Numbered from the stretch's first letter, positions 1 to 37,579 are shown. The stretch: 37,579 nucleotides of DNA from an uncultured Methanosarcinales archaeon (GCA_964398115.1 CAYNLP010000001.1:1-37579), one strand, 5' to 3'. Notes: generated by a model not told the origin, from the sequence alone. Numbers and translations: made by a program.

Positions 1-1
1 C

Positions 2-634
2 GGGTCCGCGTTTTTCCGAATTGGAAACACAGCTGCTTACGCAGCAGTTTACGGACCTCAAGAACTACATCCAAGACATATGCAAAACCCGAAGAAAGGT
101 ATTTTGCGATGCAAGTACAACATGCTTCCTTTCGCAGGAGCAGGCGAGAGAGTAAGGCCCGGCCCTGGAAGGAGAGACAAAGAAATCAGTCACGTCACTG
201 AAAAAGCACTTAATCCAGTTGTTGATTTAAGCGACTGTCCAAACGCAGTTGTCGACGTCGCAATCGAACTAATCGAAACCGACGCTGGCAGCAGATGCGC
301 AGGTATCTGCGCAGCTTCAATAGCCTTAGCAGACGCAGGGATTAAGATGAAAGATCAAGTCGCAGCAGTCAGCACCGGAAGAGTTGGTGACAAACTCGTC
401 ATTGACTTAAGCGGTGATGAAGAACACTTTAACGACAACGAAGCAGTTGACATCCCAGTGGCTATGACACCATTAGATGAAGAAATCAGCTTGCTTCAAA
501 TGGATGGCTTGATACAACCAGACGAGTTCAGAAAAGCTCTTGAAAACGTGAAAGAGCCATTGAAGAAAATCGCTGAAGTGCAACGAGAAGCTGTTAAAAA
601 CAAATATGCTAAAATCGAGAGTGATGCACAATGA
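2..634 (+). CDS. rrp41: Exosome complex exonuclease Rrp41 (5'-truncated by window edge)
   Basis: Frame is open from base 2 (GSAFFRIGNTAAYAAVYGPQELHPRH). RNase PH motifs YNMLPFA, RPGPGRRDKEIS, DAGSRCAGI, ALADAGI, LLQMDG. Directly upstream of rrp42. Confidence 0.95.
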   Translation, partial: GSAFFRIGNTAAYAAVYGPQELHPRHMQNPKKGILRCKYNMLPFAGAGERVRPGPGRRDKEISHVTEKALNPVVDLSDCPNAVVDVAIELIETDAGSRCAGICAASIALADAGIKMKDQVAAVSTGRVGDKLVIDLSGDEEHFNDNEAVDIPVAMTPLDEEISLLQMDGLIQPDEFRKALENVKEPLKKIAEVQREAVKNKYAKIESDAQ

Positions 635-1413
635 ATCCAGAAATCAGAGCACATTTGAACGATTCACTTGACAAAGGAGTAAGATTCGACGGTCGAGAGC
701 CTGACGAGCTTCGAGAAATCGAAGCAGAAACTGGAGTTATCAGCACGGCAGAAGGAAGTGCTCGTGTCAAGTTCGGCGACACCGACGTTATCGCTGGTGT
801 CAAGCTAAGCTTGGGAGATCCATTCCCAGACACTCCAGATGAAGGAGTTTTGATGGTCAACGCTGAAAGACTCGCACTTTCCAGCCCAGAATTCGAGGGT
901 GGAAGGCCAGGCATCGAATCGATTGAGATTAGTCGTGTCATCGATAGAGGCTTGAGAGAATCAGGCATTTTAGATACCAAAGAGTTATGTATTGAAGAAG
1001 GGGAAGACGTTTGGATGGTTAACGTTGACGTCGTCCCTATCAACTACGACGGTAACTTGATGGACGTCGGCGGACTTGCTGCTATGCTAGCTTTGCAAGA
1101 CGCCCGATTCCCAGAATACAGCGAAGAAGAAGGAGTGAATTACGAAGAGATGACCGACAAGAAGCTTCCTATCACTGATGAAAACCCGTTACCGATCACG
1201 GTGTGTAAGATTGGAGACAATCACATCGTTGACCCTCTAGAGAAGGAGGAGGAAGCTTTAGATGCTCGACTCACCGTTACGAGTTTTGAAGACGGCACTC
1301 TCTGCGCTATGCAAAAAGGTGGAGACACCGCTTTAAGCATTGATGAAATCATGGAAATGGTTGACTTAGCGCAGGAGAAAGCTGATGAAATCCGTGACGA
1401 GGTGGAACTATGA
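631..1413 (+). CDS. rrp42: Exosome complex subunit Rrp42
   Basis: GVRFDGREPDELR, TAEGSARVKFGDTDVIAGVK, PFPDTPDEG, SRVIDRGLRES, NYDGNL, AMQKGG. ATGA overlap with rrp41. Confidence 0.95.
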   Translation: MNPEIRAHLNDSLDKGVRFDGREPDELREIEAETGVISTAEGSARVKFGDTDVIAGVKLSLGDPFPDTPDEGVLMVNAERLALSSPEFEGGRPGIESIEISRVIDRGLRESGILDTKELCIEEGEDVWMVNVDVVPINYDGNLMDVGGLAAMLALQDARFPEYSEEEGVNYEEMTDKKLPITDENPLPITVCKIGDNHIVDPLEKEEEALDARLTVTSFEDGTLCAMQKGGDTALSIDEIMEMVDLAQEKADEIRDEVEL

Positions 1414-1646
1414 TTGACATCGAAATGGATGAAGATGAGTACACCGAGTACGAAAAGGCTCGTATCATTGGCAGCAGAGCATTGCAACTCTCAATGGGAG
1501 CTCCTCTCCTCTTAGACTTGAGTGAAGAAGAGTTGGAGGAGTTGAATTACAACCCTGTTGAGATTGCTAAGAAAGAGTTTGAAGAGGACAAGCTGCCTTT
1601 AGATGTGAAGAGAGTGTTGCCACATCAAGAAGGTCAGATGTATTAG
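1410..1646 (+). CDS. rpoK: DNA-directed RNA polymerase subunit K (Rpo6); start could be 1425
   Basis: YTEYEKARIIGSRALQLSMGAP and PVEIAKKEF...LPL signatures. Confidence 0.95.
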   Translation: MIDIEMDEDEYTEYEKARIIGSRALQLSMGAPLLLDLSEEELEELNYNPVEIAKKEFEEDKLPLDVKRVLPHQEGQMY

Positions 1647-1686
1647 TAAAAACTTTAAATAACCTTTTCTTTTTTCTTCTTTAACT

Positions 1687-3126
1687 ATGAGTGATAAAGG
1701 TTTATCCGCAAGTAAAGAAGATTCTTTTAGCGAATGGTATACTGAAGTTATTCAAAAAAGTGAAATGATGGATTATAGTAAGGTCAGTGGTTGTATGGTT
1801 ATGCGGCCTTACAGTTACAGCGTTTGGGAAGGCATTCAAAAATTTTTAGATGATGAGATTAAAAGTCGTGGTGTTCAAAACGCTTACTTTCCCTTATTCA
1901 TACCGGAGAGTTTGTTAGAGAAAGAGGCTGACCACGTAGAAGGTTTTAGTCCGGAAGTTGCGTGGGTTACTCACAGTGGTGATAGTGAACTTGATGAAAG
2001 ACTTGCTATCCGTCCTACCAGTGAGACGATAATGTACGACAGTTATCAAAAGTGGATTAGGAGTCATAATGATTTACCTCTAAAACTTAACCAGTGGTGT
2101 AACGTGGTGCGTTGGGAATTCAAACATCCAACACCGTTTTTGAGGACTAGAGAGTTCTTATGGCAGGAGGGGCATACGTGTCATGCTAGCGAGGAAAGTG
2201 CAGATGAAGAAGTTGAAGACATTATTGATTTGTATAAAGAAACTTTTGAAAGTTTATTAGCTGTGCCTATGTTGAAGGGGCGTAAAAGTGAGAAGGAAAA
2301 ATTTGCTGGTGCTAATTACACGTTAAGTGTTGAAACCATGTTGCCTAATGGTAAAGCTATCCAAGGAGCTACTAGTCATGGTTTGGGTCAGAACTTTTCA
2401 GAAAGCTTTGATATTAGTTTTCAAGACAAGGATGGGGAGAACAAGTTCGTCTGGCAGAATAGTTGGGGCTTCACTACGAGGAGTATTGGTATTATGATTA
2501 TGATGCATGGTGATGATAGAGGATTGGTGATGCCTCCAAGGATTGCTCCCACACAAGTGGTTATCGTGCCTATATTGTTTAGTGACAGTCCAGCTCAGAA
2601 TGAAAGAGTATTAGAGGTTTGTAGACAGGTTGAAGATGAGTTAGAGAGTGTTCGTGTAGAGTTAGATGACAGGGAAGGTTACACGCCTGGTTGGAAGTTT
2701 AATCATTGGGAGTTGAAAGGAGTGCCGTTGAGGATTGAGATTGGTCCTCGTGACATTGAGGATGACCAGGTCATGTTTGTGCGTAGAGATTCTGGTGATA
2801 AGGAAAGTGTTGATGTGTCAAAAGTTGAGGGAAGGGTTCAAAAAGTGTTGGAAGATATACAAGAAGGATTGTTTGAAAGAGCGGAAGCTATGGTTGAAGA
2901 TATGACGGTTGAAGTGGATAGTTTTGAAAGTTTGAAAGAAGCAGTAAGTGATGGTTGTATGGCTGTGGCGAGTTGGTGTGGTCGAGAAAGGTGTGAAGAT
3001 TTTATTAAGGATGAGACTGGTGGTGGTAAGAGTTTGAATATTTTGATTGGTGAAAAACCAAGTGGTAGTTGTGTGTATTGTGATAGAGAAGCAGAGTGTG
3101 TTGCTAGGTTCGCTAAGAGTTATTAA
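1687..3126 (+). CDS. proS: Proline--tRNA ligase, archaeal/eukaryotic type
   Basis: FSEWY, RPTSET, QWCNVVRWE, PFLRTREFLWQEGHT, QGATSHGLGQNF, SWGFTTR, anticodon domain (WELKGVPLRIEIGPRD), C-terminal Cys cluster and FAKSY. Confidence 0.97.
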   Translation: MSDKGLSASKEDSFSEWYTEVIQKSEMMDYSKVSGCMVMRPYSYSVWEGIQKFLDDEIKSRGVQNAYFPLFIPESLLEKEADHVEGFSPEVAWVTHSGDSELDERLAIRPTSETIMYDSYQKWIRSHNDLPLKLNQWCNVVRWEFKHPTPFLRTREFLWQEGHTCHASEESADEEVEDIIDLYKETFESLLAVPMLKGRKSEKEKFAGANYTLSVETMLPNGKAIQGATSHGLGQNFSESFDISFQDKDGENKFVWQNSWGFTTRSIGIMIMMHGDDRGLVMPPRIAPTQVVIVPILFSDSPAQNERVLEVCRQVEDELESVRVELDDREGYTPGWKFNHWELKGVPLRIEIGPRDIEDDQVMFVRRDSGDKESVDVSKVEGRVQKVLEDIQEGLFERAEAMVEDMTVEVDSFESLKEAVSDGCMAVASWCGRERCEDFIKDETGGGKSLNILIGEKPSGSCVYCDREAECVARFAKSY

Positions 3127-4787
3127 AAGTTGTTATCTTCGTCTTCTAAGTCGTATACTTGAACGTCAGTGTTTTCTTTACTTTCTTTTCTTTCGCCTAG
3201 TATTATTAGGAGGATTGCTAGTAAGACTAACACGGCTATGGCAATGTATGGCCAGAGTCCTTTCAAGTCTTTCATGGAAATTGCTTGTTTCTCTGGTGGT
3301 TTTTCTGTAGCGTTTGTTTCTTGCTCCATGTCAGTTTCTCCTGGTTCTTGCGTGACGTTTTCCTCGATTGTTGTTTCTTCGTCTGTAGTTTCTTCATCTT
3401 GTTGTGGTGTTGTTTCTTCCGGTTCGGTTTGTTTTTCTGGTTCTCTGATGGTTATTTCTTGGGTGTCTACTATTTTCTTATCTACGTATCTTCTGTATTC
3501 TCTGCTTCGGAAGTCGTATAGGTTTACTGTTAAGGTTTTGAATTTCTTGTCGTTGATGGATTCTATGTTGAACATTGCTCGTGTTTCTTGTCCTGCTCCT
3601 AATTGTATTATGGCTTCTTTACTTTGTATGTTGAAATCATCAGAGTTTAATGTCAGGCTTATTCTGTTGGTATTTCTCCCGTTGTTTTTGATAGTTACGA
3701 ATACTATGTCTTTTTCGCCTTCTTCCATGTATGTTGGTGCTTCAACTTTTTGTATCTTGTAGACTTTTTCTCCACCGACTGATGTTTCTAGTGTGAATTC
3801 GTCTTCGGTTTTTTGTCCTATGCTTAGTTCTGCGGATATTGGGAATTTTCCGCCTCCATAGGGTAGTACGAGGAAGTTAGCTTGTTCTGTTTCTCCAGAT
3901 CCAATTTGTAATTGTTTGGTGTCTCTATTTATTTTGAATTCGGGGCTTGATAGTTTGAGATAGTAGTTGTCTGATCCTACCATCCAGCTGTTTTTCACTT
4001 CTACTTGTATGGTGCTTTCTTTTCCTGAGAATAGTTGATCTTTTATTTTCATGTCTTGGATGTATCCTACTTGACGATTTACTATAGGTATCGGGTTGAG
4101 TTTTTCTTGTTTTATTAGTTGTCCGTTTCCGGTTGATAAGTTAAATATGGGTTTCACTTCTGTTTTTAACCTGTCTTGACCGGTGCTTTGTAATTCGTAG
4201 TATATCTTTTTGCTCTCTCCGCTGTCTAATGTTATTGTATGAGTTGCTTTTTTGCTTGTTTGTCTGAAGCTTGATTGGAAATTGGTTGATTTGCTTTCAT
4301 CGCTAGTTTTCACGTTTGCTTTTCCTTTTACTCCTAGGGTGATGTCGTAGGTTGTTTGATGCTTTCCTGTATTTTGTAGTATGGCAAATGTTTTGTATGC
4401 GCCTAGGTGGTATATTGCGTGTGGGAAGTTTATGTTTTCTATTTTTATGTCTGTCCAGAAGCTTGTGTCTAGTTTTACTTGTGGTTCTATTGGGCTTTCT
4501 TTCCGGAAACTTTCTGCTTTTATCTTTACGTCTCCTTTTTTGGTGAAACCTTCTGTTGTGGTTATTAGTCCTTGGTATACGACTTTTCCTTCTTTCTTTA
4601 TGGTTGCTTGTGCAGTTAGGGATTCGTAATTTACGTTGTTTATTTTTACGTTGTATCCTTTGTAGAAAGTAGATTGTTGTTCGCTTAAGAATCGGTCTTG
4701 AGGTTCATCTTTCCAAATTGCTAATGCTGGAGTGGTTAAGATAATTGTGAACAATCCTATTAAGAGGAGGTTGAATTGTTTTTTCAT
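3123..4787 (-). CDS. Secreted, C-terminally anchored surface protein with tandem Ig-like (CARDB-like) domains
   Basis: N-terminal signal peptide; repeated V.V.N.G...L..GE.. beta-sandwich patterns; E/T-rich stalk; single TM (LWPYIAIAVLVLLAILLIIL); acidic tail. Confidence 0.7.
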   Translation of the reverse strand: MKKQFNLLLIGLFTIILTTPALAIWKDEPQDRFLSEQQSTFYKGYNVKINNVNYESLTAQATIKKEGKVVYQGLITTTEGFTKKGDVKIKAESFRKESPIEPQVKLDTSFWTDIKIENINFPHAIYHLGAYKTFAILQNTGKHQTTYDITLGVKGKANVKTSDESKSTNFQSSFRQTSKKATHTITLDSGESKKIYYELQSTGQDRLKTEVKPIFNLSTGNGQLIKQEKLNPIPIVNRQVGYIQDMKIKDQLFSGKESTIQVEVKNSWMVGSDNYYLKLSSPEFKINRDTKQLQIGSGETEQANFLVLPYGGGKFPISAELSIGQKTEDEFTLETSVGGEKVYKIQKVEAPTYMEEGEKDIVFVTIKNNGRNTNRISLTLNSDDFNIQSKEAIIQLGAGQETRAMFNIESINDKKFKTLTVNLYDFRSREYRRYVDKKIVDTQEITIREPEKQTEPEETTPQQDEETTDEETTIEENVTQEPGETDMEQETNATEKPPEKQAISMKDLKGLWPYIAIAVLVLLAILLIILGERKESKENTDVQVYDLEDEDNNF

Positions 4788-4869
4788 ACGTTAGATTTGG
4801 GATTTTACAATATATAAAGGTTTTGTCCGAAATGTTTTTATTCTTTCCTTGTTCTCTATTTATTCTTGT

Positions 4870-5004
4870 ATGAAAAGGATTAAAGAGGGTTGTCCTCTTT
4901 GTGGTTCGGATGTAGCAGGGGATGAAAAGATTAGGTTTTATTGTGACAGTTGTAATTTATTGTTTTCTAAGAGGGATTTAAGTATTAAAAGGGTTGAGGA
5001 TTAG
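4870..5004 (+). CDS. Small CPxCG-type zinc-finger protein, 44 aa (not in ORF track)
   Basis: Manual translation MKRIKEGCPLCGSDVAGDEKIRFYCDSCNLLFSKRDLSIKRVED*, with two CxxC pairs. Confidence 0.75.
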   Translation: MKRIKEGCPLCGSDVAGDEKIRFYCDSCNLLFSKRDLSIKRVED

Positions 5005-5065
5005 TTTTTATGTATACAAAACCTTTAAATACCACTAAGTTTTTTCTATTCTTAGGTGATAAAAG

Positions 5066-5500
5066 ATGAATGTCATTCAAAAGGCGTTACTATTAAGCGT
5101 TTTTTCATTGCTTATAGTAGGGTGTGCTCAACAGCAAAATCCTAGTGATAACAATATCAACTTGAGTAATATGACACAGAACGTGAGTGACGAGCCAGAT
5201 AATGAAAGTGAAGATCTTGGTATGAAAACAGTGGCAGTCACTCAAGATGAATGGAACCTTACACTGTCCGATAATCGCGTAGATGCCGGGATGTTAAGGT
5301 TTAAGATTGAAAACGCTGGTAATTACAGGCACGAATTCGCTATTAGAGGACCTGATAGGGAGTACATGCTTGAAGAAGGAATCCCAGCAGGAGAAAACAG
5401 CACTTACGAGGTTGAGTTGACAAAAGGTAATTACACAGTATACTGTACCATACCTACACACGCTCAAAAGGGTGAAGAAGCAGAGCTCAAGGTTCAATAA
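5066..5500 (+). CDS. Cupredoxin-domain lipoprotein
   Basis: Lipobox LIVG-C20; N.G.YRHEF; GNYTVYCTIPTH. SD GGTGA upstream. Confidence 0.8.
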   Translation: MNVIQKALLLSVFSLLIVGCAQQQNPSDNNINLSNMTQNVSDEPDNESEDLGMKTVAVTQDEWNLTLSDNRVDAGMLRFKIENAGNYRHEFAIRGPDREYMLEEGIPAGENSTYEVELTKGNYTVYCTIPTHAQKGEEAELKVQ

Positions 5501-5598
5501 ACCTTTATATTTTTCCTTTTTTCTCTTTAAACGTAACCTTTTAAAACTAACCTCTATTCAAGGATAAATGTACAAATACTTATAGGAGGTATTTATTT

Positions 5599-6093
5599 AT
5601 GGTAAAGAATAAACATGAGCATCAGAGAGTAGCTATGTTAGTGGATGTACAAAACTTGTATTATTCCGCTAAGAATTTGTATGAAAACAAGGTTAATTTC
5701 AACACCGTTATTGAAGAGGGTGTTCAAGGTCGTAAGCTTGTTCGTGCTATGGCTTACGCTATCAAAACTGATATTGATGAGGAGAGGAATTTTCATGAAG
5801 CCTTGGAAAACATTGGTTTTGAAGTTAAGACTAAAGATTTACAAACTTTTTATGGCGGTCAGAAGAAAGGAGATTGGGATGTTGGAATCGCCACTGATAT
5901 GATGAGGATGGCTAAGAAAGTTGACACGTTAATCCTAGTTTCTGGAGATGGTGATTTCACACCTGCTATAAAGTATGCTCAAGCTATGGGTTGCCGTGCT
6001 GAAGTCATGAGTTTTAAAAAGACTGCTAGCTCAAGTTTAATAGAAGAAGCTGATGATTTCGTGAGTATGGACAATGATAAGTTCCTGTTGTAG
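5599..6093 (+). CDS. NYN/LabA (DUF88) PIN-like domain protein
   Basis: VDVQNLY, KKGDWDVGIATD, LVSGDGDF, LIEEADDF motifs. GGAGGT SD. Confidence 0.92.
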   Translation: MVKNKHEHQRVAMLVDVQNLYYSAKNLYENKVNFNTVIEEGVQGRKLVRAMAYAIKTDIDEERNFHEALENIGFEVKTKDLQTFYGGQKKGDWDVGIATDMMRMAKKVDTLILVSGDGDFTPAIKYAQAMGCRAEVMSFKKTASSSLIEEADDFVSMDNDKFLL

Positions 6094-6105
6094 AGGTGGT
6101 TTTTA

Positions 6106-6414
6106 ATGCAAGATTTAAATGAAGGTAACTTTCAGGATAATGTTTCGGAGGGAAACGCAGTAGTGGATTTCTGGGCTCCTTGGTGTGGGCCTTGTAAAGT
6201 TTTAGGTCCTAAGTTTGAATCTGTTAGTAAACAGCATGATGACGTTAACTTTTTCAAGTTGAACGTGGATGAAGAAGCTGACCTTGCTCAGAGGTTTGGT
6301 GTTCGAAGCATTCCGACAATCGTTTTCTTTAAGGATGGAGAGCCTGAAGAACGTGTCACGGGTGCTATGAGTGAGGAGAAGCTTAATAGTTTGGTTGAAC
6401 AAGTTTACGGTTAA
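6106..6414 (+). CDS. trxA: Thioredoxin
   Basis: VDFWAPWCGPCK active site; GVRSIPT cis-Pro motif. Confidence 0.96.
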   Translation: MQDLNEGNFQDNVSEGNAVVDFWAPWCGPCKVLGPKFESVSKQHDDVNFFKLNVDEEADLAQRFGVRSIPTIVFFKDGEPEERVTGAMSEEKLNSLVEQVYG

Positions 6415-6446
6415 ATTTATATAAAATCTTTATATTTCTCTTTTTT

Positions 6447-7193
6447 ATGTTCGTTCACAATATTGATCCTGTTCTTTTGGAACTCGGCCCTTTCGAGATT
6501 AGGTATTATGGCTTAGTTTACGTAATTGGTTTCTTACTCGCGTATTATTTCTTGTATAAAGCAGCTGATAGTGAAAGGATTGATGGTTGGAGTGTTGAAG
6601 CCGCGGATGAGTTGATGATGTGGGAGATTATTGGTGGCGTTGTTGGTGGACGCCTTGGTTACTTCTTGTTTTATAATATTGAATATTTTTGGCAAGCACC
6701 GTTAGAAATTCTTAAGATATGGCAGGGTGGCATGAGTTTTCACGGCGGATTATTGGGTGTTATAATAGCGACGTATTGGTTTACTAGAAATCATGAGTAT
6801 AGTTTTATGAAAATCGCTGATGTTTTGACCTTGCCTGCGGCTTTTAGTTTGGGCTTGGGTAGGATTGCTAATTTTATTAATGGTGAAATCGTGGGTACTA
6901 AGACTGGTGTTCCTTGGTGTTTTGAATTTCCTGGTTTTGATGGTTGTAGGCATCCTGTACAGTTTTACCTTGCGGGTAAGAATTTCTTACTTGCCGGCTT
7001 GCTCTGGTTTTTGGACAGGAGGGATAGGAAGACAGGCTTTTTATTCTGGAATTTCATCTTTTGGTATGGTGTGGGACGTTTTGTGATAGATTTTTGGAGA
7101 GCGGATCCTACGTTTTTAGGTATTAGTATGGGACAGTATTTAAGCTTAGCCATGGTATTAATTGGAGGTTGGGTGTTATGGCAGGAGAGATGA
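6447..7193 (+). CDS. lgt: Prolipoprotein diacylglyceryl transferase (bacterial-type Lgt)
   Basis: IDPV...GPFEIRYYG, GGRLGY, IWQGGMSFHGG, GLGRIANFINGE.VG, RHPVQFY, YGVGRFVIDFWR, SMGQYLS. Multi-TM. Confidence 0.93.
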   Translation: MFVHNIDPVLLELGPFEIRYYGLVYVIGFLLAYYFLYKAADSERIDGWSVEAADELMMWEIIGGVVGGRLGYFLFYNIEYFWQAPLEILKIWQGGMSFHGGLLGVIIATYWFTRNHEYSFMKIADVLTLPAAFSLGLGRIANFINGEIVGTKTGVPWCFEFPGFDGCRHPVQFYLAGKNFLLAGLLWFLDRRDRKTGFLFWNFIFWYGVGRFVIDFWRADPTFLGISMGQYLSLAMVLIGGWVLWQER

Positions 7194-7879
7194 AGAAGTT
7201 CTTCATTTGTGCTAAGAATGAGAATAAGAAGGAGGAGTTGAAAGAGGATATGTTAGACGTTGGTTTCGTGTATGACGAAGACGATTTTGATTTCATCGTT
7301 AGCTTTGGTGGTGATGGTACTTACTTGTATGCGGAGAGGAAGTGGCCTGGTGTTCCAAAGCTTTTGGTTCGGGATAGCATGGTTTGTTTTAAGTGTCATG
7401 ATGAGCCTGTAAGTTTTGTTTTGGATAAGTTGAGTAGGGGAGAGTATGAAGTGGTTGAGGAGATGAAAGTTGAGGCTAGGATGGATAGTGATAGTATGAA
7501 GGCTGTGAATGACGTGGTGGTCCGGAATGCTGATGTCACCAGAGGTTTACGTTTTAGGGTTAAGGCGGGGGATAGGGAGAGTGATTTGTTGATTGGTGAT
7601 GGTGTGGTTGTGGCGACGCCTTTTGGAGCTACTGGTTATTACTATAGTGTTTGTAGAGAAACTTTTGAAGAAGGCATCGGCGTTGCTTTCAACAACACTA
7701 CTGAAGAGGTTGAGCCATGGGTGGTAGGTGAGGATGAAAGTATTGAGGTGGAAGTTGTGAGAGGTGTTGCTGAAGTCGCGGCGGATAACAATCCTGATGT
7801 TAGGACGGTTGAGGAGGGTCGTAAGATTGAGATTAGTAAGTGCAGGGAGAGTGCGAAGATTGTGACGCATGAGCATTAG
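7190..7879 (+). CDS. nadK: NAD(+) kinase family protein
   Basis: SFGGDGT, AVNDVVV, GDGVVVATPFGATGY motifs. Start at ATG 7190 overlapping the lgt stop. Confidence 0.9.
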   Translation: MKKFFICAKNENKKEELKEDMLDVGFVYDEDDFDFIVSFGGDGTYLYAERKWPGVPKLLVRDSMVCFKCHDEPVSFVLDKLSRGEYEVVEEMKVEARMDSDSMKAVNDVVVRNADVTRGLRFRVKAGDRESDLLIGDGVVVATPFGATGYYYSVCRETFEEGIGVAFNNTTEEVEPWVVGEDESIEVEVVRGVAEVAADNNPDVRTVEEGRKIEISKCRESAKIVTHEH

Positions 7880-7920
7880 CAAAAAGTTTTTATATTCCTC
7901 ACCACCCATTAGTTCTTTGT

Positions 7921-8568
7921 ATGGATCCGACTTTAATTGTGAATTTTAAGACTTATTCTGAAGCTACTGGCGAGAGTGCTCTTAAGTTGGCGAAAGTTTG
8001 CGATAGGGTTAGTAAGGTTGAAGATGCTGACATCCGGATTGCAGTTCAAAGTTGTGATTTGAGGATGATAGCAAGTGAGGTTGACATTCCTGTTTATGCT
8101 CAACACGTTGACGCTATAGAGCCTGGTAGTCATACTGGTTGGGTTTTGGCTGAAGCGGTTGAACAAGCGGGTGCGGATGGTACTTTGCTTAATCATAGTG
8201 AGCACACTTTGGGTATGGATCGGTTAGAAGAGACTATTGACCGGGTTAAAAGTTTGGGTTTGGATGTGGTTGTTTGTGCTAAAGATGCTGATGTTGGGAA
8301 GTCTGTTAGTAAGTTTGATCCTGATTTTGTCGCGGTTGAACCTCCGGAGCTCATTGGGGGTGATGTTAGTGTTAGTAGTGCGAAGCCTGAGTTGATTGAG
8401 CGAGCGGCTGACAAGGTGGATGGTCGTTTGCTGGTGGGCGCGGGTGTTAAGGATGGTGATGATGTTAAGAAGAGTTTGGAACTCGGCGCGGTTGGTATCT
8501 TAGTTGCTAGTGGTGTTTGCAAAGCCGGTGATGTTGAAGAAGCGGTTAAAGGTTTGGTAAGTGTTTAA
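7921..8568 (+). CDS. tpiA: Triosephosphate isomerase, archaeal type
   Basis: IVNFKTY, YAQHVD, LLNHSEH, AVEPPELIG, VGAGVK, LVASG. Confidence 0.96.
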   Translation: MDPTLIVNFKTYSEATGESALKLAKVCDRVSKVEDADIRIAVQSCDLRMIASEVDIPVYAQHVDAIEPGSHTGWVLAEAVEQAGADGTLLNHSEHTLGMDRLEETIDRVKSLGLDVVVCAKDADVGKSVSKFDPDFVAVEPPELIGGDVSVSSAKPELIERAADKVDGRLLVGAGVKDGDDVKKSLELGAVGILVASGVCKAGDVEEAVKGLVSV

Positions 8569-9080
8569 CGCACGTTTATCTGTACCGTTATGGGTTGATA
8601 GTATGTTTCTCCGTTGGTTGTGACGTTCATGTAGTAGATGTGACTTCCTGACTTTGTGTCTTGTGTGGTTCTGATCATGAATTTCTCTACCGTGCTTTCT
8701 CCCGCTGGTATCGTTACTTCTTTAGGTGTGGTTAGAATGTTTGGGGTGGATTGCATGCTTGAATCAGGAGGCGTGTTTCCTTTCATTAGTTTATAGTTGA
8801 AGGTGGTTTCCGTGTTTAACTCGTTTTTGATTCCTAGGTGAAAGATGGGGTTGTCTCCTCTTGAGATTGTGCGCACGTTTTCAGGAATTGTCACAGGATC
8901 GTTGGTAGAAAGTAATTGTTTGACTCTTTGCTTGTTTCTTTCACTTACTTGAGTGTTGAACTCTTCGGCTTTGTCTATTAGTTGTGTGAATATGGCTATG
9001 CCGAATCCTATCACCATTATCATTAGGATGAGGATTACTATGAAGTTGACGCTGAGTTGGAAGCCTTTCTTGTTCATCAT
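8565..9080 (-). CDS. Pilin-like protein with class III signal peptide
   Basis: Likely start at 9080: MMNKKG|FQLSVNFIVILILMIMVIGFGIAIF, then an amphipathic helix and a beta-rich head. ATGA overlap with the upstream gene. Confidence 0.7.
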   Translation of the reverse strand: MMNKKGFQLSVNFIVILILMIMVIGFGIAIFTQLIDKAEEFNTQVSERNKQRVKQLLSTNDPVTIPENVRTISRGDNPIFHLGIKNELNTETTFNYKLMKGNTPPDSSMQSTPNILTTPKEVTIPAGESTVEKFMIRTTQDTKSGSHIYYMNVTTNGETYYQPITVQINVR

Positions 9081-9295
9081 TCCATGTGTTCGTATTCTCT
9101 CACTAGCATCATCATAAAGATGACTATTAAAATGCTTCCTCCGAGTATTAGGCTTACGCCGTACCATACGGTTCCGGGGTAGGATACCATTTGGTACAGG
9201 CCGTAGGCTATGATTGCTAGACCCAGCCACATTACTTTGTCTAAGACTATTTTGAGAATGTCAAATTCTTGTTCCGGACTTAACTTTTTCGGCAT
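9077..9295 (-). CDS. Small two-TM membrane protein
   Basis: Two hydrophobic segments; tightly coupled between two pilin-like genes. Confidence 0.7.
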   Translation of the reverse strand: MPKKLSPEQEFDILKIVLDKVMWLGLAIIAYGLYQMVSYPGTVWYGVSLILGGSILIVIFMMMLVREYEHME

Positions 9296-9296
9296 T

Positions 9297-9818
9297 TTAT
9301 TCCACCTTTAGGAAGAATGAATCTGAAACGTTTTGACTTGGATTTGCTGAGTTGTATAACTGGATTTCGCAAATAGCGTTGTTTGTTGCACTATTTCCTG
9401 CATTAAATATTAGTTTAACCTTTTTAGTTTGACCTGGTGGTATGTCAGTTGGTAAAACGCTACCAATTGACATTCCTGTTGTGTCAGAAGTTAGAGGATC
9501 CCCGCTGCTTGGATCTCTACAGTTTATTTGTCCAGCGTTTACTGTTAGAGGATCTGCGCCAACAGTGTTCATTACTCTTACGCCCATGGTTTTTTGTTCT
9601 CCTTTACCCATGTGTAGGTTGTCTCCTATTCCTATCGGGCTTTCAGTGCTCACGGGAACGTCTGGTATTTCTACTCCTTCAAAACCTCTTTTTAGTTCTC
9701 CTTCAGCACTGCTTAGCATGTCGGAGATGAAGCTGAATGCGAATCCTAGTATCATTATTGCGATGATGAGAACTATTATCATGTTAACGCTTAGGTTTAT
9801 GCTGCCTTTTTCTTTCAC
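9297..9818 (-). CDS. Pilin-like protein with class III signal peptide (GTG start)
   Basis: MKEKG|SINLSVNMIIVLIIAIMILGFAFSF; GAGGTG SD upstream; Cys pair in the head domain. Confidence 0.7.
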   Translation of the reverse strand: MKEKGSINLSVNMIIVLIIAIMILGFAFSFISDMLSSAEGELKRGFEGVEIPDVPVSTESPIGIGDNLHMGKGEQKTMGVRVMNTVGADPLTVNAGQINCRDPSSGDPLTSDTTGMSIGSVLPTDIPPGQTKKVKLIFNAGNSATNNAICEIQLYNSANPSQNVSDSFFLKVE

Positions 9819-9945
9819 TCAGTACACCTCTTTTTTCTGGTTATTTTTACACAGGTGATGGTATTTAAAGGTTTCTATGTTTACGTGAGGGAAACATTTT
9901 TAAACGTTCTGTATTTCTCGGTCATAGAAGAGGTTCTGTAAGACA

Positions 9946-10365
9946 ATGTTTGATGTAAAGCAGGAAAAATTGGTTGAAGCCCTTGGCGAAGAGTTGAAGG
10001 ATGAGATTGAAATGCCTGAATGGGCTCAATTCGTCAAGACAGGAGTTAACAGGGAAAGGCCACCTGTCGAAGATGATTGGTGGTTTGTACGAGCCGGTAG
10101 TATATTAAGACAGGTAGAGTTGAAAGGCCCTATTGGAGTTAGTAAGCTCAGGTATAAGTATGGTGGTAAAGAGAAAGATACTGGTGTTGAGCCAGGAGAG
10201 TTCAAAAAGTCTAGCGGTAAAGTCGTGAGGACTATACTTCAACAGTTGGAAGACGCTGGATTGGTGGAAAAGGGTCAGAAAGGCGTTCATAAGGGACGTG
10301 TAACTACTAGCGATGGTCAAAGTTTTATTTTTGATACTGCTGAGAAGTTGAAAGGTGAATCATAA
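9946..10365 (+). CDS. rps19e: 30S ribosomal protein S19e
   Basis: PEWAQFVKTG, ERPP...WWFVRAGSILR, GPIGVSKL..YGG, VRTILQQLE.AGLV. Confidence 0.96.
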   Translation: MFDVKQEKLVEALGEELKDEIEMPEWAQFVKTGVNRERPPVEDDWWFVRAGSILRQVELKGPIGVSKLRYKYGGKEKDTGVEPGEFKKSSGKVVRTILQQLEDAGLVEKGQKGVHKGRVTTSDGQSFIFDTAEKLKGES

Positions 10366-10538
10366 TGGGTCGTCATAAGACTAAAGGACAGAAGAAAAGA
10401 TTGGCTAAGAAGAATCGTCAGACTAGATGGGCTCCTTTTTGGACCGTGCCTAAAAAGTATGGTGAAGGAAGGCAGGTTCATCCTGGCAGGCACACTGTTA
10501 TGAAGAGGCATTGGAGAAGAGGAAGTACGGATGAGTGA
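10365..10538 (+). CDS. rpl39e: 50S ribosomal protein L39e, 57 aa (not in ORF track)
   Basis: Manual translation MGRHKTKGQKKRLAKKNRQTRWAPFWTVPKKYGEGRQVHPGRHTVMKRHWRRGSTDE*. Canonical position before L31e. Confidence 0.9.
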   Translation: MGRHKTKGQKKRLAKKNRQTRWAPFWTVPKKYGEGRQVHPGRHTVMKRHWRRGSTDE

Positions 10539-10540
10539 AA

Positions 10541-11161
10541 ATGGCACAGTTAGAAAGAACTTATAACGTTCCTTTGAGGAAAGGTTTTCAAAACACTCCT
10601 AGACATAAGAGGGCGAAGAAAGCCATGACGGTGTTGAAAGAATTCTTACAAAAGCATATGAAAGCTGATGAGGTCAAGATCGGTCAGTTGTTGAATAAAA
10701 AGATTTGGGAGAATGGTATTAAGAACCCGCCTCATCACGTTGAGGTTAAGGCTGTTAAGAGAGATGACGGCGTTGTTGAGGCAGAGCTTGAAGGACACAC
10801 CTACACTGGCACTGTAAGTCCTGAACCACTTGAGGAGGGTGGTGAAGGTGGATTGGCTGAAAGGCTTGGCGGTGCTATGGGTGCCGACGCCGGCAAGGCG
10901 GAAGAAGTTGAAGAAAAATTGGCTGAACAAACGGAGGAAGGATTGCAAGAAGTTGAAAGCTTTGAAGACGAAGAAGGTGACGAAACAGAGGGTAGTGAAG
11001 AAGTTTCTGAAAAAGAGGGGGAGGTTCCTTCTGAAAGTAAAGTTCGTGGTATGACTAAGGATGAAATTAAGGAGTATGCTAGTGAAGAATTTGGTGTTGA
11101 ACTAAGTACGAATGACTTAAAGGATGAAATGATTGAGCAGTTCTTTGAAGAAATCAAATAA
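10541..11161 (+). CDS. rpl31e: 50S ribosomal protein L31e with long acidic C-terminal extension
   Basis: ERTYNVPLR, PRHKRAKKAM..LKEFLQKHMK, LNKKIWENGIKNPP; followed by ~115 aa of E-rich tail. Confidence 0.93.
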   Translation: MAQLERTYNVPLRKGFQNTPRHKRAKKAMTVLKEFLQKHMKADEVKIGQLLNKKIWENGIKNPPHHVEVKAVKRDDGVVEAELEGHTYTGTVSPEPLEEGGEGGLAERLGGAMGADAGKAEEVEEKLAEQTEEGLQEVESFEDEEGDETEGSEEVSEKEGEVPSESKVRGMTKDEIKEYASEEFGVELSTNDLKDEMIEQFFEEIK

Positions 11162-11165
11162 AAAT

Positions 11166-11447
11166 TTATATTTGTTCTATAATGTTTTGAAGCGCTTCGT
11201 CTAGTCCCATGTAGAGGTTGTCGTTTTCTACTTCGCTTGTGTACTTTCCGTCGTCGTGTTCCATCTCGGCGGTTAGTTCAAAATTGTCATCTTTTTTTAC
11301 AGAAACAGTTAAGCCGTCATAGCTTTCAGCGTTGTCTGACATTCTTCGGGCGTACCTTCCCACTATCTTCTTCACTACGACGAGTTCACCACCGTCGAGA
11401 TCGTCAAATCCTTCAAGGGTGATGTCTCCGCCAAGTTCTATGGTCAT
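11166..11447 (-). CDS. Small protein, possible HPF/RaiA-like fold
   Basis: beta-alpha-beta-beta-beta-alpha pattern; C-terminal DNLYMGLDEALQNIIEQI resembles the HPF DxYxAIDxAxDKLERQL helix. Confidence 0.55.
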   Translation of the reverse strand: MTIELGGDITLEGFDDLDGGELVVVKKIVGRYARRMSDNAESYDGLTVSVKKDDNFELTAEMEHDDGKYTSEVENDNLYMGLDEALQNIIEQI

Positions 11448-11536
11448 AACAATCGAAAGTTATACATAAATTGTTATTTAAAACTTTCCATTATAATCAA
11501 AGCTTTTATAAACACCTTCTTTTTTCTCGGTTTTAA

Positions 11537-11573
11537 AGAGGCGAATGTGGGCGTGACTTGCCTGAACGCCTCT
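11537..11573 (+). promoter_or_regulatory. Structured 5' leader of rpl15e (putative r-leader)
   Basis: AGAGGCG (11537-43) pairs with CGCCTCT (11567-73); inner GGGCG/TGCCT stem. It lies ~25 nt after a TTTTATAAA box and before the GGAGGT SD. Confidence 0.55.
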
Positions 11574-11602
11574 AAGCAGTTAACTAATGGAGGTCAAAAC
11601 TT

Positions 11603-12142
11603 ATGGGATTTTACAAACACATAAGGGATTTGAAAAAGAACAATCCTGAAAAAGTTAAAGAGTTAAAGAAGAAGAGACTTGTCGCGTGGCGTGAAGAGCC
11701 AGCGACTAAAAGGATTGAGAAGCCGACCAAGTTGGACAAGGCGCGGAGCATGGGTTACAAAGCCAAGCAAGGTGTCATCGTTGTTAGGCAGAGAGTTGCC
11801 AAAGGTGGTCGGAAGAGAGAAGATTTCAAAGCTGGACGTCGTTCTAAAAATATGCGTAGGCGTAAGATTGTTCATAAGAATTATCAGCAGATTGCTGAGG
11901 AGAAAGCCGCGCGAGAGTTTGACAATTGCGAAGTTTTAAACAGCTATCCCGTTTTGGAGGATGGACATCATAAGTGGTTTGAAGTTATCTTGATAGACAG
12001 GTTCCATCCTGAAGTCTTGAATGATGAAGAATTGCGGGAGAAGAGTAAGCGTAAAGGAAGGGCTCAGCGTGGCTTAACCCAGAGTGGTCGTAAGAGTCGA
12101 GGCCTGAAAGGTAAGGGTAAGGGCGCTGAGAAGAATCGTTAA
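11603..12142 (+). CDS. rpl15e: 50S ribosomal protein L15e
   Basis: WREEP...RIEKPTKLDKARSMGYKAKQG, IAEEKA, EVLNSY, WFEVILID, RGLTQSGRKSRGL. Confidence 0.96.
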   Translation: MGFYKHIRDLKKNNPEKVKELKKKRLVAWREEPATKRIEKPTKLDKARSMGYKAKQGVIVVRQRVAKGGRKREDFKAGRRSKNMRRRKIVHKNYQQIAEEKAAREFDNCEVLNSYPVLEDGHHKWFEVILIDRFHPEVLNDEELREKSKRKGRAQRGLTQSGRKSRGLKGKGKGAEKNR

Positions 12143-12192
12143 CTTTCCCGGTTTTTTCTTTCCAACTTATTTTTTTCTCAATTTTTTTTGTT
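12143..12192 (+). terminator. Oligo-T archaeal terminator region after rpl15e
   Basis: Several T6-T8 runs immediately after the stop codon. Confidence 0.45.
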
Positions 12193-12245
12193 TAAACTAG
12201 TCTAGTTGGTGTGTTCTAGGCAAGATAATTTCAAGATTGATTTTT

Positions 12246-12419
12246 TTAGACTTCTTCTGTTTTTGGACTTTCTTTGATGATTTCTCGGTGTACGGTCACG
12301 TGGAAGGTTTCTCCGTCGTCGTTGGTTATGTCGTATTCGTAGTCTTGCCATTCTATGTCGTATCCTTCTTTGTGGCTTAGTTCTTTCTTGAAGTTTTTCT
12401 TAAAACTGTTTTTTTGCAT
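12246..12419 (-). CDS. Small hypothetical protein, 57 aa (not in ORF track)
   Basis: MQKNSFKKNFKKELSHKEGYDIEWQDYEYDITNDDGETFHVTVHREIIKESPKTEEV*. GGGGGTGG SD and TTTATAA box upstream; codon style matches neighbouring minus-strand genes. Confidence 0.65.
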   Translation of the reverse strand: MQKNSFKKNFKKELSHKEGYDIEWQDYEYDITNDDGETFHVTVHREIIKESPKTEEV

Positions 12420-12475
12420 TTTTCCACCCCCAACAATTTGTTTTAATGGTAGAAGTTGGTTATAAATTCTAGGGT

Positions 12476-15280
12476 TTAGTCTTGGCTAGGCCATACGTTG
12501 ATTACTAGCCTGACTGGTTGTTGGGTTCTGCTGGATTTGAATATTCTTTCTCTCTTGTATAGTTCGTCGATCGGTCCGGATACGTTCACGTTTGGTTGGT
12601 ACCATGGTTCGGGGCTTCCTTCGCATGCTTCTACGTAATTGACTGTGTCTCCGCTTTCGTTGTATTTCACCATGGTTCCTTCTTGTACTCCATCCACTAA
12701 GTTTTTGCTTTTGTTGTCGTGGAACGTGCACTTACCGCCGTTTTCGAATGTTCTTCCGGCACATTCTGCGTTGCATCTTCCTTCCCAGTTGACGCAGTCC
12801 GCGTTGCATTGTCCTTTTCTCAAGGTCATGTTTTGCGTCAATACTTGATTGCATTGTGACGTCACCCTCTTTTCCTCAGTAAAGTATCCTGGCTTGCTGT
12901 ATCTTGTTACGAACGTGCCTATGTCCACTCTCATTTCGTAGTAGCCTTGTGTGTCTGTCGTGGTGTTGTCGCTACTTACGCTCATGCCGGGTGGGTAGAA
13001 TGTTTTGACAGTAGCGCCTCTGATTGGATTGCCGTTCTGATCGGTGACGGTTCCGTTCATCAACGTGGTGCCACCATCCCAGTCAGTTTCAACTTGTGCT
13101 AAGTTTCCATCTTCGTCTCTACTTACGTCTTTTCCTGCCACGCAAGCACTATATGTAATGGTGGTTTCGTATCCTTCTGCTGGGAATTGTGTAGTAACGG
13201 GTGATTCTTGCAGGTTGCTTGCGTCTACCGTGGCTACGGTAGATGCACCGCTACAACTTCCGTTTCGGATGTCGATGTCTCCATCTGCGCTTAGGTTTTC
13301 GTCTGGTGTGTCTAACTCTGCCGTTAGGGTTTGGTATGGACATGCCACTTCTGGACTGACATCTAAGTATAAGTCGCAGTCGCTGTCAGCTTCATCTACA
13401 TCACTGTCTCCGTCATTGTCTGTGCCATCATCACAATTTTCCTCTAAGCTTAGTGTTGCTTGGTCTGTGTTGTTACCCAGGCAAGCCCAGTAGTCTTCAT
13501 AGTTGCCGTTGCTTGGCGCTCCGAAGCTACATTCTACGCTTTTTTCTCCTTGTACTGTGACTTGACTACAGCTTCCTTCTGCACTTCCGCTTTGACAGTC
13601 GCCTGAACTAGTACATCCGTTATCGCAGAGGTTGAATTTTTCTCCATCTGTGTAGAAGTCTCCAGTATTTGAAGTTAGGTTAGCTTTGGTTTGACTTGCA
13701 GCAGCGGTTGATCCTTCAGGGAAGGATAGTGTAATCCCACATTCGTTGTCTGCTTCATCATACCATGAGTCGCTGTCATCATCTGCAGTGTTGTCGCATA
13801 CTTCATCACAGTCAGTGTCGTCTTGGTCAACGTCTCCGTCGCAATCGTTGTCGTAGCCGTCGTTGCATAGTTGTTCTGTTCCAGGAGAGGTTTGGTTCCA
13901 CTCCCAACCTCCAGTGTTGTTTCTGAAGCATTCGTAGGTGGTTCCGCTACAACTTTGTCCACTTCCACAAGCATTTGTACTGTCACATGTCCAGTTATTT
14001 AGTACTATATCTTCTCCACCGTCATCTTCACATTGTGGTGATCCAGTACTCTTTCCACAAGTAAAGTTATCTCCCATTTCTAAGAGGTCGTCTCCATCCG
14101 TTTGGCAGTAAGGGTTGGAACCGTCGTATGTGTCACAGTCTGTTTGTGTGTAGCTGCTTNNNNNNNNNNGTCCTCCACAGTAATCCTCACATGGGTCGTC
14201 GTCGTTATCACACGTCGCTCCACACTGACCTTTAGTACAGGAATATTTATCTCCGCAACTCCCATCACTTACACATATTCCGCTACTTTCTTGATTCCAC
14301 CTATTTTCTCCTGACGTGTAATCATCATTGTCTTGGGAGCATTGCTCGCACCATTCACAACTGCTGTCTGCGTCACAATTTGATGCAGTGCTGTAAGCAG
14401 AACATTGGGATGGCATGCTGTAAACTTGTTCTGTTTCATCCGTTCCTTGCTTGGTGCATTTGCTTGTTTGTACGTAACATCTTGCTTCGTAAGAACTTCC
14501 ACTTCCACAAGTGTTGGTTGTCGTGCTTCCTACATCACATGAGAAGTTGGCCGTGTTTGAATCTTCCCACCCTTTAAACGTACAAGCGTCTGAGTCTCCA
14601 TCGAGGCTTGCCCCTACACAATTTACCTCTCCTGGACTTGAATCACACTGGACGAGTATGTTAGTGTTTTCCTCCGGACAAGTGTTTGGAACGTTTATCC
14701 CTGTTACTTCCACACTGCTCTTTACTACTTCGACGTTTTTCGTTTCAGTATCCGAAGCTCCATTTGAATCTGTCACTCTTAAAGTTACGGAGTAGTTATT
14801 AGTGCTGGAATATGTGTGACTGGTTGTTTCTCCTGAATCTTCGTATGTTCCGTCGCTTGTCCAATCCCATTCGTATGTGTCTATGTTGTTGTCAGGGTCT
14901 GAACTGTCTCCGGCGTCGAAACTAATCGAGTTATCCTCTACGCCTGGTGATGGTGAGTATGTGAAGTCTGCCGTGGGGGCAGAATTCGAAATGCAATCGG
15001 AATCATTTTCGTCAGTGTCTCCGTCGCAGTCGTTGTCATCACCATCTGTGCAGGAAACTTCGCTGGAGTAGCAACAGTTAGGATCAATGTTATTTGGGGC
15101 TGAACAGTCTGCTCCGCATACGTCAATCATGCACTGGCCATCATCATCTGTACAAGCGTAGTCTTGGTTTCCTACTGTGCATCCGTGTTCTCCGCCGTGG
15201 CTTGCATTAGTGAGTGATATAGTGGTTAGTGATATGGTTAGTATTAGAATTACGTAAAATATTTTGTTACTTTTTCCCAT
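12476..15280 (-). CDS. Large secreted Cys/Asp-rich surface protein (PKD domain, CxDGxDNDCDGxxD repeats, carboxypeptidase-regulatory-like domain); spans an assembly gap
   Basis: Signal peptide; NSAPTADFTYSP...YEWDW..DG...HTY...VTLRVTD (PKD); four CxDxxDxDxDxxxDxxDxDC units; GTVTDQNGNPIRGATV...TTTDTQGYY...KPGY. Confidence 0.8.
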   Translation of the reverse strand: MGKSNKIFYVILILTISLTTISLTNASHGGEHGCTVGNQDYACTDDDGQCMIDVCGADCSAPNNIDPNCCYSSEVSCTDGDDNDCDGDTDENDSDCISNSAPTADFTYSPSPGVEDNSISFDAGDSSDPDNNIDTYEWDWTSDGTYEDSGETTSHTYSSTNNYSVTLRVTDSNGASDTETKNVEVVKSSVEVTGINVPNTCPEENTNILVQCDSSPGEVNCVGASLDGDSDACTFKGWEDSNTANFSCDVGSTTTNTCGSGSSYEARCYVQTSKCTKQGTDETEQVYSMPSQCSAYSTASNCDADSSCEWCEQCSQDNDDYTSGENRWNQESSGICVSDGSCGDKYSCTKGQCGATCDNDDDPCEDYCGGXXXXSSYTQTDCDTYDGSNPYCQTDGDDLLEMGDNFTCGKSTGSPQCEDDGGEDIVLNNWTCDSTNACGSGQSCSGTTYECFRNNTGGWEWNQTSPGTEQLCNDGYDNDCDGDVDQDDTDCDEVCDNTADDDSDSWYDEADNECGITLSFPEGSTAAASQTKANLTSNTGDFYTDGEKFNLCDNGCTSSGDCQSGSAEGSCSQVTVQGEKSVECSFGAPSNGNYEDYWACLGNNTDQATLSLEENCDDGTDNDGDSDVDEADSDCDLYLDVSPEVACPYQTLTAELDTPDENLSADGDIDIRNGSCSGASTVATVDASNLQESPVTTQFPAEGYETTITYSACVAGKDVSRDEDGNLAQVETDWDGGTTLMNGTVTDQNGNPIRGATVKTFYPPGMSVSSDNTTTDTQGYYEMRVDIGTFVTRYSKPGYFTEEKRVTSQCNQVLTQNMTLRKGQCNADCVNWEGRCNAECAGRTFENGGKCTFHDNKSKNLVDGVQEGTMVKYNESGDTVNYVEACEGSPEPWYQPNVNVSGPIDELYKRERIFKSSRTQQPVRLVINVWPSQD
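14160..14169. other. Assembly gap (10 N)
   Basis: Run of n characters. The true length is unknown, so frame continuity across it is unproven. Confidence 0.99.
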
Positions 15281-15431
15281 TCGTTGAACCCACCTTTGTT
15301 GAGCTTATTTTTTTCTACTAAGGCTAGTATATAAAGTTTGTGTCCAAGACCTATACAAAAAGAGTTTATTTTAATCCTGTAGTAGTAAAAACCGTAACGT
15401 TTAAATATTATAAAAATTAATCACAAGAGTT

Positions 15432-17024
15432 ATGAGTCGAGAAAGTCTGGAAAACAAAGTTCGAAAAACTTTACGGAAAACAACACAACTAGTCCTACCC
15501 GCATTAACCGCTGCAACAATAGCCTGTGGAGGTGGTGGAGACAATTGTCAGGCAAACCCGACAGCTCCGGGATGTAATAACAACGGTGGAGGCGGAAATC
15601 CAAGTGTTGAAAGCGTAGAAACCTCTCCAAACCAACTATCAGACATAGAAACCAATCAAGACCAAGACTACTCGGGCGAAAGCAAAGCAACACTATCAGA
15701 CGGCAGCAAGGAAGATCCAGACAGCACAATAACATTCCTAACAACAAACGACGAAAGAAACAAAGTTGACAAATTCGGACAACAACAAAACTGGCAAGGA
15801 ACAATACCCGCCAACATGATCAAAGAAGGAGAAAACTGCCTCGAAGCAGTCGCACACGCCAGCAGCGAAAGAGACACCGCACAAGCATGCTTCAACGCCC
15901 AACAACCCAGTCCAGAACTAACCTATACGTTATCTCCCGACAGTATAGCCGAGGGTGATACGGCTAGGCATGAAGTAAGCGCGACAGACGATGCACAAGT
16001 AGACAGCGTATTCATAGACACAAACGGAGACGGAACATTCAACATACGAATAAAAGGAAGCAAAGCAGACACCACCCTAACTTATGATGAACCAGGAAAC
16101 CTAGAAACAACGGCAAAAGCACAAGACAACCAAGGAGCAGAAAGCAAAGAAAAAACCCAAACACTACAAATAACCGACACTCCAGAACTAACCGTGAACG
16201 TAAAAGGAGCAAGCCCCCAACCAGGAACAGGCCTGGTAGACATAGTAGACGCCTTAGTTATTGCCCAGAAAAACGGCGAAGCAGATACCGCCAGAACTAA
16301 TACCAGCGGACAAGCCATACTAAAAAACCTAGAAGACGGAGAATACACGCTGGTAGTACGGGATGAAACAAATCCTGACACGATCGGAACCTGGTACGAC
16401 ATAGCAAACCCAAACAACCCAGTAACCATACAAGTAAACGAAGACACCAACCACACCGTAGGCCTATTCCCACACGTACCACTAGCACCAGGAGACACCG
16501 CATACCAAAACAACCTAGACTGGTTCAACAAAGTAGTAGGAAACTTATATGTAGTTGCAAGAGGTATGCCTAACAACGGAAAAGATCCTTACCGAATTTG
16601 GATACACCCAGATAGCCTAGACACACAAGAAGAAGCAGACTCAGTAAAAAAAGGAATACTAACATGGAATGGCCTTAATGACGAATATGATTATGCTAGG
16701 TTCGTCGATGATTCTATCGATAGCGACTACACACTACTAATGACTGATGAAAGTGCAACTGATCGAAGCGAAAGAAGAATTAAAGTTAATGAAACATTAG
16801 ATTTGAAAACTATTTTAAAACACGGAGCCCATGAATTCAGCCACGTATTAATGAATCAAAAAGAAGAAAGAAGTTTACAAGACTTATACTGTTCACAATC
16901 AGGCCCAACCTGTCCACCTGGAAAAGCCACTAACCTGGAACTCGGAATTTTTACATCCGCCAACATTTTGAAACAAAACTTCGGAGAAAACTGGGACATG
17001 GATAAATACAGCCAAAACAACTAG
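15432..17024 (+). CDS. Lipoprotein with Ig/PKD-like domains and C-terminal HEXXH zinc-peptidase-like domain
   Basis: Lipobox ATIA-C32-GGGG; DTNGDG...TLTYDEPG...AQDNQGA (PKD-like); TARTNTSGQA..L..GEYTL; HEFSH at 16830-16844. Confidence 0.75.
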   Translation: MSRESLENKVRKTLRKTTQLVLPALTAATIACGGGGDNCQANPTAPGCNNNGGGGNPSVESVETSPNQLSDIETNQDQDYSGESKATLSDGSKEDPDSTITFLTTNDERNKVDKFGQQQNWQGTIPANMIKEGENCLEAVAHASSERDTAQACFNAQQPSPELTYTLSPDSIAEGDTARHEVSATDDAQVDSVFIDTNGDGTFNIRIKGSKADTTLTYDEPGNLETTAKAQDNQGAESKEKTQTLQITDTPELTVNVKGASPQPGTGLVDIVDALVIAQKNGEADTARTNTSGQAILKNLEDGEYTLVVRDETNPDTIGTWYDIANPNNPVTIQVNEDTNHTVGLFPHVPLAPGDTAYQNNLDWFNKVVGNLYVVARGMPNNGKDPYRIWIHPDSLDTQEEADSVKKGILTWNGLNDEYDYARFVDDSIDSDYTLLMTDESATDRSERRIKVNETLDLKTILKHGAHEFSHVLMNQKEERSLQDLYCSQSGPTCPPGKATNLELGIFTSANILKQNFGENWDMDKYSQNN

Positions 17025-18562
17025 TTCTGATACGGCTCAATAGATAAATACTCACCATAATCTACTCCATCATAAGTTGTCCTATAAACACAAGCCTGAT
17101 CCATGAAATCCACACAATCACCACTCGGCCCAGCCTCCTCCAACCACCAAGGACCATCAAGTTGATGAGGAGGCCAACTCTCACAAGGACCATACACATC
17201 ATCACTACTGTAGCATACTCCTCCCCAATTAGGGTCACAATCACCTGGATCATTTCCATCCCATTGGAAATCGCCTGGACAACTATTTATACACTCATAA
17301 TTTCCTGTATCTTGCTTGTATTCGCACATCCCGCTGCAACAGTCGCTGTTTGAGTTGCAAGTATCTCCTGCTGCTTTGCAAACGTCTACTTCTTGTGTAG
17401 CGTCGTCTCCAGTAACCCCTACAAGAGGGTCTACGGTATCTATTTGAGAGTAGTATATCCAAGTACCGACTTCATCTAAAGTTATTGCACATCCGTCTGT
17501 TGCGCTTCCGCTTGTTGCACTAGAACCGTCATCTGCACATGGTTGTGTGTCTCCACTAGGAGAGATGAGTTGAACATACCAATCTACGCCATCATCTATT
17601 TCATTCCAAACGTAATCAAACTCTACTCTAGGATCTTCATCATAATATGCTGTGTTAGGATTTCCACTTGAAGCAGTGGTTTGCAGGTTACAAGGACAAT
17701 CATCATCATTACAATCTGTAGCGCCATTATTATCATTATCTATATCATCCCCACAAGCAGATTCTGAATCAGAGAAGCAATAAATAGTTACAGCACCACT
17801 GTCATCAGTATCATTTTCTTCCGTTATCACTTGTCCACAATGATCTGAAAGGTTATTACTTAACGCTTGTTGATTATCCCATGCCACATAATCTGAACTT
17901 CTGGCACATTCGTTAAAAGTACAACTACCAGGACAATCGTTTTCATGTAGATACTCAGTTATTGGATTTACAGAACGTCCTTTTCCATGAGTGGTGACTC
18001 CACTCGCCCAGTTCTCCAACTCAGGAAGGTATAGGACGCCACGAGTAGGATAACGAGGATCACCCTCATAATTATAACATCCACCACTAGATGCTTCTTC
18101 TCCTCTATCAATACACACATCATTTGCTATATTGGCTAATTCACCACAGCAATAATTATCACTCGGTGGAGCTTGATTATCATTAGTGGTATAACGACAA
18201 TCAGGATAATCATAACACACGTTAGATTGACAATATTGTCCTTCATCACAATCACTATCATCCACGCATTCTACACATTCACCAGAGCTTTCGTCACAAA
18301 CATTTGGACAGTCTGTATCATCTTGGCAATCAGCTACACACATGTTACTGTCACAGTGCTCATCACTAGCACAATCATCATCGTTTGTGCATTCAACACA
18401 ACACCCATTATAACAAAAATTATCACCTGAACAATCACCGTCACCACTACAAGAAAGACAAGCAAAGTGAACTGACGAGGATACTGGTTGCGAAGAAAGT
18501 GATAATACAAAGGTGAAGGACAAAAGTACCAAGATGAATGTTAAAACTGGTTTTAATTTCAT
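17021..18562 (-). CDS. Secreted Cys-rich surface protein
   Basis: Start MKLKPV plus signal peptide; repeated CVECxxDxDC units; CGDDIDNDNNGATDCNDDDC; CxxNSDCCSGxC. Confidence 0.78.
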   Translation of the reverse strand: MKLKPVLTFILVLLSFTFVLSLSSQPVSSSVHFACLSCSGDGDCSGDNFCYNGCCVECTNDDDCASDEHCDSNMCVADCQDDTDCPNVCDESSGECVECVDDSDCDEGQYCQSNVCYDYPDCRYTTNDNQAPPSDNYCCGELANIANDVCIDRGEEASSGGCYNYEGDPRYPTRGVLYLPELENWASGVTTHGKGRSVNPITEYLHENDCPGSCTFNECARSSDYVAWDNQQALSNNLSDHCGQVITEENDTDDSGAVTIYCFSDSESACGDDIDNDNNGATDCNDDDCPCNLQTTASSGNPNTAYYDEDPRVEFDYVWNEIDDGVDWYVQLISPSGDTQPCADDGSSATSGSATDGCAITLDEVGTWIYYSQIDTVDPLVGVTGDDATQEVDVCKAAGDTCNSNSDCCSGMCEYKQDTGNYECINSCPGDFQWDGNDPGDCDPNWGGVCYSSDDVYGPCESWPPHQLDGPWWLEEAGPSGDCVDFMDQACVYRTTYDGVDYGEYLSIEPYQN

Positions 18563-18662
18563 TAATAAAATTACATCTAAGAGATGATTTATAAACATTT
18601 CCATTGCGAAAATATTTGATAATCATAAACTTTATTACTCAAAGAAATTAAAGACAAAGCTG

Positions 18663-19292
18663 ATGTCCAAAAATTTGGTTGAAGAAGTCGAAGAAAGATT
18701 ACAACAAGGTAATTCTCTAGAAGAAGTAAAGCAACATTTGAGAGAACATGGATATAAAGAAGAAGAGATAGAATCCGCTATTGAGAAGGTTGCTATAAGC
18801 ATAAGCGAAAAAGACTCTAGTATAAAAGATTTAATTCTAAACCATAAGCTTTTCATAATAATTGGGTTAACAGCTATAATAGCAGCATCAGGATCTATTT
18901 TATTTTTAGACATCGAACAGAATAATCCAACTAATCCAAACAACGCAACTAATTTTGAAGAAACAGTAGTTAAAAAATGCGGAACGCTACAAGGCTACGA
19001 CAAATACCAAAGAGGAAAAGCGCTGTGTTTTAATGAAGAAATAAAAGGTTGTAACCCTGTAGAGCTGACACAGAGAATAAAAAACATGACTACAACATTC
19101 AGAATTAAAGGAAAAGAAAACGGTAAGTGCAGATTAAACGTTCTCTACGAAAATAGAAACGTAACATGTCTTTTCGAAAATAATACTATGAGATCACATG
19201 ACATGTTCGAAAATCCTTACTGGTGGAGAGAAGGAACATATATAGTTAGAAAATGGAATATCACCAAATGCAACGGAACTGTTAGAAACTAA
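18663..19292 (+). CDS. Single-TM membrane protein with Cys-containing external domain
   Basis: N-terminal G.SLEEVKQHL.EHGY.EEEIE helical motif; TM at ~63-82; several Cys and NxT sequons. Confidence 0.7.
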   Translation: MSKNLVEEVEERLQQGNSLEEVKQHLREHGYKEEEIESAIEKVAISISEKDSSIKDLILNHKLFIIIGLTAIIAASGSILFLDIEQNNPTNPNNATNFEETVVKKCGTLQGYDKYQRGKALCFNEEIKGCNPVELTQRIKNMTTTFRIKGKENGKCRLNVLYENRNVTCLFENNTMRSHDMFENPYWWREGTYIVRKWNITKCNGTVRN

Positions 19293-19387
19293 TTAATGAC
19301 GACTAGACCAAAAACCTTTCGGAAATTCTTACTATATAGTAGTAAAAATCAAGTTTTTATAATATTTGAAAGTTAACATAAGCTAAC

Positions 19388-20827
19388 ATGAAGGAATTAA
19401 GTCAAAGAGTAGAAAACCTGTATAAAACCACTAAAGACAGGGTAAAATCAAAATCTAAACCAATCAGACATACCCTGATGCCTGTCTTAGCAACAGGAGC
19501 TATAGCACTAGGAGCATGCGGCGGTGGGGACAACTGTCAAACAAACCCGACAGCGCCTGAATGCAACGACGGACAAACCAACCAAAAACCAAGGGTTAGT
19601 TTAATAGCAGACCCAACCCAAGGCGTGAAACCGCTAGACGTGAACGTGAACGTAGACGGCAGCGACCCAGACGGCAACGTAAAAGAATACAAACTAAGCA
19701 CAGACCAAGACACAAGCGACTACGAAATCACAACGCAAAACCCAATCGACACCACCCTAACATTCCAAGACACAACAGAACTAAAAGCACAAACAGAAGA
19801 TGACCAAGGAGAAACCAGCAATGCTACAACTCAAAAAATACAACCACGAAAACCAAAACCAACCTACCTACGAGCGGGACAAATAATAGACTCAGAGACA
19901 GGACAAGGAAAAAAAGGTAAACTCATAGTATATGACGCAGCAGATACAATACCAGTAGACACAATCGAATCCGACACTGCTGGCAATATTCAAGAAACAA
20001 AAATAAGCGACAAAGAAAATGAAAACATAATAATACAAGCCGGAATATTCCAAGAAGACTCACTAGAAAGCTATATATCAACATACACAGCCAACACAGA
20101 CAACGGAGGAACAATAGGACCATCAAAATACCAAGCAATACCCTTTAAGAACGAAAAAGGAAGCTTAGAAAGTTTTAGAACCACTCCTCAAGAATTCCTA
20201 GAACACCTACAAAGACTAAAACAACATGGAGGATCTGACAGTGCAAAAGTGGAAAAAATACCTGTAAGCGAAGTAAAAACCACTTGTATACTGAGTGAAA
20301 ATCCTGAAGTCGGTGATAATGCCCAATTTTCCGAGGTGCAGCAGGACACTTTAGTAAAACCATGGAAAAATCAAAGCGATATACCTATATATCTTAGTGG
20401 AGAACAACCTGATACAGTAATAACAGGAGACTGTTCTGATTTATACAGTATAGATTCTAATAATGGAAAAATAGACGTAGAAAAAGTAGGCAGTATGATT
20501 GTAGTCCCAGACACTACCCTACCTGCGGTAGGTTCAAATAGTGGTCGCGATCCAGATAATGACGGAGATGATGATTCAGGTGTAATCAGATTGCATCCGG
20601 AATATATAACAATCGAGAGACTTGCCATGGTAGAAATACATGAAGCAGGTCATTTATCTTCAGACTGGGTTCACTCTAACGTCTATGAGAATGAAAAATG
20701 CAATATGCAAACCCCTGTTAAGGCCAGACACCCTACTTATGTTGATTGGAAAGCTTCAGACGCGATGTACAAGTTTGAAGATGGTCAGTGGATAGAAGAT
20801 ATTGCAAGATTAAACTTCTTTAACTAA
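19388..20827 (+). CDS. Lipoprotein with PKD-like domain and metzincin-like peptidase domain; paralog of 15432..17024
   Basis: Lipobox ALGA-C44-GGG; NQKP...ADPTQGVKPLDV...SDPDG (PKD); HEAGHLSSDWVH (HEXXH at 20639-20653) followed by CNM (possible Met-turn). Confidence 0.78.
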   Translation: MKELSQRVENLYKTTKDRVKSKSKPIRHTLMPVLATGAIALGACGGGDNCQTNPTAPECNDGQTNQKPRVSLIADPTQGVKPLDVNVNVDGSDPDGNVKEYKLSTDQDTSDYEITTQNPIDTTLTFQDTTELKAQTEDDQGETSNATTQKIQPRKPKPTYLRAGQIIDSETGQGKKGKLIVYDAADTIPVDTIESDTAGNIQETKISDKENENIIIQAGIFQEDSLESYISTYTANTDNGGTIGPSKYQAIPFKNEKGSLESFRTTPQEFLEHLQRLKQHGGSDSAKVEKIPVSEVKTTCILSENPEVGDNAQFSEVQQDTLVKPWKNQSDIPIYLSGEQPDTVITGDCSDLYSIDSNNGKIDVEKVGSMIVVPDTTLPAVGSNSGRDPDNDGDDDSGVIRLHPEYITIERLAMVEIHEAGHLSSDWVHSNVYENEKCNMQTPVKARHPTYVDWKASDAMYKFEDGQWIEDIARLNFFN

Positions 20828-20830
20828 AAT

Positions 20831-21391
20831 TTAGTTGTTGACGAATAGGTTGTGTTTTTCTTTGCCTTTGAGTTCGTTCATTATCCTGTGTATGATTAGC
20901 TTTTTCGGGTCGGGTAGTAGGTTTACTCTTTCTCTTATGTCTTCGAAGCTTTCGAAATCTTTTGCTCTCCTCGCTTCTACGATTTCTCTCATGTGTTTTT
21001 TTCCTACGCCTGGTAGTAGTTCTAGTGCGTGCATTCTCGTGCTCATGGGTTGTGCGTCGTTGAAGAAGTCGACGAACCTTTCTTCCTGCTCTTCTACGAG
21101 TTGCTTGATGGCGTGGTCTAATTCGCTTTTCGCCGTTTCTGTTAATTTTTCCATCCTGACTTTGCCGTTGACGTGATGAATTTTTTCACGCTTGCCATCG
21201 CCTATGTAGACTTCTTCGTATGGTTGTACGTGAACGTCTTTTTTAGGAACGAGTTCGAGTAGGGTGAAGTATTCTTTGCCTAGCGCTTGTGCTATGCTTG
21301 TCTTTCTATGCATGGGCCTGTCGTCGCTTGGATAGCCGTGTTTCAAGAAGTCTAATATTATAGCGTTCTCCTCTCTCTTTTGTTCTGGCAT
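20831..21391 (-). CDS. DUF655 family predicted nucleic-acid-binding protein
   Basis: ILDFLKHG, AQALG..YFTLLEL, VYIGDGKREKI, RFVDFFNDAQP..TRMHALELLPGVGKK. Canonical position after rpoF. Confidence 0.93.
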   Translation of the reverse strand: MPEQKREENAIILDFLKHGYPSDDRPMHRKTSIAQALGKEYFTLLELVPKKDVHVQPYEEVYIGDGKREKIHHVNGKVRMEKLTETAKSELDHAIKQLVEEQEERFVDFFNDAQPMSTRMHALELLPGVGKKHMREIVEARRAKDFESFEDIRERVNLLPDPKKLIIHRIMNELKGKEKHNLFVNN

Positions 21392-21452
21392 TTTTTCCCA
21401 ATCCCCTAGCTATTTGTCTACTTCTTAAGTATTTAAATCTTTCTGGAGAGAA

Positions 21453-21797
21453 TTAGATGTATTCTTGGACGACTTCTAATACTTGTTGCTTGTCTTCATC
21501 TTCCAAAGATAAGGTGTATCCTTGTAGTAACACTTCGAGTTCGTCTATATTCTTAGGTAGTCCGTCGACGATTTTGTGGATGAATTCGTCTTTCAACCTG
21601 GCGATTTCTAAGCTTTTCAAATCTTGTACCAGGTCTTCTGCTTCATCAGCGTCTAGCTCAACGAATTCGTTCAGGTAGTCCATGGTTCGGTTTCCACGGA
21701 AGCTTAGTTCTTCGTCTCTTTCTTCAATTCGTTGCAGTTCTTCTCTGACACTCGTCATGTTTGTTGGTTCTTCTTCTAGAACGTCTGGTTTTCTCAT
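21453..21797 (-). CDS. rpoF: DNA-directed RNA polymerase subunit F (Rpo4)
   Basis: ELSFRGNRTMDYLNEF, KIVDGLPKNIDEL. Position in the rpl21e-rpoF-DUF655 operon. Confidence 0.9.
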   Translation of the reverse strand: MRKPDVLEEEPTNMTSVREELQRIEERDEELSFRGNRTMDYLNEFVELDADEAEDLVQDLKSLEIARLKDEFIHKIVDGLPKNIDELEVLLQGYTLSLEDEDKQQVLEVVQEYI

Positions 21798-22090
21798 TCT
21801 TTCACCTTTTTCAAATGTACAGGGTGTACTATGAAAGTTTTGGTCATGTTACCATCTTCTACTTGTACTTTGTAGCACTTGCCTTGTTCTCCGACCACTA
21901 TACCTATGTCGCCGTGGAATTCCATGTTGTACATACCACTTTGAACGCTTGGATCAGCTTTTAATATGACACTATCGCCTTCGTCGAATTCTTGCAAGTG
22001 CTTTCTTAGTTGCGTTTTGCCTTTTTCCCTATACTCTTTTTGCAAGGCGTACCTTGTCTTTCGCCTTGCTCCGCCTGTTCTTTGTACCAT
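21794..22090 (-). CDS. rpl21e: 50S ribosomal protein L21e
   Basis: Start MVQRTGGARRKTR; LQEFDEGD.V...DPSVQSGM...FHG..G.V; VHPVHL. Confidence 0.95.
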   Translation of the reverse strand: MVQRTGGARRKTRYALQKEYREKGKTQLRKHLQEFDEGDSVILKADPSVQSGMYNMEFHGDIGIVVGEQGKCYKVQVEDGNMTKTFIVHPVHLKKVKE

Positions 22091-22134
22091 ATACTGTTGG
22101 GAAAATTGGATTGGTTTATAAAGCTTTTCGTTAA

Positions 22135-22159
22135 TTCTTTTCCATATAGACAAAAAATA
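22135..22159 (+). repeat. 25-bp direct repeat, copy 1 (TTCTTTTCCATATAGACAAAAAATA)
   Basis: Identical to 23641-23665; degenerate third copy at 22701-22722. Confidence 0.9.
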
Positions 22160-22202
22160 ATACCAAAAGAGTTAAATACAAAATCCACCATTTAAAAAAG
22201 AC

Positions 22203-22601
22203 ATGGAAATAAAGCAAAAAATCCTAAAGAAGCTAAAAGAACTACCACACTTTGACAAACTACAATTCATCTACCTCTACGGAAGTCAAGCAACCGGAAA
22301 AACCAGCAAAAAATCAGACATAGACATCTGCCTCCACTACGACATCCAAGATGAAAAAACCCTGAGAAAACTAGGCTACAAAATACAGGGCAACTTCACC
22401 CAAAAATATGACATAGCAATGTTCCAACAACTACCACTACCCGTACAGAGAGAAGTGTTCAAAGGAAAACCATTATACCTCAAAGACAAAAACTCAACCA
22501 TCGACCTAGCCCTAGAAACGTCGAGAAAATACAAAGACTTTCAAAAAAGACACGAATACATACTCAACCACAAAGCCGGTACGGGAGAAGCAGAGTTATG
22601 A
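22203..22601 (+). CDS. Minimal nucleotidyltransferase (MNT) antitoxin
   Basis: YLYGSQATGKTSKKSDIDI (GS-x10-DxD); DIAMFQQLPL; VFKGKPLY. Confidence 0.9.
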   Translation: MEIKQKILKKLKELPHFDKLQFIYLYGSQATGKTSKKSDIDICLHYDIQDEKTLRKLGYKIQGNFTQKYDIAMFQQLPLPVQREVFKGKPLYLKDKNSTIDLALETSRKYKDFQKRHEYILNHKAGTGEAEL

Positions 22602-22691
22602 AAAGAATAAAAGAAAAAATTGCAGAAGCTAGGGATAGAAGATTTCGACAAAATAATAAAAACGTTTCGCGACTACATAAAAGAAAAATAA
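22598..22691 (+). pseudogene. HEPN toxin remnant with internal deletion
   Basis: ATGA-coupled start MKRIKEKIAEA fused out of frame to GIEDFDKIIKTFRDYIKEK*. These match the N- and C-termini of the intact HEPN at 23176 (MKEKLQEKIADL / VEDFNTFSKHVSKY). Confidence 0.7.
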
Positions 22692-22700
22692 AACCATTAC

Positions 22701-22722
22701 TTCTTCCATCTAGACAAAAAAA
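22701..22722 (+). repeat. Degenerate copy 2 of the repeat (TTCTTCCATCTAGACAAAAAAA)
   Basis: Shares the TTCCAT.TAGACAAAAAA core with copies 1 and 3. Confidence 0.7.
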
Positions 22723-22768
22723 GTTTTTGAAGAAAAGTTTTAATACCTAAACAGATTAGAAAATCAAC

Positions 22769-23179
22769 ATGTTATCAGAAAGTAAGATAACCGAGTTACA
22801 GAAAGTGTTTGAAAAACACGACGAAGTCCTCTTCGCATACTTATTCGGAAGTGTAGCCAAGAACGAGGAAGGACCGTTAAGCGATGTTGACATAGCCGTG
22901 TACTTAGACTGTGAAAAAAACCAAGTATTTGATCTCAAATTAGAACTCAACAGTCAAATACCTATAATGGACAAGGAATTCGATCTGGTAGTGTTAAACG
23001 AAGCAAAACTTTCAATGCAACACGAAATCATAAACGGGAAAGTTATATACTGCAAAGATAATGATAAGAGGGTGGAAGTCGAAACAAGTATAATGAATCG
23101 ATATTTAGACATGAAACCTTTCTATCAAGAATACGCGCAGAAAAACTTGGAAAAAACGGCGAGGGAAGGACTGACATGA
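22769..23179 (+). CDS. mntA: MNT antitoxin (MntA-like, type VII TA)
   Basis: AYLFGSVAKNEEGPLSDVDIAVY; DLVVLNEA; EIINGKVIY; RYLDMKP. Confidence 0.9.
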   Translation: MLSESKITELQKVFEKHDEVLFAYLFGSVAKNEEGPLSDVDIAVYLDCEKNQVFDLKLELNSQIPIMDKEFDLVVLNEAKLSMQHEIINGKVIYCKDNDKRVEVETSIMNRYLDMKPFYQEYAQKNLEKTAREGLT

Positions 23180-23598
23180 AAGAAAAACTGCAAGAAAAAA
23201 TTGCTGACTTAAAAAAATATCAGGAAAAACTAGAGAAATACGCGGCTTACGACAAAGAGGAAATAACAAGCAATGAGGAAACACAAGCTGCGGTAGAAAG
23301 ATACCTAAACTTAGCGATAGAAATAGTAATTCAAATAGGAAAGATGATTATATCCAATGAAGAACTGGAAAAACCTGACACTTACCAAGATGTTATAAAA
23401 AAACTTGGACAGGAAGAAATCTTACCTAAAGGATTTGCGGAGAGATTCGCCCCGGCAACTGGTTTAAGGAACCTATTAATCCATAGATATGGCGAGATAG
23501 ACATAAACAAAGTTATAGAAACATTGAAAAACAATGTGGAAGACTTCAACACTTTCTCCAAACACGTCAGCAAATACGCGGCCAATCTAGAACAATAA
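23176..23598 (+). CDS. hepT: HEPN toxin (DUF86/HepT-like RNase)
   Basis: AVERYL..AIE, PDTY, GLRNLLIHRYGEID (Rx4H followed by Tyr). ATGA overlap with MNT. Confidence 0.92.
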   Translation: MKEKLQEKIADLKKYQEKLEKYAAYDKEEITSNEETQAAVERYLNLAIEIVIQIGKMIISNEELEKPDTYQDVIKKLGQEEILPKGFAERFAPATGLRNLLIHRYGEIDINKVIETLKNNVEDFNTFSKHVSKYAANLEQ

Positions 23599-23640
23599 AA
23601 AAGCAAATTAAGATAGTTTCTAGAAAGTAAACAACTTTAT

Positions 23641-23665
23641 TTCTTTTCCATATAGACAAAAAATA
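23641..23665 (+). repeat. 25-bp direct repeat, copy 3
   Basis: Identical to 22135-22159. Confidence 0.9.
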
Positions 23666-23707
23666 CAGCAAATATTATTAAAACCACAACCTCTACACAA
23701 AAAAAGT

Positions 23708-24256
23708 ATGAAGATAACAATCATGGGAACGCCAGGAAGCGGGAAAAGCACACTTGCCAAAAACCTCGCCGAAAAACTAGGACTCGACTTCTTAAGCATC
23801 GGAGACATGCGAAGAGAAATGGCTCGAGAAAGAAACATGACCATCCACGAACTAAACGAACTCGGCAAAAAAGAAAGCTGGACCGACAAAGAAGTCGACG
23901 AATACCAACGAAAATACGCGGAAGAAAACGACGACTTCATAATAGAAGGAAGAATGAGCTGGTACTTCATCCCAGACAGCATAAAAATATTCTTAGACGC
24001 CGAACCCAGAGAAAGAGCCAAGCGCTTAACCGAAAGACACCACGAAGAAGAAAATTACGAAAGTAAAGAACAAGCACTAAAAGCATTAAAAGAAAGAGTT
24101 GAAAACGACAAAGAAAGATACAAAAAATATTATGACGTAAACCCATACGACAAAACACACTACGACATATTAATAGACAGCACCGACACAGGACCAGAAG
24201 AACTAGTGGAAGAAACGATAGAAGTGATAAAAAGTCAAGAAGCAAACTCGACATAG
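23708..24256 (+). CDS. cmk: Cytidylate kinase, archaeal type
   Basis: ITIMGTPGSGKST P-loop; SIGDMRREMARER; IIEGRMS; IKIFLDA...RAKR; RYKKYY; YDILIDST. Confidence 0.9.
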   Translation: MKITIMGTPGSGKSTLAKNLAEKLGLDFLSIGDMRREMARERNMTIHELNELGKKESWTDKEVDEYQRKYAEENDDFIIEGRMSWYFIPDSIKIFLDAEPRERAKRLTERHHEEENYESKEQALKALKERVENDKERYKKYYDVNPYDKTHYDILIDSTDTGPEELVEETIEVIKSQEANST

Positions 24257-24624
24257 CCCTCGCTGAAACAAATCTCCACATCGAAATTTCGTAAAAAACT
24301 CAAACCCAACAATCCATCAACCCTGCTTTCTTCAGGCAAATCTTGAACTATAGCTTGTACGTCTTCCGCATGTAGTCTTCCCACTCTAACCTTAGATAAA
24401 GAAACTAGAGAAGACTCTTCCTTGTCTTGCACATTTAGAGTTTCAACTTTTTCAACTTCCGACAAATCTATTTTCAAAGTATCGGCTACATCTCTAGGGA
24501 TACGAACAAGAGAAGCACCTGTATCCAAAGCCATGAATAATTTCTTAACACTCCCTTTATTTTCACACAAAACATAGATAGGAATAATATGCTGACTGCT
24601 ATCGAACAAAATCTTTTCTCTCAT
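24235..24624 (-). CDS. Retropepsin-like (clan AA) aspartic protease
   Basis: MALDTGAS catalytic motif and DGLLGLSFLRNF. Confidence 0.9.
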   Translation of the reverse strand: MREKILFDSSQHIIPIYVLCENKGSVKKLFMALDTGASLVRIPRDVADTLKIDLSEVEKVETLNVQDKEESSLVSLSKVRVGRLHAEDVQAIVQDLPEESRVDGLLGLSFLRNFDVEICFSEGYVEFAS

Positions 24625-24836
24625 AACATGTACACCAAATCATCTGGAAAATCCCCATTATAGAAATGAAAAGTAAATTTTTCTTTGTTCTCAACCATCG
24701 CTTGAGCTGTGACGTCACGATCTTTACTATGAGCCAGTAGCTTTGCATCATTAACCTGATACCTGTCGTCATGCTCTAAAACTTCTACCAAAATCCACTC
24801 ATCCGGATATTTCTCCTTTATCTCTTCCAAATCCAT
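24621..24836 (-). CDS. Small DUF5678-like protein
   Basis: EIKEKYPDEWILVE...LLAHSKDR pattern; ATGA-coupled upstream of the protease. Confidence 0.7.
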   Translation of the reverse strand: MDLEEIKEKYPDEWILVEVLEHDDRYQVNDAKLLAHSKDRDVTAQAMVENKEKFTFHFYNGDFPDDLVYML

Positions 24837-24936
24837 ACCCCCTCTATCAAGATCTTTTCATTAAATAAATTACCGATACCAACTCGAAAAATCTCCGACC
24901 ATAAAGTTTAAAAACGAAATAACCACCGCTTAAGAC

Positions 24937-25596
24937 ATGGCGATAGAAAAAGGCGACTTCATAGAAATGCAATTCACCGGACGAGTATCAGATGACGGGG
25001 AAGTATTCGACACGACAGACGAAGTCCTAGCCAAAGAAGAAGACATCTACCAACCACAACAAGAATACGGCAGTATCAAACTAGTCGTCGGAGAAAGACA
25101 AGTCGTGCCCGGCCTCGACGAAGCACTTGAAGGCATGGAACTAGGAGAACACGAAGTACACCTAGACGTAGAAGACGCATTCGGCAAGAAAGATACGGAC
25201 AAACTAAAAATAATACCAGAAAAAGAATTCGACAAACAAGGAATAAAACCATACGTCGGCCTCGAAGTAAATATCGACGGACAAATCGGAACAGTAAGAA
25301 GCGTCACCGGCGGCAGAACAGTAGTAGACTTCAACCACCCACTAGCCGGCAAAGAACTCGACTACGAAATAAACATTAAAAGAAAAATCGAAGACCAAGA
25401 AAAACAACTCAAAGCCATACTACAAATAATGAACACACCATACGAAGAAATAAACATTGAAGACGACCAAGCAGAAATAGTGATGGAACAAGAAATGCCA
25501 GAAGACCTACAAGAAAAAGCAACTGAAGAAATCGAAAGACTCGTCGGATACAAAGCAACATTCACCACACCAGAGCAGAGTTCTGAAGAAGAGTAA
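24937..25596 (+). CDS. slyD: FKBP-type peptidyl-prolyl isomerase (SlyD-like, long archaeal form)
   Basis: GDFI...FTGR..DGEVFDTT; VVPGLDEAL.GM; EDAFG; VDFNHPLAGKEL; C-terminal extra domain. Confidence 0.93.
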   Translation: MAIEKGDFIEMQFTGRVSDDGEVFDTTDEVLAKEEDIYQPQQEYGSIKLVVGERQVVPGLDEALEGMELGEHEVHLDVEDAFGKKDTDKLKIIPEKEFDKQGIKPYVGLEVNIDGQIGTVRSVTGGRTVVDFNHPLAGKELDYEINIKRKIEDQEKQLKAILQIMNTPYEEINIEDDQAEIVMEQEMPEDLQEKATEEIERLVGYKATFTTPEQSSEEE

Positions 25597-25641
25597 AGTT
25601 TATAAATTTACAAAAAGCCATTCTAAACTGGAGGGAACACA

Positions 25642-26751
25642 TTGGACTCAATCGTAGAAAGCGCAAAAGAAGTCGGTGGTGGAGCACAACCAACCAAAGG
25701 AAACCACCAAGCCGACGAAGAACTCGAAGAACTTCTCGACGAACAAAAAGCCAAGATAAAAGTAATCGGAACCGGCGGCGGAGGAAACAACACCATAAAC
25801 AGAATAACAGAAGTAGGAATCGCCGGATCTGAAACCATAGCTATAAACACAGACGCGCAAGACCTCCTATACACAAGCGCAGACCAAAAAATCCTAATCG
25901 GAAAAGACATAACAGGAGGGATGGGCGCAGGAAGCGTGCCCAAAGTCGGAGAAGAAGCCGCTAGAGAAAACGAACACGATATCAAAAAAGCCTGCAAAGG
26001 CGCAGACATGGTATTCATAACCTGCGGACTCGGAGGAGGAACCGGAACAGGAAGCGCACCCGTAATAGCAGAAGTCGCAAAAAAAGTCGGTGCCTTAACA
26101 GTAGGCGTAGTAACCGTACCCTTCGACATGGAAGGACAAAGAAGACAAGACAACGCCCTAATCGGATTAGAAAAACTAGAAAAAAACGTAGACACACTAA
26201 TCGTAATACCAAACGACAAACTATTAGACCTAGCACCAGACCTCCCACTTCACACCGCATTCAAAGTAGCAGACGAAGTACTAACAAACGCGGTTAAAGG
26301 AATCGCAGAACTCGTAACCAAAACCGGACTAGTAAACCTAGACTTCGCAGACATCCGAGCCGTCATGGGCAACGGAGGCGTAGCACTCATAGGCATGGGA
26401 GAAAGCGACACAGAAAACCGAAGCGTAGAAAGCGTGGAAAAAGCAATCAACAACCCACTCCTCGACGTAGATATAAGCGGAGCAAACGGAGCACTCATAA
26501 ACGTAAGCGGCGGGCAAGACATGACCCTAGACGAAGCAAGAGACGTAGTCGAAAGCGTCTCTGTCAAACTCGACGACGACGCAAGAATCATCTGGGGAGC
26601 ACAAATACAAGACGACCTAGAAGGCGTCATCAAAACAATGCTCATCGTCACAGGAGTAAGAAGCGAACAAATAATCGGCGGCGGAAAAGAAGCAGCCAAA
26701 CAAAGACAAAAAGAAATGGAAAGCGAACTAGGAATAGAATTCGTAGACTAA
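25642..26751 (+). CDS. ftsZ: Cell division protein FtsZ (TTG start)
   Basis: IKVIGTGGGGNN, AINTDAQ, GLGGGTGTG tubulin signature, NLDFAD. GGAGG SD. Confidence 0.98.
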   Translation: MDSIVESAKEVGGGAQPTKGNHQADEELEELLDEQKAKIKVIGTGGGGNNTINRITEVGIAGSETIAINTDAQDLLYTSADQKILIGKDITGGMGAGSVPKVGEEAARENEHDIKKACKGADMVFITCGLGGGTGTGSAPVIAEVAKKVGALTVGVVTVPFDMEGQRRQDNALIGLEKLEKNVDTLIVIPNDKLLDLAPDLPLHTAFKVADEVLTNAVKGIAELVTKTGLVNLDFADIRAVMGNGGVALIGMGESDTENRSVESVEKAINNPLLDVDISGANGALINVSGGQDMTLDEARDVVESVSVKLDDDARIIWGAQIQDDLEGVIKTMLIVTGVRSEQIIGGGKEAAKQRQKEMESELGIEFVD

Positions 26752-26752
26752 A

Positions 26753-26938
26753 ATGGTAAGCGAACACTGGAATAAACTAAAGGATTTCACACAACAATGC
26801 CTACGAGTCCTAAAAGTACTCAAAAAACCAGACAAAGAAGAATTCAAAACCATCGTAAAAGTAACCGGTCTCGGAATAACAATTATCGGAATCATCGGCC
26901 TCATCATGCAAATGATCAACCAAATGCTAATAGGATAA
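26753..26938 (+). CDS. secE: Protein translocase SecE / Sec61-gamma
   Basis: RVLKVLKKPDKEEF...KVTGLG...IGIIG. Position between ftsZ and spt5. Confidence 0.94.
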   Translation: MVSEHWNKLKDFTQQCLRVLKVLKKPDKEEFKTIVKVTGLGITIIGIIGLIMQMINQMLIG

Positions 26939-26991
26939 ACTTCACAACAAGTTTTATAAAGAGAAACTTAATTCTGTAAAAATGTTCTAAA

Positions 26992-27609
26992 ATGAGCGAA
27001 GAAAACGACAAAGAAGAAGCAAGAACAATCGGTTCAATGGGCGAAGGCCCTCTCATCGACGAAGACCAAACAGGAAGTCAAGAAATAGAAGACCTAGACC
27101 TAGAAGAAGAAACTAAGGAAGAGGAAGAAAGCAAAAGCCCAGTAGAAGACGCCAACATCTTCGCCGTAAGAACCACAGCAAACCGAGAAGACCAAGTAAT
27201 GGGATTCCTAACAAGCAACGCAGACAAGAAAGACTACGACGTATACACCGTGATAAGACCGCACGGCATGAGAGGCTACATATTCATGGAAGCCCGAGAC
27301 AAACAAGTAGCTGAAAAAGCAATCGAAGGCATCCCATACGCGAGAGGCATACTAGACAAACAAGTCGAATACGACGAAATAGAACACATGCTCGAACAAG
27401 CCAAGAAAGAAATCAACATTCAAAAGAACGACATCGTCGAAATCATCAGCGGTGCATTCAAAAGAGAAAAAGCCAAAGTTACCAGGATCGACAAAGCCAA
27501 AGGCGAAGTCGTAGTAGAACTACTAGAAGCCGCAGTACCCATACCAATCACGCTAAACATAGACAACGTGAAAGTAATAAGAAGACCAGGCGAAAGCGAA
27601 GAAGTCTAA
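26992..27609 (+). CDS. spt5: Transcription elongation factor Spt5/NusG with acidic N-terminal extension
   Basis: IFAVRTTANRE, RGYIFMEA, KOW motif DIVEIISGAFKREKAKV, ELLEAAVPIPIT. Confidence 0.95.
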   Translation: MSEENDKEEARTIGSMGEGPLIDEDQTGSQEIEDLDLEEETKEEEESKSPVEDANIFAVRTTANREDQVMGFLTSNADKKDYDVYTVIRPHGMRGYIFMEARDKQVAEKAIEGIPYARGILDKQVEYDEIEHMLEQAKKEINIQKNDIVEIISGAFKREKAKVTRIDKAKGEVVVELLEAAVPIPITLNIDNVKVIRRPGESEEV

Positions 27610-28358
27610 ACATCCTCAGGACCATAAATCTTGGTAGTTAAACCAACAACGTATTCAACAGCCCCTGGTATCTGACTCTCGGAAATATCTCCCCCAATAG
27701 AATTATCCATCAAAACCTCGACTTCCTCTTCAGCAGGACTACCTTTAAACATCCTAGTAGCAATACTTTTTTGCTTCTCAGCCAAAACCGGAACCTCCTC
27801 AAAAGAATTACGAACCAACGTTTCCAACGCAGCCTCCCTCTCTTCAGGATCTAAAACTACAAAACCACCAAACCTAGGATTATTACCTTCTTCCAAGTTA
27901 AATCCTTCATACAAATGATTCTTCCCAAAAGCATTCAGCGCGGTTTCACTCTCGGGAACCACTTCATCAGTACCCACAAAATGTGCAGAACCAGGAAAAA
28001 CGTCATCCGGAACTTCACTATGCACATAATGACCCTGCCACAAGAAACCCATCTGGCTTCCTTCATACCTCAAACCATCGGCATCTCCAAACAATTGATG
28101 AGCGTGCTCAATAAAACTGACCTCATACCTCCAATAAAACTCTTCCCACTCTTCCTTTAAATCTTTCAAACGTTCAGCCTCATCTTCCGGCAAAAGGTCA
28201 AAATACAACTGCGTAGGACGACCACCCTCAGGATGCAACTCTCTCTCAATCCTAGCAAGCTGCTGAAAACTATCAAAAGCCAAAGCCGCTCTGCCAGTAT
28301 TATCTTCTTCAGAATCTAAAGTATAAAACAAGTGCAAATCCTTCATGTGTTCCGCCAT
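27606..28358 (-). CDS. Hypothetical protein
   Basis: 250-aa acidic ORF, TAATG-coupled to the upstream ORF, with GAGGTG SD. No recognisable motif. Confidence 0.7.
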   Translation of the reverse strand: MAEHMKDLHLFYTLDSEEDNTGRAALAFDSFQQLARIERELHPEGGRPTQLYFDLLPEDEAERLKDLKEEWEEFYWRYEVSFIEHAHQLFGDADGLRYEGSQMGFLWQGHYVHSEVPDDVFPGSAHFVGTDEVVPESETALNAFGKNHLYEGFNLEEGNNPRFGGFVVLDPEEREAALETLVRNSFEEVPVLAEKQKSIATRMFKGSPAEEEVEVLMDNSIGGDISESQIPGAVEYVVGLTTKIYGPEDV

Positions 28359-29047
28359 TAAAAACCACCTCGCAAGTCATCTATACAATTCTGAAAGTTT
28401 TCAACAAAAGAATAACTTTCCGTGACCAAATTCCAAAACTTCTCATTCCTCAGAGCCAAGAGCTCATTTCGATAAGGAACAGTGCTCCGAGCCGAATGAA
28501 CCATATTCATAGCCTCCCTATGAAAATTACTTCCCCTAGTCAAAAAATCAACGGTATCAACCGCGTCTCGATACACCGAATCAGGGGTGAAAGGAGTTAA
28601 GTGATCAACCATCTTATCCACGGCTCTAGGAAGTTCCTCACTGAAATAATCCAAATCCTTATTCAAAGCTCCAAACTCAATCCACCACCTCTGATTCTGA
28701 ATCTCTTCTAAATAAATCCTAGAAAAAATTCTTAACAAAATATTGGCAGACCTTTCATTCATAGTCTCACCCAAGTCCCCTATGTCTCTCGGGAAACTGT
28801 GAGCATTCTCAACAGAAGAAAGTTCAGAACGCACCATAAATCCCAGTCCCCTATCTCCATTAATAATAGGTCGAGAATAATCTCTTCGCCTATCAAAAGC
28901 AATATCCGAAGCTTTTTCAGTCCTCTGCCGAGATGGAGAAACAACCGCGCCCGGCACGCTACGCTCTTTCTCCGACCTCACATACAACAAAGCAGTTTCA
29001 CTGAAGTACTCTCCCCCAACAATCTCTCTTTGTCTACCTGTCACCAC
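28358..29047 (-). CDS. Hypothetical protein (start uncertain; GTG near 29047 more plausible than 29194)
   Basis: Long open frame. The 5' part of the track ORF overlaps the divergent gene and its promoter region. Confidence 0.55.
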   Translation of the reverse strand: MVTGRQREIVGGEYFSETALLYVRSEKERSVPGAVVSPSRQRTEKASDIAFDRRRDYSRPIINGDRGLGFMVRSELSSVENAHSFPRDIGDLGETMNERSANILLRIFSRIYLEEIQNQRWWIEFGALNKDLDYFSEELPRAVDKMVDHLTPFTPDSVYRDAVDTVDFLTRGSNFHREAMNMVHSARSTVPYRNELLALRNEKFWNLVTESYSFVENFQNCIDDLRGGF

Positions 29048-29163
29048 AATCAAATAAGTATGAATGAAATCATATAAAAAATTTATCCCAAAATTCGAAA
29101 AATTTATGGACACTGGACATGTTCGCACGTCAGCCTTAAATACTGAAATACTCTTAAAAAAAT

Positions 29164-30387
29164 ATGGAAGAAAAAACGCAAGAACAATGGGCAAGCCTCA
29201 TAGTAGGAATGAGGAAAAAACTAGAAATGAGTCAAGCCGAATTAGCAGAGTGTATAGGTATTTGCAGACAAGGTATAAGCCGGTATGAATGTTTTCAGAG
29301 AAAACCAAATATTGATTCCAGAAAGAAAATATCGGAGTTTGTCAATAAGAAAAACTTAGATTTCAATCGACTTATGAAGAAAGGTAAACATCATATCGAA
29401 GATTATAAATCTAGACAACAAGTTGAAACTGCTAATCTAGAACACAGTTCAGAATTGGCCGAACTAATAGGGGTAATATTAGGAGATGGAGAAATACACC
29501 CAGATGGTAATGTCAGGATAAGTTTCGACCCAAATAAAGAACATTATTACATAACACAACGTTTATTCTTCCTGATAAATAAAATCCTAGATGTGAAAAT
29601 AACTTTTGAAAGTTACAAAAGACTTTCTTTCTACGACATATCATTTACTAGATATCTTGAAGAAGAATGTAATCTTACACCTGGTAATAAATTTAAGAAC
29701 GGATGGAAAATACCTAAGTGGTGCTTTAAAGATAAAAAATATCTTACCTCAATTCTCAGAGGATTATTTGATACGGATGGATATATTGCTTATTACGATG
29801 GTTCAGTCACAGTAATGATGGGAAGATTTTCAGATAAATGCGAAAATCTAGTAAGAAGTATAACCAAAGGCTTCAGCTGTCTCCAATTAAATTATGTGTG
29901 CAAACACACAAAAGATGGAAGATACAGGATTCGGATACAGAACAAGCTAAACTTAATAAGATTCTTTGAACTGATAGGATCAAGTAATCTGAAACATATA
30001 ATTAGATTTTTACTTTGGAGAATCTGCAGTTATGAAGCAAAAATTGAGAAAGAAGGTTTAAAAAATTTAATAAAGAGATTAAATTCCAAAATAAACATTG
30101 AAATAAGGGCTATAAACATACCTTTTAAGTGGAATATAGAACAATCTAATTTTATAGAATACTTGAAAGAAGATATTATGATAAAAACTGGTCAAAAAAT
30201 CCGAAACGCTTTTAAATGGAACGAGATTCTGCCAAAAATGTTAGATACTGAGACAATATCTCAGGTATCCAAAGATTTAAACATTAACAAGAGAAGTGTA
30301 AGAAAGTGGAGAGGAGGAAAAAGAAACCCCTCTCCAAGATATATGCCTTATTTGAAGGCGATTGCTAAAGAAAAAGGATTGATATGA
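29164..30387 (+). CDS. XRE-HTH + double LAGLIDADG endonuclease-like + HTH protein
   Basis: RKKLEMSQAELAECIGICRQGISRYE (XRE); ELAELIGVILGDG and LRGLFDTDG (two LAGLIDADG helices); SQVSKDLNINKRSVRKWRGGKRNP (C-terminal HTH). Confidence 0.85.
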   Translation: MEEKTQEQWASLIVGMRKKLEMSQAELAECIGICRQGISRYECFQRKPNIDSRKKISEFVNKKNLDFNRLMKKGKHHIEDYKSRQQVETANLEHSSELAELIGVILGDGEIHPDGNVRISFDPNKEHYYITQRLFFLINKILDVKITFESYKRLSFYDISFTRYLEEECNLTPGNKFKNGWKIPKWCFKDKKYLTSILRGLFDTDGYIAYYDGSVTVMMGRFSDKCENLVRSITKGFSCLQLNYVCKHTKDGRYRIRIQNKLNLIRFFELIGSSNLKHIIRFLLWRICSYEAKIEKEGLKNLIKRLNSKINIEIRAINIPFKWNIEQSNFIEYLKEDIMIKTGQKIRNAFKWNEILPKMLDTETISQVSKDLNINKRSVRKWRGGKRNPSPRYMPYLKAIAKEKGLI

Positions 30388-30393
30388 AAGAAA

Positions 30394-31176
30394 ATGGGAA
30401 CCGAAACCGTTGAAGCATTAATCAAAGGAGGACAGGCAACTGCAAGTCCACCCCTTGGTCCAGCTCTCGGACCTACAGGCGTAAACATTGGAGAAGTAGT
30501 CAATTCTATAAATGAAAAAACGGAAAGCTTCGACGGCATGGAAGTACCCGTGACAGTAATAGTCGATACCGACACACAAGAATACGAAATTGAAGTTGGC
30601 ACGCCACCCGCCGCAAGCCTAGTAATGAAAGAAGCAAGGCTCGAAGGAGCAAGCGGAAAACCCTTAACAGAACACGTCGCAAATATCAAGATCGAACAAG
30701 CAATAAAAATAGCAAAAATGAAAGAAACAGACCTTCTCGGCAAAACATTAAAAGATAAAGTCAAAGAAATCGTCGGAACATGCAACTCTATGGGGATTAT
30801 GGTAGAAGGAGACCACGCCGCAGAAACCCAACAAAGAATAGACGAAGGAGAATTCGACGAAAAAATCGAAAACGAAAAGACAGAACTAACCGAAGAAGAA
30901 CTACAAGAACTCGAAGAACAAAAAGAAAAACTACAACAAAGAATCAAAAAGAGACACGAGAAAGAAAAAGAAAGAGCAGAAGAAATCATGGAAAGCATGG
31001 AAGGAGCCGAAAGAAGCGAAATGGTTGCAAACATGCGAGAAGAAGACATCAGCGAAGAAATCATCGAAGAACTACTACCAGTCGAGCCAGGAGCCGCAGC
31101 TGGAATGGCCAAACCCGCAGGTCCAGGCGGAGGCGGCGAAGAAAGCGAAGCACCTAGCGAAGAACCAGAAGCCTAA
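30394..31176 (+). CDS. rpl11: 50S ribosomal protein L11 with acidic C-terminal extension
   Basis: GGQATASPPLGPALGP.GVN, GMEVPV, VGTPPAASL, EIVGTCNSMGI; ~100 aa E-rich tail. Confidence 0.96.
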   Translation: MGTETVEALIKGGQATASPPLGPALGPTGVNIGEVVNSINEKTESFDGMEVPVTVIVDTDTQEYEIEVGTPPAASLVMKEARLEGASGKPLTEHVANIKIEQAIKIAKMKETDLLGKTLKDKVKEIVGTCNSMGIMVEGDHAAETQQRIDEGEFDEKIENEKTELTEEELQELEEQKEKLQQRIKKRHEKEKERAEEIMESMEGAERSEMVANMREEDISEEIIEELLPVEPGAAAGMAKPAGPGGGGEESEAPSEEPEA

Positions 31177-31228
31177 AAATTTCTTTTAATCGTAGACTTT
31201 ATTAACTCAAACTTGCAGAAAGTAGACC

Positions 31229-31639
31229 ATGGTAGAATCAGAAGACCAAATAGAAACATGGTTCGAAAAAGAAAAAGAAAGATTAGAAAAAGAATACCTA
31301 GAAGAAATACAAGCTGGTAAAGACCTGCAAGAAGCCAAAGAAGAATTCAACCAAGAAATGCAACAAATCATAAACGAGTACGAAGAAAGATATGAACAGA
31401 TGTGGAAAGAACAAGAAAGACGAGAAAAACTTCACAAACCCATCAACGAATTCAAAGACAAAGTAAAAAACATAGTAGAAAAATACGAGAACTGGTACCA
31501 AAACTGGAAAGAAAATATGAAAAATCGTTACGACGACCTCATGTACAAATACGATAAGAAAAAAACAAACTTCGAACTCAAATGGTACAGGTTCGTGAAA
31601 GAACATAAAGAAAAACTCAAAAGAATGCGCAATAAGTAA
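31229..31639 (+). CDS. Coiled-coil hypothetical protein
   Basis: E/K-rich all-helical ORF with locally typical codon usage. Confidence 0.7.
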   Translation: MVESEDQIETWFEKEKERLEKEYLEEIQAGKDLQEAKEEFNQEMQQIINEYEERYEQMWKEQERREKLHKPINEFKDKVKNIVEKYENWYQNWKENMKNRYDDLMYKYDKKKTNFELKWYRFVKEHKEKLKRMRNK

Positions 31640-31676
31640 CTTTTAAATACGTGCAATTTCTCCCCAAAAAACAAGT

Positions 31677-31751
<75 letters not shown>

Positions 31752-31843
31752 TAAGGGTAATATGTTCATATCCCACCGTAATAGTTATAAAGTCTTAGTG
31801 GTATTTCTATAATAGCGAAAAACTTGTTGGGAGGGTTTAAGCT

Positions 31844-33100
31844 ATGGATATACACGCAAAAGAAGAAAGAGTACAAACTCAAAGGACGAAGCTAAAAGAA
31901 AGCGAAGAAGTACCAAAAGAAACAAAGAAGCTATACCAAAATTTCTGGAAAGAACATACAACTCAACACGACCAAAGACAATTAAGTCCCCTTACAGAAG
32001 AGAAGTACCTTAAAGCTATAAGAGGCATTTACGAAAAAGGATTTATAGACAAACCACTCGATACCTTAACCCTTTCTGATATGAAAACCCTGATTAATGA
32101 GTTGAAACAAAGCGATTACGCCGATAGTACAATCAAGTATAACTATATTAGACCACTTAAGAAATTCTACAGACGTTTCAAGAAAGATAAAAGAGATGTG
32201 TATGAGAGTGATAAAGAATTGCGTAGTGCTATAGAATACTTACTTGAGTATAGTTTCTCCACTAACGGCGATAAAAATGTAACTGATGAGGATATACTAA
32301 CAAAGAAAGAAGTAAAGAAGATATTAGAGAATACATATAATGAACGTGATAAAGCTTTTATCATGTTAGCTTGTGAAAGTGGCGCAAGGATCGGCGCATT
32401 ACTTAACGTGAAGATTGGAGATATTGATAAAGAAACGTGGCAACACGGTTGGGTTATCAAGTTTACAGAAACAAAAACAGAAACTAGCGAGAGAGAAGCC
32501 CACATAAAACGTAGTATTCCATATCTAGAGAATTGGTTACAAAACCACCCTGATAGTGAGAAAAATAAGGATAGTTACTTGTTTACCAAACTTGATGAGA
32601 ATGAGGGGCTTAGTTATAGGGTTGGTAACTATATTTGTAAGAGAGCAGCGAAACGTGCTGATATAGATAAAAACGTAACTCCTCACATGTTTAGGCGGAC
32701 GGCTGCGACTTGGTTGTATCAAGACGGTTGGGATATTACAGAGATTAAGGACTTTATAGGTTGGTCTAGAAGTAGCGATATACCTGTACTTAGGTATATT
32801 CAGAAACGGCAGAATAGTAAAGAAGCTGTAGAAAGGCATTATGGACTAGCAGAAAAAGAAGAAGAGAAAGAAAATATTATGGAGAATAAAACGTGCTTGG
32901 TTTGTGGCGAAACTAATGAAGCTACTAGAAAAGAGTGTGTTAATTGTATGCAACCACTTAATCCAGAAGAAGCTAAGAAAGAGAAAGATATAGTTGAGCA
33001 ATTATTAGATAATCCAGAGAAGTTAATCAAGTTAAAACAAGCTATGAAAGAGTTTGATTTAGATGAGCTTAAAGAGGAGAAAAAGAGGCGTGAACAATAG
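31844..33100 (+). CDS. Tyrosine recombinase/integrase with C-terminal zinc ribbon
   Basis: ESGARIG (R), ETKT (K), PHMFRR (HxxR), IGW, LRY (Y); CLVC...CVNC. Confidence 0.95.
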   Translation: MDIHAKEERVQTQRTKLKESEEVPKETKKLYQNFWKEHTTQHDQRQLSPLTEEKYLKAIRGIYEKGFIDKPLDTLTLSDMKTLINELKQSDYADSTIKYNYIRPLKKFYRRFKKDKRDVYESDKELRSAIEYLLEYSFSTNGDKNVTDEDILTKKEVKKILENTYNERDKAFIMLACESGARIGALLNVKIGDIDKETWQHGWVIKFTETKTETSEREAHIKRSIPYLENWLQNHPDSEKNKDSYLFTKLDENEGLSYRVGNYICKRAAKRADIDKNVTPHMFRRTAATWLYQDGWDITEIKDFIGWSRSSDIPVLRYIQKRQNSKEAVERHYGLAEKEEEKENIMENKTCLVCGETNEATRKECVNCMQPLNPEEAKKEKDIVEQLLDNPEKLIKLKQAMKEFDLDELKEEKKRREQ

Positions 33101-33284
33101 CTGATTTCGGTTGAAAACCCCGATTTCTTTAGAGTAACTCCGTAAATTTTGGAAGGTTTCCGCTATTGAACAAAAGAATCATTGTGTAAGGAGTTTTCTG
33201 TAGAGCGATTGTTCGTTATGTTTTTACTTTAAAGTAGTTAAAATACAAAAATTTATAAATTAATTTTTATTCTGTTCTATTACC

Positions 33285-34157
33285 ATGCCAGTTCAAGAAG
33301 TTGATGAAAAAAGTGAAACGGAGAGATTGCAAAAACTCGCCGAGAAAATAGAATATAAAAGAAATGGTAATAGAGCGCGACAACTAGCGAACGTAATAAC
33401 CGACGCATACCGAGAAAATCCCGAAGAATTAACACAATACTTCGACCACGACAACGAGTTCATCCAAGGACTCGCCACCACTGCATATGCCCAAATAACA
33501 AGAGACTTCGAACCCCTCCAAAACAGCAAATACGGAGGATGGGGGATAACACTAAAAGACTCACCCCGCCACCTAGAACTTAGCCAAAGGCAAGGAAGAT
33601 TCGCGAAACTATCAGGAACAGCACTTCTAGGCTCCAAGAACAGTGGTCAGGCACTCTGGTGGTCTAAAAACAGTGATTATGCACTCCTGAATTCTGAGAA
33701 TAAGGATGATGCACTACAGTATTCTGAGAACAGTGGAAAGGCACTCCAGCGTTCTGAAAACAGGAATCGTGCACTTAAGTATTCTGAGAACAGTGGAAAG
33801 GCACTCCAGCGTTCTGAGAATAAGGATGAGACACTCTGGTGGTCTAAAAACAGTGGTCAGGCACTCGGGAATTCTGAAAACCAAGATTATACACTCTGGA
33901 ATTCTGAGAACAGTGGAAAGGCACTCTGGCTAGCTGAAAACAGTGATGATACACTCCAGCATTCTGAGAACACAGATCGGGCGCTTTGGGCGTCAGTGAA
34001 CAGTGGTGGTGCACTCCAGCATTCTAAGAACAAGGATGAGACACTCTGGCGAGCTGAGAAACGTGGTCGGGCACTCCTAAAATCTGAGAATCATGATGAT
34101 GCACTCAAAGATTCTTCCTCAACACTTTACAATAAAGTGATGAATTTAATTACCTAA
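33285..34157 (+). CDS. Decapeptide-repeat protein
   Basis: Helical N-terminal ~110 aa, then 16+ repeats of [AT]LxxS[EK]Nxxx. Confidence 0.8.
   Translation: MPVQEVDEKSETERLQKLAEKIEYKRNGNRARQLANVITDAYRENPEELTQYFDHDNEFIQGLATTAYAQITRDFEPLQNSKYGGWGITLKDSPRHLELSQRQGRFAKLSGTALLGSKNSGQALWWSKNSDYALLNSENKDDALQYSENSGKALQRSENRNRALKYSENSGKALQRSENKDETLWWSKNSGQALGNSENQDYTLWNSENSGKALWLAENSDDTLQHSENTDRALWASVNSGGALQHSKNKDETLWRAEKRGRALLKSENHDDALKDSSSTLYNKVMNLIT
33621..34115 (+). repeat. 30-bp coding tandem repeat, 16 full units plus one partial
   Basis: Units begin at 33621, 33651 ... 34101, with consensus ~RCACTCnnnnRTTCTGAGAACAGTGRnnnn. Confidence 0.92.
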
Positions 34158-34389
34158 GTGATGGATTTTCAGAAAGTGAACAAGCAGTTCATAGTTCTGT
34201 TGCCGAAACAATTTAGTTCTAGCTCTAGAATGGCAGAAAGCCAAAAGATAAAATGTAAATCTTAAAGAAAGAATCAACTTAGAAAATGTTAAATACCATC
34301 CTAATCTTTTTCCATTCTTTCTATTAGGTTGAAAAAGCGTGCGTGTGTGCGCCCCGCATTATATAATTACAAAATTAAACAATTCTTTA

Positions 34390-34746
34390 TCAGAAAATAC
34401 TGTCTATTGTGAATAACCCGTTCTGCTCTCCGAATACTTGTCTTACCTTTACAAACTTGTGCGGGTATCCTCTGTCTTTCAACCACTTACCCCGACCGAT
34501 TAACTTGCTCACTCTCTTAGCGGGTACGACTTTCGTCCTGCCTTTGTATTCGAATATGTAGTTACCGTCTTTTCTGACAAGTTTTTTATGTGTTTTCTTA
34601 CCGATCCTAAACCTTTTGTCTTTTCTGGCCGTTCTGTGTTCTACGGGGCGTCCGTTTAACTCTCCGTCCGTACCGAATTTAGTTAATGGTTTTCCTCCTA
34701 AACTTTTTATCGTGTTCTTCTCCCGTCTTGTATGCCAAATACCCAT
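34390..34746 (-). CDS. Basic protein, possible PD-(D/E)xK nuclease-like
   Basis: E...GTDG...PVEHRT (K>R variant of ExK), then RFRI...H..LV..DG.YIF. Start ATG 34746. Confidence 0.5.
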   Translation of the reverse strand: MGIWHTRREKNTIKSLGGKPLTKFGTDGELNGRPVEHRTARKDKRFRIGKKTHKKLVRKDGNYIFEYKGRTKVVPAKRVSKLIGRGKWLKDRGYPHKFVKVRQVFGEQNGLFTIDSIF

Positions 34747-34763
34747 ATTTTTCACAAAACTCA

Positions 34764-34849
34764 CAAAAATTTTATTTCAAGAAACTGCCTGTTATCAAAC
34801 CACTTAGTTGGTTTTGTCTTTCTTTCACTTGTTTCATTTCTTTCTTAAC
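34764..34849 (-). repeat. ~85-bp duplicated gene-end remnant, copy 1
   Basis: Similar to 35316-35398, with the first 21 nt identical (CAAAAATTTTATTTCAAGAAA). Minus strand encodes ...RQNQLSGLITGSFLK*. Confidence 0.8.
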
Positions 34850-34932
34850 CAGTTCTTTCTTGCGTCTATGGAATTCGTTTGCTACTTTCTCGGTTTCAGC
34901 TAAAACCAACAACGCATTTCTACCAACGGATT

Positions 34933-35187
34933 TTATGTCGAGTTTAACTTGTTAAACTCTGTCTGGTTACATTCACTCCAACCTTTATCTTTCATCTGGG
35001 CAACTTCTTCTTGTTCACAGCCATACCAACGCACCATTTGAGCTTCACTTGTTTCATAATTACACATCTTTACTTTTCCAAATGCAGGGCAATTAAGTTG
35101 CGCAGGTTGCATAAACATATTGCTAACAAATGAAGCTCCAATAAGAAATACCAATCCTAAACCAATCCATATAAACTTCTTATCCAT
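34933..35187 (-). CDS. Small membrane-anchored protein with four Cys
   Basis: MDKKFIWIGLGLVFLIGASFV TM followed by a Cys-containing short domain. Confidence 0.6.
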   Translation of the reverse strand: MDKKFIWIGLGLVFLIGASFVSNMFMQPAQLNCPAFGKVKMCNYETSEAQMVRWYGCEQEEVAQMKDKGWSECNQTEFNKLNST

Positions 35188-35315
35188 CACAACCAACTCA
35201 ACAAGCAAAGTAAATAAAACTTATGGAAGTCAAAACCAAAGTTTTATCTCTCCTCTCACCACTTAAAATACCTAAACACACTTTTAATAATAGTTGTTTT
35301 ACATCACACACGTTC

Positions 35316-35398
35316 CAAAAATTTTATTTCAAGAAAGATCCTGTGATTAAATCAACAAGCTGGTTTTGTCTTTTCTTTACTGGTTTTATTTTCTTAAC
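35316..35398 (-). repeat. ~85-bp duplicated gene-end remnant, copy 2
   Basis: Minus strand encodes ...RQNQLVDLITGSFLK*. Confidence 0.8.
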
Positions 35399-35441
35399 AT
35401 AATAGTTTTGAAAATGGGTAATTTTTTATATCATTTTTTGG

Positions 35442-35933
35442 ATGGTGTTATGTATGGATTTAAATCGTGAGCGTTTAGGTAAGATGTTGATGGTTTTATT
35501 GGTCTTTGCCGTTATTTCTCTTTTGCCTTTATTTTCTTATAGTAAAGAGACTGTTATATTCAGCTTTCTTCCGAGTGTAGTATCCATAATTCTTATTTCT
35601 TGGCTTTGTTTTAAAACGGTTGATCCTGTGAGTGAAAACATTTTGACTGGAGGGGCTTTATTCATCCCTATCATTGTTATTTTAGGAATATTTACTGATT
35701 TCACTCTTGGATTTGGTGAATCTGGTTTTGAGATATTCATCCTATCTATTTTTATTGGTATCCCAATTATAGCTGGTTTGCGACTTTTCCAACTTTACAG
35801 GTCAGGAGATGAACCTCCTTTTGGTGAGAAGAATAAACTTCACACTTTCAGGAAGTATGTTTCGATTAATTTATGGATTGTGTATGTTGTAATTTTCCAT
35901 TTAAGTTCACTTGTTACATTTATGATGTCATAG
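35442..35933 (+). CDS. Multi-pass membrane protein (start possibly 35454)
   Basis: About five hydrophobic segments. Confidence 0.65.
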   Translation: MVLCMDLNRERLGKMLMVLLVFAVISLLPLFSYSKETVIFSFLPSVVSIILISWLCFKTVDPVSENILTGGALFIPIIVILGIFTDFTLGFGESGFEIFILSIFIGIPIIAGLRLFQLYRSGDEPPFGEKNKLHTFRKYVSINLWIVYVVIFHLSSLVTFMMS

Positions 35934-35985
35934 CAGTCCTCTTTTTCCTTATTTTTTTTAAGTCCGGTTTTTATTATCTGGTTAT

Positions 35986-36252
35986 ATGAGTGTTGATGAT
36001 TTGGTGCTTTTTCCAGGAAGCTTGGATGAGTTAAACAGGTTTTCAGATTTAGAGTTTGAAATAGCAGGTATTGCTATTGCAGAAACCAAAGGGGATATGT
36101 TTTACGAAGTTCAGCAAAATTTTGCAGAGCGTGTAGAGTCTGAGGGATACGATGGAGTTGTAAGATATAGTGTCACTCGCGCAGTGGATAGTGGTACTAG
36201 CAATTCATTCGACAGAGTTTATATTCAAGGAGTGCCAGTTGTTAAAAAATAA
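35986..36252 (+). CDS. Small protein, possibly YbjQ-like fold
   Basis: Helix, then GYDGVV.Y.V, ending YIQGVPV, which resembles the YbjQ GAxAVV...AxGTAV pattern. Confidence 0.45.
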   Translation: MSVDDLVLFPGSLDELNRFSDLEFEIAGIAIAETKGDMFYEVQQNFAERVESEGYDGVVRYSVTRAVDSGTSNSFDRVYIQGVPVVKK

Positions 36253-36512
36253 ATTTTTCAGCCGATAGGAAATCTTCTTTGCTATTTCCTCTTCATTTCA
36301 TCTTTTCATAACCGTGACGCAATATTCCTTTCTTAACTTGCTTCCAAGCTTTCTCATTCAAAACAATAACATTTCTCTCCATAAACCCGTATCGACTGTT
36401 TTTATTTATATGAGTTGTGAGAGAAAAGTCGGAAAACTTACGAATTTTTTCCTTATAATATATATACAGCGCCGAACGAACGAACACACAAAAAACACAC
36501 AAGAAATTATAA

Positions 36513-37196
36513 TTAGAGATAGTTGCTTGGTATAGACTTAGCTAGTGATTGACTAAATTCATTTAATCTTATTTTTTCAAATCTTAATATCCTACGATTT
36601 GGTATTTCAAACTCTAACTCATCACTGTCTAAACTATCTTTTTTCAGACAGTCATAAGACGAAAAAATCTCGTAATAAGGAAATTGTAATATTTCTCGAG
36701 TTTGTTTTTTATCTATCCTCCAAACTTTTGGTGGTCGTCCTCTACTACTTGGCTTGGATTTTTTAACTTTAACTAGACCAGATTTCTTTATCTCTTTCAG
36801 AAAATTGTATTGTGTTGATCGGCATTTCGTAACTATATCTTGTTCGAGAAGTTCTCCTATATATTCACTTTGTTCTATTCTATTCTGCTTATTTAGAATT
36901 GTTAATGCATTCATAACATCTTTACTTATTTCTTTATTCCATAACATAGTGAATAGCTTTTGAACGTTCCAGAACATTTTACATAGTGAAAGAAATTTTT
37001 TGTATGGTTTTGGAACTCTTAACCTATCGGAACCACGTTTTTTTCTTGCGTACCTTAACCATTTTTTTGGAAAATATTCTCTTTCTAATTGTTTTAATTG
37101 TCCTTCCGTTACCGTAAAAGTTTCTTTAGGATTTGTAAGTTTCCATACGTCTTCTTGTTCTTCAAATCGGCATTTCTGTATTTTCTCTAGCACCAT
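36513..37196 (-). CDS. Winged-helix DNA-binding protein of the element
   Basis: RSTQYNFLKEIKKSGLVK...SSRGRPPKVWRI recognition helix and wing. Confidence 0.7.
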   Translation of the reverse strand: MVLEKIQKCRFEEQEDVWKLTNPKETFTVTEGQLKQLEREYFPKKWLRYARKKRGSDRLRVPKPYKKFLSLCKMFWNVQKLFTMLWNKEISKDVMNALTILNKQNRIEQSEYIGELLEQDIVTKCRSTQYNFLKEIKKSGLVKVKKSKPSSRGRPPKVWRIDKKQTREILQFPYYEIFSSYDCLKKDSLDSDELEFEIPNRRILRFEKIRLNEFSQSLAKSIPSNYL

Positions 37197-37234
37197 ACTA
37201 CTATATGTATAATACCTATTATATAAATGTTGGG

Positions 37235-37290
37235 TTTTTGTACTAATAAGAAATACGGAAAACCCCCTGTATATAGTATTTTTGTACTAA
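37235..37290. promoter_or_regulatory. Pair of 12-bp direct repeats TTTTTGTACTAA in a divergent promoter region
   Basis: Copies at 37235-37246 and 37279-37290, 44 bp apart. Confidence 0.5.
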
Positions 37291-37335
37291 ATTCACTGAG
37301 TTAAATTTAATTATAACCTTTTATACAGTCTAAGT

Positions 37336-37509
37336 ATGGGAAAAACAAAGTACAAACACGCTTATCTCAAACCGAAAACGCACAAGCAGTTGAAACTCTT
37401 CGCTATAGATAACGACTTGAGAGGAAGTGACCACGCAGTACAAAAACTGCTCAAAAAGACGGATAATTGGCAGTATGAAATCGAAAAGAAAAATGACGCA
37501 GAAACTTGA
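37336..37509 (+). CDS. Ribbon-helix-helix-like small regulator, 57 aa (not in ORF track)
   Basis: MGKTKYKHAYLKPKTHKQLKLFAIDNDLRGSDHAVQKLLKKTDNWQYEIEKKNDAET*: strand-helix-helix pattern. Confidence 0.6.
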   Translation: MGKTKYKHAYLKPKTHKQLKLFAIDNDLRGSDHAVQKLLKKTDNWQYEIEKKNDAET

Positions 37510-37579
37510 AGAATTTTCGGACGAGGAAGTTCGCATTATGTATTACCTTAAAAGAAGAGAAAAAAGAAAGCGAGGTGAA
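37493..37579 (+). CDS. Short or partial ORF running off the window
   Basis: MTQKLEEFSDEEVRIMYYLKRREKRKRGE; overlaps the RHH gene and ends in a GAGGTGA SD-like sequence. Confidence 0.35.
   Translation, partial: MTQKLEEFSDEEVRIMYYLKRREKRKRGE

Follow-up and report, generated by a model that had tools for sequence, protein, structure and literature searches.

An intact bacterial-type prolipoprotein diacylglyceryl transferase in a DPANN-type archaeal genome, with a partner LspA and candidate substrates

The lgt gene and its surroundings

The DNA analysed here (the window) is a stretch of 37,579 nucleotides at the start of an 87-kb contig, in a genome (G000) of 1.0 Mb and 67 contigs that is 91% complete and 0.64% contaminated. 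It carries an lgt homologue and three genes for candidate substrates of the encoded enzyme:

6447..7193, + strand: lgt, prolipoprotein diacylglyceryl transferase homologue, 248 aa, 7-TM, ATG start
5066..5500, + strand: candidate substrate, cupredoxin-like, 144 aa, with a signal peptide and the strict lipobox LLIVG-C20 (IVGC)
15432..17024, + strand: candidate substrate, 530-aa secreted protein, with the relaxed lipobox TAATIA-C32 and then GGGGDNC
19388..20827, + strand: candidate substrate, 479 aa, with a long charged N-region and the relaxed lipobox IALGA-C44, then GGGDNC

A preliminary description of this DNA had proposed an intact bacterial-type Lgt in an archaeal genome, and profile matches, fold and residues all bear this out for what is a DPANN-type genome. 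The ORF at 6447-7193 matched the Pfam family LGT (PF01790), its sole Pfam match, over profile positions 1-239 of 240 (E 8.7e-70; 235 bits for a cut-off of 24.9), as well as the NCBIfam equivalog TIGR00544 'lgt' (182 bits; cut-off 118.9). A phmmer search against PDB sequences found E. coli Lgt alone (5azb/5azc, E 1.2e-39). The AlphaFold2 model, built from a 40-sequence alignment, reached a mean pLDDT of 93.9 and a pTM of 0.89, and in a Foldseek search of the PDB it matched nothing but 5azb at E<=0.001 (E 2.7e-16, TMq 0.80, 32% identity).

Residue equivalences were established in a MAFFT alignment of E. coli K-12 Lgt (L013:5163-6038, minus strand), the window protein and the 119 homologues that matched it best. 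E. coli Y26, H103, R143, N146, E151, G154, Y201, Y235 and R239 correspond to Y21, H99, R139, N142, E147, G150, Y174, Y207 and R211 of the window protein, and E243 corresponds to D215; the alignment thereby confirmed the earlier assignment of seven of these equivalents (Y26, H103, R143, N146, E151, G154 and R239) and the reading of E243 as D. The HGGL motif occupies window residues 99-102 and the Lgt signature GRIANFINGEIVG residues 138-150; written as G138-RIANFINGEIVG-150, the latter is the equivalent of the E. coli G142-G154 signature, with R143, N146, E151 and G154. Conservation at these positions is close to complete among 120 archaeal-type Lgts (the window's own included): Y26, N146, G154 and R239 are each found in 120/120, H103 and R143 in 119/120, and E151 in 118/120.

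The archaeal housekeeping context claimed for lgt was also confirmed. Two RNase PH-type exosome subunits, a ProRS with the archaeal C-terminal domain, an Rpb4-like protein and DUF655 are encoded in the window, together with S19e, L31e, L15e, L21e, L11, Spt5/NusG and FtsZ. The L31e ORF (10535-11161) has 208 aa, with the domain only at residues 8-76, and the L11 ORF (30394-31176) has 260 aa, with domains at 7-137; both may have long C-terminal extensions or be over-extended ORFs. A 407-aa protein encoded at 29164-30387 combines an N-terminal HTH_3 with a LAGLIDADG_3 domain. Codon usage agrees with a style common to lgt and its neighbours: in codon fit among 773 genes lgt lies at the 12th percentile, the NAD-kinase-like nadK at the 13th and tpiA at the 8th, and the GC3 of lgt is 0.39 for a genome median of 0.365.

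Of the coupling of lgt to nadK proposed earlier, the overlap between the two ORFs is real (7169 vs 7193), and a conserved meaning is absent: none of 10 relatives' loci has a NAD kinase adjoining lgt, and the overlap is for this reason a local accident. No conserved operon surrounds lgt either, as neighbours differ across all 10 relatives' loci (NAC, an RPA-type protein and a HerA-type helicase are among them). Among the public runs listed, positions 5000-8600 of the window are represented only in two DNA sediment-metagenome runs from one study and in no RNA run. The public contigs of these two runs cover the lgt region, with neither joints nor loose ends, and one spans the lgt/NAD-kinase junction. 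This support for the integrity of the locus is weak, because one of the two runs may be the source sample.

Other features of the window lie further downstream. Two Polbeta/MNT-type nucleotidyltransferase genes are found at 22203-22601 and 22769-23179, and a HepT-like RNase gene (23176-23598) overlaps the latter; these two look like an MNT-HepT toxin-antitoxin pair. A tyrosine recombinase (Phage_integrase, 418 aa, 31844-33100) directly follows tRNA-Thr (31677-31751), and the ORFs from there to the window end gave no Pfam matches. One of them (33285-34157) encodes a 10-residue repeat protein without a Pfam family and contains a tandem array at 33573-34112, with a 30-nt period and 12 registers reported. 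GC drops to 0.32-0.33 at 35-37 kb. Integrase and downstream ORFs may form an integrated element; a search of the window for an att-like repeat of the tRNA-Thr end found none.

Candidate lipoprotein substrates

We searched the 1255 called ORFs of G000 for lipoboxes, asking for K/R in the N-region, a hydrophobic uncharged stretch, and [LVI][ASTVI][GAS] followed by any residue X, all inside the first 40 residues. A strict lipobox, with Cys as X, was found in 25 ORFs, or in 27 candidates if internal starts were allowed. Cys makes up 1.0% of all residues in G000, yet it is the commonest residue at this +1 position (25, vs 21 for L and 11 each for A and V). Candidate N-termini resemble those of classical bacterial lipoproteins (e.g. 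...LLILAAC-GQQ). Applied to two further genomes of the class, the filter returned Cys in 13 of 126 matches for the closed genome G138, which has both Lgt and LspA, and in 1 of 37 for the closed genome G089, which has neither; with one negative genome only, this contrast is suggestive.

The candidate substrates announced for this DNA do exist, one strict and two relaxed in the window, and 25 strict genome-wide (the window's own included), and of the three lipobox proteins first described in the window only that at 5066 is of the strict kind (IVGC, Cys20). The proteins at 15432 (ATIAC, Cys32) and 19388 (LGAC, Cys44) fail the strict filter, with T at -3 and G at -2 respectively, and fit only a relaxed pattern modelled on the PROSITE rule. 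The first of these two has weak PKD and CarboxypepD_reg matches, under curated cut-offs, and the second no Pfam family. They are apparent paralogues, sharing C-GGG(G)DNCQ(A/T)NPTAP(G/E)CN directly after the putative lipobox Cys, and between their genes, on the opposite strand, lies one for a 527-aa Cys-rich membrane protein (17021-18604).

The 5066..5500 protein matched Cupredoxin_1 (E 1.7e-5) at 25.2 bits, just below the curated cut-off of 27. A Pfam scan of 17 of the 27 candidates added two further cupredoxins, an FKBP isomerase, a dienelactone hydrolase, a TPR protein and a Big_9 protein, while 8 of the 17 had no match at E<=0.001. The three cupredoxin-like strict-lipobox proteins of G000 (C5:49010-49507, C7:23643-24371 and 5066-5500 in the window) recall halocyanin, which is the classical blue copper protein with a lipobox in archaea.

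Partner enzymes

The preliminary description had called for a search of the genome for LspA and Lnt. The former is present and intact, as the only LspA encoded in G000:

G000:C46:56-535: LspA, 159 aa, PF01252 E 5e-32, phmmer match to 6ryo with E 6.9e-16

Both catalytic Asp motifs (GNLTDR and FNVADS) are visible in its translation, and its gene adjoins a 117-aa eIF-1A-type gene, an RDD protein and an S49 signal-peptide-peptidase-like gene. Lnt (TIGR00546) was absent from all five genomes searched, G000 and four closed relatives. We took AliA/AliB to be DUF63 (PF01889, arCOG02177), as the family is labelled in an alignment supplementing Hong et al. In G000 as a whole, nothing matched DUF63 at E<=1; the same search gave matches in the controls H. 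volcanii, M. jannaschii and M. acetivorans. Placing Lgt and AliA/B in one phylogeny, another analysis proposed at the outset, was unfeasible because the published HHpred probability between them is only 29% (Hong et al. 2025, PMC12462473).

Distribution and origin of the archaeal Lgt

PF01790 was found in 38 of 41 relatives (spanning 40 genera) and in 184 of 201 genomes of the phylum, namely 148/154 of the same order and 36/47 of other orders of the class; closed single-contig genomes are among the carriers (G018, G027, G059, G217 and G138). LspA (PF01252) likewise occurs in 184/201. Given as raw counts, since the 201 genomes are kin, both enzymes co-occur in 177, Lgt is alone in 7, LspA is alone in 7, and neither is present in 10, all of them in other orders of the class. 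DUF63 was detected in 4/201, weakly in G089 and strongly in G115, G118 and G206, and all four are among the 10 genomes without Lgt and LspA. In six high-completeness genomes of the same class, neither Lgt, LspA nor DUF63 was found (G053, G167 (f79), G066, G111, G132 and G212 (f83)). Lgt/LspA and AliA are mutually exclusive across the phylum genomes searched. Rows of the supplement to Hong et al. 2025 (PMC12462473) agree with this pattern: in each of two Woesearchaeota assemblies, 12 of the 42 secreted proteins are predicted lipoproteins and the AliA/AliB counts are 0/0, and a 'Nanoarchaeota archaeon' has 19 among 60, again with zeros for AliA/AliB. That the pair and AliA never occur together in the genomes searched suggests non-orthologous displacement.

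Of 8000 proteins scored in a homologue search, 7861 reached E<=1e-10. The top 120 of these are 46-65% identical to the window Lgt (its own protein aside); those that bear a name are called Woesearchaeota, Nanoarchaeota, DPANN or 'archaeon', with the exceptions of P0077, a 'Bacteroidota bacterium', and P0031, a 'Euryarchaeota archaeon'. A scan of species-representative genomes gave, among the best 80 of 599 stretches, 6 archaeal-labelled ones and 74 bacterial ones at 38-45% identity. In a tree of 104 rows (IQ-TREE quick search, LG+C20), 29 archaeal-type Lgts separated from 75 bacterial ones with an SH-aLRT of 99, and both P0077 and a 'Methanosarcinales' MAG row fell among the 29. The split, now 30 vs 75, stayed when the Lgt of genome G138 was added (from another order; a 191-aa partial sequence), with a FastTree support of 95. 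Judged by these sequences, the archaeal Lgts form one clade relative to the 75 bacterial sequences sampled, a biased set of closest matches only: Pseudomonadota, Nitrospirota, Thermodesulfobacteriota and a few others, including one Actinomycetota row. A bacterial donor of lgt is not identifiable from the best 80 of 599 stretches, because a sample of closest matches leaves out phyla such as Firmicutes and CPR, and Bacteroidota among others. From the spread of Lgt and LspA and the single archaeal clade it follows, therefore, that lgt is an old, vertically kept trait of Woesearchaeota-type archaea.

A proposed lipoprotein pathway

The explanation that we favour for the whole of these observations is a working Lgt and LspA pathway of bacterial ancestry, acting on scavenged lipid and standing in place of AliA/AliB, to which we give a probability of about 0.85. 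The Lgt of the window would most likely be part of such a functional bacterial-type Lgt/Lsp pathway, and we infer the following order of steps. Once a pre-lipoprotein has been exported by Sec, Lgt would take the glyceryl-lipid part from a membrane lipid with a phosphoglycerol head group and attach it to the lipobox Cys thiol. Its substrates would be the about 25 predicted pre-lipoproteins, including the three cupredoxin-like ones, the FKBP isomerase and the dienelactone-type hydrolase. LspA, encoded on contig C46, would then cleave the signal peptide ahead of the modified Cys, and with Lnt absent the mature lipoprotein would lack Lnt-dependent N-acylation. The pair would have been gained from bacteria before the Woesearchaeota-type lineages diversified, would have been inherited vertically since, and would occupy the place that AliA/AliB has in other archaea. 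Counted against a working pair are the 14 of 201 genomes with one enzyme alone.

Lipid genes and the donor lipid

Targeted six-frame family searches of G000 and the four closed relatives found, as had been suspected, a genome without recognisable glycerolipid synthesis genes. GGGPS, UbiA above cut-off, CarS and CdsA were each absent from all five genomes; a CDP-alcohol phosphatidyltransferase was present in 2/5 and a PlsC-type acyltransferase in 1/5, G000 being negative for both. Neither PlsY, PlsC nor CdsA was found in G000, and PlsY had one convincing match across the 41 relatives. Absences in the 91%-complete G000 alone are weak, and it is the four closed relatives that carry the argument. 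Partial GGGPS matches in the 41 relatives (<=25 bits, to the C-terminal part of the model) were not read as GGGPS. Because recognisable synthesis genes are absent, the donor lipid of Lgt would have to be scavenged.

To ask which lipid this could be, we compared 136 archaeal with 75 bacterial Lgt rows (E. coli numbering). One column separates the clades cleanly, W25 (Y in 124/136 archaeal rows, W in 75/75 bacterial ones). Three further positions of the cavity or the H-bond network, E243, Y235 and G138, vary among the archaea and hardly or not at all among the 75 sampled bacteria: E243 (E in 75/75 sampled bacteria) appears as D in 67 archaeal rows, T in 27, N in 26 and E in 13; Y235 as Y in 77, M in 28, F in 10 and T in 8; and G138 as A in 35, F in 30, I in 17 and G in 14, with S in the window. 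In E. coli Lgt the changes E243A/Q/R, Y235F/L/S and G138I/V are inactivating; E243, part of a buried H-bond network, has no E243D among its mutants named there (Mao et al. 2016). The same structural account has Y26 and the M100 amide contacting the sn-2 ester (Mao et al. 2016), and among the archaeal Lgts Y26 is kept in 136/136 and M100 in 110/136. Variation at E243, Y235, G138 and W25 would fit a remodelled donor pocket, and the archaeal pocket may work differently, or some members may be impaired. We did not count this variation for ether lipids, because R143 and R239 alone are near-invariant family-wide (authors' reply, Hong et al. review file).

Two donors come into question, at roughly even odds between an ether and an ester lipid. 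The first, archaetidylglycerol scavenged from an archaeal host, is an archaeal ether lipid whose chances we put only just short of even. It would yield a diphytanylglyceryl-type thioether as in haloarchaea, and a bacterial-type Lgt would have had to adapt to glycerol of the opposite configuration. The known hosts of cultured DPANN are archaea, which speaks for this donor. So do the four pocket positions that are changed or relaxed in the archaeal clade, and the diphytanylglyceryl group borne by haloarchaeal lipoproteins (mBio 2026). Against it, the clean discrimination is limited to a single column (W25->Y), the contacts to the sn-2 ester are kept, the pocket variation is not specific evidence given what is near-invariant in the family, and the archaeal lipid genes GGGPS, UbiA and CarS are absent.

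The second candidate is bacterial-type diacyl phosphatidylglycerol from bacterial hosts, prey or the environment, a possibility that we consider slightly less likely than the first and that would mean a membrane holding at least some ester lipid. Here the identity of 38-45% to the Lgts of Nitrospira, Proteobacteria and others (among the best 80 of 599 stretches) and the kept PG-contacting residues are in favour. A gene with an SLT lytic murein transglycosylase domain was found in G000 (C9:13693-13923, minus strand, E 3.7e-9) and in two of the four closed relatives, thus in 3/5 genomes searched, and murein-binding proteins, with possibly bacterial hosts, have been proposed for these lineages (Castelle et al. 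2021, PMC8204110); together they are a hint toward ester lipids. SLT domains are nevertheless weak evidence of host identity, and the absence of PlsY, PlsC and CdsA from G000 also counts against an ester donor. A more far-reaching version, that Lgt and LspA were kept since the membranes contain diacyl phosphatidylglycerol scavenged from bacterial partners, and that they displaced an ancestral AliA/AliB, seems to us rather unlikely; it would imply a cross-domain symbiosis and a mixed or ester-lipid archaeal membrane.

Repurposing and contamination

An Lgt-fold protein could instead have been repurposed, e.g. as a lipid hydrolase or as a transferase on non-lipobox targets, or be a decaying relic. 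The archaeal changes at E243, Y235 and G138 match substitutions that inactivate the E. coli enzyme, which speaks for this reading. We nonetheless consider it improbable, given the co-occurrence with LspA in 177/201 genomes, the enrichment of lipobox Cys in genomes with both enzymes, the near-invariance of the nucleophile-side HGGL motif and of the R143/R239 pair, and the absence of stops or frameshifts among the lgt matches listed. Bacterial contamination, or a mis-binned or chimeric contig, a concern raised with the first description and prompted by a family that is otherwise bacterial and by the close homologue P0077 with its bacterial name, can be set aside almost entirely in view of the archaeal informational genes on the 87-kb contig, the codon use that lgt has in common with its neighbours, the presence of Lgt in 184/201 phylum genomes, closed ones among them, the single archaeal clade with P0077 inside it and the public contigs without joints or loose ends, the phyletic spread being a stronger argument than the contigs.

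Discussion

The reading of a functional Lgt/LspA pathway on scavenged lipid has to be set beside what has been written on archaeal lipoproteins. Archaea were said to have no Lgt or Lsp homologues in an article in FEMS Microbiol Rev (2018), such homologues were denied again in Nat Commun (Hong et al. 2025, PMC12462473), and a passage in mBio (2026) that reports a RefSeq search with PF01790 states Lgt to be 'absent from archaea'. Contrary to these papers, a whole archaeal class-level lineage carries both Lgt and Lsp. The presence of lgt is not a discovery in itself, and any novelty is functional, as had been anticipated: NCBI/JGI records already name close homologues (e.g. 'prolipoprotein diacylglyceryl transferase [Candidatus Woesearchaeota archaeon]'), and Table S3 of Castelle et al. 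2021 (PMC8204110) gives, in module 15, fam06994 LGT for 83% and fam04729 Peptidase_A8 (signal peptidase II) for 82.7% of 196 Woesearchaeota genomes. The word 'lipoprotein' has a count of 0 in the main text of that paper, which treats module 15 only for sigma-70. In the literature searched, with subscription journals outside its scope, we found no text discussing Lgt or LspA in DPANN and no discussion of the complementary distribution of Lgt/LspA and AliA.

The points of interest are the donor lipid and this complementary distribution. Lgt/LspA without AliA accounts for at least some of the AliA 'gaps' in DPANN noted by Hong et al. As for the donor, the Lgt of the window lends itself to a direct test of G1P-based ether lipids as donors for a bacterial-type Lgt, and the donor class would tell the membrane type, hence the host type, of these uncultured archaea.

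Three known systems bear comparison. The lgt of the window belongs to the Woesearchaeota Lgt/LspA set of Castelle et al. 2021 (PMC8204110), whose main text and Table S3, unlike the present analysis, make no link to lipobox substrates, AliA/AliB or a donor lipid. AliA/AliB of Haloferax volcanii (arCOG02177) presumably does the same job as Lgt, i.e. lipidation of the archaeal lipobox Cys, and has two conserved arginines that are, to its authors, reminiscent of Lgt R143/R239 (Hong et al. 2025, PMC12462473). From E. coli Lgt, the phosphatidylglycerol:prolipoprotein diacylglyceryl transferase of PDB 5AZB/5AZC, the window Lgt differs in its host, an archaeon without lipid synthesis genes and without Lnt; in length (248 vs 291 aa); in the stretch from G154 to Y201, which has 24 residues vs 47 in E. 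coli and ~25 in most sampled bacteria; and in the substitutions E243->D, G138->S, W25->Y and E202->L. It has in common with the E. coli enzyme the fold (TMq 0.80), the HGGL motif with the GR..NF.NGE..G signature, and the residues Y26, H103, R143, N146, E151, G154, Y201, Y235, R239 and R246, all of them retained.
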